Below, piece by piece: positions 1-64,000 of a stretch of 64,000 nucleotides of DNA; within the stretch, counting starts at the first letter, position 1; each line of letters begins with the position of its first letter. This DNA is from an uncultured Candidatus Rokubacteria bacterium (lineage in GTDB: Bacteria > Methylomirabilota > Methylomirabilia > Rokubacteriales > DASRDR01), in NCBI GenBank assembly GCA_963805625.1, contig CAWDVE010000017.1, forward strand, positions 896,001 to 960,000. Direction: 5' to 3'. A program made the position numbers and the translations under genes. The notes beneath the pieces were generated by a model, which saw only the letters and a program-made list of their open reading frames with translations, was not told the DNA's origin and made no database searches.

Positions 1-190
1 AGCCCGGGAGCGATTCGACCGGCAGGTCATCCTGCGGGTGCTCGAGCGGGTGCGATGGAACCAGTCGGAGGCGGCCCGGCTTCTCGGCCTGCACCGGAAT
101 TCGCTCAAGACCAAGCTCCTGGCCTGGGGGATCGACCCCGTGGCCCTGGCCTCCGCCGGAGGTCGACCGGACGGAGGCGGTGCACAGTAG
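1..190 (+). CDS. C-terminus (Fis-type HTH) of a probable sigma54-dependent NtrC-family activator, 5'-truncated by the window
   Basis: Manual translation of frame 2: ARERFDRQVILRVLERVRWNQSEAARLLGLHRNSLKTKLLAWGID...GAQ, stop TAG 188-190. WNQSEAARLLGLHRNSL is the typical HTH_8 of enhancer-binding proteins. Confidence 0.85.
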   Translation, partial: ARERFDRQVILRVLERVRWNQSEAARLLGLHRNSLKTKLLAWGIDPVALASAGGRPDGGGAQ

Positions 191-220
191 ACAGTGCAGG
201 GTGCACAGTCTAGTGTGCAC
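179..220. promoter_or_regulatory. Two tandem palindromic TGCAC-N8-GTGCA boxes (candidate upstream activator sites)
   Basis: ggTGCACagtagacaGTGCA (179-198) and ggTGCACagtctagtGTGCAc (200-220), 21 bp apart. They resemble the NtrC site TGCAC-N7-GTGCA. Confidence 0.7.
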
Positions 221-280
221 TGTGTCGTAAACACCTGATTCTCTGGATTGGGTCGGGGCGGTCCGCCCCCGATCCTTGAG

Positions 281-308
281 CGAGGTGCACAAGAAACAGT
301 GCACCTCG
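281..308. promoter_or_regulatory. Third TGCAC-N8-GTGCA box with 10-bp perfect arms
   Basis: cgaggtgcac-aagaaaca-gtgcacctcg; centre about 135 bp upstream of the predicted sigma54 start site. Confidence 0.75.
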
Positions 309-403
309 GCTCGGGCCCGATGTATCGAGCTTCGGGCGCGCGCGATCCTGATTTCGCCGTGCTGGCGGACACTTCCGCCCCGGAGGGGCCAGCCAATTGA
401 TCA

Positions 404-418
404 TGGCCCCAGCATTGC
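404..418 (+). promoter_or_regulatory. Sigma54 (-24/-12) promoter
   Basis: TGGCCCCAGCATTGC matches TGGCAC-N5-TTGC, with GG at 405-406 and GC at 417-418 at exact canonical spacing. Confidence 0.8.
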
Positions 419-450
419 TCCTTCCTCGTCGAGTTGTTAGGACCCACAAC

Positions 451-471
451 ACGTCCCGTTAAGCGGGACGT
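451..471 (+). other. 5'-UTR stem-loop
   Basis: acgtcccg-ttaag-cgggacgt, an 8-bp perfect stem just upstream of the AAGGAG RBS (475-480). Confidence 0.55.
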
Positions 472-487
472 ACAAAGGAGACTTTCC

Positions 488-622
488 ATGACCAAGCTCA
501 CGGCCCTTCTCGTGCTCATCGCCTCCTTTCTGTTCGTGGCCCCAGTGATCGAGTCGGGGACGCTGACCTCGGGGCCCATCTTCCAGGCGGTCGGCAACGC
601 CTCCGATGGCGGCGGCGACTAG
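488..622 (+). CDS. 44-aa small secreted-peptide-like protein (peptide A)
   Basis: AAGGAG RBS then ATG 488. MTKLTALLVLIASFLFVAPVIESGTLTSGPIFQAVGNASDGGGD has a basic N-terminus, a hydrophobic stretch and a polar tail. First ORF after the sigma54 promoter; a paralogue follows. Confidence 0.8.
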   Translation: MTKLTALLVLIASFLFVAPVIESGTLTSGPIFQAVGNASDGGGD

Positions 623-700
623 CCCCCACCCTGGAGAGAGCGATCTGGCGCAGCCAACGAACGTCACGGGTGCGTAGCTCGGCAGGTCGAGGAGGGTATC

Positions 701-838
701 ATGACGTAGACATGGACGATTATGGTCATCGTGGCGTCCTTGCCGTTCGTCGCTCTGTGGACCGAGCCGGTGACGTTGGTCTTGGAGTCCGTCTCCCAGG
801 GGGTGGACTATGCCAAGGATGGCGCCGTCGGCTGGTAG
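701..838 (+). pseudogene. Tandem paralogue of peptide A (peptide B) with an amber codon at position 3
   Basis: GGAGG RBS at 691-695, ATG 701. MT*TWTIMVIVASLPFVALWTEPVTLVLESVSQGVDYAKDGAVGW aligns without gaps to peptide A (16/44 identities by hand count). Codon 3 is AAG in A and TAG in B. Internal ATG at 722. Confidence 0.7.
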
Positions 839-855
839 CGGGTGCGCGGAATTGG

Positions 856-2496
856 ATGCGTGTCGCCGGGAGGGGACAGTGCCCGCGCGGTCGCTGGTGG
901 GTCGGCTGCATGATCCTGGGGGTGCTCTGGCTCTCTCCAGGCCTCAGGCCGGGGAAAGTCGAGGCCCAGGAGCGCGGGGTCGCCCAGCCGGGCGGAACAT
1001 ATCGGCGGCCTCTCGCAAACGACCCGGCCACGCTGGATCCCGCGCGCCAGCGTGACATCTACAGCCTTGCGGTTGGCCAGCAGCTGTTCGACGGTCTCGT
1101 CGAGTTCGACCAGACGCTCAACATCACGCCGGCGCTCGCCCAGTTCTGGATCGCCTCCCGCGATGGCCTGACCTGGACGTTCACGCTCCGGAAGGGCGTC
1201 AAGTTCCACCACGGGCGGGAGGTGACGGCGGATGACGTCGTCTACTCCTACACCCGACTACTGGATCCCCGCATCCGCTCCGGCGGGGCCGATCTGCTGA
1301 TGAACATCCAGGGGGCGACGGAGTTCCGCGAGGGTCGGGCGAAGCAGGTGGCTGGCCTCGCCGCGCCCGACCGGTACACCGTCCGGGTGACCCTGACCGA
1401 AGCACCGGTGCCCTTCGTCTCCATGTTGGCCGTGGGCCAGGCGAAAATCGTGCCGCGGGAGCTCGTCGAGGAGCGGGGGGACGCCTTCGGGAGTCAGCCG
1501 GTGGGCACGGGCCCCTTCCGGTTCGTCCGCTGGGAGCGCGGGAAGGAGATCGTGCTGGCGGCAAACGCGGACTACTTCGACGGGCCCCCGAAGCTAGCCC
1601 GGCTCATCTTCCGCATCTTCCCGGGGGAGCGCCGTGAAGGGGCGTTCGCGGAGTTCCAGAGGGGGGCTCTCGAGGACAGCTGGATCCCCACCAAGGACTA
1701 CCGCCAGATCATCGCGAGCCAGAGTTATCAGTACTTCCGCCGGCCGATCTTCAACCTCCGTCACTACGGTTTCAACACCCGCACAAAGCCGTTCGACGAT
1801 CGGCGGGTGCGCCAAGCCATCCTCTACGCGGTCGATCGGGAGGCCGTGGTCTCGGAGATCTGGCTCGGCCGGCACGCTCTCGCGCGAGGGATCCTCCCGC
1901 CCGGGACTCTCGGGTTCAATCCGAAGCTCAAAGGCTATCCGTACGACCCCGCGCGCGCGCGCGAGGTTCTCGCCGAGGCGGGCTATCCCGGGGGGCGCGG
2001 GCTCCCTCCGCTCACGATCTGGTCGAGTGTTCGCTCCGAAGAGGTCTTGCGCGAGCACGAGCAGATTCGGAAGGATCTCGAGGCCGTCGGGATCACGGCC
2101 GAGTTCCAGTACAACCCCGACTGGCCAAGCTTCTCCCGGGCGATGCAGGAGCGGAAGCTGCCGATCTTCCTCCGCGCCTGGTTTGCCGACGTCCCGGACC
2201 CCGAGAACTTCCTCGCGAAGCTGTTCCACTCCGGCAGTCCGTTCAACTACATGGGCTACAGCAGCCCGGCAGTGGACGCGCTCCTCGACAAGGCGCGGGC
2301 CGAGCCTGACATGACACGCCGGGTCGAGGTCTATCACCGCGCGGAGGAGATGATCCTGGAGGACGCACCTGTGATTCCCATCTCGCACCAGACGTACGAG
2401 CGCCTCTTCCAGCCGTATGTCAAGGGCGTGGAGGTCAGCGGCCTCGGCGACTCGTACATTCCCTTCCGGAAGGTGTGGCTCGAGCGACCGCCCTGA
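856..2496 (+). CDS. Family-5 (OppA/DppA-like) extracytoplasmic solute-binding protein, with no adjacent permease
   Basis: Motifs DPATLDP, LFDGLVEFD, WTFTLRKGVKFHHG, PVGTGPF. Start moved to ATG 856 (or 910), which precedes a signal-peptide-like segment ending VEA-Q. Confidence 0.9.
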   Translation: MRVAGRGQCPRGRWWVGCMILGVLWLSPGLRPGKVEAQERGVAQPGGTYRRPLANDPATLDPARQRDIYSLAVGQQLFDGLVEFDQTLNITPALAQFWIASRDGLTWTFTLRKGVKFHHGREVTADDVVYSYTRLLDPRIRSGGADLLMNIQGATEFREGRAKQVAGLAAPDRYTVRVTLTEAPVPFVSMLAVGQAKIVPRELVEERGDAFGSQPVGTGPFRFVRWERGKEIVLAANADYFDGPPKLARLIFRIFPGERREGAFAEFQRGALEDSWIPTKDYRQIIASQSYQYFRRPIFNLRHYGFNTRTKPFDDRRVRQAILYAVDREAVVSEIWLGRHALARGILPPGTLGFNPKLKGYPYDPARAREVLAEAGYPGGRGLPPLTIWSSVRSEEVLREHEQIRKDLEAVGITAEFQYNPDWPSFSRAMQERKLPIFLRAWFADVPDPENFLAKLFHSGSPFNYMGYSSPAVDALLDKARAEPDMTRRVEVYHRAEEMILEDAPVIPISHQTYERLFQPYVKGVEVSGLGDSYIPFRKVWLERPP

Positions 2497-2507
2497 TCGG
2501 ACGTCGG

Positions 2508-4424
2508 ATGGCTCGCCCGCTGTTCGTGTCGCTTCGCACCAAGCTCCTCATCGGCACGATCCTGATCGTCGCCGCGCTCATGGCCGCCGTGACCGTCGTC
2601 GTCGAGCATCGACAGCGGACGACCATCATCGAGGAGGTCCACCGCCGCGGCACGGCGATGGCAGAGGGTCTGGCCGGCGTTTCGGCCGGCGCGCTTCTCC
2701 TCTACAACTTCACGGCCCTCGAACAGAATGTCGTGCGCTTCGACCGCGAGACCGACGTGGTCTACGCGATGGTCCTCGACCGGTACGGCGAGGTCGTGGC
2801 GCACAGCCGGGCTCCCGGGGCCGTGGGGTCTACGCTGTCGGATCCGGTGTCCCTCCGCGCTCTCGCCGTCGCGCCCGTGCTCCAGGAAACGACCGGGCCG
2901 GACGGGGAGGCGCTCTACGACATCGCGGTGCCGATCCTGGTCGAGGGGGACCGCTGGGGTACCGTACGCATTGCCCTCTCGCGCAGACGGATGGACGCGG
3001 AGATCTCCGACACCCGGCGGGAGCTGGCGGCGCTGGCCGTGGTCGCCCTCGTGCTGGGCGGTCTGGCGACGGCGATCGTCGCACGGCGCATCGCCCGTCC
3101 GGTGCGCCAGCTGGCCGACGGCGTCGCGGCGATCGCGCGCGGGGAGCTGGACCAGCGCATCGACCCCGGCCGCTCCGACGAGCTCGGCCGGCTGGCGCTC
3201 GCCTTCAACGAGATGGCCGCGCAGCTGCGGCAGCAGCGCACGGACCTCGAGGTCGCCGCCGCGGCGCTGCACCAGCGTTTCGCGGAGCTGTCCGACCTGA
3301 AGAGCTACACCGACCACATCCTCCGGTCCTTCGTGAACGGGCTCGTGACGCTCGACCTCGACGGCCGCGTGGTCACCGTGAACGTCGCCGCGGAGACCCT
3401 CACCGGGTGCGCGGCGAGCGTGCTCACGGGCCGTCCTGCGACAGAGGTGTTCCACCACGTCCCGGAGCTTCGGGACCTGCTCCTCGAGACGCTCCGGACC
3501 CGCGTGGGCGTCCCGCAGGTCGTGCTCATGCTGCCCCGCGGCGAGGGGCGGTCGATCCCGGTGGAGGTCGCGACGACGCCGCTCCGCGGGGCGGAGGGCC
3601 AGGCTCTCGGCGTGGTGGCCATCCTCCGTGACCTGACGCCCGTCCGCCAGCTCGAGGAGCAGCTCCGCCGCTCCGACCGCCTCGCCGCGCTGGGCACGCT
3701 GGCGGCCGGGCTGGCCCACGAGATCAAGAATCCGCTCACGTCAATCATGACGTTCAGCCGGCACGTCGCCCGGCGATTCGACGACGAGCGATTCCGCCAG
3801 CGGTTCCAGAGCGTCGTCCCCCGTGAGCTGGAGCGGATCAACGCCATCGTCGACGGGCTCCTGCGCCTGGCCCGGCCCGCGCGTCTCGTGCTCGCGCCCG
3901 TGCACCTGCCGCCGCTCGTCGAGCAGGCGCTCGAGCTCTACGCGCCCCAGATCGAAGCCCGGCGCATCCGCGTGCGGCGCGAATGGTCGATCAGCGTGCC
4001 ACCGATCCCGGGCGACGCCGAGCACCTGTACCAGGCCTTCCTCAACCTCGTGGCGAACGCCATCGACGCCATGGAGGACGAGGGCGGCACGCTCACGGTG
4101 CGCCTGGGCTGGCCCCAGGCCGCCGAGGGCCTCGGCGCCGCGTTCCGCGACCGACTCGTGCTGGAGGTGATGGATACCGGCAGCGGGATCAAGCCGGAGG
4201 AGACGGCGGAGGTCTTCAACCCCTTCTTCACCACGAAGTCGGGAGGAACGGGGCTCGGGCTTGCCATCGCGCACAAGATCGTCGAGGACCACGGCGGCAC
4301 GGTGACGTTCCGCAGCACCCCCGGCCAGGGGACGGTGTTCACGGTTGCGCTCCCGATCCGGGTTGGCCGGCGCGCCGACCATCCGGCCTCCGGGGAGTGG
4401 CGGATCGGAAGTCAGGCGCCGTGA
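2508..4424 (+). CDS. Membrane sensor histidine kinase (TM - periplasmic domain - TM - HAMP - PAS - HisKA - HATPase)
   Basis: Two hydrophobic helices, HAMP (DELGRLALAFNEM), PAS, H-box LAHEIKNPL, N-box NLVANAIDAM, G boxes DTGSGI and GTGLGL. NtrB/AtoS-like. ATG 2508 lies 11 bp after the SBP stop. Confidence 0.93.
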   Translation: MARPLFVSLRTKLLIGTILIVAALMAAVTVVVEHRQRTTIIEEVHRRGTAMAEGLAGVSAGALLLYNFTALEQNVVRFDRETDVVYAMVLDRYGEVVAHSRAPGAVGSTLSDPVSLRALAVAPVLQETTGPDGEALYDIAVPILVEGDRWGTVRIALSRRRMDAEISDTRRELAALAVVALVLGGLATAIVARRIARPVRQLADGVAAIARGELDQRIDPGRSDELGRLALAFNEMAAQLRQQRTDLEVAAAALHQRFAELSDLKSYTDHILRSFVNGLVTLDLDGRVVTVNVAAETLTGCAASVLTGRPATEVFHHVPELRDLLLETLRTRVGVPQVVLMLPRGEGRSIPVEVATTPLRGAEGQALGVVAILRDLTPVRQLEEQLRRSDRLAALGTLAAGLAHEIKNPLTSIMTFSRHVARRFDDERFRQRFQSVVPRELERINAIVDGLLRLARPARLVLAPVHLPPLVEQALELYAPQIEARRIRVRREWSISVPPIPGDAEHLYQAFLNLVANAIDAMEDEGGTLTVRLGWPQAAEGLGAAFRDRLVLEVMDTGSGIKPEETAEVFNPFFTTKSGGTGLGLAIAHKIVEDHGGTVTFRSTPGQGTVFTVALPIRVGRRADHPASGEWRIGSQAP

Positions 4425-4897
4425 GCGCGCCGGCGGAACTTAGGCGGATGGGGGCCCCCGAGACGCCGCCGCCGAGGGCCGGCCAGTTCGGGGCGCGAGC
4501 CCTCCTCGTCGAGGACGAGCGGCTCGTGGGCGAGCTGCTGGCGGAGTTCCTGGCGCTCGAAGGGTACGAGGTCGACCGGGCGATGAACGGGCGCGAGGCG
4601 CTCGAGCTCGTGCGCCGCCGGGCCTATTCGCTGATCGTGAGCGACGTGCGGATGCCGGACGTGGATGGCCCGGCGCTCTACTACGAGCTCCTGGCCGTGC
4701 GTCCCGAGGTGGTGCGGCGCATGCTGTTCGTCACGGGGGACATCATGGGCGCCGCGACGCGCCGCTTCCTCGATGAGACCTGTCTCCGTTACCTGGAGAA
4801 GCCGTTCACGATCGCCGAGTTCCAGGCGGTGGTCCGGGGCGTGATGGCCGAGCCGTCGAACGCCGGGCCGCGGGAGCCCGGCGCCGCCCCGCCCTGA
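4421..4897 (+). CDS. Single-domain response regulator (receiver)
   Basis: LLVEDE, SDVRMP (phospho-Asp), FVTG, LEKPF. GTG 4421 overlaps the kinase stop (GTGA); alternative ATG at 4448. Confidence 0.85.
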   Translation: MSAPAELRRMGAPETPPPRAGQFGARALLVEDERLVGELLAEFLALEGYEVDRAMNGREALELVRRRAYSLIVSDVRMPDVDGPALYYELLAVRPEVVRRMLFVTGDIMGAATRRFLDETCLRYLEKPFTIAEFQAVVRGVMAEPSNAGPREPGAAPP

Positions 4898-4918
4898 GGC
4901 ACCGCGGTTCGCTGCAGC

Positions 4919-6592
<1,674 letters not shown>

Positions 6593-6656
6593 GGCGCCAC
6601 GTATGATACACGACCGAACGGCGCCGGGTGCGGCGGCCGACACAGGAGGGACAGCG

Positions 6657-7010
6657 GTGGCGGATCAACGGGTCCAGTTCGACTTCGAGATCGAGTTCTC
6701 CAACGGGGGCGGGCTCCGGGGGCAGGGGTTCCGGCTCGACATTGAGGGGGAGGATATCGCGGATGAGGCCCTGGCCGACTACCTCGTCCGGGACATTGCG
6801 GCACTGGTCGGGATCGACTCTCTGAATATCGACGACACCTCGGACCTTCGCCGCTCCGCGCACAGCACGCTCCTGGGCGCGGACATCCCCATCGTCGAGC
6901 ACCTCCGCGGGCTTGAGCGCCTGCCGGATGCGGGCTTCCGCTTCTTCGCCGTCCCGGTGAAGGTGATCGGGCTCGGGACTTTCCCGGTCCGCGCCTTCGC
7001 GGCGATCTGA
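6657..7010 (+). pseudogene. Cyclase/kynurenine-formamidase-family gene with a probable in-frame internal deletion
   Basis: AGGAGG RBS and GTG. N-terminal QFDFEIEFSNGGGL..GFRLDI is joined directly to the C-terminal LVGIDSLNIDD...H..LLG..IPIVEHL...PVRAFA. The central HxGTHxDxPxH metal motif is absent; only 117 aa. Confidence 0.6.
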
Positions 7011-7029
7011 GCGCCGATCGGGCGCGCAG

Positions 7030-7330
7030 CCGCCGCCTGGCTCCCCGGAGGAGGCTCTGGAGGACGCCGCCCACGTCCCCGGAGCGAACCAGGTACGCGG
7101 CCGCCCGACGCAACGGCGCGCGCCCCCCGCCGACAGCGTGGTGAGCCAGGGCTTCCCGTGCGCTGACCTGGACCTGCTCGAGAGCGTCCAAGAAGGCGCC
7201 GGGCAGGACCACGCTAGCACTCCGGAGCTGCCGAACCACCTCCCGAAGGCGAAGCACGACGTGGACCCGGGGCCGCGTCGGCAACGAGCCGCTCCCAGTC
7301 GATCGAGCCGGTCGCGGAGCGGACGATCAT
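7030..7330 (-). pseudogene. Frameshifted remnant, possibly a nucleotidyltransferase-family C-terminal region
   Basis: MIVRSATGSIDWERLVADA, then in another frame HVVLRLREVVRQLR...LPGAFLDAL. Resemblance recalled from memory only. Confidence 0.3.
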
Positions 7331-7409
7331 CGCAGTGAAGGGCTGGCGCGGTCTCCGCGGGGGCGGCAGATTCCTGCGGCGGGCCCTGGGCAGATGAAGT
7401 TGCGCCCGG

Positions 7410-8243
7410 TCACCGCTGAACGGCCGGCACCCAGGCGGCGGTGCGGCCGGCGATCGTCTCCCGGCGAATGATGTCGCCTTTCACGGTGACGCCGGGCCGC
7501 GAGCCCCAGCGCCGATGGAAGAGCCAGGCTCGCGGGTAGCGGTCGCTGTCGGCCCGCGCGCCAACCGCCCGCCGGACGACCGAGCGCAGTCGCGCGCGCA
7601 GCCGGTCGAGTTCCCGGTCGGACAGCGATCGGGCCGGACGCCGGGGCGCGATACGCGCCTGATAGAGCACCTCGTCGGCGATCCAGTTCCCGACACCCGC
7701 CGCAAACGACTGGTTGAGCAGGAGCACCTTGACCGGCGCCGCGCGTCCCCGCGCGAGCTCGCGGAACTGCGCGGTGCCCGGCAGCCCGCGGAGGGCGTCG
7801 AAGCCCAGGCCGGCAATCGGGGGCTCGGTCGCGGGATCCTGGCGAAGCCGGATCCGGCCGAGCCGCCGGCCATCGGCGATCACGAGCTCGTGGCCACCCT
7901 CGAACGTCAGACGGAGCTTGGTGAACCGAGGTGGCCATCCGGGCTCCGGGCGGCGGCCGCTCGACACGAGGCGCACCCCGCGCCGGCGCGACGTGTGGAG
8001 GCCGCCGGCCATGCCGAAGTGGATGGAGAGCCACGGCCGTCGGTCGAGCTCGAACCAGAAGTGCTTGCCGTGACGCCGCACGGCGCGGACCTGCCGCCCG
8101 AGGAGCGCGCGGCGGATCCGCGCGGGCGAAACTCGCTCGAAGACGATCGTGTCGTCCGCCACGGTGACGCCGACGATCCGGCGCCCGACCGCCACGGCGA
8201 TGGCTGCGCGGCGGGCGGTCTCGACCTCGGGCAGTTCCGGCAT
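7410..8243 (-). CDS. Fpg/Nei-family DNA glycosylase/AP lyase lacking the Cys4 zinc finger
   Basis: N-terminal PELPEVE, RHGK, HFGMAG, H2TH GVGNWIADEVLYQARI. C-terminal GRTAAWVPAVQ has no cysteines. Confidence 0.92.
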   Translation of the reverse strand: MPELPEVETARRAAIAVAVGRRIVGVTVADDTIVFERVSPARIRRALLGRQVRAVRRHGKHFWFELDRRPWLSIHFGMAGGLHTSRRRGVRLVSSGRRPEPGWPPRFTKLRLTFEGGHELVIADGRRLGRIRLRQDPATEPPIAGLGFDALRGLPGTAQFRELARGRAAPVKVLLLNQSFAAGVGNWIADEVLYQARIAPRRPARSLSDRELDRLRARLRSVVRRAVGARADSDRYPRAWLFHRRWGSRPGVTVKGDIIRRETIAGRTAAWVPAVQR

Positions 8244-8272
8244 GGGTCAGGCGCTCCGGCGCGTCACGCGGG

Positions 8273-9472
8273 TCATCCCCGAGTCGTGAGGCAGAGCATC
8301 GCCAGGGCGGCGATGGTCACGCCGACGAGGCTGATCGCGGAGAGGTAGATGACGAGATAGGAGCCGGTCCAGTCGTGGAGCGCCCCCGCGAGGAGCGGTC
8401 CGATCGCGGACCCGAGGCTATTGCCGATGCCGAGCAGCCCGAAGACGACCCCGTAGTGAGCCGGCGGGGCGATGTGCCCCACGAGCACCGCACCGATCGT
8501 GGACCGCGAGCCCATCGGGAGGAAGAGGAACAGCACGTAGGCGTAGGCCAGGAACCTGGCGGGGGACACTTCCAGGCCGAGCAGACAGCCGAGCCCGAGG
8601 ATCGTGAAGGCGAAGGACACGAACCCCGCCAGCGGGGCGCCCACGCGGTCGGCCATGAGCCCGAACAGCACGCGGCCGCCGGCTGCCAGCACGCCCCCAA
8701 TCCCGAGCAGGGTGGAGGCCGCGTCGACCGAGAACCCGCGCTCGGTCAGGTACAGGGTGTGCTGGGTGGTGGCCAGGCCTCCGAAGATGGGCGGCATCGT
8801 GAAGACCGCGAGGAGCAGCCAAAACGACCCCGAGGCGACCACCGCGCGCACCGTGGAATCGTGCGGCGCCGGGTGGGCGGGCGCCTGGCCGCCCGCAGCG
8901 CGTAGCCTGGACGGCAGCACGGCCCACGCCAGGGGAATCAGGGCGGCCACCGCGACCACGTAGGCGGCCAGAGCCGCGCGCCAGCCGAATCGCGTGATGG
9001 CCCACTGGCACGGTGGCGCCAGCCCGTAGCCGGCCATCGCCCCCGCGGCCGCGATCCCCATGGCGGCCCCGCGCCGGCGGACGTAGGCGTCGGCGAGGAG
9101 CGCGGCCTGCGTCACCATCCCGGTCAGCCCCACGCCGATCCCGGCGCCCACCCCGACGGCGAGCGTGAACAGAGGGAGGGTGCGGGCCAACGTCCCGACG
9201 CCAAACCCGAGCATGGCCGCGAGGAGCCCGAGGCTGACGACGGCGCGCGGATTCCACCGGGCGACGCCCCAGCCCGCAATGGGGCCGAGCACTGCGCCGC
9301 CGACCCAAATGAGCGTGATGGTGGAGGCCGTGGCGGCCCGGGAGCCGCCGAACTCGGCGAGGAGCGGGGGAAAGAAGACGGGGAAGGTGTTGGTGATCCC
9401 GGCCACGAGCAGCATGCAGGCGAAGGCGAGCACGAGCCGTCCGCTGACGAGGCTCTCCCAGGGTGCGGTCAC
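8273..9472 (-). CDS. MFS transporter
   Basis: 399 aa, about 12 hydrophobic segments, MFS motif-A-like GLMADRVG. Confidence 0.88.
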   Translation of the reverse strand: MTAPWESLVSGRLVLAFACMLLVAGITNTFPVFFPPLLAEFGGSRAATASTITLIWVGGAVLGPIAGWGVARWNPRAVVSLGLLAAMLGFGVGTLARTLPLFTLAVGVGAGIGVGLTGMVTQAALLADAYVRRRGAAMGIAAAGAMAGYGLAPPCQWAITRFGWRAALAAYVVAVAALIPLAWAVLPSRLRAAGGQAPAHPAPHDSTVRAVVASGSFWLLLAVFTMPPIFGGLATTQHTLYLTERGFSVDAASTLLGIGGVLAAGGRVLFGLMADRVGAPLAGFVSFAFTILGLGCLLGLEVSPARFLAYAYVLFLFLPMGSRSTIGAVLVGHIAPPAHYGVVFGLLGIGNSLGSAIGPLLAGALHDWTGSYLVIYLSAISLVGVTIAALAMLCLTTRG

Positions 9473-9514
9473 CTGGAGATTATGGCCGATTGTGGCCGGG
9501 CCGACCCGCGGCGG

Positions 9515-9543
9515 TTGACAGTGCTCGGAGCGGATCCTAGAGT
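9515..9543 (+). promoter_or_regulatory. Sigma70-type promoter
   Basis: TTGACA (9515-9520) - 17 bp - TAGAGT (9538-9543), upstream of the cyclase gene. Confidence 0.65.
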
Positions 9544-9653
9544 CGCGCCGGGACGCGGATACCTGGCAGATCGTCGCCGACCGCCACTCGGCCTTGCATC
9601 GATCTCACGCCGGGTCTCCGCACGAGACGTCACGATGGACCAGGGGAGACGCG

Positions 9654-10604
9654 ATGCCCGGACGGGTACCGAGCGAGCAGGAGGTCATCGGCTACGTGAA
9701 GACGCTCTCGAACTGGGGGCGCTGGGGTGCCGAGGACGAGCTGGGGACGATCAACCTGATCACTCCGGCCAAGCGGGCGGCGGCCGCGCGGCTGGTGCGG
9801 GACGGGGTCGCCGTGACCGGCGCCCGGCCGATCGTCACGGACATCACACCCGACACGACCTTCCAGTTCATGCGCTTCATGGTGGACAGCGGTGAGGGCC
9901 GCGACACGGCGCCGCCCGGGCGACTGCAGGCGCGCCGCGGCGCCGGCGAGTTCATCGGCATGGTCTTCCACGGATACACGGTGACCCACATCGACACGCC
10001 CGCCCACTTCTTCTGGGAGGGGAAGCTCTACAACGGCCGCTCCTGCAACCTGATCACCTCTCGCGAGGGGGCGACGGTCGAGGCGGTCGAGCTGCTCCAC
10101 GACGGCGTGGTCAGCCGAGGCATCCTTCTGGATGTCGCGCGCACGCGGGGCGTGCCGTGGCTCGGTCCGGGAGAGGGGGTCATGCCCGAGGACCTCGAGG
10201 CCGCCGAGCGGGCGGCCGGTGTCGGCGTCGAGCCCGGTGACATCCTGATGGTCCGCACGGGCTACTATGCGCGCCGGCTCGCCGAAGGGCCGGCGCACCC
10301 GATGCAGGCGGGGTCGCCGGGGCCGCACGCGGCCCTGTTGCCGTGGCTGAAGGAGCGGGGTGTGGCCGTCTGGGGGAGCGACACCCACAACGACGTGACG
10401 CCCACGCCCTATCCCGCGATGGGCAGCCCCTTCCACATCGGCGCGCTCGTGGGCCTGGGCCTCTGGCTCATCGACAACATGAACCTCGAGGACATCGCCA
10501 AGGCGTGCGCCGCCCGCGCCCGCTGGGAGTTCCTCCTGACGCTGGCGCCGCTCCGGCTTCGGAACGTGACGGGGTCGCCGCTGAACCCGATCGCGCTCTT
10601 CTGA
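9654..10604 (+). CDS. Cyclase-family metal-dependent hydrolase
   Basis: SNWGRWGAEDELGTIN, HGYTVTHIDTPAH, GSPLNPIALF. Confidence 0.92.
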   Translation: MPGRVPSEQEVIGYVKTLSNWGRWGAEDELGTINLITPAKRAAAARLVRDGVAVTGARPIVTDITPDTTFQFMRFMVDSGEGRDTAPPGRLQARRGAGEFIGMVFHGYTVTHIDTPAHFFWEGKLYNGRSCNLITSREGATVEAVELLHDGVVSRGILLDVARTRGVPWLGPGEGVMPEDLEAAERAAGVGVEPGDILMVRTGYYARRLAEGPAHPMQAGSPGPHAALLPWLKERGVAVWGSDTHNDVTPTPYPAMGSPFHIGALVGLGLWLIDNMNLEDIAKACAARARWEFLLTLAPLRLRNVTGSPLNPIALF

Positions 10605-10715
10605 GCGTGGCGCGCCTCCACTGAGCGCGGGCCCGCGCGGCCGGCGGTCCAGTTACCCATCGTCATGGTCCGCGCTCTCGTCAATGGAAGCCCACCCAAG
10701 CGTCAGGCCAACCCG

Positions 10716-10978
10716 GTTCCAGGCTAGAGGCGCTCGATCTCGACGCGGTTGTCGTGAAAGACGGCGCCGCCGCCCATGTCGGCGTCTCGCTCGTCCACGG
10801 TGGCGTTGACGGTCGCGCGTCCTTCGACAGCCGCGGCCAGCGCCCCTTGGTGCTGGCGATCACGCCCGGCCGGACCCGTGGGGTCACCTCGACCTGCGCG
10901 ACGAACGCGCCGCGGTCGTTGAAGACACGGGTCTCGCAGCCGGTCTCGAGCCGCCGGGGCGTCGCGTCCTCGGGGTGG
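10716..10978 (-). repeat. Displaced duplicate of the 3' end of the molybdopterin oxidoreductase gene (copy of 11775-12038)
   Basis: Near-identical over ~263 bp, with scattered substitutions and a 1-nt deletion near 10826 (ggtcgcgcgt vs ggtcgcaccgt) that frameshifts this copy. Confidence 0.93.
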
Positions 10979-11034
10979 CGGGTCCCGTCCCGCACGGGAA
11001 TTCGCAGGTCGCGCTCGATCCGGACGTCGTCCAT
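10979..11034 (-). pseudogene. N-terminal remnant resembling CocE/NonD hydrolases, fused to the duplicated fragment
   Basis: GGAGG RBS and MDDVRIERDLRIPVRDGT, the characteristic CocE/NonD start, joined directly to HPEDA of the Mo-enzyme fragment. Confidence 0.55.
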
Positions 11035-11121
11035 CGCGCTCTATCGCCCTCCTCGGCACACGGCGTGGGGGACAGCGCTCGGACGCGGAGTATCGGGCCT
11101 CGGCGCGCGTGAGACATCTCC

Positions 11122-11142
11122 GAGATGAACGTGAGATGAACG
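11122..11142. promoter_or_regulatory. Direct repeat with 11-bp period (candidate winged-helix response regulator site)
   Basis: GAGATGAACG-t-GAGATGAACG in the divergent intergenic region. Confidence 0.4.
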
Positions 11143-11251
11143 GAGAGCCCTGTAGAAGATTTCCCCGCCACGGAAGCCTTGACTCGTCTATCCTGGTTGC
11201 CCAGGAACTACCCGATAAGGTTCCCAGTACACTTTTCAGAGGGAGGCTACC

Positions 11252-11626
11252 ATGAGAGCGTCTTTCATGGCGCTGCTTCTAGTGTTCGGAATCGCGGCCA
11301 TCGCAAATGGCCAGGGGGTCCGAGAAATCGAGATTCACGCCGAGAAGGTGGGGGACGTCGTCCACTGGATGCCTGAAAAGATTGAAGTCGTTCCGGGAGA
11401 GACCGTACTGTTTGTCCTCAACCACACACTGGAAGGGGGCTTCGCCTTTCACGGGATTGAGATCGAGCCGCTCCAGATAGAAGTGAAGGTGGAGAGAAAC
11501 AAGCCCTTGAAGATCGAACGGCAGATTCCGCTGACCTTAAAGCCTGGTGAATACCCTATCGGATGCCAGTACCATCCGAAACACGTACCGGCGACATTGG
11601 TCGTGAAAGAGCCGAAGGCCTCTTAA
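11252..11626 (+). CDS. Secreted cupredoxin-domain protein, nitrosocyanin-like
   Basis: GGAGG RBS, signal peptide, PEKIEVVPGETV, FHG, GEYPIGCQYHPKHVPATLVV (Cys-x2-His-x2-His). Visibly more AT-rich than its neighbours. Confidence 0.85.
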   Translation: MRASFMALLLVFGIAAIANGQGVREIEIHAEKVGDVVHWMPEKIEVVPGETVLFVLNHTLEGGFAFHGIEIEPLQIEVKVERNKPLKIERQIPLTLKPGEYPIGCQYHPKHVPATLVVKEPKAS

Positions 11627-11782
11627 GGCTAGATTGGCCCGGGTAATCCACGAGCGGGCTCCCGGCTGAATGCCGGTGATCGAAAGCCCGTCGCTCGCCC
11701 CCTCGTGCCCCTGGTTTCGCCGCTTCCGGCGTGTCCTCGCTCCGGCGCGCGCTTACCCGGTGGCCGCGGGCCCCGTTCCAGG

Positions 11783-13852
11783 CTAGAGGCGCTCGATCTC
11801 GACCCGGTTGTCGTGAAAGACGGCGCCACCGCCCATGTCGGCGTCTCGCTCATCCACGGTGGCGTTGACGGTCGCACCGTCCTTCGACAGCCGCGGCCAG
11901 CGCCCCTTGGTGCTGGCGACCACGCCCGGCCGGACCCGCGGGGTCACCTCGACCTGCGCGACGAACGCGCCGCGATCGTTGAAGACGCGGGTCTCGCAGC
12001 CGGTCTCGAGCCGCCGGGGCGTCGCGTCCTCGGGGTGGACGCGGATGGTCGTCGGGCCGGAGCGCCGCGTCTGGGCGGGGACGTTCGCGAACACCGAGTT
12101 CACGAAGTAGTGGTCGGCGCCCGCGATCAGAGCCAGCGGGTACCGGGCGGCCAGCGGCGTGCCGCGCTGGGCCGCCTCGTAGGGCGGCGTGTAGCCCGCG
12201 AGCGGGTCGAGCCCCGCCCCGGTCATGCGAGCGGTGTAGAACTCGAGCTTTCCGGACGGCGACGGGAAGCCGTCGGCGAACGGTACGAACGGCTCCGGGA
12301 CGGCGAGCCGCATCCAGCCTCGCTTCCTCAGGGCGTCGAACGTGATGCCGCAGAGCGACGGGTGATCCGAGTCGAGAAGCTGGCGTGCCAGCTCCTCGTC
12401 ACTGTCGTACAGGCAGGGCACGTCCAGACCCAGGCGCCGCGCTAGACGCCGGAAGATCTCGGTGGTGGGCAGGCACTCCCCGGGCGGCGCCACCGCGGGC
12501 TCGTTCCACGAGATGTAGAGGTGCCCGTACGAGATCTGGACGTCCGCATGTTCGAGCTGCATCGTAGCGGGGAGCACGATATCCGCGTAGTCGACGGTGT
12601 CCGTCCGGAAGTGCTCGACGACCACCGTGAAGAGGTCGGGCCGCGCGAGCCCCCGCCGGATCTTCGTCTGGTGCGGCACGCTGGCGGCCGGGTTGCTCGC
12701 GTAGACGAACAAGGCCTTGACCGGCGGGTCCGTGACCTCGAGAAGGCCTTCGCCGAGCCGGGTCATGCTCAGCGCGCGCGCGGCGGTCTTCCGCAGATCG
12801 TCTCGATAGAGCTGCGCCCAGTTCACGCCGAAGAAGCCGCGTGTGTCGTAGCCAGCGCCGCCGCCGGGATATCGCCAGTCGCCGGTGACGCCCGGGATGC
12901 AGGTGATGGTCCGCACGGCCATCCCACCGCCGCCGTGTCGCTGGAGCCCCATCGTCACCCGGATGCCCGTGGGGCGCGTGCGGGCGATCCGCTTCCCCAG
13001 CTCCACGATCGCGTTGACGGGGAGGCCGCAGATCTCGGCGACGCGAGCCGGCGGGTAGTCCCGGATGCGCCGGCGGAACGCGTCCCAGCCGAGGGTGTGG
13101 CGGTCGATGAAGTCGCGATCCTGTGCGCCCTCGCTCAGCACGACGTGCAGGAGTCCGAGCGCCAGCGCGGCGTCGGTCCCGGGCACGGGCGCCAGGTGGC
13201 TGTCCGCGGCTTCGGCGGTGCGTGTCCGGGTCGGGTCGATCACCACCAGGTGGGCACCGTTCCGACGCGCCGTCGTGATGGGGCGCCAGAGGTGATGGTT
13301 GGTGCTCAGCGTGTTGCTGCCCCAGAGGATGATGAGCTTCGAGAAGCGGAGGGTCTCGGGATCCATGCCCACGCGGTTGTCGCCGAGCGTGTAGCCGGTT
13401 CCCACCCCGCCCGCGATCGTGCAGATCGTCATGAGGTGCCGGGAGGTGCCGACGACGTTCCAGAGCCGGCGCCCCGCGCCGTAGACGCCCTGGAGGAGCC
13501 CCATGCTGCCCGAGCCCACGTACGGCCATATGGCTTCAGCGCCGAACTCGCGGATGACGCTGCCCAGCCGCTCGGCGATCTCGTCGAGCGCCCCGTCCCA
13601 AGAGATCCGCTCGAAGTCGCCGGCCCCCTTCGGGCCGACGCGCCGCATCGGGTACAGGAGGCGCCCGGGGGACTGCGTGTACGCGACATAGTCGTCGAGC
13701 TTGTTGCACAGGACGCCGCGCGTGAAGGGGTGATCGGCATCGCCCTCGAGCCGCACGGCGCGGCCATCGCGCACGGTGACCACCCAGCTACAGGTGTCCG
13801 GGCAGTCCATCGGGCAGGCCCCGGGGATCCGCTGCTCGCCGCTCGCCGTCAT
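11783..13852 (-). CDS. Molybdopterin (bis-MGD) oxidoreductase family protein
   Basis: N-terminal CPMDCPDTC...LCNK Fe-S motif, RISWD, DYADIVLPA, C-terminal dinucleotide-binding domain (HPEDA...FHDNRVEI). Confidence 0.93.
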   Translation of the reverse strand: MTASGEQRIPGACPMDCPDTCSWVVTVRDGRAVRLEGDADHPFTRGVLCNKLDDYVAYTQSPGRLLYPMRRVGPKGAGDFERISWDGALDEIAERLGSVIREFGAEAIWPYVGSGSMGLLQGVYGAGRRLWNVVGTSRHLMTICTIAGGVGTGYTLGDNRVGMDPETLRFSKLIILWGSNTLSTNHHLWRPITTARRNGAHLVVIDPTRTRTAEAADSHLAPVPGTDAALALGLLHVVLSEGAQDRDFIDRHTLGWDAFRRRIRDYPPARVAEICGLPVNAIVELGKRIARTRPTGIRVTMGLQRHGGGGMAVRTITCIPGVTGDWRYPGGGAGYDTRGFFGVNWAQLYRDDLRKTAARALSMTRLGEGLLEVTDPPVKALFVYASNPAASVPHQTKIRRGLARPDLFTVVVEHFRTDTVDYADIVLPATMQLEHADVQISYGHLYISWNEPAVAPPGECLPTTEIFRRLARRLGLDVPCLYDSDEELARQLLDSDHPSLCGITFDALRKRGWMRLAVPEPFVPFADGFPSPSGKLEFYTARMTGAGLDPLAGYTPPYEAAQRGTPLAARYPLALIAGADHYFVNSVFANVPAQTRRSGPTTIRVHPEDATPRRLETGCETRVFNDRGAFVAQVEVTPRVRPGVVASTKGRWPRLSKDGATVNATVDERDADMGGGAVFHDNRVEIERL

Positions 13853-13891
13853 CGCCTCGTGTCTCCCCGCGATCCGACGATATCATGCGCG

Positions 13892-14070
13892 AGTGACCCT
13901 GGTGGGGACTCCCACGAGCCGTGTCCTCGGCGCGACCGTCGTCTGGCTCGCTCTTGGCGCGGCGCCGCCACCGGCGTCCTGGCGGCTGTCCCGTCGCCGT
14001 TCCCCCAGCTCGCTCTCCTCGCGCTCGTGGCCGTGCTGCTGGTGCTCTTCCGCCGATCCGCACGCCTTCG
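13892..14070 (+). pseudogene. Frameshifted membrane-protein remnant
   Basis: RVLGATVVWLALGAA, then in another frame ATGVLAAVPSPFPQLALLALVAVLLVLFRRSARLR; no continuation. Confidence 0.3.
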
Positions 14071-14153
14071 CGCCCCGGAGAAGACGAGCGCGGGGCCGAA
14101 CACGCCTCCCGGCGCGCTCGAGAGAATCTCGGCGAGGACGCCCCTCTGTTCCC

Positions 14154-14558
14154 TCACCCGGTGAGCACCATCTGCGTCTGGATGGTGAGGGAGAGCAGCC
14201 GGCCGCCCGCGTCCGTGACCCGCGTCTGCCAGACCATGGTTCGCCGGCCGCGATGGAGACACGTCGCTTCTGCGCGCACCGTGCCGCCGCGGCCCGCCGC
14301 GAGGAAGTTGGTCTTCGACTCCAGCGTGGCGGTCGTGGCGCCCGGCGGCAGGTTCAGCATCGTGGCGGCGGCTCCGGCCGTGTCGGCGAGCGCCATCAGG
14401 GTGCCGCCGTGGACCGCGCCGCCGACAGTCGTCAGGGCGTCCCGGACCGGGAGCTCCGCCACGACGCGATCGAGGCTCGCCTCGACGAACCGGACGCCGA
14501 GGAGATCGGCCAGGGTCCCGCGGAGACGCTCGGTGAGGTCTGCCGGATCAATGCTCAT
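14154..14558 (-). CDS. PaaI-family thioesterase (hotdog fold)
   Basis: GAVHGGTLMALADT, TLESKTNFL, HRGRRTMVW. Confidence 0.92.
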   Translation of the reverse strand: MSIDPADLTERLRGTLADLLGVRFVEASLDRVVAELPVRDALTTVGGAVHGGTLMALADTAGAAATMLNLPPGATTATLESKTNFLAAGRGGTVRAEATCLHRGRRTMVWQTRVTDAGGRLLSLTIQTQMVLTG

Positions 14559-14664
14559 GCCGGTCCTCCACTCGACACGCCCGCATGGTGCGGCGTGCCG
14601 TCTCCCGACTCAATTACCTCCGAGGTAATGGCCGTCGGCGGGCGGCCGTTGTAGAGTCCCCGGC

Positions 14665-15495
14665 ATGGCGGGTTCCGGGCGGGCGGTTCGGCCTGACGGG
14701 GAGAGCACCTTCGGCCGGGCGCTTCGCGAGTGGCGAACGCGCCGCGGGCTGAGCCAGCTCGCCCTCGCCGGCGACGCCGGCATCTCGTCTCGGCACTTGA
14801 GCTTCGTCGAGACGGGACGGGCGCAGGCGAGCCGAGAGATGGTGCTCCTCCTGGCGCGCGCCCTGGACGTTCCGCTGCGCGACCGCAACGACCTCCTGTC
14901 GGCTGCCGGCTACGCACCGGTGTACCGCGCAACGGCGCTCGAGGCCCCGGCGCTCGGGCAGGCGCGCCGCGCGCTCGATTTCGTCATGCGGCAGCAGGAG
15001 CCCTATCCGGCGATCGTGATCGACCGGCACTGGGACATCCTGCAGACGAACGGCGGCACCGCGCGTCTGGTCGAGCTGTTCCTCGAGCCGTCGGTACCGG
15101 GCGAGCTCGGGCTGAACGCCATGCGCCTCATGCTGCACCCGCGCGGGTTCCGTCCGCACATCGTCAACTGGGAGGCGATGGCCGCAGCGCTGATCCAGTG
15201 GCTTCACCGGGACGTCCTCAGTGGTCTCGGTGATGCCGGGACGCGGCGGCTCCTCGACGAGCTCTTGACGTATCCCGGCGTGCCGCGCCACTGGGGCCGA
15301 CTCGACCTCGACGTCTCCACGGACCCGTTCCTGCCGATCGAGTTCCGCCGGGGCGACGTCGAGCTTCGCTACTTCTCGATGCTGACCAGCCTGGGAACGC
15401 CGCACGACATCACGCTCCAGGAGCTCAGGATCGAATCCTTTTTCCCGGCCGATCCGGCCACGGAGGACGCCGCCCGCCGTCTCGCGTCCCCCTGA
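14665..15495 (+). CDS. XRE/MmyB-family transcriptional regulator
   Basis: HTH LSQLALA..ISSRHLSFVETGR plus MmyB-like ligand domain (EPYPAIVIDRHW, ELRIESFFPAD). Confidence 0.92.
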   Translation: MAGSGRAVRPDGESTFGRALREWRTRRGLSQLALAGDAGISSRHLSFVETGRAQASREMVLLLARALDVPLRDRNDLLSAAGYAPVYRATALEAPALGQARRALDFVMRQQEPYPAIVIDRHWDILQTNGGTARLVELFLEPSVPGELGLNAMRLMLHPRGFRPHIVNWEAMAAALIQWLHRDVLSGLGDAGTRRLLDELLTYPGVPRHWGRLDLDVSTDPFLPIEFRRGDVELRYFSMLTSLGTPHDITLQELRIESFFPADPATEDAARRLASP

Positions 15496-15656
15496 CGGAC
15501 GACATCCCCGTCGCGGGGTCCTGCGGCCGTGTGCCAAGCTCGTCGGGCTCCGGGCCTCCGGGTCGGTCGGGTCTCGCAAGCTGCCGGGTTACGCACGGTT
15601 GTCGACGGGACGCCCGGGGGGACGGGCCGGCTCCCCGCGCGGGCCGAGGGACCGAG

Positions 15657-16664
15657 CTACCGGACGGGCGTCCAGGCGCCCCCGTGGCGCGCGGACTCGG
15701 TGGCGGCGAGCGCGATCCGGAGCGCCATGAGCCCGTCGTACCCGGTGGGGCTGACCGGTTTCCCGCCCCGCACCGCCTCCACGAACCCCTGGAGCTCCGC
15801 GGCGTAGGCCTGGGCGAACCGCTCCGGGAAGTACGGCACGTAGTCGTGGTGGGCGCCCGCCCGGTCGTAGCGGGTGATGGGCGTGTGCCGCTCGTAGCCC
15901 ACCTTGAGGCCGCCGTGGTCCCCGAGCACCTCGGTGTGGATGTCGTAGCCGTACCCGGCCTGGCGCGAGTTGACGATGGAGCCGAGCGCCCCCGACGCGA
16001 ACCGGAGCGTCAGGACCGTGGTGTCCCAGTCGTTCACCGCGCGGAATGCCTCCGCCTGCGGCCCGAGGGCCGTTCCCACCGCGGACACGCTTTCCACCTC
16101 GGAGCCGGTGAGGAAGCGGGCGACGTCGATGTCGTGGATGGTCATGTCCACGAACTGGCCGCCGCACGTCGGGATGTAGTGCGGGGGCGGGGGATAGGGA
16201 TCGTGGCTCACCGACCGGAGGAGGTGGAGGCGCCCGATCTCACCGGCCGCGATGCGGCGGCGCGCATCGGCAAAGCCGGTGTCGAAACGCCGCTGGAAGC
16301 CGATCTGGAGCGGCACCCCGCACTCCTTCACCACGGTGAGGGCCCGCTCCGTCGAGGGAACGTCGAGCGCGATGGGCTTCTCGCAGAAGATGGCCTTTCT
16401 CGCGCGGGCCGCCGCCTCGATCTGCTCGGCGTGGGCGCCCGTCGGGGTGACGATCACCACGGCTTCTACCTCGCGGTCGAGGATGGCCTCGCGGGGGTCG
16501 GCGACCGTCCGCGCGCCGTAACGGGCGCCCAGCTCCCGGGCCGCCGGCGCCGGGTCGGCGACCATGGCGAGGTATACCTCCGGAAGGCTGGCCAGGGTGC
16601 GGGCGTGGGCGGCGCCGAGCCGACCCGCTCCCAGCAGCGCGACGCCGAGCCGGCTGGCGGCCAT
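15657..16664 (-). CDS. Gfo/Idh/MocA oxidoreductase (inositol 2-dehydrogenase-like)
   Basis: GAGRLG, CEKP, GFQRRFD, DMTIHDID; ATG abuts the upstream gene's stop. Confidence 0.9.
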   Translation of the reverse strand: MAASRLGVALLGAGRLGAAHARTLASLPEVYLAMVADPAPAARELGARYGARTVADPREAILDREVEAVVIVTPTGAHAEQIEAAARARKAIFCEKPIALDVPSTERALTVVKECGVPLQIGFQRRFDTGFADARRRIAAGEIGRLHLLRSVSHDPYPPPPHYIPTCGGQFVDMTIHDIDVARFLTGSEVESVSAVGTALGPQAEAFRAVNDWDTTVLTLRFASGALGSIVNSRQAGYGYDIHTEVLGDHGGLKVGYERHTPITRYDRAGAHHDYVPYFPERFAQAYAAELQGFVEAVRGGKPVSPTGYDGLMALRIALAATESARHGGAWTPVR

Positions 16665-17722
16665 CAGCGTACCCTCCCGCGCGCGGCGACTGGCCACACC
16701 ACCTCGATCCGGTCCCCGCGGACGCCCACGAGCTCGTCCATCATGTTGGACACCACGCAGCAATGATTCGGCACCACGTTGACCACCTCGCCGATGTGGG
16801 GCCGCTCGCGGCACTGGGAGAGGTCCACCACGCCGTGCTCCTCGGAGAGCCCCGTGATCGCGGCCTCCGGATACTCGAGGACGTGTCCGTAGCCCGGCAT
16901 CCCGTACTGATCCGACGTCACGACCTTCGTGCCGCAGTCCAGGATCGCCCGCGTGTCGTTGGGCCGGCTGACGACCGTCGCGCGGATCCGCATCGCGCAG
17001 CTCGCCCAGGTTGCCGTGCCCGAGCGGACCGTCGCCGCGTCGTTGAAGACGCAGGTGCCGGCGCGGTGCTCGGTCAGCATCGGGAAGTGCTGGACGCTGA
17101 AGAGGGCGGGCGTGCCCCCTCCGGATACGACCGGCACCGGGATGCCCGCGCGCTTGAACAGCTCGAGCGCCCGGTCGAAGAAGACCCGGGTGTCGGGGTC
17201 GCGGTTGGGGAACGTCATCAGGCCCTGGAAGTCCATTCGCGGGAGCTTCATGACCGCCTGCGCGAGATCGTAGGCAGCCTGCGGCGTCTGCACGCCGTTC
17301 CGTGCGCCCCCCGTGTCGCACTCGATGACGAAGCGAACGTCCAGCCCGTGCCGCGCCCCCGCCTCCGAGAGACCCCGCGCTACGACCTCGTTGTCGAGCA
17401 CCACCGTCAACCGCTCGACGCGGCGCGCGACCGCCATCAGGCGGTCGAGCTTCGGGCGGCCGAGAACGTTGTACGTGAGCATGACATCGGGCGCGACACC
17501 GTGATCGGCGAACACCTCGACCTCGCCGATCTTCTGGCAGACGATCCCGCTCGCGCCGCCGGCGAGCTGCATCCGCCCGATCGCGGGGATCTTGTGCGTC
17601 TTGATGTGCGCCCGGTTCCCGATGCCGTGGCGGTCGAGGTGGGCCTGCACACGGCGGATGTTGTCCTCCATCACGTCGAGGTGGATCGTGACCACCGGGG
17701 TATCGAGATCCTGGACCTTCAT
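16664..17722 (-). CDS. D-threonine aldolase / DSD1-family PLP enzyme (alanine racemase fold)
   Basis: LDTP, RAHIKTHK (PLP lysine), SGGGTP, LSEEHG, PNHCC. Confidence 0.9.
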   Translation of the reverse strand: MKVQDLDTPVVTIHLDVMEDNIRRVQAHLDRHGIGNRAHIKTHKIPAIGRMQLAGGASGIVCQKIGEVEVFADHGVAPDVMLTYNVLGRPKLDRLMAVARRVERLTVVLDNEVVARGLSEAGARHGLDVRFVIECDTGGARNGVQTPQAAYDLAQAVMKLPRMDFQGLMTFPNRDPDTRVFFDRALELFKRAGIPVPVVSGGGTPALFSVQHFPMLTEHRAGTCVFNDAATVRSGTATWASCAMRIRATVVSRPNDTRAILDCGTKVVTSDQYGMPGYGHVLEYPEAAITGLSEEHGVVDLSQCRERPHIGEVVNVVPNHCCVVSNMMDELVGVRGDRIEVVWPVAARGRVR

Positions 17723-17938
17723 GCGCGCCCTCCTGGGTGCGAAGCGGCGGCGGAGCCGCATTCGGCCGAGGCCGCCGTCCCGTCGGGGCGGCTTGCCGGC
17801 GACCCAAGCATGCGATGCGGGCGGCCGTGCCATCAAGGGGCTCTCGCGGGCCGGGCGGGCCGGCGCGCTTGACACTCGAAAGGCCTCCGCCCAGCATTGG
17901 GGGACGCGAGGGCATCTGCCGAGTCTAAGGAGAGCCAC

Positions 17939-18502
17939 ATGGACAGAAGATGGGGATGGCTTCGACTGCTGATCGCCGTTGCCGTCACGGGGCTCGCCGG
18001 GGGACCGGCTGTGGCCGCCGACCGGGAGATCCGGAGCGACCTCGACGTCCGCGCGCTTTACGAGCGCCTGAGCCCCGGCATGTCCTCTCAGGAGGTCGCG
18101 TCCCTGGCCGGAGGTCAGCTCGGGATGACGCCCGAGCCCGTGACGACCTGGCTCCTCTGGAGCCCGACGCCAGACGGGAAGGGCATGGCAGTTCTCCGGG
18201 CCGCTTTCCAGGATGCGCGCATCATTCGGCTGGAGTACGAGGCGTTCGGCGCCGAGTACCGCCGTCTCGTCAAGGGTGCGGATCCGTGGATCGAAATTGC
18301 CGGCGACGAGCTCGCGCGGATCTGGCGACAGTCCTGGCGGGTCGGCCGGGCGGCCGAAAGCTGCCAGCACGCCCTCGACGTCTACCATCACGTGGTCCAG
18401 GGGGCCCAGGAGCGTCTGACGTTCGAGGAGCAGCGGGAATGGGCTCGGGCCCTCCAGCTGCGCCAAGAGGCGGAGCGCCACCTCCTGTCAACGGGTCCCT
18501 AG
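17939..18502 (+). CDS. Secreted hypothetical protein
   Basis: AAGGAG RBS, signal peptide ending AVA-A, LYERLSPGMSSQEV motif. Upstream TTGACA(17869)-17-CAGCAT. Confidence 0.7.
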   Translation: MDRRWGWLRLLIAVAVTGLAGGPAVAADREIRSDLDVRALYERLSPGMSSQEVASLAGGQLGMTPEPVTTWLLWSPTPDGKGMAVLRAAFQDARIIRLEYEAFGAEYRRLVKGADPWIEIAGDELARIWRQSWRVGRAAESCQHALDVYHHVVQGAQERLTFEEQREWARALQLRQEAERHLLSTGP

Positions 18503-18512
18503 AGCCAGCGCC

Positions 18513-19661
18513 GTGAAGATCGCCGCGATCCGGCTGTACCTCGTGGAGTGCCGGCTGCCCGAGCCGCAGGGCAACGCGAACAGCTTCATCGACCGGCGCG
18601 CTGCCCTCCTCGTCGAGGTGAGGAGCGACGACGGCCTCGGCGGCTGGGGAGAGACCTGGCACTCGCCGTCCGCGGCTTGGACCATGATCGAGACGACGCT
18701 GGCGCCGGCCATCCTGGGTCAGGACCCGATGGAGTACCAGCGGCTCTGGGCCGCCATGCACGAGCGCTTGGGATACGAGCGCCAGGGCCCCGGCCTCATG
18801 GCACTGTCGGCCGTCGACATGGCGCTCTGGGACCTGCGCGGGCGCGCCCTGGGCCAGCCGATCTGCCGGCTGCTCGGCGGCCCGATCCGTACCCGTGTGC
18901 CGGCCTACGCGAGCGGGCCGTACCTGCGGCCGGGTCGCGACCCCTACCGCGCATACCGCCGCGAGGCCGAGCGCTACATCGCCCCCGGCTTCCGCGCCAT
19001 GAAGATGAAGATAGGCGTCGATCCCGCTGCGGACGGCCGCGCCGCGAGCGCCGTCCGGAAGGTCGTGGGCCCCGACATCATCTTGCTCGCCGACGCGAAC
19101 CAGGGCTACACGGTGCGGCCCGCGATCGAGGCGGGACGGCAGCTCGAGGCGGAGGGCTTCGCCTGGCTGGAGGAGCCGGTCGCGCCGGACGACGTCGAGG
19201 GGTACGCGCACGTGGCGGGAGCCCTCGGGCTCGCCGTCGTCGGAGGGGAGGCGCTCGGCGGCATCCGCGCGTTCCGGTCCTTCTTCGAGCGCAACGCCCT
19301 CGACGCCGCGCAGCCTGATCTCGCGATCGCCGGGGGCTTCACGGAAGTGGCGCGTGTCGCCGCCCTCGCCGCAGCCTGGGAAGTGCCGGTCGTCCCCCAC
19401 GTCTGGGGCACGGCGCTGAACCTCTACGCCTCACTCCAGCTCTGCGCGGTGCTGCCCGGATATCGGAGCCACACGTCCATGCCATACCCGTGGTTCGAGT
19501 ACGACCAGTCGCCCAACCCCTTGCGTGAGCTCTGGGGGGCTCCGGCCGTGGGGCCGGACGGAATGGTCGAGATCCCCCAGGGTCCGGGGCTGGGGATCGA
19601 GGTCGATCCGCAGGCGTTCGAGCCGTATCTCCTGCGTCGCGCCGAGGTCAGTCGCGACTGA
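18513..19661 (+). CDS. Mandelate racemase/enolase-superfamily enzyme, D-galactarolactone cycloisomerase-like
   Basis: GWGE, KMKIG, DANQGY, EEP, GGE, QPD, PHVWGT, GPGLG. Confidence 0.9.
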   Translation: MKIAAIRLYLVECRLPEPQGNANSFIDRRAALLVEVRSDDGLGGWGETWHSPSAAWTMIETTLAPAILGQDPMEYQRLWAAMHERLGYERQGPGLMALSAVDMALWDLRGRALGQPICRLLGGPIRTRVPAYASGPYLRPGRDPYRAYRREAERYIAPGFRAMKMKIGVDPAADGRAASAVRKVVGPDIILLADANQGYTVRPAIEAGRQLEAEGFAWLEEPVAPDDVEGYAHVAGALGLAVVGGEALGGIRAFRSFFERNALDAAQPDLAIAGGFTEVARVAALAAAWEVPVVPHVWGTALNLYASLQLCAVLPGYRSHTSMPYPWFEYDQSPNPLRELWGAPAVGPDGMVEIPQGPGLGIEVDPQAFEPYLLRRAEVSRD

Positions 19662-20010
19662 GGGCCCGAAGGGCGGCGACGAAGCGCTCGTCGCCCTCGG
19701 GCGTCACCAGGAGCGGGCGGCCGATCCGCGGGAGTGCACGGCGGCCTCGGCGATCTCGCGGGCCGGGATGGTCCGGACCCGCAGCGGCCACAGAATCTGG
19801 AGGCCGCCACCGTCCACCTCGAACGCGGTCGGCCGCCAGAAGTGGCACACCGCCGCGTAGAGCCCGAGGATCAAGGCCGACACCGTTACCGACACGGCCC
19901 CCGCCGGCCCGCGCCCTGGGAGGCGCCCAGGGCGAGCGCCAGGGCGGGGCGACCACGATCCACGGAGGAGGCGGATGTCCGCCGACATCGGCGCGAGCCC
20001 GAACCGGGTG
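19648..20010 (-). pseudogene. Decayed bacterial PH-domain membrane protein
   Basis: Pieces FGLAPMSADIRLL, LYAAVCHFWRPTAFEVDGGGLQILWPLR and RPLLVTPEGDERFVAAL lie in different frames. Confidence 0.45.
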
Positions 20011-20254
20011 ACCCGACGGGCGCGACTCCCCGGAGCGCAAGAGAACCTCCCGCTTCTCGGGCGTCCAGCAGACGAGACTCCCGGCCCGCTCGACGTCAAG
20101 GCCGCGAGAGGCGCTCGCAACGGCTTGTCATCGACCCGGGGACCGGTCTACCATCCTTCCTTACCGAGGCGGTCGTCGAGGATGGACGACGGGATGACCC
20201 GGAGTACGCGCCTCGTCCTCGGCGCGCGGGAGACACTCACCAGGAGGGTCACGT

Positions 20255-21853
20255 ATGGCACGGGGCACATCAGGTTCGCGTCGAGGGATTGATCGGCGCA
20301 CGTTCCTGGGGGGAAGCCTGGCGCTCGGAGGAGGTCTCGCGGGTCTCGACCTCTCTAGAGCGCAGCTGGTCTCCGCCCAGACACCCAAGCGCGGAGGGAC
20401 GCTCACCGCCGCCGCCGAGATCGATCCGGTCGCCCTCGACCCCCACACCGGCTCGAATTTTTCTTCGGTCCAAGCCTACGACCACATCTACGAGAGCCTG
20501 ACGACGTACGACGAGAAGACCAACATCATCCCGTGCCTGGCCCAGAGCTGGGAGATCTCGAACGGCGGGAAGACCTACACGTTCAAGCTCCGCCCGAACG
20601 TGAAGTTCCACAACGGCCAGACGATGACGGCGGACGACGTCAAGTACAGCATCGACCGGGTCCTCGACCCGAAGACCGCCTCGCCGTGGGTGAGCTGGCT
20701 GAACGCGATCAAGGAGATCAAGGTCGTCGATCCCCTGACCGTCCAGATGAACCTCGACGCGCCCTATCCGCTGCTCGGCTCGTTCGCCGGCATGCGGGCG
20801 TCGGGGATCATGCCCAAGGGGTTCGCGGAGCAGGAAAACCTCAAGATCAAGGGCATCGGCACCGGGCCGTTCAAGCTGGTCGAGTACGTGCCACAGGACC
20901 GGATCGTCTACGCCCGGAATCCCGACTACTGGGACAAGGCGCTCCCGTACCTCGACGGGATGGTGTTCAAGGTCCTGACCGAGGAGAATGCCCGAATCGC
21001 CGCGCTCCGCGCCGGCCAGATCCAGTATGCGTTCCTCAACGCTCAGGGCGCGGCCCAGCTCGAGGGCGCGCCGGGGATCGCGGTCCAGAAGAGCCCGTAT
21101 GCGTGGGTGGTCCTTCACTACATCAACACGCGAAACAAGCCGCTGAACGACGCGCGCGTCCGGCGTGCCATGCGGATGGCGGTCGACACGAACGAGGTGA
21201 TCCAGAAGGCGGCGTACGGCGCCGCGGTGCCCTCCGGGCCCGTCCCCACGGGGTACGGCGACTGGTACCTCGACCCGAAGACGCTGCCCTACCTCAAGCC
21301 GGACGTCGAGGGCGCTAAGAAGCTCCTGGCCGAAGCCGGATATCCGAACGGCTTCAAGATCGAGATCAAGTGCTCGCCCCAGTATCCCGAGTTCGTCGCC
21401 TCGACGCTCGTGATCCAGGAGTCGCTCAAGAAGCTCAACATCGACGTCACCGCCACCCAGATGGAGTGGGGCGCGTTCGTGGCCGAGAACGCCAAGTCGA
21501 ACAACTCGTGTGGCAAGGAGGGCTCGGACATCTACGCCTCGGCCAACACGTTCCGCCCCGACCCGGACGGGTTCCTCTACTCCTATTTCCATTCGAAAGG
21601 CAACCTCAACAAGGGCGGGTGCGACACCCCCGACACGAAGCTCGACGCCTTGCTGGCGGAAGCGCGCCAGTCCACCAACCAGGCGGAGCGGCGCCGGCTC
21701 TACGAGGAAGCCCAGCGCATCGTGGTCCGGGACTGCCAGAACTGGTGGTGGTACGCGAAGTTCAACATTGAGGCGGTGTCGAGCAAGCTCCAGGGTTACT
21801 CCCAGTCGTTCACCGGCCGCCGGCTCTTCCTCAAGAAGGCCTGGCTGGCCTAG
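20255..21853 (+). CDS. Family-5 ABC substrate-binding protein with Tat signal
   Basis: IDRRTFL twin-arginine motif, YTFKLRPNVKFHNG, GTGPFK. Confidence 0.93.
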   Translation: MARGTSGSRRGIDRRTFLGGSLALGGGLAGLDLSRAQLVSAQTPKRGGTLTAAAEIDPVALDPHTGSNFSSVQAYDHIYESLTTYDEKTNIIPCLAQSWEISNGGKTYTFKLRPNVKFHNGQTMTADDVKYSIDRVLDPKTASPWVSWLNAIKEIKVVDPLTVQMNLDAPYPLLGSFAGMRASGIMPKGFAEQENLKIKGIGTGPFKLVEYVPQDRIVYARNPDYWDKALPYLDGMVFKVLTEENARIAALRAGQIQYAFLNAQGAAQLEGAPGIAVQKSPYAWVVLHYINTRNKPLNDARVRRAMRMAVDTNEVIQKAAYGAAVPSGPVPTGYGDWYLDPKTLPYLKPDVEGAKKLLAEAGYPNGFKIEIKCSPQYPEFVASTLVIQESLKKLNIDVTATQMEWGAFVAENAKSNNSCGKEGSDIYASANTFRPDPDGFLYSYFHSKGNLNKGGCDTPDTKLDALLAEARQSTNQAERRRLYEEAQRIVVRDCQNWWWYAKFNIEAVSSKLQGYSQSFTGRRLFLKKAWLA

Positions 21854-21860
21854 TGAATCG

Positions 21861-21928
21861 GAGGGGGGGCTTCACCCCCCTTCTCGGGTCACCCGGCGCA
21901 CGTCGCGCTCGCGGGCGCGACGTGCGCC
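21861..21928. repeat. REP-like double stem-loop between SBP and permease
   Basis: gagggggg-gcttca-cccccctt, and a perfect 14-bp inverted repeat ggcgcacgtcgcgc (21895-21908) / gcgcgacgtgcgcc (21915-21928). Confidence 0.7.
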
Positions 21929-22006
21929 ATCCTCGAGGGGGGCCGTCGGCCCGCGCGGTCCACAGGCCGTAGGACGCTCGAAGAGTCCCAGGAACGCTGA
22001 TCGGCG

Positions 22007-22954
22007 ATGCGATACCTCGCGCGGCGCGCGGTCTGGACCATCGTGGCCCTGCTCGGCGTGTCCGTGCTCATCTTCCTGCTCGTCCGACTCCTCCCCGGCA
22101 ACATCGTCGACATCATCGCGGGAACCGAGGGTCAGCTCAGTCGCGCGCAGCGCGCGGCCGTGCTCCGGGAATTCGGCCTCGACCGTCCGCTCCTGGTGCA
22201 GTACCTCCTGTGGCTCGGCAACATGCTCCAGGGCAACTTCGGCTGGTCGTTCCGCACCAGCCAGCCCGTCGCCGCGCTGATCGTGTCGCGGCTGCCGATC
22301 ACGATCGAGCTGGCCGTGCTCGCGATCCTGGGCGTCGCCTTAGTCGGGATCCCGCTCGGGGTGGCGGCGAGCGTGTCCCGGAGCCTCCGGGTGCGCACGC
22401 TGGTCCAGATCGTGGGCGTCCTCGGATTGTCCCTGCCGAACTTCTGGATCGCCATCCTGCTGATCATCGGCGCATCCTCGCTCTTCGGCTGGCTGCCGGC
22501 CCTCATCTACGTGACGCCGTGGGCGGATCCGTGGATGAACGTCCAGCAGATGTTCCTGCCCGTGCTGTCGCTGGCGCTCGGGCTCTCGGCGGTCGTCGTC
22601 CGCATGACCCGCTCGTCGATGCTGGAGGTCCTGGGACAGGACTTCATCCGGGTCGCTCGTGCCAAGGGACTGGCCACGCGGGCCGTCCTTCTGCGTCACG
22701 CGCTGCGGAACGCGCTGATCCCGATCGTCACGGTCCTCGGCCTCCAGACGGGGTTCCTCCTGGGCGGGGTGGTGATCACCGAGCAGATCTTCGGCCTGCC
22801 GGGGCTGGGATGGACCCTGCTGAACGGGGTGTACCAGCGCGATTACCCCGTGGTGCAGGGGACCGTGATGGTCTTCGCCGTCACCTTCGTTCTCGTCAAC
22901 CTCCTCGTGGACCTCCTGTACACGTACCTGGATCCGCGCATCCGCTATGAGTGA
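22007..22954 (+). CDS. Dpp/Opp-type ABC permease (DppB-like)
   Basis: EAA-like loop ARAKGL, RDYPVVQG, DPRIRY. Confidence 0.93.
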   Translation: MRYLARRAVWTIVALLGVSVLIFLLVRLLPGNIVDIIAGTEGQLSRAQRAAVLREFGLDRPLLVQYLLWLGNMLQGNFGWSFRTSQPVAALIVSRLPITIELAVLAILGVALVGIPLGVAASVSRSLRVRTLVQIVGVLGLSLPNFWIAILLIIGASSLFGWLPALIYVTPWADPWMNVQQMFLPVLSLALGLSAVVVRMTRSSMLEVLGQDFIRVARAKGLATRAVLLRHALRNALIPIVTVLGLQTGFLLGGVVITEQIFGLPGLGWTLLNGVYQRDYPVVQGTVMVFAVTFVLVNLLVDLLYTYLDPRIRYE

Positions 22955-23846
22955 CGTCGGGGCCACGCCGGCTGTCGGTCCCTTGCCGCGTGGCCTCGAC
23001 GCGGCGCAGCTCGCCCGCGCCCGATTCCTACGCACGCTCGCGGGTACGCCGGTCGCCCTCATCGGCGCGGTACTGGTCGGCATCGTGGTGCTGGTGGCGC
23101 TGACGGCCCCGCTCATCGCGCCGTACAGCCCGGTCTCCCAGATCGCGAAGCCGTTGCTGCCGCCCGGGGCGACGCACCTCCTGGGCACCGACGAGTTCGG
23201 GCGCGACGAGCTGAGCCGTCTGATCTGGGGGGCGCGGGTGTCCCTCTACGTCGGCGGGCTGGCCGTCCTCATCGCGCTAGGGCTGGGGGCGTCGGCGGGC
23301 GTCCTGGCCGGCTTCTTCGGAGGCTGGCTGGACGACGTGATCATGCGGATCATGGACGTCGTGCTGTCGCTGCCGGCTCTGGTGCTGGCGATCGCCATCA
23401 CCAGCGTGCTCGGCCCGACGCTGACCAACGCGATGCTCGCCATCGGCCTTGTCTACGCGCCGACCTTCGCGCGGGTGGCGCGGGGACCGACCCTGACGGT
23501 CGTGCAGGTGCCCTTCATCGAGGCGGCCCGGTCGATCGGCGCCTCCAACGGGCGGATCATCGCGCGGCACGTCCTGCCGAACGTGGCGGCGCCCATCCTG
23601 GTCCAGATGACGGTGTCGTTCTCGACGGCCATCCTGACGGAAGCCGCCCTCTCCTTCCTCGGCCTCGGCACCCAGCCGCCGACGGCCTCGTGGGGGCTCA
23701 TGCTGAGCGCCGCCCGCCAGTACATGCTGATCGATCCCTGGATCGCCGTGCTGCCCGGCTGTGCCATCGCGGTGACGGTGCTCGGCTTCAACCTCCTCGG
23801 CGACGGCCTGCGCGACTTCCTGGACCCCCGGATGCGGACGCTCTGA
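22947..23846 (+). CDS. Dpp/Opp-type ABC permease (DppC-like)
   Basis: LGTDEFGRD, EAARSIG, LSFLGLG, GDGLRD. Confidence 0.93.
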   Translation: MSDVGATPAVGPLPRGLDAAQLARARFLRTLAGTPVALIGAVLVGIVVLVALTAPLIAPYSPVSQIAKPLLPPGATHLLGTDEFGRDELSRLIWGARVSLYVGGLAVLIALGLGASAGVLAGFFGGWLDDVIMRIMDVVLSLPALVLAIAITSVLGPTLTNAMLAIGLVYAPTFARVARGPTLTVVQVPFIEAARSIGASNGRIIARHVLPNVAAPILVQMTVSFSTAILTEAALSFLGLGTQPPTASWGLMLSAARQYMLIDPWIAVLPGCAIAVTVLGFNLLGDGLRDFLDPRMRTL

Positions 23847-23894
23847 GCGGGCGGAGTCGACGCTCGCGCGGCTTCGGATTGGCCGCCGCCGACG

Positions 23895-25100
23895 TCAGTC
23901 AGGGGTCTTGGCGGACTCGGGGACTCGAACCCAGGGGACGAGGAGCCCGCACAGTCCGATCGTGGTCGCGCTGATGGCGATGAGCCAGCTGAGCCCGACC
24001 AGGTCGTAGAGCTGCCCGCCCAGCCACGCGGCCCCGGTCGTGCCGAGGTTGTTGACCGACATGAGCGCAGCGAAGAACGTCCCCTCCGCACGGCGGGGGA
24101 CCGCCCGGGCCGCCAAGTCAAGGGTGGCGAGCAGCGCCACCGCCGAGACGAAGCCGACGACGAGCGTCAGCACGACCGCCGACCACCAGCCCACCAGGCC
24201 GTAGTAGGCGAGGGTCCCCGCCACGCCGATCGCGACCGCGATGTACAGCAGCGTCTGCGGCGCGAGCCGCGTCGCATAGCGCCCGAAGACCATGGCGCCG
24301 AGCATCGCGGCGCCGCTCCCGAGGCTCGTCAGGATGCCGAGCTGGATCTTGGTGATCCCCAGCGCGTCCACCATGTGGTACTCGAGCGGCACGCCGAACG
24401 ATGGGGTGAAGTTCCAGAGGAAGATGAACGCCGCGGCCCGCCAGAGCGGCCCCGAGCGGATGCCCTCGCGGAGCGCAGCGAGCGTTTCCCGCACCGTGGC
24501 ACGGTCGAAGCGCGTCCAGGGCTCGTGCACGGCCCAGGTGGAGGCGGCGAACGAGAGTACCGGGAACAGCGCGACCAGCAGGAACGTTCGGCTGTAGGAG
24601 ACGTGGGCCGAGAGGTAGCCGCCGGCGATCCCCGCCAGGAGGCTGGCCCCGTAGATCGCCGTCCACTGGGTTGACTGGAAGCGGGCCGTGAGACCGCGCG
24701 CCTTGCCCTCCTCCACCATCACTGCGTCGCAGAGAACGTCCGTGAACGCGAGCCCCATGCCCGTCAGCCCGAGGGTCACGAGCGTGAGCCCCCACGGGTA
24801 CACGGGCAGCAAGCCCAGCACGAGCCAGCCCAGCGCCGCCAGCGCGGTGGTCACGAGGAGGTAGGACCGACGCCGGTACCCCAGGAGCGGGACCAGGTCC
24901 GACGTGAGGCCGTAGAGCGGCTTCACGTTCCAGGCGAACCCGATGAGCGCGAGGAACGTGGCCGTCTCGGCGGCGCTGAGCCGCATCTCCTCCTTGAGCA
25001 GGAAGAAGAGCGGCTGCGTCGCGAGCCCCGCCTTCGGCTCGGCGAGGCCCTGGACGGCGTAGACGGTGGCGAAGAAGACCAGGAGCCGACGGAGCGGCAC
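23895..25100 (-). CDS. BT1 folate/biopterin-type MFS transporter
   Basis: W-x-x-KPLYGLTSD-x-x-P-x-x-GYRRRSY signature, DVLCDAVMVE. Confidence 0.85.
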   Translation of the reverse strand: MPLRRLLVFFATVYAVQGLAEPKAGLATQPLFFLLKEEMRLSAAETATFLALIGFAWNVKPLYGLTSDLVPLLGYRRRSYLLVTTALAALGWLVLGLLPVYPWGLTLVTLGLTGMGLAFTDVLCDAVMVEEGKARGLTARFQSTQWTAIYGASLLAGIAGGYLSAHVSYSRTFLLVALFPVLSFAASTWAVHEPWTRFDRATVRETLAALREGIRSGPLWRAAAFIFLWNFTPSFGVPLEYHMVDALGITKIQLGILTSLGSGAAMLGAMVFGRYATRLAPQTLLYIAVAIGVAGTLAYYGLVGWWSAVVLTLVVGFVSAVALLATLDLAARAVPRRAEGTFFAALMSVNNLGTTGAAWLGGQLYDLVGLSWLIAISATTIGLCGLLVPWVRVPESAKTPD

Positions 25101-25182
25101 GGGCTGCCCCGCGCCGGGCCCCGTCGAGGATGCCCCCCCGCCGCCGGAGCCGGGCGGCGCCGCCCGGCTCGCGCCTGGACCG

Positions 25183-25572
25183 CTATGGCTGGACGACGAG
25201 GTCGATCTCGACCAGCGCGCCGAGGGCGAGGCCGGTGACGCCGACGCAGGTCCGGCCGGGGAGCCGCCCCGGCGCGAAGTAGCTCGCGTAGACTGCGTTC
25301 ATCGCCGGGTAGTCGGCGAAGTTGACGAGGTAGACCCGCGCGAAAACGATGCGCGCCAGGCTCGTGCCCGCCCCGCTCAGGACCGCCTGGAGGTTCCGCA
25401 TCACCTGGTGGGTCTGCTCGGTGACGCCGCCGCCAATGAGCTCGCCCGTCGCGGGGTCGGCGGGCAGCTGTCCGGTGACGAAGAGGAAGTCCCCGGCGCG
25501 CACCGCGTGGCTGTACGGCGCCGTGGGCGGAGGCGGTGGGGCGCCCGGGACCATGAGGAACTCCAGGTCCAT
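25183..25572 (-). CDS. RidA/YjgF-family protein
   Basis: APYSHAVRAGDFLFVTGQLP, MNAVY, PGRTCVGV, LVEID. Confidence 0.9.
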   Translation of the reverse strand: MDLEFLMVPGAPPPPPTAPYSHAVRAGDFLFVTGQLPADPATGELIGGGVTEQTHQVMRNLQAVLSGAGTSLARIVFARVYLVNFADYPAMNAVYASYFAPGRLPGRTCVGVTGLALGALVEIDLVVQP

Positions 25573-25719
25573 GGCGTCACAGGATGGGCCGGCGCCCGCG
25601 GAGGTGTCAAGGCGCGCCGCGAGTGCGTCGTCGCTTGACTTCGACTGGGGCGTGGGCGAGAGTCGGGCGCGGCGCGCGGGGCCCGCTCGCGCGAGGCCGG
25701 TGACGTGAAAGGAGCGGCG

Positions 25720-26748
25720 ATGCGGCTGGGGCTCGGTCTGGGATATGCGGGGGCGCGCGTGCACGTCGACGTCCAGGCCGTGCAGGATGCGGAGCGTCTC
25801 GGCTACCACTCGGTCTGGACGGCGGAGGCCTACGGCTCGGACGCCGTGGTCCCTCTCGCTTGGATCGGCGCGCTGACCTACCGCATCCGCCTCGGCACCG
25901 CGATCCTCCAGATGGCGGCGCGCACGCCAGCCATGACCGCGATGACGGCGATGACGCTCGATGGGCTGTCGGGCGGGCGAGTGCTCCTCGGCCTCGGCGT
26001 GTCCGGCCCCCAGGTGGTCGAGGGCTGGCACGGGCAGCCGTTCGGGAAGCCCCTGGGCCGGACGCGCGAGTACGTGTCCATCGTGCGAGCCATCCTCGCG
26101 CGCCAGCGGCCGCTCGAGCACATGGGGCAGTATTACCAGATCCCGTATCGCGGGTCCGACGCGACCGGCCTCGGGAAACCGCTCCGGAGCATCGTGCATG
26201 CGCGCGCCGACCTCCCGATCTACCTCGCCGCGATCGGGCCGAAGAACGTCGCGCTCGCCGCGGAGATCGCCGACGGCTGGCTGCCCGTGTTCTTCTCGCC
26301 GGGGCGCGCCGGCCTCTTTCACCAGGCGCTCGCCGAGGGCTTCGCCCGGGCGGGCGTGTCGGGCAAGCGCGAGCGCTTCGACGTCGCCCCCATGGTGCCG
26401 GTGGTGGTGGGTCGCGATGTGGACGCCTGCCGCGCCCAGGTGAAGCCCCGCCTGGCGCTGTACGTGGGGGGCATGGGGGCGCGGGGACGGAACTTCTACT
26501 TCGACCTCGCCTGCCGCTACGGCTACGAGGAGGCGGCCACTCGCGTCCAGGGGCTATACCTGGCTGGCCGCCGGCCAGAGGCGGAGGCCGCGGTGCCGGA
26601 CGCGCTCGTCGACGAGGTCGCGCTCTGCGGCCCGCCGGAGCGAATCCGGGAGCGCCTCACGGCGTGGCGCGAGGCCGGGGTGACCACGCTCGTCTGTTCG
26701 ACAACCCAACCTGAGGCGATCCGCCTGATGGCGGAGCTGGTTCTCTGA
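25720..26748 (+). CDS. LLM-class, probably F420-dependent oxidoreductase
   Basis: [33 protein letters not shown] (Rv3520c-like subgroup). Confidence 0.9.
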
Positions 26749-26837
26749 CCGACCGGCCCGTCACGTCGGCGACGGGTTAGCTCCGCGGGCACCGAGCCGG
26801 GGCGAGACCCGGCTCGGGCGGAGCGCCCTCGGCTCGC

Positions 26838-27266
26838 TCAGAAGAGGCGGCGGGCCTCCTGGAAGTCCCGGTCCCCCTGCAGCTCCGCCGCCAGGGCCTC
26901 GAGTGATCCACGAGCTGACACCGTGTCGCCGCGGGCCGTGATCAGCTCGACCAGGACCTGCGCGCGCTCTCCCCACCCGCGGGCCTTCGCGGTGTAGCGC
27001 CAGGGATCCGGATGGGTGAGCTTGCTCCGCTGGATCTCGTCACGCAGGCGCTCGGCTTGCTCGCCGAGGGTGGGTCCGGCCGCGGGGGGCGCGGGCCGCG
27101 CCGTCGCGGCGGCCCGCTTCGGGGGCGCGGCCGCCGGGGCCTTGGCGGCGGTCTTCGTCGCGGCCTTCGCCGTCTTCGTGGGCCTGGCCGCGGGGCTCGA
27201 AGCCGCCTTGGCCGGTTTGCTCGCTGCCTTCTTCGTCACGGAGCGCTTCCCTGTCTTCTTCGCCAC
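26838..27266 (-). CDS. Hypothetical protein with Lys/Ala/Pro-rich N-terminal tail
   Basis: GAGGAGG RBS; AKKTGKRSVTKKAASKPAKAASS... followed by a helical domain ending DRDFQEARRLF. Confidence 0.75.
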   Translation of the reverse strand: MAKKTGKRSVTKKAASKPAKAASSPAARPTKTAKAATKTAAKAPAAAPPKRAAATARPAPPAAGPTLGEQAERLRDEIQRSKLTHPDPWRYTAKARGWGERAQVLVELITARGDTVSARGSLEALAAELQGDRDFQEARRLF

Positions 27267-27287
27267 GGTCTTGTCGTCCTCCTCGCG

Positions 27288-28151
27288 TCACTTCGGTGGG
27301 GGATCGAGTCGGTCGCCGGATTTCCTCTCAGGGTCGGACAGCCCGACCAGAGGGCGCACCAGATGATACAGCGCAAACACCTCGAGAGCGAACGGCGGGA
27401 ACCCGAGATATCCGGCCAGAGGCATCTCGAAGAGCCGCAGCGAGGGGAAGACGGGGACGCCCACGTACCGCCACTTGGCCAGGGCCCAGTAGTTCCAGAA
27501 TTCCCAGAGAACGCCGCACACGATCCCGGCGACGAGCCACCGTCGGATGAACCGCCGGTCACCGGCACGCCAGGCGGCCAGGAAGGACGGCCGCCCCGCG
27601 TGCGCGTTCAGAGGGTCCAGGAGCAGTACGAAGCCGAGCCACACGAAGCCGAAGGTCCACGGCCGCACGGCAGCCGGGAGGAATAGCGGAACGGTGACGA
27701 AGGCGACGCCGACGGTCATTGCCAGGCGGAGTCCGACCGACAGGGGCACCGGCTCACGCGCCGTGGGCGGTGTGGGTAAAGACCCCGCCCCCAGCAGCGC
27801 GGCCGTCTCGAAGAGCGCGGGCCAGATCGTGGCGAAGGCCCAGGCGTACGCGACGGCGGCGACCCAGGGGGACTCGGGCACACCGAAATACGCCCAGTTC
27901 CGGAGGCGCGCGTTATAGCCTTCGAAGAGGAGCCAGAGCGGGATCGAGACGGTCGCCATGAGGGCGGCCTCCCGGGGCCTGTCGCGGAGTAGCGAGTGGC
28001 CGTCCCGCCGGAGGACCCAGGCATCCGCCAGCAGGATGTACGCCGTCCACATAATCGGTGTGTACCAGCGGGCCAGGGGGCCGATCTGCCACGGGAGCAG
28101 AGCCTGGTTCACGAGGAGGACGAACGCCCCGAGCCATCCGTGCCACGCCAT
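27288..28151 (-). CDS. Integral membrane hypothetical protein with internal repeat
   Basis: Multiple TM segments; repeated W..FE..N....W.Y motifs (WLLFEGYN..NWAY; LWEFWNYW..KWRY), LFEMPLAGYLGFPPF. Confidence 0.8.
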   Translation of the reverse strand: MAWHGWLGAFVLLVNQALLPWQIGPLARWYTPIMWTAYILLADAWVLRRDGHSLLRDRPREAALMATVSIPLWLLFEGYNARLRNWAYFGVPESPWVAAVAYAWAFATIWPALFETAALLGAGSLPTPPTAREPVPLSVGLRLAMTVGVAFVTVPLFLPAAVRPWTFGFVWLGFVLLLDPLNAHAGRPSFLAAWRAGDRRFIRRWLVAGIVCGVLWEFWNYWALAKWRYVGVPVFPSLRLFEMPLAGYLGFPPFALEVFALYHLVRPLVGLSDPERKSGDRLDPPPK

Positions 28152-28174
28152 CTCCTTCTCTATATACTCGGAAC

Positions 28175-28372
28175 GTGTCGATCCTGACGCGTCTCCTCCG
28201 CCGCCTGAACCTGCGCTTCCCTACCCTCTTCGCGCTCTTCGCGCTGCTGACCCTGCTCGATCTCGTCCTGCCGGATCCGCTCCCGCTGGTCGACGAGCTC
28301 GGGCTCGCGCTCCTCACGCTCCTGCTCGGTCTCTGGCGCGATCGGCGACCCCCGCCGGCACTGGGACGCTAG
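28175..28372 (+). CDS. Small membrane protein (DUF6116-like)
   Basis: LRFPTLFALFALLTLLDLVLPDPLPLVDEL motif; GTG start. Confidence 0.7.
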   Translation: MSILTRLLRRLNLRFPTLFALFALLTLLDLVLPDPLPLVDELGLALLTLLLGLWRDRRPPPALGR

Positions 28373-28496
28373 CCCACGTGCGTCCGGCCCCGCGGAAGCG
28401 TGCCCAGGGCACCGGTGCCGGGTGCGTGAGGTTGACCCGCGGGGGCGCCCGGGTGGAAAATGGCGACCAGATTTCCCGGTTCGAAAGGGGGCGTGC

Positions 28497-29591
28497 GTGC
28501 CGCGGACGAGACTAGACGTCCCGTCGGTCGAGCATCTGTCGATCGTTGACGAGGAGGGTCGCGTCGACGAGTCGCTCGAGCCCCCAATTCCTCACGAGGA
28601 CCTCCGCCGCCTTTACCGTACTTTTCTCCTCGGCCGGCGCTTCGACGAGCGGATGCTGCGCCTCCAGCGCCAGGGACGCATCGGCACCTTCGGGCCCATT
28701 CGCGGCCACGAGGCCGCCGTGCTGGGGAGCGTCTACGCGCTCCGCGCGACGGACTGGATGGTGCCCTACTATCGCGAGTGGCCCGCGTACATGTGGCGCG
28801 GCTGGCCGCTCGACAACCTCATCCTCTACTACGCGGGGTACGCCGAGGGGATGCGCGTTCCCGACGGTGTGCGGGATCTGCCGCTCTGCATCCCGATCGC
28901 GAGCCAGATTCCGCACGCGGTCGGCCTCGCCTGCGCGAGCCGGTACAAGGGCGAGGACAGCGTGACGATGGTCTACTTCGGCGACGGCGCCTCGTCCCAC
29001 GGCGACTGCCAGGAGGCGATGAACTTCGCCGGCGTCTTCCAGGCTCCGCTGGTCTTCTTCTGCCTGAACAACCAGTGGGCCATCTCGCTGCCACGGGCGA
29101 AGCAGACCCACGCGCGGACGCTCGCGCAGAAGGCGATCGCGTACGGCTTTCCCGGGATCCAGGTGGACGGCAACGACCTGCTCGCCTGCTACGTGGCGAC
29201 GCGCGAGGCCGTCGATCGCGCGCGGCGCGGCGAGGGGCCAACGCTGATCGAGGCCCTGACATACCGGCTGTCGCTCCACACCACGGCGGACGACCCGACG
29301 AAATATCGCGACGAAGCCGAGGTCAAGGAGTGGGAGGCCCGGGAGCCCTTCCCCCGGTTCCGGCGGTACCTCGAGGGGAAGGGCATCCTCGCCGCCGCCG
29401 GGGAAGCGGCGCTCGAGGCCGAGATCGACACGGAAATCCGGAACGCGGTCGAGCGCGCCGAGGCTCGGATGCAGGCGAACCTCGTCGACGGCTTCGAGCA
29501 CGTCTACGCGGAGCCGACGCAGGAGCTGCGGGCCCAGCGCGAGGAGCTCTTGCGCGAGCTCGCCGTGGCCGGCGAGGCGGCACACGGGTAA
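28497..29591 (+). CDS. pdhA: Pyruvate/2-oxoacid dehydrogenase E1 alpha
   Basis: LQRQGRIG, TPP motif GDGASS...NN, HTTADDP. Confidence 0.9.
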   Translation: MPRTRLDVPSVEHLSIVDEEGRVDESLEPPIPHEDLRRLYRTFLLGRRFDERMLRLQRQGRIGTFGPIRGHEAAVLGSVYALRATDWMVPYYREWPAYMWRGWPLDNLILYYAGYAEGMRVPDGVRDLPLCIPIASQIPHAVGLACASRYKGEDSVTMVYFGDGASSHGDCQEAMNFAGVFQAPLVFFCLNNQWAISLPRAKQTHARTLAQKAIAYGFPGIQVDGNDLLACYVATREAVDRARRGEGPTLIEALTYRLSLHTTADDPTKYRDEAEVKEWEAREPFPRFRRYLEGKGILAAAGEAALEAEIDTEIRNAVERAEARMQANLVDGFEHVYAEPTQELRAQREELLRELAVAGEAAHG

Positions 29592-29630
29592 TGCACCGGA
29601 CGGCACCCGAGGACCGACGAGGAGCCGGCG

Positions 29631-30620
29631 ATGACTGAGCCCCGGAAGCTGACGATGGTCCAGGCCATCAACCTCGCCCTCATGCAGGAGATGGAGCGGG
29701 ACGACGACGTCCTGGTGCTCGGCGAGGACATCGGCGTCGACGGGGGCGTGTTCCGCGTGACGGACGGCCTCCTCGCGAAGTTCGGGGAGCAGCGCGTCAT
29801 CGACACGCCGCTGGCCGAGGGCGCCATCGTGGGCATGGCCATCGGCATGGCGATCTACGGGCTGAAGCCCGTGCCGGAGATCCAGTTCTCCGGCTTCTCC
29901 TTCCAGGCCTTCCACCAGATCGAGAATCACGCGGCGCGATACCGGGCCCGAACGCGGGGGCGCTATCACATCCAAATGGTCGTGCGGATGCCATACGGCG
30001 GTGGCGTGCGCGCCCTCGAGCACCACTCCGAGAGCGAAGAGGCGTACTACGCGCACACGCCGGGCCTGAAGATCGTGATCCCGTCCAGCCCCCGGTCCGC
30101 GCGCGCCCTCCTGGTCAGTGCGATCCGCGATCCGGACACGGTGATCTTCTTCGAGCCGAAGGCCCTCTACCACGCCGTCAAGGAGGAGGTCCCGGTGGCC
30201 GAGGAGGCCTGGCCCATCGGGAAGGCGCGCGTCGCCCGGGAGGGCAAGGACCTGACGCTGATCGCCTACGGGGCCATGCTCCACCGCTGCCTCGAGGTCG
30301 CCGAGCGGGTCCACGCTGAGGACGGGGCCGAGGTCGAGGTGGTCGACCTCCTGTCGATCTCGCCCATGGACACGGAGACGATCGCCGCGTCCGCCCGCAA
30401 GACGGGGCGCGTGGTCGTCGCCCATGAGGCCCAGCGCAGCTTTGGCGTCGGCGCCGAGGTCGTGGCGCGGGTCGTGGAGACCGCCTTCCTCCAGCTCGAA
30501 GCGCCCGTGCGGCGCGTCACCGCGTTCGACATCGTCTACCCGGGCTTCGCGCGCGAGCGCGGCTGGCTGCCGGGGCCGGACCGCGTGCTGCGCGCCGTCC
30601 GGGAAACGCTCGCCTTCTAG
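29631..30620 (+). CDS. pdhB: 2-oxoacid dehydrogenase E1 beta
   Basis: GEDIG..GGVFR, DTPLAE, EIQF, EHHSES. Confidence 0.92.
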   Translation: MTEPRKLTMVQAINLALMQEMERDDDVLVLGEDIGVDGGVFRVTDGLLAKFGEQRVIDTPLAEGAIVGMAIGMAIYGLKPVPEIQFSGFSFQAFHQIENHAARYRARTRGRYHIQMVVRMPYGGGVRALEHHSESEEAYYAHTPGLKIVIPSSPRSARALLVSAIRDPDTVIFFEPKALYHAVKEEVPVAEEAWPIGKARVAREGKDLTLIAYGAMLHRCLEVAERVHAEDGAEVEVVDLLSISPMDTETIAASARKTGRVVVAHEAQRSFGVGAEVVARVVETAFLQLEAPVRRVTAFDIVYPGFARERGWLPGPDRVLRAVRETLAF

Positions 30621-30654
30621 CCGGCGCCAGGGTCGCGCCGCGCCTCCGCGTCCG

Positions 30655-31977
30655 ATGGCGAGAGACTTCAAGCTGCCCGACCTCGGAGAAGGTCTCACCG
30701 AGGCCGAGATCGTCCGCGTTCTCGTCGCCCAGGGCGACGAGATCAAGGAGGATCAGGCCGTCCTCCTCGTGGAGACCGAGAAGGCCCAGGTGGAGCTGCC
30801 CTCGCCCTTCGGCGGACGCGTGGCCGCCGTGCACGTCCAGGCCGGCCAGCGCGTGAAGGTCGGTGCGGTGCTACTGAGCTTCGCCGACGGGGGAGGCGCT
30901 GTCCGGACCGCGCCGCTGGCGGCCGCGCCGCCGGTACGTGCCGCCGCTCCCGCGCCAAGCGCCTCGGCGCCGCCCGCGCCGCCCGTGACCGGCCTTCCGC
31001 CCGCAGCCACGCCCTCCACCCGCCGGCTCGCGCGCGAGCTCGGCGTGGACCTCGGGCACGTCCGCGGAACGGGCCCCGGCGGCCGAGTCTCGGACGAGGA
31101 CGTTCGAGCCGCTGCGGGCGCGCGCGGCGTGGCCCCGGCGCCGGCCGCGCCGAGCCCGCCGGCGCCGCCGTCCTCGAGCGCCGCGAGGCCCCCGGCCCCG
31201 GCCGGGCCGGCCGAGGCCGCCCGGCCTCTGGCTGGCCCCATCGCTCTGTCCCCGCTCCCGCGGTTCGAGCAGTGGGGGCCGGTCGAGCGGGAGCCGCTCC
31301 GCGGGATCCGGCGGCGCAGCGCCGAGCACCTGTCGCTCGCCTGGGCGGTGATCCCGCACGTCACCCAGCACGACGAGGCCGACGTCACCGAGCTCGAGAC
31401 GATGCGGCGCCGCCACCAGAAGCGGGGAGGCGAGGGAAGCGCAGACCTGACCCTGACGGCTTTCCTGATCAAGGCGGTGGCGACCGCCCTCCGGACGCAC
31501 CCGCGCTTCAACGCGAGCCTGGACCAGGCGACGGGTGAGCTTGTCCTCAAGCGTTACTACAACATCGGCGTCGCGGTGGACACGGGCCAGGGGCTCGTGG
31601 TCCCGGTGGTGCGGGGCGTCGACGGCAAGGGGATTCGAGACCTGGCGGCCGAGCTCGCGCGGCTCGTCACGCGAACGCGCGAGGGAAAGGCGACCCTCGA
31701 GGATCTCCGGAGCGGGACGTTCACCGTGACCAACACCGGAGCCCTCGGAGGCACCGGCGCCACGCCGATCATCAACTATCCCGAGGTCGCGATCCTCGGC
31801 GTCGGTCGCGCTCGTCCGACGCCGGTCGTCCGGGACGGCCAGATCGTGCCGCGGCTCGTCCTGCCGCTATCGCTTGCCTTCGACCACCGGGTCATCGACG
31901 GCATGGAGGCGGCGCGCTTCTCCACCGAACTCGTCGGCCTCCTCGAAGCTCCCGAGCGCCTCTTCCTCGAGGGGTAG
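30655..31977 (+). CDS. pdhC: Dihydrolipoamide acyltransferase E2
   Basis: Lipoyl domain (LPDLGEG...ETEKA), E3-binding domain (ATPSTRRLARELGVDL), catalytic DHRVIDG. Confidence 0.92.
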   Translation: MARDFKLPDLGEGLTEAEIVRVLVAQGDEIKEDQAVLLVETEKAQVELPSPFGGRVAAVHVQAGQRVKVGAVLLSFADGGGAVRTAPLAAAPPVRAAAPAPSASAPPAPPVTGLPPAATPSTRRLARELGVDLGHVRGTGPGGRVSDEDVRAAAGARGVAPAPAAPSPPAPPSSSAARPPAPAGPAEAARPLAGPIALSPLPRFEQWGPVEREPLRGIRRRSAEHLSLAWAVIPHVTQHDEADVTELETMRRRHQKRGGEGSADLTLTAFLIKAVATALRTHPRFNASLDQATGELVLKRYYNIGVAVDTGQGLVVPVVRGVDGKGIRDLAAELARLVTRTREGKATLEDLRSGTFTVTNTGALGGTGATPIINYPEVAILGVGRARPTPVVRDGQIVPRLVLPLSLAFDHRVIDGMEAARFSTELVGLLEAPERLFLEG

Positions 31978-31991
31978 GGAGGCCGGCGTCC

Positions 31992-33416
31992 GTGGTCATG
32001 GGCGAGCTACCCCGCGAGGCCGACGTCGTCGTCCTGGGGGGCGGCCCGGGCGGGTATGCGGCCGCCTTCCGCGCCGCCGATCTCGGGCTCGACACCGTCC
32101 TCGTCGAGGCGCGCGGCGCGCTCGGCGGTGAGTGCCTCCACGTCGGCTGCATTCCTTCCAAGGCGCTCCTCGGCATCGCCGCGCTGATCCACGACGCAGC
32201 CGAGGCGGCGGACGCGGGCGTCGCGTTCGGCCCGCCTCGCGTCGATGCCGCGAAGCTGCGCGCCTGGACCCAGCGGTCCATCGGTCGCCTCGCCCAGGGG
32301 CTGGCTGCCCTCGCCAAGGCGCGCGGCGTCGACGTGGTGGCGGGCCGCGGGCGCTTCGAGACCGACGGCTCGATCCGGGTGTCGCGCGACGACGCGCCGC
32401 CGGCGACGCTCAGGTTCAAGCACGTGATCATCGCCACGGGCTCGCGGCCCGCGGCGCTCCCCGGGCTCGAGCCCGGCCCTCGCGTGTGGGATTCGACCGC
32501 GGCGCTCGAGCTGTCCGCCGTGCCGGCGCGGCTCCTGGTGGTGGGCGGCGGCTACATCGGGCTCGAGCTCGGGAGCGTCTACGCGGCGCTCGGGACCGAG
32601 GTCACGGTGGTGGAGCTCCTCGACGGAATTCTGCCGGGGGTCGATCGGGACCTGGTGACACCGCTCGCCCGCCGGCTCGGAAAGCGGTTCAAGCAGATCC
32701 TGCTCGGGACCAAGCTCACGGGAATGCGCGACGAGGGGGGCGTTCTGACCGTGGAGCTGGCCAGCGAAGGGGCGCCGAAGCACCTCGAGGTCGACCAGCT
32801 CCTGGTGGCAGTGGGGCGACGTCCCCTCACGGACGATCTCGGGCTCGAGCACACCCGCGCGGCGCGGGACGCGCGCGGCTTCATCGTGGTGGACGCCCAG
32901 CGCCGCACGGCGGACACACGAGTGTTCGCCATCGGGGACGTGGCGGGCGAGCCGATGCTCGCCCACAAGGCGATGGCGGAGGGCCTGGTCGCGGCGGAGG
33001 CCGCCGCCGGGCGCCCGGCCGCGTTCGAGCCACTGGCGATCCCGGCGGTCGTGTTCACGGATCCGGAGGTCGCGTGGTGCGGCCTGATGGAGGCGGAGGC
33101 GCGCGCCCGTGGCATCGAGGCGCGAACGGCGAAGGTCCCGTGGAGCGCGTCGGGACGCGCCGTCGCCATGGGGCGGCTTGATGGGCTGACCAAGCTCGTG
33201 TTCGAGACCGCATCCGGCCGGCTGCTTGGAGTGGGCCTGGTCGGGCCCCATGCCGGCGACCTGCTCGCCGAGGGCACGCTCGCCGTCGAGATGGGTGCGG
33301 TGGCCGAGGACCTCGCCGGGACGATTCATATGCACCCCACGCTTTCCGAGACATTGGGCGAGGCGGCTGAGCTCTTCCTCGGACGCCCGATCCACCTTCC
33401 GCCGCCACGCTCCTGA
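31992..33416 (+). CDS. lpdA: Dihydrolipoamide dehydrogenase E3
   Basis: GGGPGGY, CLHVGCIPSK, GGGYIGLE, HPTLSE. Confidence 0.94.
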   Translation: MVMGELPREADVVVLGGGPGGYAAAFRAADLGLDTVLVEARGALGGECLHVGCIPSKALLGIAALIHDAAEAADAGVAFGPPRVDAAKLRAWTQRSIGRLAQGLAALAKARGVDVVAGRGRFETDGSIRVSRDDAPPATLRFKHVIIATGSRPAALPGLEPGPRVWDSTAALELSAVPARLLVVGGGYIGLELGSVYAALGTEVTVVELLDGILPGVDRDLVTPLARRLGKRFKQILLGTKLTGMRDEGGVLTVELASEGAPKHLEVDQLLVAVGRRPLTDDLGLEHTRAARDARGFIVVDAQRRTADTRVFAIGDVAGEPMLAHKAMAEGLVAAEAAAGRPAAFEPLAIPAVVFTDPEVAWCGLMEAEARARGIEARTAKVPWSASGRAVAMGRLDGLTKLVFETASGRLLGVGLVGPHAGDLLAEGTLAVEMGAVAEDLAGTIHMHPTLSETLGEAAELFLGRPIHLPPPRS

Positions 33417-33507
33417 CGCGCGTCCTCGTCCCTCCGGGCTGAGCCCCGCGGCGCCGCGCGCCACCTCGCTACTGCCTCGCCGCCACGTTGCTGCCAGTAG
33501 CGGGTCG

Positions 33508-34776
33508 ATGAGTCGCCCGGTCCTCCTCGCCGCGCTGGGCGTCCTGACGGTCTCGCTGGACACCGCCGTCAACATCGCTTTCCCGGCAATCTCCGCCGCG
33601 TTCCAGGTAGCGGCCACCTCGATCCAATGGATCGTCCTCACCTACATGGTCACCTTCGCCATCGCCCTCATTCCCGCCGGCTGGCTTGCCGACCGGATCG
33701 GACATGCACGCGTCTTCCAGGGAGGTCTCGCCCTCACTGGCGTGGCGCACGTCCTGTGCGGGCTCGCGCCGGCGTGGACGTGGCTGCTCGGGGCGCGCGT
33801 CGTGCAGGGGCTGGGGGCGGCGCTCGTGATGGCGAGCGCACCCGCCCTCGTCACCCTGTCGATGGAAGCGGACCGGCGCGGACGGGCCCTCGGCCGGCTG
33901 GGACTGGCGGCGAGTCTCGGTGCTGTCGTGGGACCCCTCGGAGGCGGGGTCCTCATCGAGGCGCTGGGCTGGCGTGTCGCGTACCTGGGGCGGCTCCCCC
34001 TCGTGGCGGTCGCGCTCGGGCTATGCTGGGCGCTCCCCGAGAGGACGGTGTCGCCGAGATCGACCCATCCCGACATTGGCCCCCCGCCGCCGGCCGTCCT
34101 GGGGGACGCCCCGCCCGTGGGGAGCGTCGCCAGGGGCCTCATCGACCCCCGGACCTTCGCGCTCGCGAACGCGGCGCATCTTCTTGCGTTCGTGGCGCTC
34201 TTCGCCGTCTGGCTCCTCGTACCCTACTACTTGATCGACCGGCGAGGCTTCTCGGCGGGGTTGGGGGGCGTCCTTTTCACGACCGGGCCGCTCGCGCAGG
34301 CGTGCGCAGCCCCGCTGGGGGGGCGGCTGGCCGATCGGGGCGCCGGCCGCTGGCTCGCACCGCTGGCCCTTGCCATCGAGGGCGTCGGGCTCTGGCTCAC
34401 GGGACGTCTCGACGACGTTGCGACCCCGGCGCGCATTTCCTTGGCCCTCGGGCTCGGCGGCTTCGGCTCCGGGCTCTTCCTCGTCGCCAACATGCACTAC
34501 GTCATGGCCGCGCTGTCACCGTCGCGCCAGGGCATGGCGGGGAGCTTGGTCGCGCTCATGCGGACGGCGGGGGTTGTCGTGGGGGCGAACGTGACGACCG
34601 CCGTCTACGCTGCGCGCCTGGCTGCCCACGCCCATCTCGGGGAGGGGGGAGCCGCCTCATCGGCCTTCACCGACGCCTTCGGCGTGGCGGCGGCGGTCGC
34701 GGGGGCCGCGGCGCTCCTGAGCCTGGTGCCACCACGCGCGCGCGATGCGGCCGGCGGCAGCACCTCCACGCCTTGA
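33508..34776 (+). CDS. MFS drug/metabolite efflux-type transporter
   Basis: GWLADRIG, ARVVQGLG, GPLGGG. Confidence 0.87.
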   Translation: MSRPVLLAALGVLTVSLDTAVNIAFPAISAAFQVAATSIQWIVLTYMVTFAIALIPAGWLADRIGHARVFQGGLALTGVAHVLCGLAPAWTWLLGARVVQGLGAALVMASAPALVTLSMEADRRGRALGRLGLAASLGAVVGPLGGGVLIEALGWRVAYLGRLPLVAVALGLCWALPERTVSPRSTHPDIGPPPPAVLGDAPPVGSVARGLIDPRTFALANAAHLLAFVALFAVWLLVPYYLIDRRGFSAGLGGVLFTTGPLAQACAAPLGGRLADRGAGRWLAPLALAIEGVGLWLTGRLDDVATPARISLALGLGGFGSGLFLVANMHYVMAALSPSRQGMAGSLVALMRTAGVVVGANVTTAVYAARLAAHAHLGEGGAASSAFTDAFGVAAAVAGAAALLSLVPPRARDAAGGSTSTP

Positions 34777-34843
34777 CACCCCTCGCGCGACCGGTGTATA
34801 CCCCGTCGCGACGGCGTCGCCGTTCGGACGCGAGGGCCCTTCC

Positions 34844-35425
34844 GTGACGCGTATCCCCGAGCCGAGCCGAGATCAGCTGGACCCCGAGGTGCGGGAGCTC
34901 TACGACCGCATCGCCCGGACGCGCGGCGCCACGCGCGGACCGTACGTCGTCCTGCTTCATCACCCAGCCCTGTGCGAGCGCGTCGCCGCGCTCGGCGAGC
35001 TGCTGCGCTTCGGGTCGGGGTTGCCGGGCGCGGACCGCGAGCTCGCGATCCTCACCGCCGGCCGCGAGGCCGAGGCGCCTTACGAGTGGGCAGCCCACGA
35101 GCCCATCGCGCTCCGGGAGGGCACCCGGACCGAGGCGATCGCGGTCGTGCGCGAGGACCGACCGACGCACGGGCTCCGGCCGCGCGAGGCCGTCATCGTC
35201 GACACCGTGCGCGCGATCTATCGAGCCCGCCACCTCACGGCCGATCAGTTCGCGCGCGCCGACACGGAGCTCGGACGCCAAGGTTTGATCGAGCTCGTGA
35301 CGCTCGCGGGCTACTACGGGATGATCGCCGCGATCCTCAACGCCTACGAGGTGGATCTACCTCCCGGCACGACCCCCGCCTTTGGCCGCCGAGCGGGTGG
35401 CGAGGCCTCCCCGGAGAGACGCTAG
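34844..35425 (+). CDS. Carboxymuconolactone decarboxylase (AhpD-like) family protein
   Basis: GPY..LLHHP, RELAIL, YEWAAH, LAGYY. Confidence 0.87.
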   Translation: MTRIPEPSRDQLDPEVRELYDRIARTRGATRGPYVVLLHHPALCERVAALGELLRFGSGLPGADRELAILTAGREAEAPYEWAAHEPIALREGTRTEAIAVVREDRPTHGLRPREAVIVDTVRAIYRARHLTADQFARADTELGRQGLIELVTLAGYYGMIAAILNAYEVDLPPGTTPAFGRRAGGEASPERR

Positions 35426-35457
35426 ACGATCGCAGGGTCCGCCCGAGCCCGCGGCGC

Positions 35458-35976
35458 TCACCGCTGATCGGCCAGAGCGCGGATCCAGTTGTGATGGGCC
35501 TCGTAGTGCTCCCACGTGTTGCCGGCAATCCACGCCGCCGCCGCACCGCCATCGCTCTCCGCGCCGGGTGGAACGACGTCCGCGACCGTGCCGGCGACGG
35601 CGCGATCACCGAGGGCGGCGAGCCTGGCGCGCGCCGCCCGGTGGCTCGCCCGGGCAGCGTTCAGGACCTCGGTCAGCGGGCGGTGCCGGTGGCGGGTGAA
35701 GATCGCGGCGTTCACGGTGTCCTCGTCCTGGGCGAGCGTGGCCTCGTCGAGACCGAGCGCCTCGTGAGTCGGCCGCCCCGCCAGACGAGCCAGGAACGCA
35801 TCCTCCCAGGCGGCCACGTGCATGACGTGGTCCTTCACTGCCCATCCCGCTGGATCGCGGATGTCGGTGAGCTGGGCCTGGGTGAGACGGCCCAGGGGGC
35901 TCTCGAGGGCCTCCCACGCCCGATCCAGCCGGGACAGGAGCTCCGCCGTCGTCTTCGGGGTCGAGTCGCTCATCAT
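35458..35976 (-). CDS. DinB/DfsB-like four-helix-bundle protein
   Basis: WAVKDHVMHVAAWE ... NTWEHYEAH. Confidence 0.85.
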   Translation of the reverse strand: MMSDSTPKTTAELLSRLDRAWEALESPLGRLTQAQLTDIRDPAGWAVKDHVMHVAAWEDAFLARLAGRPTHEALGLDEATLAQDEDTVNAAIFTRHRHRPLTEVLNAARASHRAARARLAALGDRAVAGTVADVVPPGAESDGGAAAAWIAGNTWEHYEAHHNWIRALADQR

Positions 35977-36134
35977 CCACCTCCCGGGAAGGGGTCAGCG
36001 AGTGAACTGCCTCGATGGGCTCAGACCCCGGACCTGGCCGCGCGTGAAATCCATCCCGCCAGCGGGTCTGGCGCGGGCGGGAGTCCGGCCCGCGGTTCCC
36101 CGGCTCACCGTGGAGGGGTTATCCTGTCAGCGGG

Positions 36135-36792
36135 ATGGCAACCTTCGCGCTCGTTCACGGCGCGGGGCACGGCGCCTGGTGCTGGGAACGCCTGATTCCG
36201 ATCCTCGAGGGGCTCGGGCACCGGACGTTCGCCATGGACCCCCCGTGCGAGGATCGCACCGCGGGCCCCGAGCGCTACGCTGAGGTCGTCGATCGGGCGC
36301 TGCCCCCCGCGAGCGACCTGGTGCTGATCGGCCACTCCCTCGGCGGGTTGACCGTTCCCCTGGTCGCGGTGCGCCGTCCGGTGCCGCGGTTCATCTTCCT
36401 GTGCGCGCTGATTCCCGAGTTCAAGCGAAGCCTGGCGGACCCGGTTGCGGCCGACCCGAGCTGTACCATCCCGGTGTTGCGCTCGGACCCCGGCCGCGTG
36501 ACGCGACGTCTTCTGCCAGGACTGCACTCCGGAGGACGTCAGCTGGCTATTTGCGCACCTGCGGCCCCAGGCGGCTGCTCCCCGGCGCGAGCCGTGCCCC
36601 CTGTCGGCCTCGCCCACGGGCGAGAAGGCGTACGTCCTCTGCCGGGAGGACCGGGCCATCTCACCCGCTTGGTCGCGCCGCGTCGCGCGCGAGCGCCTGG
36701 GTGTCGAGCCGATCGAGCTCGACGGGAGCCACTCGCCCTTCATCTCCCGGCCCTCGATCCTCGCCGGCGTGCTCGACCGCCTTGCGCGCTGA
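36135..36792 (+). pseudogene. Alpha/beta hydrolase disrupted by a frameshift/deletion near 36500
   Basis: LVHGAGHGAWCW and GHSLGG in one frame; catalytic Asp/His region (LCREDRAI...GSHSPFISRP) in the +1 frame, from 36502 to TGA 36792. Confidence 0.8.
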
Positions 36793-36885
36793 CCTCACGC
36801 GAGCCGGTAAGTCCGCGATGCTAAGATGCTCGCGCTCGACATGCGGCTGGCGCGATCCGAGATTTCTGACGCGGGAGGCACGCGT

Positions 36886-38295
36886 ATGACGTCCGACGAG
36901 CTCTGCTGGCTGTCCGCCACCGACCTGGCGGCTCTCATCCGCCGCCGCAAGGTCTCGCCCGTCGAGGTCATCGACGCGGTGTTGGAGCGAATCGGACGCC
37001 TGAACCCCCAGATCAACGCGTACGTCACGGTCACCGCCGACGAGGCCCGGCGGGCGGCGCGTGCAGCCGAGCGGGCGCTCGGCGGTCGCCGGGCCGCGCT
37101 GGGGCCGCTCCACGGGGTGCCGTTCTCGGTCAAGGATCTCGTCATCACCCGGGGGGTGCGGACGACGTTCGGCACCCCCCTCTTCGCCGACAACGTCCCG
37201 ACCGAGGACGCTCCGATGGTCGCCCGTCTGAAGGCGGCCGGCGCCATCATGGTCGGCAAGACCAACACGCCGACCATGGGCTGGCTGGGCGCGACCCACA
37301 ACCTGCTCTTCGGGGCGACCCGGAACCCGTGGCGCCTGGATCGCACCCCGGGCGGCTCGAGCGGCGGCGCGTCCGCGGCGGTCGCGGCCGGCCTCGCCCC
37401 GATCGCCATCGGGACGGACGGGGGCGGCTCGATCCGGATTCCGGCCTCGTTCGCGGGTATCTTCGGCCACAAGCCCTCCTACGGTCGGATCCCGACGTAT
37501 CCCGCGAGCGCGGCGTGGAGCGTCTCCCACATCGGCCCGATGACGCGAACCGTGGCGGACGCCGCCCTGGCGATGCAGATCTGCGCGGGGCCCGACGAGC
37601 GCGACCAGTACTCGCTCCCCCGGAGCGGGGTGAACTACGTCCGGGCGATCCGCGGTGGGGTCAAGGGGCTCCGGGTCGCCTATGCCGAGGACTTGGGCAA
37701 CGTGACGGCGCTGGATCCTGAGGTGCGACAGGCCGTGGCCCGGGCGGCCCGCACGTTCCGCGAGCTCGGCTGTCGGGTGGAGACGGTGGCCCCGCGCTGG
37801 CCGTCGCCCGCCGAATGCTGGTACGAGATCTTCTGCGGGGGGGTCGCGACGCGGCTCCTCCCGTATCGAGACCGGCGCGACGACATCGAGCCGGGCCTCC
37901 AGGCGATCATCGAGGCGACCGCCGCGAACCCGCCGAGCCGTTACGTCCAGGCCTGGTTCGATCGGCTCGCGTGGTGGCAGCACCCGCGTGCGCTCTTCGA
38001 GCGCTATGACCTCCTGCTGACGCCGACGGTCGCGTGCCCGCCCTTCCGGCTCGGTCTTGACCATCCGGGCGAGGTCGCGGGCAAGACGGTCGTGCCCTAC
38101 GGGTGGCTTCCCTACACCTATCCCTTCAACCTGACGGGGCAGCCTGCGGCGTCGGTCCCGTGCGGCTTCACCGGGGAGGGGCTGCCGATCGGGCTCCAGA
38201 TCGTGGGCCGCCGGTTCGACGACCCGACGGTGCTCCGAGCGGCGGCGGCGTTCGAGCAGGCCCGGCCCTGGGCCAACGCGCGTCCCGGCCTGTAG
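36886..38295 (+). CDS. Amidase signature family protein
   Basis: VKD, GGSSGG, GTDGGGSIRIPAS. Confidence 0.94.
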   Translation: MTSDELCWLSATDLAALIRRRKVSPVEVIDAVLERIGRLNPQINAYVTVTADEARRAARAAERALGGRRAALGPLHGVPFSVKDLVITRGVRTTFGTPLFADNVPTEDAPMVARLKAAGAIMVGKTNTPTMGWLGATHNLLFGATRNPWRLDRTPGGSSGGASAAVAAGLAPIAIGTDGGGSIRIPASFAGIFGHKPSYGRIPTYPASAAWSVSHIGPMTRTVADAALAMQICAGPDERDQYSLPRSGVNYVRAIRGGVKGLRVAYAEDLGNVTALDPEVRQAVARAARTFRELGCRVETVAPRWPSPAECWYEIFCGGVATRLLPYRDRRDDIEPGLQAIIEATAANPPSRYVQAWFDRLAWWQHPRALFERYDLLLTPTVACPPFRLGLDHPGEVAGKTVVPYGWLPYTYPFNLTGQPAASVPCGFTGEGLPIGLQIVGRRFDDPTVLRAAAAFEQARPWANARPGL

Positions 38296-38297
38296 CA

Positions 38298-39547
38298 GTG
38301 GCGGGCTGGCTCTTCGCGGCGGCCGTCGACATCCGGCTGGCGGCTCTCGTGATCCTGGGCCTTCATCCGGAGAGCTACGAGTACGAGCGTCAGGCGCGCA
38401 GTCTGCTCGCCGGGGAGGGGTACCGGTACGTCCATCTGGGCACGCCTCACCTGGTGCTCGGGCCGCCTCTGTTCCGTTCCTCTGCGCGGGCCTCTATCGC
38501 GCCTTCGGTGACAGCCCGCTCTCGGTGATCCTGGCCCAGATCGGCGCCTCGTCGCTGATCCCGGTCGTGATCGCGCGCATCGCGCGCGAGGCCGACGTGG
38601 CCCGCCGGTGGGAGTGGGTGGCGGCGCTGCCCGCCATGGTGCACCCAGGCCTGGTCGTGTACGCGGTTCACAAGCTTCACCCGTTGCCGTTCGACGCCCT
38701 GCTGCTCAGCTTGACCGTGCTCTCCGTGATGCGCCTGGCTTCCGCGTCCAGTCTCGGCTCCCACGTCCGGGCGGGTCTCGTGCTGGGACTCGCGACCCTG
38801 TCGCGCGCCACCGTCGCCATGTTCGCCCTGCCCACCGCCGTGTGGCTGGTAGCGGTCGCGCCCGACCGCGGGCGCCGGCGCGCCGCGCTCGGCATCGCGC
38901 TGTTCCTCGGAACCGCCGTGCTCGTGGTCCTGCCGTGGACGGTGCGCAACTGCGTGGTGCTCAACCGATTCGTGTTCGTCACGACGGATACGGCCGAGCT
39001 CTTCTGGCGGGGCAACAACCCGGTCGCGACGGAATCCGCCGTCCTCCTGGACGGGCGCTCGATCTTCGCCCGAGCCCCCGAAGCGTTCCGTCGGGAGATC
39101 CTCACGCGGGACGAGCTGGGCCAGGTTGACCTGTTCCGGCAGACGGCCCGCGCGTTCGTGCGGGAGCATCCGAGGGAGTTCACCGCGCTCGTGGTCCGGA
39201 AATGGGCGTCGTTCTGGTGGTTTCCAGCCAGCGCGGGCCTTCGCTACCCCGGCTGATGGCTGGTCCTCTACCGGGTGTTCTACGTGGCGCTCCTGACGGG
39301 AGCGGTCCTGGGCGTCGTCGCGGCCTGGAGCCGCGCCGACCGGGGCGGCCGCCAGCGGCTCGTCCTCCTGCTGCTGATGCTCGGGTGCATCTTGGCCGCA
39401 CAGAGTCTCTTCTACGTGGACGTTCGCCACCGCTGGGGCGTCGAGCCGCTTCTCGGGATCTTCCTGGCGTTCGCCGCGGGATGGTGGCGGGAGCCGCCGC
39501 GAGAGCGGGAAGGACGTGCCCTTGACGGGCCCGCCGCCATTGCCTGA
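38298..39547 (+). pseudogene. ArnT/PMT-like (GT-C) membrane glycosyltransferase, disrupted
   Basis: Frameshift near 38477 and in-frame TGA at 39254-39256; motifs PWTVRN and FWRGNNP. The hydrophobic C-terminus continues in the same frame after the stop. Confidence 0.7.
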
Positions 39548-39646
39548 GGATGTGCTGAAGCACTCCGGTCGCGTCGCTGGCCGTGGCCTCGTTGCTGCCG
39601 GATGGGCGGGTCGGGCATCTCACCTTGGTGAACCGTGGTCAGGTGA

Positions 39647-41236
39647 ATGGCCACGCGGAGGTTGCACATGGGGGTCCTGCGCACGCTTCGCATGCTTGGT
39701 GTCGCCATCCTGCCGGTGCTGGCCCTCGGCATCGCCGCCGACGCCCAGACCCCCCGGAAGGGAGGCGTGCTCCGCGTCGCCAACCTCGGCGAGCCGCCAA
39801 CCCTCGATGCCCACTGGACGACGGCGACCCTGACGGAGGTCCTGACCAACCACCTGTACGAGGGCCTGTACGCGCTCGACGAGGGGTACCGACCCATCCC
39901 CATGCTCGCCGAGGCCTTGCCGGCGGTGTCCCCGGACGGACTGACCTACGCGATCCGGCTCCGGCAGGGGATCAAGTTCCACAACGGCAAGGAGATGACC
40001 TCGGACGACGTCGTAGCCTCGCTCAAGCGGTGGATGCAGCAGGGCGTGTACGGAAAGGCGCTCGCCACCGTGCTGGCCGAGATTCGAGTCACCGGCCGCT
40101 ATGCCATCGAGCTTCGGCTCAAGCAGAAGTATGCGGCGGTCGAGGTGAACCTCGCGGCGCCCAACAACTTCGGCGCAATCTACCCGAAGGAGATCGCGGA
40201 GAAGTTCCCGCCGGCTGAGAAGGTCACCGAGTTCGTCGGGACCGGGCCGTTCAAGCTCGCCGAGTGGAAGCCGGACCAGTACATCCGGATGGTCCGCTTC
40301 GACGACTACAAGTCACGGAGCGAGCCAACGAACGGGTACGGAGGGGCGAAGGCCGCCCACGTCGACGAGGTCCGCTGGATCCCCGTTCCCGACGTCGCCA
40401 CTCGCGTGGCCCAGATGGAGACCGGCGAGCTCGAGTTCGCCGACGATCTCAACATCGACGCCTACGACCGCCTGCAGAAGAGCGCGAACGCCCGGCCGGT
40501 CGTGGCCAAGCCGTACTACTGGCTCGTCGCCGTCCTGAACAAGAAGGAAGGCCTGATGACGAACCAGAAACTCCGGCAGGCCTGGCAGGCCGCGCTGGAC
40601 ATCGAGCCCATCATGAAGGCCGTCGCCGGGGGCCGGGCGGAATTCTACCGGATGGATGCCAGTCTTGCGTTCGTGGAGAACAAGCCCTGGTACGTGAAGC
40701 AGCAGCCGAGCTGGGGCTGGAACGAGCACAACAAGGACAAGGCGAAGCGGCTCCTGCAGGAGGCAGGCTACAAGGGCGAGCCGGTCCGCTTCGTGACGAC
40801 CCAGGAGTACAAGTGGATGTACGACTTTGCCCTCCTATCCAAGCAGCAGCTCGAAGACGTGGGCTTCAACATCGACCTCCAGGTGGTGGATTGGGCGACG
40901 CTGGTCAAGCGCCGCAACAATCCCAAGGAGTACGAGGCGTTCACGACCGGCACCGGCAACATCTTCGAGCCGACGGCCTTCACGGTGCTCTCGTGCACGT
41001 GGCCGGGCTGGACGTGCGACGCGGACATCCAGGGGCTGCTCCAGGAGATGGCGCGGGAGACGGACCAGCGGAAGCGGTTCGCCCTATGGGAGCAGATGCA
41101 CCGGCTCTGGTACGAGAAGGTGCCGTCGGTCCGCTACGGCGACCTCCACGGTCTCCGGGCGGTGTCCAAGAAGGTCCAGGGCTTCAACGAGAAGACCGAG
41201 CGGCCGCGGTTCTACAACGTCTGGCTCGAACGGTAG
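39647..41236 (+). CDS. Family-5 ABC substrate-binding protein (copy 1)
   Basis: Signal peptide, GEPPTLDAHWTT, KFHNG, GTGPFK; the start may be ATG 39668. Confidence 0.93.
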   Translation: MATRRLHMGVLRTLRMLGVAILPVLALGIAADAQTPRKGGVLRVANLGEPPTLDAHWTTATLTEVLTNHLYEGLYALDEGYRPIPMLAEALPAVSPDGLTYAIRLRQGIKFHNGKEMTSDDVVASLKRWMQQGVYGKALATVLAEIRVTGRYAIELRLKQKYAAVEVNLAAPNNFGAIYPKEIAEKFPPAEKVTEFVGTGPFKLAEWKPDQYIRMVRFDDYKSRSEPTNGYGGAKAAHVDEVRWIPVPDVATRVAQMETGELEFADDLNIDAYDRLQKSANARPVVAKPYYWLVAVLNKKEGLMTNQKLRQAWQAALDIEPIMKAVAGGRAEFYRMDASLAFVENKPWYVKQQPSWGWNEHNKDKAKRLLQEAGYKGEPVRFVTTQEYKWMYDFALLSKQQLEDVGFNIDLQVVDWATLVKRRNNPKEYEAFTTGTGNIFEPTAFTVLSCTWPGWTCDADIQGLLQEMARETDQRKRFALWEQMHRLWYEKVPSVRYGDLHGLRAVSKKVQGFNEKTERPRFYNVWLER

Positions 41237-41322
41237 GCATGCGCATTCCTCCTCTTGACGAGGCTGCGTTCGCCGCTCGACGATTGAAATTGTCTCCCAA
41301 CCCCACACGAAAGAGGTGGCGC

Positions 41323-42897
41323 ATGACACGAGGAAAGCTGTTCCGGACTGCCGTCTTTCTCGCGGCGGTCGTGGTCGTGGTCGCGGGCGGTCCCCCGGAC
41401 GCCGCCGCCCAGAAGAAGGGCGGGACCATCCGCGTCGGGAACCTGGGTGAGCCACCAACGCTGGACGCGCACTGGACGACGGCCAGCATCACGGAGACCC
41501 TGACCAATCACCTCTACGAGGGGCTCCTCACGCTGGACGACGAGAACAAGCCCATGCCGATGCTCGCGGAGGCGATGCCCACCGTGTCGTCGGACGGCCT
41601 CACCTACACGTTCAAGCTCCGGCGCGGCATCAAGTTCCACAACGGCAAGGAGATGACGTCGGACGATGTGGTCGCGTCGCTCATGCGATGGAGCAAGCAA
41701 TCGATCTACGGCAAGGACCTCTTCAACTACGTCACCGAGGGCGGCCTCAGGGCCGTGGACAAGTATACCGTCGAGCTGAAACTCAAAGAGAAGGTGGCGA
41801 TCGTCCAGATCAACCTGGCGGTGGCCAACAACTTCGCCGCCATCTACCCGAAGGAGATCGCCGAGAAGTTCCCGCCCCAGGAGAAGGTGACTGAGTACGT
41901 TGGGACGGGGCCCTTCAAGCTCGCCGAGTGGAAGCCGGACCAGTACATCCGGATGGTCCGGTTCGACGACTACAAGCCCCGGAGCGAGAAGCCCAATGGC
42001 TACGGCGGCGCCAAGACCGCCTGGGTTGACGAGATTCGCTGGATTCCGGTTCCGGACGTCGCGACGCGTGTCGCCCAGATGGAGACCGGAGAGCTCGAGC
42101 TGGCGGACGACCTGAACGCCGATGCCTACGACCGGCTCAAGGCGAGCGCCAACGCCCGCCCGATCGTATCGAAGATGTACTACTGGCTCGTCGCGGTCCT
42201 CAACAAGAAAGAGGGCTTGATGACGAACCAGAAGCTCCGCCAGGCCTGGCAGGCAGCGCTCGACATCGAGCCCATCATGAAGACGGTCGCCGCGGGACGC
42301 GGCGAGTTCTACCGGATGGACTACAATCTGATCCACCAGGAGCTGGCCGCCTGGCACGTGAAGATGCAGGGGCTCCCGTGGAACGAGCACAACAAGGACA
42401 AGGCGAAGAAGCTCCTCCAGGAGGCCGGCTACAAAGGCGAGCCGATCCGATTCATGACGACGCAGGAGTACAAGTGGATGTACGACTTCGCCCTCGTCTC
42501 GAAGCAGCAGCTCGAGGACGCGGGGTTCAACATCGACCTTCAGGTGGTTGACTGGGCGACCTTGGTGAAGCGGCGCAACAACTCCAAGGAGTACGACGCC
42601 TTCACCACGGGCATCGGGCCCCAGTACGACCCGACCAACTCCAACGTGCTGAGCTGCAGCTGGCCCGGCTGGACGTGTGACGAGCAGATCCAGAGCATCA
42701 AGACCGCCATGATCCGCGAGACGGACTACAAGAAGCGGTTCGCGCTCTGGGAGCAGATGCATAAGGCGTTCTACGAGAAAGTCCCGGTCATCCGCTACGG
42801 CGACCTGTTCGGTCTGCGGGCGGCTTCGAAGAAGCTCAAGGATCTGAACGAAAAGACCGAGCGGGTACGGCTTTACAACGTCTGGTTGGACAAGTAG
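41323..42897 (+). CDS. Family-5 ABC substrate-binding protein (copy 2, close paralogue)
   Basis: GAGG RBS and ATG 41323; long identical peptide blocks shared with copy 1. Confidence 0.93.
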   Translation: MTRGKLFRTAVFLAAVVVVVAGGPPDAAAQKKGGTIRVGNLGEPPTLDAHWTTASITETLTNHLYEGLLTLDDENKPMPMLAEAMPTVSSDGLTYTFKLRRGIKFHNGKEMTSDDVVASLMRWSKQSIYGKDLFNYVTEGGLRAVDKYTVELKLKEKVAIVQINLAVANNFAAIYPKEIAEKFPPQEKVTEYVGTGPFKLAEWKPDQYIRMVRFDDYKPRSEKPNGYGGAKTAWVDEIRWIPVPDVATRVAQMETGELELADDLNADAYDRLKASANARPIVSKMYYWLVAVLNKKEGLMTNQKLRQAWQAALDIEPIMKTVAAGRGEFYRMDYNLIHQELAAWHVKMQGLPWNEHNKDKAKKLLQEAGYKGEPIRFMTTQEYKWMYDFALVSKQQLEDAGFNIDLQVVDWATLVKRRNNSKEYDAFTTGIGPQYDPTNSNVLSCSWPGWTCDEQIQSIKTAMIRETDYKKRFALWEQMHKAFYEKVPVIRYGDLFGLRAASKKLKDLNEKTERVRLYNVWLDK

Positions 42898-42916
42898 CTC
42901 GCGGCTGATCGCGTGA

Positions 42917-42953
42917 CGCGGCGGGGGCTGGTCGTCCGGCGGCCCCCGCCGCG
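42917..42953. other. Stem-loop between SBP and permease
   Basis: cgcggcgggggc / gcccccgccgcg, a perfect 12-bp inverted repeat. Confidence 0.65.
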
Positions 42954-42959
42954 CTTGTC

Positions 42960-43904
42960 ATGACGGCTTATCTCATCCGCCGCCTCCTCGCCGTGATCCC
43001 GGTGATGGTCGTCGTCGTCACCGTGGTCTTCCTGCTGATCCACCTGATTCCCGGCGACCCCGTCGGCGTCATGCTCGGCCCCGACGCGACGCCGGCCCAG
43101 ATCGACGGAGTTCGGCAGGCGCTCGGGCTCGACCGCCCGCTCCTCGAGCAACTCCTCCTCTTCTACAAGCGCATCCTGCGGGGCGACCTGGGCCGCTCCT
43201 ATTTCCTCGACCGGCCCGTGACGCAGGCGCTCTGGGAGCGCGCGGAGCCGACGCTCGTCCTGACGGCGACCTCGCTCTTCGTTGCGCTCCTGATCGGCGT
43301 GCCGTCGGGTATCGTGGCCGGCGCCAACCAGGGCTCCTGGTGGGACCGTCTGCTCATGCTTGGGGCCCTCCTGGGCGTCTGCATTCCCAGCTTCTGGCTG
43401 AGCCTGAACTTCATCTACCTCTTCGCGGTCCGGCTCGGGTGGCTGCCGGCGGCGGGGTACGCCTCGATCTTCACCGATCCATGGGCGGCGCTCCGCTACA
43501 TGGTCCTGCCCGCGGTCTCCCTGGGCTTCAACCAGTCCGCCCTGATCGCGCGCATCGCGCGCTCGTGCATGGTCGAGGTGCTCCAGCAGGACTACATCCG
43601 GACCGCCCGGGCGAAGGGGCTTTCCCAGCGAGTGGTGGCCTACGTGCACGGGTTCCGCAACGCCCTCGTACCGGTCGTGACGGTCATCGGCGTTACGATC
43701 GCGATTCTCGTCGGCGGCGCCGTCGTGACGGAGATCGTCTTCAACATTCCCGGGATGGGCCGCCTCATCATCTCGGCGATCTTGCGGCGCGACTATCCCG
43801 TGGTGCAGGGAGTTGTGCTCGTGACGGCCGCGTCCTACGTCCTCATCAACCTGGCCGTCGACATGGTCTACGCGTTCATCGATCCCCGCATCCGGTACGA
43901 CTAG
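42960..43904 (+). CDS. Dpp/Opp-type ABC permease (DppB-like)
   Basis: PGDP, ARAKGL, RDYPVVQG. Confidence 0.93.
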   Translation: MTAYLIRRLLAVIPVMVVVVTVVFLLIHLIPGDPVGVMLGPDATPAQIDGVRQALGLDRPLLEQLLLFYKRILRGDLGRSYFLDRPVTQALWERAEPTLVLTATSLFVALLIGVPSGIVAGANQGSWWDRLLMLGALLGVCIPSFWLSLNFIYLFAVRLGWLPAAGYASIFTDPWAALRYMVLPAVSLGFNQSALIARIARSCMVEVLQQDYIRTARAKGLSQRVVAYVHGFRNALVPVVTVIGVTIAILVGGAVVTEIVFNIPGMGRLIISAILRRDYPVVQGVVLVTAASYVLINLAVDMVYAFIDPRIRYD

Positions 43905-43905
43905 C

Positions 43906-44853
43906 ATGACGCCGACGACGGACGCCGCGGTCGAGAAGGCAGTGGCCGGAGCTCCTGCCACGATCGTGGGGGTGGCAGAGCCGACCGCGCTCCGGATCCG
44001 ATTGTTCCGCCGGCTGCTCCGCAACCGGAGCGTGGTCGTGGGCGCGGCGATCTTTCTCGTCTTCCTCCTGGCCGCGCTGCTCGCGGGCCAGATCTCGACC
44101 CACGTCCCAACGCGCCTCAACCCGCCCCAGCGCCTGAAGCCCCCGAGCGCGATGAACTTCCTCGGGACCGACGAGTTCGGCCGGGACGTCTACAGCCTGG
44201 TCGTCCACGGAAGCCGGGTCTCGCTCCTCGTCGGCGGCGTCACCATGCTCATCACCTCGATCGGGGGGACGCTGATCGGACTCATCGCGGGCTACTATCG
44301 GCGCCTCGACCTGATCGTCATGCGCGTCATGGACGGGCTCATGGCCTTTCCGGCGATCATCCTGGCCATTGCCTTCATGGCCGCGCGGGGCCCCGGTGTC
44401 TGGAACGTCATCCTGGCCCTGTCGCTCGTGTACCTGCCGCGGACGGCCCTCCTGGTACGGAGCACCGTGCTGAGCCTCCGGGAGCTCGACTACGTCGCGG
44501 CGGCCCGGGCGCTCGGCCGGCGCGATCTGGCAGTCGCCGTCCGGCACATCCTGCCGAACTGTCTAGCGCCGCTTCTCGTCCAGGGGACGTTCATCTTCGC
44601 GTACGCCGTGCTGGCGGAGGCGATCTTGGGGTTCCTAGGCGTGGGCGTGCCGCCGTACGTCCCCTCGTGGGGCAACGTCATCGCGAGCGGGAAGAACGTG
44701 ATCCGCGAGGCGTTTTGGGTCAGCCTCTTTCCCGGCATCACCTTGACAGTGGCCGGTCTCAGCCTGAACCTCCTGGGCGACGGCCTTCGTGACACCCTCG
44801 ACCCCCGCCTCCGCGGGTCGGTCGGCACCGGTACAGGGAGACAAGGCGCATGA
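43906..44853 (+). CDS. Dpp/Opp-type ABC permease (DppC-like)
   Basis: LGTDEFGRD, AARALG, GDGLRD. Confidence 0.93.
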   Translation: MTPTTDAAVEKAVAGAPATIVGVAEPTALRIRLFRRLLRNRSVVVGAAIFLVFLLAALLAGQISTHVPTRLNPPQRLKPPSAMNFLGTDEFGRDVYSLVVHGSRVSLLVGGVTMLITSIGGTLIGLIAGYYRRLDLIVMRVMDGLMAFPAIILAIAFMAARGPGVWNVILALSLVYLPRTALLVRSTVLSLRELDYVAAARALGRRDLAVAVRHILPNCLAPLLVQGTFIFAYAVLAEAILGFLGVGVPPYVPSWGNVIASGKNVIREAFWVSLFPGITLTVAGLSLNLLGDGLRDTLDPRLRGSVGTGTGRQGA

Positions 44854-45617
44854 AGCTCTTCGATCTGACGGGCAAGGTTGCGATCGTCACGGGCGGCAAC
44901 GGTGGTATCGGGCTCGGGATGGCCCGAGGGCTCGCCCAGGCGGGCGCCGCCGTCGCCGTCGCCGGACGCCAGGCGGGCAAGAGCGCCACGGCCGTCAAGG
45001 AGCTCGAGGCGCTCGGTGCCCGCGCGATGGTCGTCGAGGTCGACGTCCGGAAGGAGGCCTCTTGCCGGGCGATGGTACAGGCCGTCGTCGACCGCTTCGG
45101 CCGGCTCGACATCCTGGTGAACAACGCCGGGACCAACATTCGGAAGCGCCCGGAGGAGTACACGCTGGAGGAGTGGCACACCGTTCTCGACACCAACCTC
45201 ACCAGCGCGTTCATGTGCTCCCACGCGGCCTACCCCCACATGGTCCGGGCCGGTGGCGGGAAGGTGATCAACATCGGCTCGATGATGTCGATCTTCGGCG
45301 CGCCATTCACGGCGCCCTACGCCGCCAGCAAGGGGGGCATCGTCCAGATGACCAAGGCGATGGCGACCGCCTGGGCACGGGAGAACATCCAGGTGAACTC
45401 GGTGCTCCCGGGCTGGATCGACACCGACCTCACGCGCAAGGCCAGAGAGCAGGTCCCAGGCCTCCACGACAAGGTGATCGCGCGGACGCCCGCCGGACGC
45501 TGGGGCTCGCCGGAGGACCACGCCGGGATCGCCGTGTTCCTCGCGAGCGCGGCGTCCGACTTCGTCACGGGCACCGCCATCCCCGTCGACGGCGGCTACT
45601 CCGTCCAGGGCGTGTGA
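44850..45617 (+). CDS. Short-chain dehydrogenase/reductase (KduD/gluconate dehydrogenase-like)
   Basis: TGGNGGIG, NNAG, YAASK, VDGG. Confidence 0.92.
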   Translation: MKLFDLTGKVAIVTGGNGGIGLGMARGLAQAGAAVAVAGRQAGKSATAVKELEALGARAMVVEVDVRKEASCRAMVQAVVDRFGRLDILVNNAGTNIRKRPEEYTLEEWHTVLDTNLTSAFMCSHAAYPHMVRAGGGKVINIGSMMSIFGAPFTAPYAASKGGIVQMTKAMATAWARENIQVNSVLPGWIDTDLTRKAREQVPGLHDKVIARTPAGRWGSPEDHAGIAVFLASAASDFVTGTAIPVDGGYSVQGV

Positions 45618-46114
45618 GGCCGGCGTCTCTGGCGACGCCGGGCGCTCGGCTTCGCCGGGGCTTCGCCGGGAGCGCGCTCGGGCTCCTCTGCCTGGCCCTC
45701 GCGGCGACGGCCGCGGGGCAGGGAGGCGACCCGCAGGCGGAGATGACCCGGACCGTGCTCGGCCAGCTCGCTGCGTTCCGCCGGGGCGACTGGGCCACCG
45801 CGTACGCCTACGCGTCCTCGACCATCCAGGCCCGCTTCGGGCTCGAGGCCTTCCGCCAGATGGTCACGAGCGGCTACGCCCCGATCGCGCGCTCGGCCAG
45901 GGCCGCCGTGTCCAAGGTCGACGTGGTCGGTGCCGGCCACGGGCTGGTGGAGGTGCGGGTCGAGGGCGAGAACGGCGAGACGGTTGACGCGCTCTACGAG
46001 CTGGTCGACGAGCAAGGCAGCTGGCGGATCAACGGGGTGCTGACGCGGCCCGTGGAGGGCGCCACCGCGGCGTTGCCCGGCGGCGTCCCCCCGCGGCGCG
46101 TCGCGACCGGGTGA
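45614..46114 (+). CDS. Secreted DUF4864-like protein
   Basis: Signal peptide; QLAAFRRGD...AYAYAS..IQARF...F..MV..GY...WRING; GTGA overlaps at both ends. Confidence 0.78.
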   Translation: MRPASLATPGARLRRGFAGSALGLLCLALAATAAGQGGDPQAEMTRTVLGQLAAFRRGDWATAYAYASSTIQARFGLEAFRQMVTSGYAPIARSARAAVSKVDVVGAGHGLVEVRVEGENGETVDALYELVDEQGSWRINGVLTRPVEGATAALPGGVPPRRVATG

Positions 46115-47289
46115 ACCCCGGCGCCCCGGGAGCGACGAGAGGGCTCGCCCCGCTTTCCCTCCTCACGGCTCTCGCGTTCCTCGTCCAGGTCGACGTCCGC
46201 ATGATGACGCCCCTCCTGCCGACGATCGCGCACTCGCTCGGGACGAGCGTGACCGCGATGGGTCTGGCGATGATGCTCTACATGCTGCCGTACGGTCTCT
46301 GCCAGTTCTTCTACGGCCCGCTGGGCGACCGGCTGGGGGCAATCCGGGTCGTCCGGGGTGCGGCGATCGGCTTCGGCGTGGGGACGCTCCTGACGGGCCA
46401 GGCCCACCACATCGCCGTGCTCGACGCGGGGCGGTTCGTCACGGGAGTCTTCGCGGCGGCGGTGGTCCCTCTCACGTTCGCTTACATCGGCGCGACCGTG
46501 CCCTACGCGGAGCGCCAGGGAACGCTCGGGCGGTTCGCCGCCGTGACCTCGCTCGCCCAGAGTCTCTCAGCGGCGATCGGGGGAACGGTGGCCCACTTCG
46601 TGTCCTGGCGGGTCCTGTACGTCGGCGTGGGATGCCTGTCGCTCGTTCCGGCGGTCCTTCTCTTCCGCACGGACACTCGCCACGCGCCCCCGGGCGTCAC
46701 CGGCGGCGGGCTCCACTACGGCCTCGTCCTCCGCCGGCGCGCGGCGCGGATCCTCTACGGGATCGTGGGCTTCGAGGGGGTGTTCCTGTGGGGCGGCTTC
46801 ACGTACCTCGGGGCGGTCGCGGTGGCGCGGTTCGGGCTCAACGAGCTCGAGGTGGGTCTGCTGCTCGCGTGTTACGGCGTCGCGACGCTCGTCGGTGGAG
46901 TCTCGCTGGTGCGAATCCGGACCCGTCTGCCCGAGCGCTACCTGGCCGCGCTCGGCGGCGGGCTGAAGGGCGGCGCCTATCTGCTGATGAGCGCCAGCGG
47001 GTCCCTCGTGCTCTTCGCGGTCGCGATCGTGATGCTCGGATTCGGCTACATCGCGCTCCACACGACGCTCCAGACCCGCGCGACCGAGCTGGCGCCGGAG
47101 GCGCGCGGCACGGCGGTGGCGCTGTTCGCGTTCTTCCTCTTCCTGGGCGGCGCGCTCGGGTCCGCGATCTTCGGCCCGCTCGTGGACCACGGGTGGCACC
47201 GGCTCTTCCTCATGATCTGCGGACTGAGCTTGCTAGTGCTGGGAGCGCTCGCCGTCCGCCTGCTCGGGGCCTCGCCCGTCGACGTGTGA
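46111..47289 (+). CDS. MFS transporter
   Basis: GPLGDRLG, about 12 TM segments. Confidence 0.88.
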   Translation: MNPGAPGATRGLAPLSLLTALAFLVQVDVRMMTPLLPTIAHSLGTSVTAMGLAMMLYMLPYGLCQFFYGPLGDRLGAIRVVRGAAIGFGVGTLLTGQAHHIAVLDAGRFVTGVFAAAVVPLTFAYIGATVPYAERQGTLGRFAAVTSLAQSLSAAIGGTVAHFVSWRVLYVGVGCLSLVPAVLLFRTDTRHAPPGVTGGGLHYGLVLRRRAARILYGIVGFEGVFLWGGFTYLGAVAVARFGLNELEVGLLLACYGVATLVGGVSLVRIRTRLPERYLAALGGGLKGGAYLLMSASGSLVLFAVAIVMLGFGYIALHTTLQTRATELAPEARGTAVALFAFFLFLGGALGSAIFGPLVDHGWHRLFLMICGLSLLVLGALAVRLLGASPVDV

Positions 47290-47329
47290 CCCGCCCCGGC
47301 GGCGGTATGCGGTCCTCCGCTGACGGGGC

Positions 47330-49072
47330 TCAGGGGCCCGGGCGCCGGGCGCTCGCCGCGCGCGTCACCAAGAAGTCGAAGTCGCAGCCCTCGGGCGCCT
47401 GGAGGACGCGCTCGCCGAACAGCCGCCGGTAGCCCCGGGCCGGCAGGGAGGTCGGCGCCCGCCACGCCGCGCGGCGACGCGCGAGCTCGGCGTCGGTCAC
47501 GAGGAGATCGAGGCGGCGGGCCTCCGTGTCGAGCAGGATCTCGTCCCCGTCTCGCACGTGCGCCAGCGGGCCGCCCACCGCCGCTTCGGGCGCTACGTGG
47601 AGCACCACGGTCCCACCGGCGGTCCCGCTCATCCGTGCGTCCGAGACGCGCACCATGTCCCGAACTCCGGCCGCGAGTAGCTTCTTCGGGATCGGAAGCG
47701 AGCCCGCCTCGGGCATCCCGGGTCCGCCCACGGGGCCGGCGTTCTGGAGCACGAGGACGCTCGCCGGCGTGACGGGAAGGGCCGGGTCGTCGACCCGGGT
47801 CGCGAGGTCGGCGAGGTCGCGGAAGACGCAGGCGGGGCCGCGGTGCCAGAGGAGAGCCGGGGTGGCGGCCGACACCTTGAGCACCGCGCCGTCGGGCGCG
47901 AGGCTCCCGCGGAGGATGGCGAGCCCGCCCTCTGCCTTGAACGGTCGGTCGAGCGTCGTGACCACGTCCTGCCAGCCGCCGGGGACCGGCACGTTCTCCA
48001 GCGTGGCGCCGAGCGATCGCCCCGTCACCGTCGGCGCGTCCAGGTGGAGGAGCGGGGCAAGCGCCTTCATCACCGCCGGGATGCCGCCCGCCTCGGCAAG
48101 GTCTTCCATGTGGAATTTCCCCGACGGCCGGATGCTCGCCACCATGGGCGTGGTGCGGGCGAACCGGTCGAAGTCGTCGAGCCCGAGGGGGACGCCGGCC
48201 CGTCCGGCGATCGCCGGCAGGTGGACGACAGCGTTCGTCGAGCCGCCGATCGCCATGAGGACCCGCACGGCGTTCTCGAACGCCGCGCGGGTGAGGATCC
48301 GCGAGGGCCGGAGGTCCTCCCGCGCCATCTCGACGATCCGCCGGCCGACCGCTTCCGCCAGGCGCAGGCGGCGGGAGAGCGGAGCGGGAATGGCCGCCAT
48401 GCCTGGAAGCGTCATTCCCAGGGCTTCTGTCATCGCCGCCATCGTGCTGGCGGTCCCCATGACCATGCACGTGCCAGTCGAGGGGAACAGCTCGCCCTGG
48501 ATTGCCTCCATGCGAAGCGCGTCGATCTCTCCCGCACGGTGTTCGGTCCAGAGCCGGCGGCAATCCGTGCACGCCCCGAGCCGCATCCCCTCGTAGCGGC
48601 CGGTGAGCATGGGGCCCGCCGTCACGACGATCGCCGGCCGATCCGCGCTCGCCGCGCCCATCAGCTGGGCCGGCAAGGTCTTGTCGCAGCCGCCCAGCAG
48701 CACCACCCCGTCCATCGGCTGGCCGAGGATCATCTCCTCCGTGTCCATCGCCATGAGGTTTCGGAACAGCATGCTCGTCGGCGACAGGAAGATCTCCCCC
48801 AGCGAGATCGTCGGAAACTCGAGGGGTAGGCCGCCCGCCTGCCACACGCCCCGCTTCACGGCCTCGGCAACCTCCCGCAGGTGACGGTGGCACGGATTGA
48901 ACTCGCTCCACGTCTGGGCAAGACCGATGACGGGGCGCGAGAGATCCTCCCCGGTGAGACCCATCCCGCGGGCGAAGGCGCCCCGGACGAACATGCTGAA
49001 CTCGGGATCGCCGTAGTTCGTCAGGCCGCGGCGGACACCGGTCGGCGGGGCGGGCTCCTGGGCATCGGACAT
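47330..49072 (-). CDS. IlvD/Edd-family dehydratase (sugar-acid dehydratase-like)
   Basis: NPCH, GCDKT, CMVMGTASTM, GGSTN, SDARMSGT. Confidence 0.93.
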   Translation of the reverse strand: MSDAQEPAPPTGVRRGLTNYGDPEFSMFVRGAFARGMGLTGEDLSRPVIGLAQTWSEFNPCHRHLREVAEAVKRGVWQAGGLPLEFPTISLGEIFLSPTSMLFRNLMAMDTEEMILGQPMDGVVLLGGCDKTLPAQLMGAASADRPAIVVTAGPMLTGRYEGMRLGACTDCRRLWTEHRAGEIDALRMEAIQGELFPSTGTCMVMGTASTMAAMTEALGMTLPGMAAIPAPLSRRLRLAEAVGRRIVEMAREDLRPSRILTRAAFENAVRVLMAIGGSTNAVVHLPAIAGRAGVPLGLDDFDRFARTTPMVASIRPSGKFHMEDLAEAGGIPAVMKALAPLLHLDAPTVTGRSLGATLENVPVPGGWQDVVTTLDRPFKAEGGLAILRGSLAPDGAVLKVSAATPALLWHRGPACVFRDLADLATRVDDPALPVTPASVLVLQNAGPVGGPGMPEAGSLPIPKKLLAAGVRDMVRVSDARMSGTAGGTVVLHVAPEAAVGGPLAHVRDGDEILLDTEARRLDLLVTDAELARRRAAWRAPTSLPARGYRRLFGERVLQAPEGCDFDFLVTRAASARRPGP

Positions 49073-49271
49073 GGGCGACGCTCCTTTTACCCGGCCGGCG
49101 CCCCTCGCGCCTGTGGCGCTCGTGACGCGGCGGCCTCTGGTCATCCGGCCGGCGCGCCTCGCCCCTGGCTTGTGTCAACGGCCTTCGGCCTGTGGCGTGA
49201 CGCGGCGACCTCTGGTCCGCCGGTCCGGCGGTGCGGCGATGATACCGCCGACCGGGGTAAGATAGCGGACG

Positions 49272-51683
49272 GTGGAGGCCCCCACGTTGCGTTCCCGGCT
49301 GACCGACGAGGAGCGCCGGCTCCTGCTGAGCATCCAGGACCGGCTGCTCTGGCTCACCACCAACACCATCCACCACGCGAACAGCCGGCGGGCGAACCCG
49401 TCGCCGGAGCGGGTGGGTGGCCACCAGTCGAGCTCGACGTCCTCGCTCACGCTCCTGACCGCCCTCTACTTCAAGCTCCTGCGCCCGGGCGACCGGATCG
49501 CGGTCAAGCCCACGGCGGCGCCCGTGTTCTACGCGATCCAGGTCCTGCGGGGACTACTGCCGCCCGAGGGCCTCCGCGCGTACCGGTCACTGGGCGGCCT
49601 CCAAGCGTACCCGAGCCGCGTGAAGAACCCGGACTGGTTCGACTTCTCGACGGGATCCATGGGCCTGGGCGCGGTGGCGCCCGCGTTCGCGGCGCTCATG
49701 GACCGGTACCTGCGCGACCGCTTCGGCGGGTCCGGCGACGCGGAGCCGGGCCAGGTGCCCGCGGCCGGGCGCTCGCGGAACATCGCGCTCGTGGGCGACG
49801 CCGAGCTGGACGAGGGGAGCGTCTGGGAGGCCTGGACCGAGGAGGCGATGGCCGACCTTGCCGGCCACGTGGTCGTGGTCGACCTGAACCGCCAGAGCCT
49901 CGACCGGGTCGTGGGCGACCATCGGAGCCGGCAACTCGAGCGCCTCTTCCGGGCGCTCGGCTGGCACGTCATTACGCTTCGCTTCGGCCGCCGTCTCGCG
50001 GCGCTCTTCGCCGAGCACGGCGGCGACTGGCTCCGCGGCCGGCTCGAGGCCATGGAGAACCTCGAGTACCACGCGCTTCTCCGGCTCCCGCCCGCCGCCG
50101 CGCGGAAGGCGCTCGGGGAGGGCGCTCCTGCGGACACAGTCGCGCGGCTCGAGGCGCTCGGCGACGCGGAGGTCGCCACGCTGCTCGCCGACCTGGGCGG
50201 TCACGACCTGGACGCGATCGTCGACGCGTTCGCGGAAGCAGACGAGGTGGCCGATCGGCCGGCGGCGATCCTGGCGTGGACCCTCAAGGGGTGGCGCTTG
50301 CCCTTCGCCGGGGACCCGCTGAACCACGGGGCGCAGCTCACCGGCGAGCAGCTGGCCGCGCTGCGCCGCGAGCTCGGCGTCGCCGAGGACGACGAGTGGG
50401 CGCCGTTCCCGCCCGGCAGCCCCGAGGGCCGCTACGTGCGGCGCATTATGGGCGAGGGCATCGGCCTCCCGCGGCGCTATCGTCCTCCGCCGCCCGCGCT
50501 CATCCCCGATCGGCTCGACCTTCCGACTCGGCCGACGACGTCGACGCAGGAGTCCTTCGGCGACGTCCTGGCCGCCCTCGGCCGGCAGCCAGGCCTCGAC
50601 TCCGCCCTGGTCACCGTGTCCGCCGACGTGACGACCACGACGCATCTGTCCGGGTGGGTCAACCGGCGCGGCGTCTACGCAACGCGCGAGCGGGACGACG
50701 CCTTCGAACGCCACGGGCTCCGACCCCTCATTCGCTGGAAGGAATCGCCTGCCGGCCAGCACCTCGAGCTGGGGATCGGAGAGGCGTCGTTCTTCGTCCT
50801 CCTGTCCGTCCTGGGTCTGGCCCCCGAGCTCTCCGGCCGCCGGCTCCTACCGATCGGCACGCTCTACGACTGCTTCCTGCCGCGCGGTCTCGATCCCCTC
50901 TTGCACGCCACGTACTCGAAGGCGCGCTTCATCCTCGTCGCCAGCCCCTCCGGCATCAGCCTCGCCCCAGAGGGAGGCGCCCATCAGTCGCTGCTGACCC
51001 CGGCGTTGGGGATCGAGGTTCCGAATCTCCTCGCCTACGAGCCCACGTTCGCTCGGGAGGTGGAGTGGCTCCTCCTGGAAGCCCTCCGGGTGATCCAGGA
51101 CCCCGAGCGCGGCGAGGCGGTGTACCTCCGGCTCTCGACCAAGACCGTCGACCAGGCGCTCCTCCAGCCGGCCCTCGACCGTCTGGGCGAAGAGGCGCTG
51201 CGCGCCCAGATTCTGAGGGGCGGATATCGCCTGGTCGACCGTTCGGCGGAGCCCGGATACGAGCCCGGCGCGAACGTCGTGACCCTGGTCGCGGCGGGCG
51301 TGATGGTGCCGGAGGCCGTCGAGGCCAGCCGGCAGCTGGCGGCCGACGGGATCCATGCCAACGTCGTGGCGCTGACGAGCCCGCGCGCCTGCTATGCCGA
51401 GTGGCGCCGCCAGGTGGACGCGCTGGTACAGGGGCGGGCGCCCGCCCGGATGTGGGTCCGGGAGCTGTTCCCGGCCGAGGACCTCGAGGGCGAGGTTCCG
51501 GTGGTGAGCGTCCTGGACGGCCACTCCCACGCGCTCGCGTGGCTGGGGACCGTGCTGGGCGTTCCCCACGTGCCGCTGGGCGTCGACGCCTTCGGTCAGT
51601 CCGGAGCCCGCGCCGATCTCTACCGTCACTACAGCATCGACCCCGACGCGATCGCACGAGCGGCCCGCGTCCTTTTGGTGTAG
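49272..51683 (+). CDS. Homodimeric AceE/transketolase-like TPP-dependent 2-oxoacid dehydrogenase E1
   Basis: VGGHQSS, LQAYPS, STGSMG, GDAELDEG...N, HLELGIGE, EGGAHQS, FGQSG. Confidence 0.88.
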   Translation: MEAPTLRSRLTDEERRLLLSIQDRLLWLTTNTIHHANSRRANPSPERVGGHQSSSTSSLTLLTALYFKLLRPGDRIAVKPTAAPVFYAIQVLRGLLPPEGLRAYRSLGGLQAYPSRVKNPDWFDFSTGSMGLGAVAPAFAALMDRYLRDRFGGSGDAEPGQVPAAGRSRNIALVGDAELDEGSVWEAWTEEAMADLAGHVVVVDLNRQSLDRVVGDHRSRQLERLFRALGWHVITLRFGRRLAALFAEHGGDWLRGRLEAMENLEYHALLRLPPAAARKALGEGAPADTVARLEALGDAEVATLLADLGGHDLDAIVDAFAEADEVADRPAAILAWTLKGWRLPFAGDPLNHGAQLTGEQLAALRRELGVAEDDEWAPFPPGSPEGRYVRRIMGEGIGLPRRYRPPPPALIPDRLDLPTRPTTSTQESFGDVLAALGRQPGLDSALVTVSADVTTTTHLSGWVNRRGVYATRERDDAFERHGLRPLIRWKESPAGQHLELGIGEASFFVLLSVLGLAPELSGRRLLPIGTLYDCFLPRGLDPLLHATYSKARFILVASPSGISLAPEGGAHQSLLTPALGIEVPNLLAYEPTFAREVEWLLLEALRVIQDPERGEAVYLRLSTKTVDQALLQPALDRLGEEALRAQILRGGYRLVDRSAEPGYEPGANVVTLVAAGVMVPEAVEASRQLAADGIHANVVALTSPRACYAEWRRQVDALVQGRAPARMWVRELFPAEDLEGEVPVVSVLDGHSHALAWLGTVLGVPHVPLGVDAFGQSGARADLYRHYSIDPDAIARAARVLLV

Positions 51684-51844
51684 TGGAGCGTTCCGCCCGT
51701 TCGTAAGGCTTGACAGCCTGCGAGCCTCGGGCTCTAGTAGGGAGAACCCTGCGACCGTCGCACCCACGGACCAGAAGCTCTCGTGTCGGCGTCGGCGCGC
51801 GGTGGTGGGGCAGCCCGGCGCCCAGCCCCAAGGAGGCGCGACAC

Positions 51845-52390
51845 ATGGCACTGTTCGGACAGCAGTCCCGCAAGGACGAACCGGTTTCGAAGTCCGAGCC
51901 CCTTCCGAAACCCGAGCCCAGAGTCGAGCCGCCATCGGCGCCGGTCATCCCGCCGGCTCCTGTCGTGACGGCGACCACGCGACGCGTAGAGGAGGTGCCG
52001 ATGTCGATGACCACGCCCAAGGGTTCCGAGTCGATCCTCTCCGCGGGCCTCACGATCGAGGGGAAGATCGAGGGCAACGGCAACATCCGCGTCGCCGGAC
52101 GCTTCAAGGGAAATGTCAACGTCAAGGGCGAGCTGACGATCGAGCCCGGCGCGTCCATCGACGGCGAGGTCAAGGCTGACACCGTGCTGGTCGGCGGCGA
52201 GGTCCGCGGTCACCTCATCGCGAACTCGCGGGTCGAGTTCAAGGAGTCCGGCACGCTGATCGGCGACCTCAAGGCGGGGAGCCTCACGGTGGCGGCCGGA
52301 TCGAAGATGCGCGGGAAGGTCGAGTTCGGCTGGAAGGAAGGGGAAGTCGAAGCCCTCCACCCTCCCGAGCCGAAGACGCCCTCGCACTAG
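51845..52390 (+). CDS. Bactofilin (polymer-forming cytoskeletal protein)
   Basis: AAGGAGG RBS; Pro-rich N-terminus, then beta-helix repeats (ILSAGLTIEGKIEGNGNIRVAGRFKGNV). Confidence 0.92.
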   Translation: MALFGQQSRKDEPVSKSEPLPKPEPRVEPPSAPVIPPAPVVTATTRRVEEVPMSMTTPKGSESILSAGLTIEGKIEGNGNIRVAGRFKGNVNVKGELTIEPGASIDGEVKADTVLVGGEVRGHLIANSRVEFKESGTLIGDLKAGSLTVAAGSKMRGKVEFGWKEGEVEALHPPEPKTPSH

Positions 52391-52399
52391 GTCTCGCTG

Positions 52400-52744
52400 A
52401 TGACAGGCGAGGCATGGAACTGTCCGCACTGCGGGGAGCGCATCCTCCGGAGCGCGCCCACGTGCCCCGCCTGCCTGCGGCACCTGCGGTTCGATGCCGT
52501 CGCGGTCGCGCGGCCGGCGCGCGCTGCGGTTTGCCCGCTGACGGTGGACGGCACGATCCGGCATCCCGGTAGCGAGGCGCCCTGGGAATACTCGGTGCTG
52601 ATCGAGGTCCATGACGAGCGCGATGAGATGGTCGCGCGTCGAGTCGTGGGGGTGGGCGCCCTCCGGCCCGGCGAGGTCCGGAAGTTCACCCTGCGCGTCG
52701 AGGTGCTGGTCCCAGAATCCTCACGGCTGACCGCGGCGTCCTGA
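52400..52744 (+). CDS. Zinc-ribbon protein with small beta-rich C-terminal domain
   Basis: CPHC...CPAC; starts 9 bp after the bactofilin stop. Confidence 0.75.
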   Translation: MTGEAWNCPHCGERILRSAPTCPACLRHLRFDAVAVARPARAAVCPLTVDGTIRHPGSEAPWEYSVLIEVHDERDEMVARRVVGVGALRPGEVRKFTLRVEVLVPESSRLTAAS

Positions 52745-52800
52745 GCGCCACAGGCCGTGCCCGCCGGCCCGGTCCGGCGCGAGCCGGCACGGGAGGATCG

Positions 52801-54414
52801 ATGATGATCCGTGTCCTGCGTCTCGCTGTGGTCGGTAGCGCCGCGCTGGTGCTCGCCGCCACCGTCGCCGCGCCTGTCCCGGCGCACGCGGCCAAGTCCG
52901 GCGGGGTCCTGACCCTGACCCTGCGGGAGGACCTGCCTCAGGGCTTTGCCGTCCACGAGACGTCCACCATCTCCACGGTCTGGCCGGCGATGCCCTGTCT
53001 CAACAACTTGGTGCTCTTCGATCCCCTGAAGGCCACCGAAGGCGCGGACACCGTCATCGGGGAGTTGGCCGAGAAGTGGTCCTGGCAGGACGGCTACCGG
53101 AACCTCGTGTTTTTCCTCCGGAAGGACGTGAAGTGGCACGACGGCAAGCCGTTCACCTCGAAGGACGTGAAGTACACCTTCGACATCGTGCGTGAGGCGC
53201 CAGACTCGCCGGTGAAGCTCCGCATCAATCCGCGGAACGACTGGTACTCGAATGTGGAGGCCGTAGAGACTGCGGATCCCCACACGGTCATCTTCCGGCT
53301 GAAGCGACCCCAGCCGTCGCTCCTCCTGATGCTCGCCTCCGGCTACTCGCCCGTATACGCGGCGCACGTGCCGGCCGCCAGCTATCGCACCGGCTGCATC
53401 GGGACCGGACCGTTCAAGGTCAAGGAGTGGCGGAAGGGCGAGTTCCTGGAGTACGTCAGGAATCCCGACTACTTCGTGAAGGGCCGGCCCCATCTCAACG
53501 GGCTCAAGTATGTGGTGATCAAGGAGCCGGGCACCCGGATCGCGGCGCTCCAGACGGGCCAGGTCGACGTGTCGTTCCCGAACGAGGTGTCCAAGACGAA
53601 TGCCGAGCAGCTCAAGGCGGCCGTCCCCAAGCTGGTCGTTACCCCCTACAGCACGAACGTCAACGACAACATCATCATGAACATCAAGAAGCCTCCCTTC
53701 GACAACGTGAAGGTGCGGCGCGCCGTCAGCCATGGCATCGACCGGCGTGCGCTCATCCAGGCCGTGCATCAGGGCGGCGGGCTCGTCGGGGCGGCGATGG
53801 CGCCGAAGCCTTACGGCATCTGGGGGCTCCTCGAGAGTGACCTCAACGCGCAGCCCGGCTACGGCAAGCCCGCGGACGAGAAGGCCAAGGCCCGGAAGCT
53901 GCTCGGGGAGGCTGGGTACTCGCCGCAGAGCTCACTCAAGGTCGAGATGGTGACGCGCAACATCGCCATCTACGTCACCATGGCGTCGTTCGTGATCAGC
54001 GAGCTGAAGCAGATCGGGATCGAGACGACACTCAAGCAGATCGAGACGGCACAGTGGCACGCGACGGCGACGCGGGGAGACTATCAGCTCGGTGCGAATC
54101 TCACCGGCATCGGGCCAGACGATCCGGATGCTAACTTCTACGAGAACTTCGCCTGCGGCTCGCCACGGAACTACAGCTTCTACTGCAACGAGCAGGTGAT
54201 GGCGCAGATCCACCAGCAATCGCAGGAACTGGACCCGAAGAAGCGCCTGGCCCAGGTGCAGGGGATCCAGAAGAAACTCGAGGAGGAGGCGGCGCGGCCG
54301 CTCCTGGACTGGCGGCTCGACTATTTCACGGTCTGGCCGCACGTCAAGGACCTGATCCCGCACCAGTCGATCTACAACTTCGGGCGCATGCAGGAGGTGT
54401 GGATCGACAAGTAG
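52801..54414 (+). CDS. Family-5 ABC substrate-binding protein
   Basis: Signal peptide (AHA-A), KWHDGKPFT, GTGPFK. Confidence 0.93.
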   Translation: MMIRVLRLAVVGSAALVLAATVAAPVPAHAAKSGGVLTLTLREDLPQGFAVHETSTISTVWPAMPCLNNLVLFDPLKATEGADTVIGELAEKWSWQDGYRNLVFFLRKDVKWHDGKPFTSKDVKYTFDIVREAPDSPVKLRINPRNDWYSNVEAVETADPHTVIFRLKRPQPSLLLMLASGYSPVYAAHVPAASYRTGCIGTGPFKVKEWRKGEFLEYVRNPDYFVKGRPHLNGLKYVVIKEPGTRIAALQTGQVDVSFPNEVSKTNAEQLKAAVPKLVVTPYSTNVNDNIIMNIKKPPFDNVKVRRAVSHGIDRRALIQAVHQGGGLVGAAMAPKPYGIWGLLESDLNAQPGYGKPADEKAKARKLLGEAGYSPQSSLKVEMVTRNIAIYVTMASFVISELKQIGIETTLKQIETAQWHATATRGDYQLGANLTGIGPDDPDANFYENFACGSPRNYSFYCNEQVMAQIHQQSQELDPKKRLAQVQGIQKKLEEEAARPLLDWRLDYFTVWPHVKDLIPHQSIYNFGRMQEVWIDK

Positions 54415-54443
54415 GCGCGAAGGGAGCCGGATATGGCGACCGG

Positions 54444-54473
54444 ACGCAGGGGAGGCGAGAGCCTCCTCTGCGT
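54444..54473. other. GNRA-capped stem-loop between SBP and permease
   Basis: acgcaggggaggc-GAGA-gcctcctctgcgt, 13-bp stem with one G-U pair. Confidence 0.65.
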
Positions 54474-54491
54474 TGCGTTCCGGGGCCACCG

Positions 54492-55445
54492 GTGAAGACG
54501 TACTTTCTCCGACGGATCGCTATCGCGCTCCTCACCCTCCTCGGCATGTCGGTCGTGATCTTTGGGCTCCTCCGGCTCGCGCCGGGGGATATCGTCGACA
54601 TCCTCTTCGCCGCCGCCGGCTACGTCGACGACACGCAGAAGGAGGCGATCCTCAAGGAGCTGGGAATGGACCGGCCGTACTGGGTCCAGTACCTCGAGTG
54701 GCTTTGGCAGATCGTGACCGGGGATCTCGGGAAGTCATACCGTTACGAGTTGCCTGCGTGGCAGCTCATCAAGCCGCTCCTGCCGGTCACGCTCGAGCTG
54801 GCGGTCCTGGCGATCGTGATCTCGGTGCTCCTCGGGATACCGACTGGGGTGATCAGCGCGGTCCGCCAGGATTCCGGTCTCGACTACGTGCTCCGGGTAC
54901 TGAGCCTCGCCGGACTCTCGATGCCGTCCTTCTGGCTCGCGATGGTGATCATCCTGGGATGCGTGGCCTGGCTGGGCTGGATCCCGCCCATGATGTACGT
55001 CGGCCCCACGGAGAACTTACGGCTGCACACGCTCCAGTTCCTGCTGCCCGCGCTGGCGGTGGGGTACCGGTCGTCGGCCCTGATCATGCGCATCACCCGG
55101 TCCGCACTCCTCGAGGTACTCCGGGAGGACTACATCCGCACCGCCCGGGCGAAGGGCCAGACGACCCGGGTGGTGGTCTGGCGGCATGCGTTGAGGAACG
55201 CGATGTTGCCGGTGGTCACGGTGATCGGGATCGAATTCGCCTTCATGATCGGCGGCCTCGTGGTCACCGAAACGGTGTTCAACCTGCCGGGCGTGGCGCG
55301 CTTCCTGGTCGAGGCGATCCAGTGGCGGGACTACCCGATGGTGCAGAACCTGGTGATGTTCATCGCCATCGTCGTCATCCTGTCGAACCTGGCGGTGGAC
55401 CTTCTCTACGGCGTCCTGGATCCGCGTGTGCGCTATGGGGACTAG
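54492..55445 (+). CDS. Dpp/Opp-type ABC permease (DppB-like)
   Basis: APGD, ARAKG, RDYP; GTG start. Confidence 0.92.
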   Translation: MKTYFLRRIAIALLTLLGMSVVIFGLLRLAPGDIVDILFAAAGYVDDTQKEAILKELGMDRPYWVQYLEWLWQIVTGDLGKSYRYELPAWQLIKPLLPVTLELAVLAIVISVLLGIPTGVISAVRQDSGLDYVLRVLSLAGLSMPSFWLAMVIILGCVAWLGWIPPMMYVGPTENLRLHTLQFLLPALAVGYRSSALIMRITRSALLEVLREDYIRTARAKGQTTRVVVWRHALRNAMLPVVTVIGIEFAFMIGGLVVTETVFNLPGVARFLVEAIQWRDYPMVQNLVMFIAIVVILSNLAVDLLYGVLDPRVRYGD

Positions 55446-56340
55446 CCCGGTTGCGGTTGCGCGTGGGGAGCAGCCAATCGCTCGCCGGGCGCCCCAGGGG
55501 GTCGGCGAAACGGTCTGGCGGTTCGCGCGCAAGAAGCCTCTGGGCGCTGCCGGGGCCCTCATCATGGGGGTCATTGTCGCGACCGCGCTCCTTGCGAATC
55601 TGTTCGCCACGCACGACCCCATCGCGACGGAGGCGGCAAGGACGCTGGCGAGGCCGAGCCCGGATCACTGGTTGGGCACTGACAACCTTGGCCGGGACAT
55701 CTACTCGCGCATCGTCCACGGGGCCCGGGTCTCGCTCATCGTGGGTGTGGCGTCGACCCTCCTCGGCTCCGCTCTGGGCGGGGTGATCGGGCTCCTTTCG
55801 GGCTACGCGGGCGGCAAGGTCGATCTGGCGACCCAGCGGTTCCTCGACATCCTCCAGGGGCTCCCACTCTTGGTCCTGGCGCTCGTGATGTCGGCCGCGC
55901 TCGGTCCCTCCCTCACCAACGTTGTGATCGCGATCTCAGTCCCGATCATCCCGCGGGCGGCACGGGTTATCCGCTCCAGCGTGCTCGCGATCCGCGAGAT
56001 GCAGTACGTTGAGGCCGCGCGGGCATTGGGGCTCCGTCACCTCCGGATCGCGTTCCGTCACGTCCTGCCGAACACGATGGGCCCGTTCATCGTCCTCTGC
56101 ACCGCGCAGCTCGGGAGCGCGATCCTGGTCGAGGCCGCACTCTCGTTCCTCGGCCTTGGCGTGCCCGAGCCATACCCCTCGTGGGGGCGGATGCTGTCGC
56201 TCTCGGCGGCGGAGTACGCGCAGAAGGCGCCGCACCTCGTGCTGTTCCCGGGCCTCGCGATCAGCCTCGCCGTCTTCGGGTCGAATCTCCTCGGGGACGC
56301 GCTCCGCGACACACTCGACCCGCGGCTCCGGGGCGCCTGA
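55435..56340 (+). CDS. Dpp/Opp-type ABC permease (DppC-like)
   Basis: LGTDNLGRD, EAARALG, GDALRD. Confidence 0.92.
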   Translation: MGTSPVAVARGEQPIARRAPQGVGETVWRFARKKPLGAAGALIMGVIVATALLANLFATHDPIATEAARTLARPSPDHWLGTDNLGRDIYSRIVHGARVSLIVGVASTLLGSALGGVIGLLSGYAGGKVDLATQRFLDILQGLPLLVLALVMSAALGPSLTNVVIAISVPIIPRAARVIRSSVLAIREMQYVEAARALGLRHLRIAFRHVLPNTMGPFIVLCTAQLGSAILVEAALSFLGLGVPEPYPSWGRMLSLSAAEYAQKAPHLVLFPGLAISLAVFGSNLLGDALRDTLDPRLRGA

Positions 56341-56408
56341 GCGACCTGCCGGACGGGCAGGGAGCCACGGGTGCTAGAATCGCGCGTGGTGCTCCTCGCG
56401 TGCCGGTG

Positions 56409-56867
56409 ATGACCGAGTCCGACGCCCTGCCGCCCTCTGGCTACGACACGGCCGACGATCCACGACGTGTCGTGTTGGCCGATCTGGTGGCCCGTCTCGC
56501 CGCGGCCGCGACCGCGGGGGCCCGGGGCTACGAAGCGGCGGCAAGTCGCGCGGAGGGCGGCCTCCGGCACGCGCTCGAGGAGCTCGCCCGTGCCAAGCAT
56601 GCCGAGGCTGCCGGGCTCGCCCCGCTGGCGCGGTCCCTGGGGGTATCGGCGCCGCTCCTGCCCCCTCCGCTGCCGTCCAGGGCGCCCGTTTCCTGGGGGG
56701 AGATCCTGGGGGAGGCGTTCCAGGCGGAGCGGGTCCTCGAGGGGGTTGGCCGGGAGCTGGCTGGTCTGACCTCGGAGCCGGCCGTCAGGGCCCTGGCGAC
56801 CCGCCTGATCACCAGGGTGAGCCGGGACCGGGAGGAGGTGCGTAGGCTCTACCTGCGGTACACCTAG
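56409..56867 (+). CDS. Hypothetical helical protein, possibly a degenerate ferritin-like fold
   Basis: Helix pattern Y..AA...LEELARAK..H and a second helical pair; no clear ExxH motifs. Confidence 0.55.
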   Translation: MTESDALPPSGYDTADDPRRVVLADLVARLAAAATAGARGYEAAASRAEGGLRHALEELARAKHAEAAGLAPLARSLGVSAPLLPPPLPSRAPVSWGEILGEAFQAERVLEGVGRELAGLTSEPAVRALATRLITRVSRDREEVRRLYLRYT

Positions 56868-56938
56868 ACCTGCAAGCCCCCAACCGGTCGTCCCTCTCAA
56901 AGCCACGTTTTTCTCTTTTTCGAACGGCATTTTTACCC

Positions 56939-56967
56939 TTGACAGCCCCCTTGCCCCCCGCTAGTAT
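56939..56967 (+). promoter_or_regulatory. Sigma70 promoter of the dcw operon
   Basis: TTGACA (56939-56944) - 17 bp - TAGTAT (56962-56967), with an AT-rich tract upstream. Confidence 0.8.
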
Positions 56968-56975
56968 CCCGCTTC

Positions 56976-57000
56976 AAGTGGGATGAAGTGGGATGAAAGT
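56976..57000 (+). promoter_or_regulatory. MraZ operator (GTGGGA repeats, 10-bp period)
   Basis: aaGTGGGAtg-aaGTGGGAtg-aaagt just downstream of the promoter, matching known MraZ TGGG/GTGG repeats. Confidence 0.8.
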
Positions 57001-57090
57001 CCGTAAACGATCGGTTCAAGGTCCATTTCTGGGACAGGGGTGGACGTACGGACCAGGTCGTAACGCCTGAGAGAGGGCGGAGGCACCGGG

Positions 57091-57531
57091 GTGTTTCGCG
57101 GCAGGTACGAGCACACGATCGACCCGAAGGGCCGCCTGAGCATTCCCTCGCGCTATCGCGAGGAGCTCGCGGCGCGCGGGATCACCACCCTGGTCCTCAG
57201 CGAAGGGGACCATTGCGTCTGGGCGTTTCCCCTCGACGCGTGGGAGCAGCTGGAAGAGCGGCTCCGGCTGCACCCGCAGCTCTCCCCCGAGCGCCGGAGC
57301 GTCGTCCGCGTCATGGTGGCCAGCGCGAAGGAGTGTCCCGTCGACCGCGCCGGCCGGACGCTGGTCCCGCCCGAGCTGCGCGAGTTCGCGGGGCTCAAGA
57401 AAGACGTCATGATCACCGGTGCGCTCGAGTGGTTCGAGATCTGGAGCCGCGAGCGCTGGGCCGATCATCGCCAGACGCTGCGCGTCGGCTTCGACGAGAT
57501 GACTCGCAAACTGTCGGAGCACGGGGCATGA
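57091..57531 (+). CDS. mraZ: Division/cell-wall cluster repressor MraZ
   Basis: MFRGRYEHTIDPKGRLSIP, DRAGR, EIW. Confidence 0.96.
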   Translation: MFRGRYEHTIDPKGRLSIPSRYREELAARGITTLVLSEGDHCVWAFPLDAWEQLEERLRLHPQLSPERRSVVRVMVASAKECPVDRAGRTLVPPELREFAGLKKDVMITGALEWFEIWSRERWADHRQTLRVGFDEMTRKLSEHGA

Positions 57532-57536
57532 GCACG

Positions 57537-57578
57537 CCGGCCGCCACGGGTCGAGGACCGGCCGCCACAGGTCGAAGA
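57537..57578. repeat. 21-bp tandem repeat, two copies
   Basis: ccggccgccacgggtcgagga / ccggccgccacaggtcgaaga. Confidence 0.7.
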
Positions 57579-57628
57579 CCGTCGGATCAACGCCGTCCGA
57601 TCATTTCCGGCGCAACCAGGGTAGCCCA

Positions 57629-58564
57629 GTGAGTGCGGTGGTGGATCGACCCGAAGTGGCGCGCGCGGCCCACGGGGTCCACGTGCCGGTGCTGGTCGAC
57701 GAGGTCCTCCGCTGGCTCACGCCTATCCCGCCCGGCACCTGGATCGTGGACGGGACCGTGGGACTCGGCGGCCACGCCGCGGCACTCCTGTCGCACGCCA
57801 CGGAGAGCCGGCTCCTCGGCCTCGATCGGGACTCGGAGGCCCTCGCGCACGCGGCGCGCCGCCTCGCCCCGTTCGAGGGTCGCTGCGTCCTCCGGCACGC
57901 CGACTTCCGGTACCTCGACGCCGAGGCTCGCGCGTGCGGCGCGGCCCCGGCGCACGCTGTCCTCCTGGATCTTGGGCTCTCGTCGTTCCAGCTCGAGCGG
58001 AGCGGCCGCGGCTTCTCCTTTCAGGGCGACGAGCCACTCGATATGCGCTTCGACACGCGCCAACCGCTCACCGCCGCCGAACTCGTCAGGCGGACGCCCG
58101 AGCCCGAGCTGGCCCGCATCATCCACGAGTACGGCGAGGAGCCGGCGTCGCGACGGATCGCCCGGCGGATCGCCCAGGTGCGGGCGCGGACTCCCATCGA
58201 GACGACGCGGCAGCTCGCCGACCTGGTGGCGTCCTCGATCCCGCCACACCGGCGGTCACATCGCATTCATCCCGCCACCCGAACGTTCCAGGCTCTCCGA
58301 ATCGCCGTCAATGACGAGCTGGGAAGCCTGGAGACCGCCCTCCCGCAGGGCGCCGAGCTCCTGGCGCCTGGTGGCCGGTTCGGCGTGATCGCGTTCCACT
58401 CTCTCGAGGATCGCCTCGTCAAGAGCACTTTCCGCCGGCTTGCGCACGCCGGCTGGCGGGCGCTCACGCGGAAGCCCCTGCGCCCCAGCGACGACGAGGT
58501 CCACTCCAACCCCCGAGCCCGGAGCGCGCGGTTCCGGGTCCTGGAGCGAGGCGCTGCATCATGA
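57629..58564 (+). CDS. rsmH: 16S rRNA m4C1402 methyltransferase
   Basis: HVPVL, DGTVGLGGH, DLGLSS, HPATRTFQALRI, FHSLEDR, NPRARSA. Confidence 0.96.
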   Translation: MSAVVDRPEVARAAHGVHVPVLVDEVLRWLTPIPPGTWIVDGTVGLGGHAAALLSHATESRLLGLDRDSEALAHAARRLAPFEGRCVLRHADFRYLDAEARACGAAPAHAVLLDLGLSSFQLERSGRGFSFQGDEPLDMRFDTRQPLTAAELVRRTPEPELARIIHEYGEEPASRRIARRIAQVRARTPIETTRQLADLVASSIPPHRRSHRIHPATRTFQALRIAVNDELGSLETALPQGAELLAPGGRFGVIAFHSLEDRLVKSTFRRLAHAGWRALTRKPLRPSDDEVHSNPRARSARFRVLERGAAS

Positions 58565-58965
58565 CGCGGTTGATCCAGGACCAGTCCTCCACGGTCGTTC
58601 GCGAGCGCGACCGGCGCCGCCTCCGGGCCATGGCCGGGGTGCTGTGCCTCGGCTGCGTGCTGGTCGGGGCCGTCCTCGGCTACGTGTGGCTGCAGGTGCA
58701 GCGGGTGCGCGTCTCCTACGGCATCGAGGCGCTCCGCGCCTCCCGCACCCGCCTCGAGGAGCAGAATCGGAAGCTCCAGCTGGAGCTGGCCTCTCTCCGC
58801 GCGTTCGCGCGGGTGGACTCAGCCGCGCGGCGCCTGGGCCTGACGCCGCCCGCACCTGACCAGATCCGGCTCGCGCGCGAGTACATCGCGCCCGACGGGA
58901 GCGGCCGCAGCACGTCGCTCCGGGCGGCAGCGGAAAGCGACCTCCAGAAGACCGGGCGACCTTGA
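58561..58965 (+). CDS. ftsL: Cell division protein FtsL
   Basis: Single TM, coiled coil, ARRLGL; located between rsmH and ftsI. Confidence 0.85.
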   Translation: MTRLIQDQSSTVVRERDRRRLRAMAGVLCLGCVLVGAVLGYVWLQVQRVRVSYGIEALRASRTRLEEQNRKLQLELASLRAFARVDSAARRLGLTPPAPDQIRLAREYIAPDGSGRSTSLRAAAESDLQKTGRP

Positions 58966-59138
58966 TCATTTCATGACGCGCGCCGGCCAGCCCGCCGCCG
59001 CGGTCGGTCCCCGGGGGACGACCGGCTTTCGACCGGCCACGGTGACACGGCGGTGACCGCCGGCGCGCGACCGGACGGGCGGGGTCCACGGCCGGGTCGG
59101 GCCTTCCCGGCGGCCGCCCCCGCCCTCGTCCGGAGACC

Positions 59139-61118
59139 ATGACGGAGCCTGCGTCCCGATACCGAAGCCGTGCACTCGTCCTGACCGGTTGCCTCATCCT
59201 CCTGCTCGGGGGCATCGTCCTCCGGCTGGGCTACCTCCAGATCGTCCGTCACGACGAGCTTGCCCGCCTCGCCGAACGGCAGTACTCCAAGACCATCCCA
59301 CTCCGGCCCGAGCGGGGTCCGATCCTCGACCGCAACGGATACGCGCTGGCCGTGAGTGCCCCGGTCGAATCCGTCTACGCCTTGCCCGGACGGATCGCCG
59401 ACCGGACCGTCGTGGCTGCCGCGCTGGCCCCGCACCTTGGCGAGCGGCCGCGGGACATCGAGCAGCGCCTAGCCAGCGACCGCCCGTTCGTCTGGGTGAA
59501 GGTGAAGATTCCGCCGGCCGCGGCCGAGGCCATCCGGGCACGCCGGCTGCCGGGGATCGGTACCGTGCCCGAGGCGCTCCGGTTCTATCCGAACCGTGAG
59601 TTGGCGGCCCAGATTCTCGGATTCGTCGGGAGGGACGACCGGGGTCTCGAGGGCATGGAGCTGGCCCACGACAAGTCCCTGGCGGGCGAGGCGGGGCTGG
59701 CGCTCGTCGAGCGGGACGCCCTCGGGCGCGAGATGACCGGGCAGCCGACGATCCTCAAGACGCCGACGCCGGGGACCGGCCTTGTCCTGACCATCGACGC
59801 GACCGTGCAGTACCTCGCCGAGCGCGAGCTGGAGGCGGCGTGGCGCACCACCGGCGCCAAGGCCGGGATGGTCCTCGTCATGGACCCCCGGACGGGCGAG
59901 ATCCTGGCGATGGCGATGCGCCCGACCTTCAACCCCAACGCGTACCAGACCGCCACGGCCGACCAGTGGCGGAACCGCGCCGTGACGGACCCCTTTGAGC
60001 CTGGATCGACGTTCAAGGCCATCCTCGCCGCCTCGGCTCTTGAGGACGGGGTCGTGAAGCCAGGAGACCGATTCTACGGGGAGCAGGGTGTCATCACGAT
60101 CGCCAACCGGACGATTCACGACTGGAAGAAGTACGGCTGGCTGACATTCCAGCAGGTCCTCCAGTACTCCTCGAATGTGGGCGCCATCAAGGTGGGCCTC
60201 CAGCTCGGCCGGGAGCGATACTACCGGCACGTCACGGAGTTCGGCTTCGGGAGCCTCACGGGAGTCGGCCTTCCCGGCGAGAGCCGCGGGCAGCTCCGCC
60301 CGCCCGACCGGTGGTCGGGGCTGTCCTTGGCGAGCATCTCGATCGGTCAGGAGGTGTCGGTGACGGGGGTGCAGATGCTCGCCGCGTTCGGCGCCCTCGC
60401 CAATGGTGGCCGGCTGATGCAGCCTCACATCGTCCGCGCGGTGCTCGATCGGAGCGGCCGGGAAGTCCGGCGGACGGAGCCCCAAGCCGTGCGCCAGGTC
60501 ATCTCGCCCGAGACGGCCGCGACCCTCAACGACATCCTGACGTCCGTGGTGGCCGAGGGAACCGGGCACAAGGCTGTCGTCCAGGGCTACGCCGTCGCCG
60601 GCAAGACGGGGACGGCCCAGAAGCCAGACCCGGTCACGCACGTCTACTCCCGTAAGCCCGGCGTGCTCTCGTTCATCGGGTTCGTTCCCTCGAACGCCCC
60701 GCGGCTGGTGATCCTGGCCTTGCTCGACGAACCCAAGACCGTGGTCTGGGGATCCGAGGCGGCGGCCCCGATCTTCGCGGCGGTGGCGGGGCCGGTCCTG
60801 CGGCACCTTGACGTGGCGCCGACCGAGGCCGTGCCCGCGGTCCAGATCGTGCGAGCAGCCGGTCGGGACGCCGAACGGGAGCCGCCGGCGGAACCAGCTG
60901 CTGGAATGTCGCCGGACGCGGAGGCGCTGATGCCGGATCTCACCGGGAAGAGCCTACGCCAGGCGCTCGCTCTCCTGGGTGCGCTCGACATTGACGTGGC
61001 GGTGGCGGGGCGGGGGCTCGTCGTGCGTCAGACGCCGGCACCCGGGACGCCGCTTGGCCCCGGGGCATCCTGCCGCCTGGAGCTGGCACCGCCAACGGCC
61101 ATCCGGATGGAGTCGTGA
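59139..61118 (+). CDS. ftsI: Penicillin-binding protein FtsI with PASTA domain
   Basis: RGPILDRNG, STFK, SSN, KTGT, C-terminal MPDLTGKS PASTA. Confidence 0.94.
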   Translation: MTEPASRYRSRALVLTGCLILLLGGIVLRLGYLQIVRHDELARLAERQYSKTIPLRPERGPILDRNGYALAVSAPVESVYALPGRIADRTVVAAALAPHLGERPRDIEQRLASDRPFVWVKVKIPPAAAEAIRARRLPGIGTVPEALRFYPNRELAAQILGFVGRDDRGLEGMELAHDKSLAGEAGLALVERDALGREMTGQPTILKTPTPGTGLVLTIDATVQYLAERELEAAWRTTGAKAGMVLVMDPRTGEILAMAMRPTFNPNAYQTATADQWRNRAVTDPFEPGSTFKAILAASALEDGVVKPGDRFYGEQGVITIANRTIHDWKKYGWLTFQQVLQYSSNVGAIKVGLQLGRERYYRHVTEFGFGSLTGVGLPGESRGQLRPPDRWSGLSLASISIGQEVSVTGVQMLAAFGALANGGRLMQPHIVRAVLDRSGREVRRTEPQAVRQVISPETAATLNDILTSVVAEGTGHKAVVQGYAVAGKTGTAQKPDPVTHVYSRKPGVLSFIGFVPSNAPRLVILALLDEPKTVVWGSEAAAPIFAAVAGPVLRHLDVAPTEAVPAVQIVRAAGRDAEREPPAEPAAGMSPDAEALMPDLTGKSLRQALALLGALDIDVAVAGRGLVVRQTPAPGTPLGPGASCRLELAPPTAIRMES

Positions 61119-62656
61119 TGAGCACGGACGCCGCCCGGCGTGAGGTTCTCCTGGGGACGCTTCTCGAGGCGATGCCCGAGCGGCAGATCCTGGGTTCTTT
61201 GCCCGCGACCGTGTGCGGCCTCACGGACGACTCCCGCCAGGTCATTGCCGGGGGCTGTTTCGTCGCGGTCCGCGGGCTTCGCGCCGACGGGCACCGTTTC
61301 ATCCCCCAGGCGATCGAGCGGGGTGCCCGGGCCGTCGTGGCGGAGCCTCCTGACCCATGGCCCGGCGAGGCTGTGGGACGGATCCTGGTCCCGGACACCC
61401 GCCGGGCGCTTCCATGGCTGGCGGATGCTTACTACGGGCATCCCTCCCGGGCCCTTGTCGTCGTGGGTATCACAGGGACGAACGGGAAAACCACGACGTC
61501 CTATCTCTGCGAGGCTCTTCTCCGGGCTCGGGATCTCGCCACGGGCGTTATCGGGACGATCCAGTACGTCGTGCGCGGGCAGGCCCGCGACGCCGGCCAG
61601 ACCACGCCCGAGGCGATCGAGCTCCAGGGGCTACTCGCCGAGATGGTGGCGGCAGGGGTCGGCGGCGTCGCCATGGAGGTGTCCTCGCACGCCATCGCGC
61701 TTCACCGCGTGGACGGCGTCGGGTTCGACGTGGCCGTGTTCACGAACCTCACCCAGGACCATCTCGACTTCCACGGGACGATGCAGGAGTATGCCGCCGC
61801 CAAGCGCCGCCTCTTCTTCGAACTCCTGTCAGCGGGAGGGAAGCCCGGGGCGACCGCGGTGCTCAACGCCGATGATCCGGTGGGGGCGGAGTGGGCGGCC
61901 GCGCTTCCCGGCCGGGTCCTCACGTTCGGACTGGGGCCCGGCCACGCGATCCGCCCCCTCCAGCACGAGTCGGGCCTCGAGGGCATCCGGCTCCTCGCGA
62001 CGAGCCCGGGAGGGCCTGTCCGGATTGTCTCGCCGCTTATTGGCGAGCACAATGTGATGAACCTTCTCGGTGCGGTGGGGGTCGGCGTCGCCCTGGGTCT
62101 CGACTCTCCGGCCATCGCCTCGGCGCTCGGATCCGTGACCCGGGTGCCGGGTCGATTCGAGCGGGTGGAGGCGGGTCAGGACTTCCTGGTGGTGGTCGAC
62201 TACGCCCACACCCCCGACGCGCTCCAGCGAGTCCTGGAGACGGCCCGGCATCTTACGCCTCGGCGGCTCGGCGTCGTCTTCGGAGCGGGCGGCGACCGGG
62301 ACCGCGGCAAGCGCCCAGTGATGGGACGGATCGCGGCGGCGCTCGCCGATCGCGTCTGGCTGACCTCGGACAACCCCCGCTCGGAGGATCCCAGCGCTAT
62401 CATCGAGGAGATCGCGGCCGGCCTGGTCCCGCCCCCACCGGGCGGCCACGTCCGAGATCCGGACCGCCGGGAAGCGATCCGCCGGGCGCTCGACTGGGCC
62501 CGGCCCGGCGACACGGTGGTCATCGCGGGGAAGGGTCACGAGACGTACCAGATCATCGCCGGCCAGATCCTGCCGTTCGACGACCGGGTGGTGGCCCGGG
62601 AATTCCTGGCCGGCCGCGCGGGTGAGGCGGGTGGAGGGGCGCCGTGCCGCGCCTGA
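61115..62656 (+). CDS. murE: UDP-MurNAc-dipeptide:meso-DAP ligase
   Basis: GTNGKTT, EVSSH, DYAHTPD, DNPR (DAP specificity), GKGHE. Confidence 0.96.
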   Translation: MMSTDAARREVLLGTLLEAMPERQILGSLPATVCGLTDDSRQVIAGGCFVAVRGLRADGHRFIPQAIERGARAVVAEPPDPWPGEAVGRILVPDTRRALPWLADAYYGHPSRALVVVGITGTNGKTTTSYLCEALLRARDLATGVIGTIQYVVRGQARDAGQTTPEAIELQGLLAEMVAAGVGGVAMEVSSHAIALHRVDGVGFDVAVFTNLTQDHLDFHGTMQEYAAAKRRLFFELLSAGGKPGATAVLNADDPVGAEWAAALPGRVLTFGLGPGHAIRPLQHESGLEGIRLLATSPGGPVRIVSPLIGEHNVMNLLGAVGVGVALGLDSPAIASALGSVTRVPGRFERVEAGQDFLVVVDYAHTPDALQRVLETARHLTPRRLGVVFGAGGDRDRGKRPVMGRIAAALADRVWLTSDNPRSEDPSAIIEEIAAGLVPPPPGGHVRDPDRREAIRRALDWARPGDTVVIAGKGHETYQIIAGQILPFDDRVVAREFLAGRAGEAGGGAPCRA

Positions 62657-64000
62657 CGCTCGCCGAGCTGGTCCGCGGCACCCAGGGCGCGCTCATCGGC
62701 GGGCGCTTGGAGACGCTCGTCACCGGCGTGTCGATCGACAGCCGCACCTGCCGCCCGGGCGATGCGTTCTTCGCGATTCGCGGGGCGACTCAGGACGGCC
62801 ACGCCTTCATCGCCCACGCCCGCATGCGGGGCGCCGCCTGCGCGGTGACGACGCGCATCCCGCCCGGGCTCGGTGCGGAGGCGGACTTCCCGGTCGTCCT
62901 GGTCGACGACACGACGGCGGCGCTCCAACGGCTGGGCGCCGCCCATCGCCGCCGCTTCGCCATCCCAGTCGTCGGGATCACGGGCTCCAACGGGAAGACC
63001 ACGACGAAGGAGCTGGTCGCGACGGTGCTGTCCGCCCGCCGGCGTGTGCTCAAGCCTGTGGGGAGCTACAACAACCAGTGGGGCGTGCCGCTGACGCTTC
63101 TCGCGCTTGAGCCTGAGCACGAGGCGGCGGTGCTCGAGATCGGCATGAACGCCTTCGGGGAGATTGCCGCGCTCGCCCAGCTCTGCCAACCGACCCTCGG
63201 GGTGGTGACGTCGATCGCGCCGGCCCACCTGGAGGGCGTAGGGACGATCGAGGGGGTCCAGAAGGCGAAGGGGGAGCTCGTCGAGGCGATTCCTCCTGAC
63301 GGGGTCGTGGTGCTGAACGCGGACGACCCCCTGGTGCTCGCGCTCGCGGCCCGGGCCCGCGGCCCGGTGATGACGTATGGCCAGGCCGACCAGGCCGATG
63401 TCCGGCTCGGCGACGTCGCCCTGGTCGAGGGGGGACTCGGGTTCCGGCTGGTCGCCGGCCCCGCGACGGCCGATGTTCGGCTTCCGCTGGCCGGTCGGCA
63501 CAACGCGTGGCACGCGGCGGCCGCGGCGGCGGTCGGGCTGGCGCTGGGCGTGCCGCTCGACGAGGCCGCGGCGGCCCTCGCCCTGGCGGTACCCGTCAAA
63601 GGGCGGCTCGTCTGGCGCGAGGCCGGCGGGATCCGGATCCTCGACGACACCTACAACGCGAACCCCGTCTCCGTTCGCGCCGCCCTCGACGCGTTTCGGG
63701 AGGCCCCGGGCGGGGGCCGTCGCTGGGTGATCCTCGGCGACATGCTGGAGCTCGGGGCGCACACCGAGGCGACCCACCGCGAGGTCGGGGCGTGGGTGGC
63801 CGGGCTGCCCGTGGCCGGGCTGGCGACCGTGGGCTCCGCGATGCGCCTGACGGCGGAGGTCGCGCGGGCGGGCGGCTGCCCCGACGTCGCCACCTTCGCC
63901 AGTCCCGAGGGTGCGGCGGCGCACGTGATCACCCGCGTCGCGCGCGGGGACCGCGTCCTGGTCAAGGGATCGCGGGGCATGCGGATGGAGCGGGCGGTCG
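62644..64000 (+). CDS. murF: UDP-MurNAc-tripeptide:D-Ala-D-Ala ligase, 3'-truncated by the window
   Basis: Manual translation from GTG 62644: SIDSR, TGSNGKTTTKE, YNNQWGVP, DDTYNANP, GDMLELG, VKGSRGM. Confidence 0.94.
   Translation, partial: MPRLTLAELVRGTQGALIGGRLETLVTGVSIDSRTCRPGDAFFAIRGATQDGHAFIAHARMRGAACAVTTRIPPGLGAEADFPVVLVDDTTAALQRLGAAHRRRFAIPVVGITGSNGKTTTKELVATVLSARRRVLKPVGSYNNQWGVPLTLLALEPEHEAAVLEIGMNAFGEIAALAQLCQPTLGVVTSIAPAHLEGVGTIEGVQKAKGELVEAIPPDGVVVLNADDPLVLALAARARGPVMTYGQADQADVRLGDVALVEGGLGFRLVAGPATADVRLPLAGRHNAWHAAAAAAVGLALGVPLDEAAAALALAVPVKGRLVWREAGGIRILDDTYNANPVSVRAALDAFREAPGGGRRWVILGDMLELGAHTEATHREVGAWVAGLPVAGLATVGSAMRLTAEVARAGGCPDVATFASPEGAAAHVITRVARGDRVLVKGSRGMRMERAV

Follow-up and report, generated by a model that had tools for sequence, protein, structure and literature searches.

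A candidate autoinducing-peptide locus with an orphan family-5 binding protein in Rokubacteria

A periplasmic solute-binding protein (SBP) of the peptide transporter type that stands between a short ORF and a sensor kinase, with no transporter beside it, raises the question of what it binds and to which proteins it reports. The locus lies at the start of the window (the whole analysed stretch of 64,000 nucleotides from an uncultured Rokubacteria bacterium). It had been read in the original prediction as an autoinducing-peptide circuit, an interpretation that sequence comparison supports with amendments, among them that the window holds one intact precursor, not two, and that the lone receiver is not a core part of the module. 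As proposed, the 44-residue precursor would be exported and cleaved behind Gly-Asn-Ala, the orphan SBP would bind the acidic, glycine-rich product SDGGGD, the loaded SBP would signal through the neighbouring Cache kinase, the kinase would phosphorylate the adjacent activator and the activator would drive the peptide gene from a sigma54 promoter; the ~0.5-kDa peptide would escape through the outer membrane and act as a density or confinement signal. Taken whole, this circuit is regarded as the best explanation and as rather probable, the likelihoods of its steps not being independent of each other. The features are as follows.

1-190, + strand: 3' end (HTH) of an NtrC-family activator gene; 479 aa, REC-AAA+-HTH, phospho-acceptor D63, GAFTGA at 228
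181-219, unstranded: two TGCAC-N8-GTGCA boxes, at 181-198 and 202-219, where the activator likely binds
286-303, unstranded: third TGCAC-N8-GTGCA box, 118 nt before the promoter
404-418, + strand: sigma54-type -24/-12 promoter, TGGC-N7-TTGC; present at 97/104 precursor loci against 5/52 outside the clade
451-471, + strand: 5' leader hairpin of the precursor; no Rfam match
488-622, + strand: intact precursor ORF, 44 aa; RBS at 474-480
691-838, + strand: decayed tandem precursor copy with RBS, ATG at 701 and stop at 707-709
856-2496, + strand: orphan family-5 SBP (SBP_bac_5), 546 aa, DppA/OppA fold, signal peptide ending VEA
2508-4424, + strand: sensor kinase, TM-sCache-TM-HAMP-PAS-HisKA-HATPase, 638 aa, H404, sCache_3_2
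4421-4897, + strand: stand-alone receiver, D75; accessory and variable, with hybrid kinases in its place or no counterpart in relatives

Most of the predicted layout was recovered. The helix-turn-helix placed at 1-190 belongs to a REC-sigma54 AAA+-HTH_8 gene whose start lies 1250 nt ahead of the window and which encodes a full-length activator with REC, AAA+ and HTH domains and the NtrC-family hallmarks (REC with Asp, Walker A, GAFTGA and HTH_8); the protein reaches the cut-off of no named NCBIfam family listed, AtoC scoring best with 468 of 714 bits. All three palindromic boxes are in place, and the -24/-12 promoter has the exact spacing, its positions 5-6 being CC where the sigma54 consensus has AC; an rpoN motif was found in the genome. 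As foreseen, the SBP has no permease or ATPase, none being encoded between the activator and a convergent ABC-F-type gene past the receiver, the kinase follows after a gap of 11 nt and the receiver gene overlaps it at 4421-4424. The host, taken for a probable diderm, does have Omp85, LpxC and signal peptidase I. No sigma70 promoter or terminator was found in positions 1-5200 of the window, and an Rfam search of 150-950 gave no match. The gene block is kept in at least two further bacterial groups besides the Rokubacteria host, and homologous SBP-kinase loci carry the small ORF and the promoter, and often the boxes.

The prediction of two paralogous ORFs of ~45 codons held for the first, which is intact, and failed for the second, which has decayed and runs into a stop at its third codon. 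The intact precursor has a basic N-region, a hydrophobic region, the motifs APVIESG and FQAxGxA and a tail, and the predicted cut after A38 would release SDGGGD, encoded at 602-619. Coding selection is seen among 69 Rokubacteria copies, whose single-base differences, counted pairwise and not independent of one another, are synonymous in 14016 cases and non-synonymous in 4042. Pfam and NCBIfam searches with the precursors gave no match, and the Rokubacteria-type profile found 1882 matches, a large small-protein family present in 97 of 201 genomes of the phylum; the 120 profile matches listed are all without a Pfam domain and are named no more closely than 'hypothetical'. A leader hairpin of at least 6 pairs folds in 54 of 64 Rokubacteria leaders, a count with no shuffle control.

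Behind its RBS the decayed copy reads ATG ACG TAG, its E value with the precursor profile is 0.5 against 6e-24 for the first ORF, and the two differ by 5 synonymous and 15 non-synonymous changes. The codon-3 stop is common to two sister genomes, and a contig from an independent run has the same TAG (piece 678-870, sole difference at 767). Amber read-through of this ORF was considered and rejected, since the frame past the stop has lost the conserved motifs and lacks coding selection. Other genomes of the genus keep 2-5 precursor copies. Metatranscriptome contigs of near-identical strains span the precursor in three of four runs; strand, start and level are not visible in them and the word shares are small, so they are not taken as a sign of expression. 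A terminator-like hairpin separates the peptide gene from the SBP-kinase pair in 42 of 111 loci (again with no shuffle control), with none in the window, and because it does so in many relatives the feedback may act mainly on the peptide.

In a dereplicated tree of 188 SBPs the orphan protein falls into one clade of 134 (FastTree support 0.989), spanning at least Methylomirabilota, Desulfobacterota and Entotheonella, a range that is a lower bound because the two collection scans covered 14/64 and 13/64 parts, with the best 80 kept. The tree counts exclude SBP matches shorter than 400 aa or holding X, near-duplicates above 90% and loci with less than 600 nt upstream, and the loci, most of them from metagenome assemblies, are kin and non-independent. 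A permease is linked to none of the 134 clade members and to 41 of 52 SBPs outside, and a short precursor lies upstream of 104 of the 115 clade members with at least 600 nt upstream against 0/52 outside; tail-bearing precursors are linked exclusively to one permease-free clade. Neither precursor type is upstream in three of the 115 clade loci (L099, L185 and L220), L185 having a broken S8 gene downstream.

The SBP model (pLDDT 94.7) matches peptide-bound OppA/DppA structures at a TM of about 0.9, the W-x-x-D motif of DppA-type proteins has its counterparts in W424 (98%) and D427 (99%), and position 375 is basic (K/R 89%; numbering from ATG 910). This motif together with the basic residue clamps the peptide N-terminus in DppA/OppA, and the orphan SBP keeps the clamp; the corresponding Arg and Asp of DppA appear in the title of PDB entry 8z1z. 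Further conserved residues are specific to the clade (Y51, K179, W371, E382 and Y516). The nearest solved relative is only 31% identical, and the best NCBIfam score, 200 of 1005 bits, is below the named-family cut-off. SBP paralogues of Rokubacteria at 38-42% were considered as further dialects and rejected; they are found in permease operons with no precursor.

Four precursor types end alike, with small-x-Ala followed by a [D/E]-Gly-Gly tail of 4-9 residues, and are otherwise barely related (local scores of 23-44 between types and 80-137 within, last 7 residues removed), the tail being conserved between types and the hydrophobic parts not. Among 126 distinct precursors 112 carry D or E at tail position 1 or 2 and 123 at least two Gly, and the -3/-1 residues fit the signal peptidase pattern (GxA, VLA, AYA); the early acid is absent from 14/126 tails. 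The tail of the window starts with Ser and many of the genus with Cys. The Desulfobacterota precursor (29-33 aa) consists of a signal peptide and 5-7 residues. What is conserved as cargo is the tail behind small-x-Ala, so cleavage by signal peptidase may be enough to set it free. The Rokubacteria form conserves APVIESG and FQAxGxA more strongly than its tail, and the cut is predicted after residue 35-43, with an unusually long c-region, ordinary signal peptides being cut closer to the hydrophobic region; with such conserved middle motifs and so distant a cut, processing by a second protease or retention as an uncleaved membrane protein is possible. The tails are nearly identical across phyla, with little sign of strain-specific dialects, and it is probable that the tail is the ligand of the SBP.

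In a sister subclade of 12 SBPs (support 0.989) the short ORF is missing and repeat-bearing subtilases take its place. An S8 subtilase lies nearby in nine of the 12 (two have too little flank and one has no subtilase), the labels for the tree counts having been set by hand and then checked by search; all nine bear [D/E]G[G/A] inserts, in tandem in six, and an S8 match is absent from every precursor locus and from 54/54 outside loci. The secreted subtilases carry tandem [small][small][D/E]GG repeats, up to 39 units in one protein, and cuts after the small residue would give DGGAA, DGGSG, DGGAG and DGGSA; DGGSG, DGGAG and EGGAD are also present as tails of short ORFs. The repeat-bearing subtilases thus look like a second route to the same peptide; the glycine-rich repeats could also be linkers. 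Repeats were found in all 63 subtilases collected, a circular count because the query carried repeats too. A triple DGG-repeat pattern gave three matches in 401 genomes of the Desulforhabdus phylum, of which two have a clade SBP alongside and the third was discarded as a proline-rich stretch read antisense, as were the repeat matches in G443. Among NCBI-named proteins, repeat-bearing subtilases occur in Desulfonema magnum (P0284) and Desulfococcus multivorans (P0297), both cultured species. Neither a second precursor nor a DGG-repeat subtilase was found in genome G000.

The kinase has two membrane helices around a single Cache domain with the CitA/WalK-type fold (Z about 15). It is directly downstream at 77 of the 78 precursor loci with enough DNA, and the SBP stays beside the same Cache receptor even where the output is HD-GYP; signalling of the SBP through this adjacent receptor is considered highly probable. 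Inter-protein covariation over 104 paired sequences gave no usable signal (best z 6.1 against 5.3-7.6 in three shuffles). An activator is upstream at 77 of 83 precursor loci, the adjacent activator being absent from the other six, and G004 has neither activator nor kinase matches. The kinase probably feeds the adjacent activator, and the activator very probably drives the promoter at 404-418; because the genome has ~25 sigma54 activators, the ownership of the boxes and the partner of the kinase rest on adjacency.

Genome-wide the exact TGCAC-N8-GTGCA site occurs 32 times, whereas the remaining spacers between 3 and 12 give 1-9 sites each. The motif also precedes the promoter in Rokubacteria and Desulfobacterota loci; the N8 box was found in 36/69 and 18/32 loci and is absent from about half. 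A box plus sigma54 site occurs elsewhere in the genome nine times for spacer 8 against 1-2 for spacers 6, 7, 9 and 10; such sites precede a ferredoxin-GAF-kinase operon, conserved in the genus, and secreted-protein operons, which are candidate targets. A REP-like repeat was considered, 11 of 16 other clusters having no sigma54 match in a first scan and some lying near insertion sequences; but in two phyla the boxes stand in phase ahead of promoters, and for this reason they are still read as activator sites, a reading that does not account for the sites with no promoter.

Sequence alone does not settle whether the feedback is positive or negative, and a positive one is proposed; given the remaining steps, a circuit that is positive and shared between cells seems fairly likely. 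Signs can invert, since apo-CBP represses ChiS (a portion of PMC8050422), and the small protein or its tail might dampen the kinase, either from the membrane in the manner of MgrB or by competing for the SBP pocket, the true stimulus being an outside peptide or metabolite. The well conserved middle of the Rokubacteria precursor would suit such negative feedback, and MgrB, in an excerpt of PMC8404706, is a 47-aa regulon-encoded PhoQ inhibitor; the reading is nevertheless unlikely, the Desulfobacterota form being nothing but signal peptide and 5-7 residues, the tail and not the hydrophobic part being conserved between types, and soluble subtilase repeats replacing the ORF. Rather unlikely, too, is a private use in which the producer senses the peptide within its own periplasm, to monitor export, signal-peptidase activity or leakage of the outer membrane, and neighbours never receive it at a meaningful level. 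The near-uniform tails with few strain-specific dialects speak for it, release would depend on housekeeping export and short Gly-rich peptides would be easy prey for Opp/Dpp transport in a genome with many family-5 SBPs, but tandem precursors and long subtilase repeat arrays point to bulk output and the candidate targets include secreted proteins.

The peptide might also bind the Cache domain of the kinase directly, a fold that binds small ligands in CitA, with the SBP as a sink or buffer setting the threshold. This is very unlikely for an SBP that keeps the peptide clamp and clade-specific residues and adjoins the same Cache receptor even with HD-GYP output, and kinase-adjacent SBP genes typically serve those kinases (a portion of PMC8050422). 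Family-5 proteins bind non-peptide ligands as well (opines, aminoserine, nickel complexes), and with so distant a nearest solved relative the Gly-rich tail might be a stub and the SBP a sensor for a solute unconnected with it, small ORF and subtilase being co-regulated passengers; the association of precursor and clade (104/115 against 0/52) and the rise of the same motif in two unrelated carriers make this highly improbable.

If the autoinducing circuit is true, it would be an undescribed peptide-signalling route in Gram-negative bacteria, assign a function in signalling to a large small-protein family that has no name (1882 matches for the Rokubacteria type alone) and a new reading to a clade annotated as 'ABC transporter substrate-binding protein', and open a way to study how an uncultured soil lineage behaves. 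The question is testable, since the locus names a candidate ligand of 5-6 residues, a receptor chain, a promoter and candidate targets. There is as much reason to accept as to doubt a wider proposal, that of a third bacterial peptide-signalling class besides direct-binding kinases and imported RRNPP pheromones: linear [D/E]GG peptides, released by diderms of several phyla either as the end of a minimal signal-peptide gene product or as fragments of secreted-subtilase repeats, would be read by a dedicated family-5 SBP that docks on a Cache receptor with output to sigma54 activators or c-di-GMP, the near-identical tails being a language common to soil and sediment taxa.

Literature searches found no description of the circuit. 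Transport SBPs of the DppA/OppA kind share the family-5 fold and the W-x-x-D clamp, the present SBP differing in having no linked permease. ComX-ComP-ComA, Agr and ComC-ComD-ComE likewise join a peptide signal, membrane kinase, response regulator and feedback on the peptide gene (proposed here). Their kinases are polytopic sensors that bind the peptide directly, and they have dedicated maturation or export genes, whereas a 2-TM Cache kinase with an SBP is found here and no dedicated maturation or export gene is conserved in gene maps of 20 orthologous loci. An excerpt of PMC10075063 names ComQXPA among peptide systems and treats peptide autoinducers as a Gram-positive trait; a claim of small-protein quorum sensing in a Gram-negative is listed as retracted (PMC3236232). 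The 44-aa ORF, with its signal-peptide anatomy, resembles the Phr, PapR and AimP propeptides of RRNPP systems in Bacillota, short exported propeptides with a C-terminal pheromone, and family-5 proteins bind Phr-type pentapeptides, as in the OppA-PhrE structure 8are. RRNPP systems, however, have an adjacent cytoplasmic TPR receptor of 250-500 aa and import (same excerpt of PMC10075063), whereas the neighbours here are an NtrC-type activator and an SBP, with no TPR match, and detection would stay in the diderm periplasm.

CBP-ChiS of Vibrio is the only family-5 SBP serving a kinase in Table 1 of PMC8050422, and differs in its sugar ligand, in that CBP also serves a transporter and in that ChiS itself binds DNA. 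ScrA-ScrB-ScrC of Vibrio parahaemolyticus, according to an excerpt of PMC11315295, combines in a single operon the source of its signal, an SBP and a membrane receptor, with c-di-GMP output, and resembles the subtilase-SBP-HD-GYP variant, although its signal is an aminotransferase product of unknown structure and its SBP is of family 3. In arsenite sensing, AioX-AioS-AioR also places an orphan SBP, an sCache-like kinase and an activator in one operon. AioR is sigma54-dependent, and the system differs in its outside inorganic ligand, its Phosphonate-bd family SBP and linked aio genes, with no precursor gene. The LuxP-LuxQ-(LuxU)-LuxO pathway of Vibrio responds to self-made autoinducer-2 and has the sigma54 activator LuxO as its output. 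In that pathway a periplasmic SBP is the co-receptor of a Cache-type kinase (Table 1 of PMC8050422). LuxP is, however, a Peripla_BP_4 protein with a LuxQ-periplasm sensor, whereas the present locus pairs SBP_bac_5 with a single sCache_3_2 domain, its proposed ligand is a ribosomal peptide, and precursor, SBP, kinase and activator lie in one block.

The locus stands at the start of the window, in a host genome of 7.3 Mb, with its parts all on one strand:

1–190, end of the activator gene
404–418, sigma54 site (-24/-12 promoter)
488–622, precursor, a short ORF of predicted exported type (44 aa)
856–2496, SBP, an orphan family-5 solute-binding protein
2508–4424, Cache-HAMP-PAS kinase
4421–4897, receiver gene, overlapping the kinase gene

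These parts, the palindromic boxes (TGCAC-N8-GTGCA) and the 11-nt gap between SBP and kinase lie where first claimed. The gene interrupted by the window start, whose domains the original prediction had left to be checked, is a complete activator of 479 aa (REC-AAA+-HTH), and the catalytic His, Asp and GAFTGA are all intact in the proteins of the locus. The second small ORF, earlier taken for a paralogous precursor, is a decayed copy with a stop at codon 3, beyond which coding selection is absent; this stop is common to two sister genomes, and an independent contig shows the identical stop. Omp85, LpxC and signal peptidase I are all present in the host genome, and the window SBP is 81–82% identical to loci in records titled Candidatus Rokubacteria or uncultured bacterium. 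Elsewhere in the window (10681–11877), pieces apparently duplicated from the end of a 689-aa molybdopterin-type oxidoreductase ORF (11783–13852, minus strand) lie downstream of that ORF. At L001:12112–13745 a DUF1989 gene ends 5 nt ahead of the activator start; this gene and a divergent short-chain dehydrogenase are retained genus-wide and are not retained in other families.

A small ORF had been expected ahead of homologous SBP-kinase pairs, and the precursor is indeed found upstream in 30/30 of the loci listed for the best SBP matches (that of the window included), in one to five copies each. A 20-copy precursor profile matches 97 of the 201 genomes of the phylum and 1882 proteins, and among the 120 matches listed of these none has a family or a name other than 'hypothetical'. 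The order activator-precursor-SBP-kinase is retained across the phylum loci, the genes 3' of the kinase vary (lone receiver, hybrid kinases or nothing), and SBP paralogues at 38–42% lie in permease operons with the precursor absent. Locus L029 and, within the 97/201 tally, two rows stem from genomes flagged unpublished (G055, G524); precursor loci number 111, or 110 when L029 is omitted, and the conclusions are independent of L029 and both genomes. At another locus (L044, G004:C18:327272–331852) the SBP is accompanied by five precursor copies, three frameshifted, and activator and kinase matches are both absent; it is possibly a sender-only or decaying locus, or reflects assembly errors. The window's genome (G000) also holds an activator paralogue (57%, C16:444825–446222) and, separately, a kinase paralogue (49%, with receiver, C16:106977–108824), neither with a precursor or SBP alongside; since some of their neighbours match those at intact loci in two other genomes (G022, G024), they are possibly remains of a second copy. 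The nearest transport paralogues (L052–L063) form a conserved two-SBP ABC operon of Rokubacteria between Pup-proteasome genes and yebC-ruvCAB.

The scans covered genome and metagenome collections as well as 401 Desulforhabdus-phylum genomes and set a lower bound on the range; the same block appeared at least in records titled NC10, Deltaproteobacteria, Thermodesulfobacteriota, Syntrophaceae and Desulforhabdus. In the dereplicated tree the SBPs form a clade of 134 members with no permease link; a precursor lies upstream in 104 of the 115 with enough DNA, versus 0/52 outside the clade, and a sigma54 site, mostly 74–113 nt ahead of the precursor ATG, in 97/104 precursor loci versus 5/52. Short ORFs elsewhere were chosen by RBS, basic start and hydrophobicity, the tail (the residues after the predicted cut) not being a criterion. 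The Desulfobacterota precursor (29–33 aa) is a signal peptide ending P-V-L-A plus a tail such as DGSGY, EGGGY or DGGGW; those of NC10 have G-[FLM]-A and EGGP-like tails, those of Rokubacteria G-[NTD]-A and DGGGW-like tails, and a fourth type A-Y-A and DDGGGN-like tails. The tails agree between types and the signal parts differ, so that comparison across phyla points to the tail as the probable cargo. Among L242, L244 and the genus loci L004–L012 some tails begin with Cys (VLA|C, lipobox-like; GNA|C), and the signal could there be lipidated or disulfide-linked. At L034/L086, L185 and L202 two or three clade SBPs stand in tandem ahead of one receptor and may read different peptides. One clade SBP (L097) is on a contig titled Phycisphaerae, beside genes resembling TRAP transporter parts; a kinase sought nearby on this contig was not found, and re-use or mis-binning is possible.

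A subclade of 12 SBPs has no short ORF, and in 9/12 a subtilase is nearby, its N-terminus signal-like wherever the contig covers that end. Inserts that follow the prodomain and the SAGN-type loop carry tandem ADGGA, GDGGS, ADGGS or ESEGA units, or single EGG motifs. Subtilisins can cut after a small residue, and notional cuts of this kind give pentapeptides, three of them identical to short-ORF tails. Receptors at these loci keep the Cache-HAMP front end seen at the other loci and combine it with a kinase or HD-GYP output; the subtilase gene of L185 is broken by one stop and one frameshift. Genuine triple DGG repeats occur in 2/401 genomes, both adjoining a clade SBP (itself present in 12/401), and 63 homologues have 2–39 units each, the query itself favouring repeat-bearing matches. 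A subtilase search of the precursor and outside-clade loci, many only 4.5 kb long, gave no match. The repeat-bearing subtilase would take the place of the short ORF and supply the same peptide by another path. That two unrelated carriers replace each other beside one SBP clade is the strongest argument for the [D/E]GG-type motif being the SBP ligand.

The modelled SBP structure fits OppA/DppA structures solved with bound peptide, among them OppA carrying a PhrE pentapeptide. Across the clade a W-x-x-D motif is nearly invariant and a basic residue occupies the position of the DppA-type Arg; we take both to act as a DppA-type peptide clamp. The kinase sensor is a single Cache domain resembling CitA and WalK (Y66 invariant; Q73, R47 and R154 near-invariant), and a contact from binding protein to Cache receptor is predicted. 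The tail peptide would pass its signal through SBP and Cache kinase to autoinduction, the reading that we favour with some reserve. A private periplasmic gauge is rather unlikely and negative feedback slightly more so; because both have most of their chemistry in common with the favoured reading, it is highly probable that peptide, SBP and receptor are linked, whatever the sign. Binding of the peptide directly by the Cache domain seems improbable, and a passenger reading, set beside the 104/115 versus 0/52 association, the least probable.

In the host genome N8 is the enriched box spacing. With up to 2 mismatches the boxes precede the precursor promoter in 36/69 Rokubacteria and 18/32 Desulfobacterota loci (mostly about 100–120 and 180–235 nt upstream) and are missing from the remainder, counts made without shuffle control and including matches within the activator gene. 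Box and sigma54 site recur at a ferredoxin-GAF-kinase operon, present thus in the host and in ten further genomes, of 15 in the genus, as well as at strain-specific genes, several with signal-like N-termini; since the genome has ~25 sigma54 activators, this regulon is a candidate only. At the former (G000:C4:189045, L291; genus loci L283–L298) a conserved box pair and sigma54 site lie about 270 nt ahead of the 4Fe-4S ferredoxin and GAF kinase genes with a sigma70-type promoter between, and the 150-nt interval is perhaps a small RNA. Two paralogous three-gene operons (G000:C10:2009975–2013920 and C16:71035–74920) follow box and sigma54 site, their proteins mostly family-less with signal-like N-termini. 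Boxes with no sigma54 match close by (G000:C17:607693, C10:2141935–2143530, C10:1918504, C17:12288) lie ahead of an S8 peptidase, beside M10/M4 metalloproteases, between convergent genes and by insertion sequences. A terminator-like hairpin follows the precursor in 42/111 loci and a sigma70-like site, in some cases poor, precedes the SBP in 10/32 Desulfobacterota loci, which makes separate expression of receptor and signal probable there. Neither feature turned up in positions 1–5200 of the window. A hairpin 5' of the precursor RBS (window 451–471 and the leaders of L015–L031), with the same CAUGGGGAG loop region in many loci, is possibly a protein-binding or stabilising element.

The table of SBP-kinase pairs in PMC8050422 gives a peptide ligand for none and a single family-5 SBP case, CBP-ChiS. 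In the literature searched, mostly main texts of open-access papers, neither the block nor its peptides nor the repeats of the subtilases are described. Judged from sequence, the block is real and conserved, and it is undescribed within the searchable literature. The proposed circuit would resemble LuxPQ-LuxO in its working and Phr systems in its ligand, yet is a member of neither. Precedent exists for each module, and the circuit would therefore be a variant form of peptide signalling.
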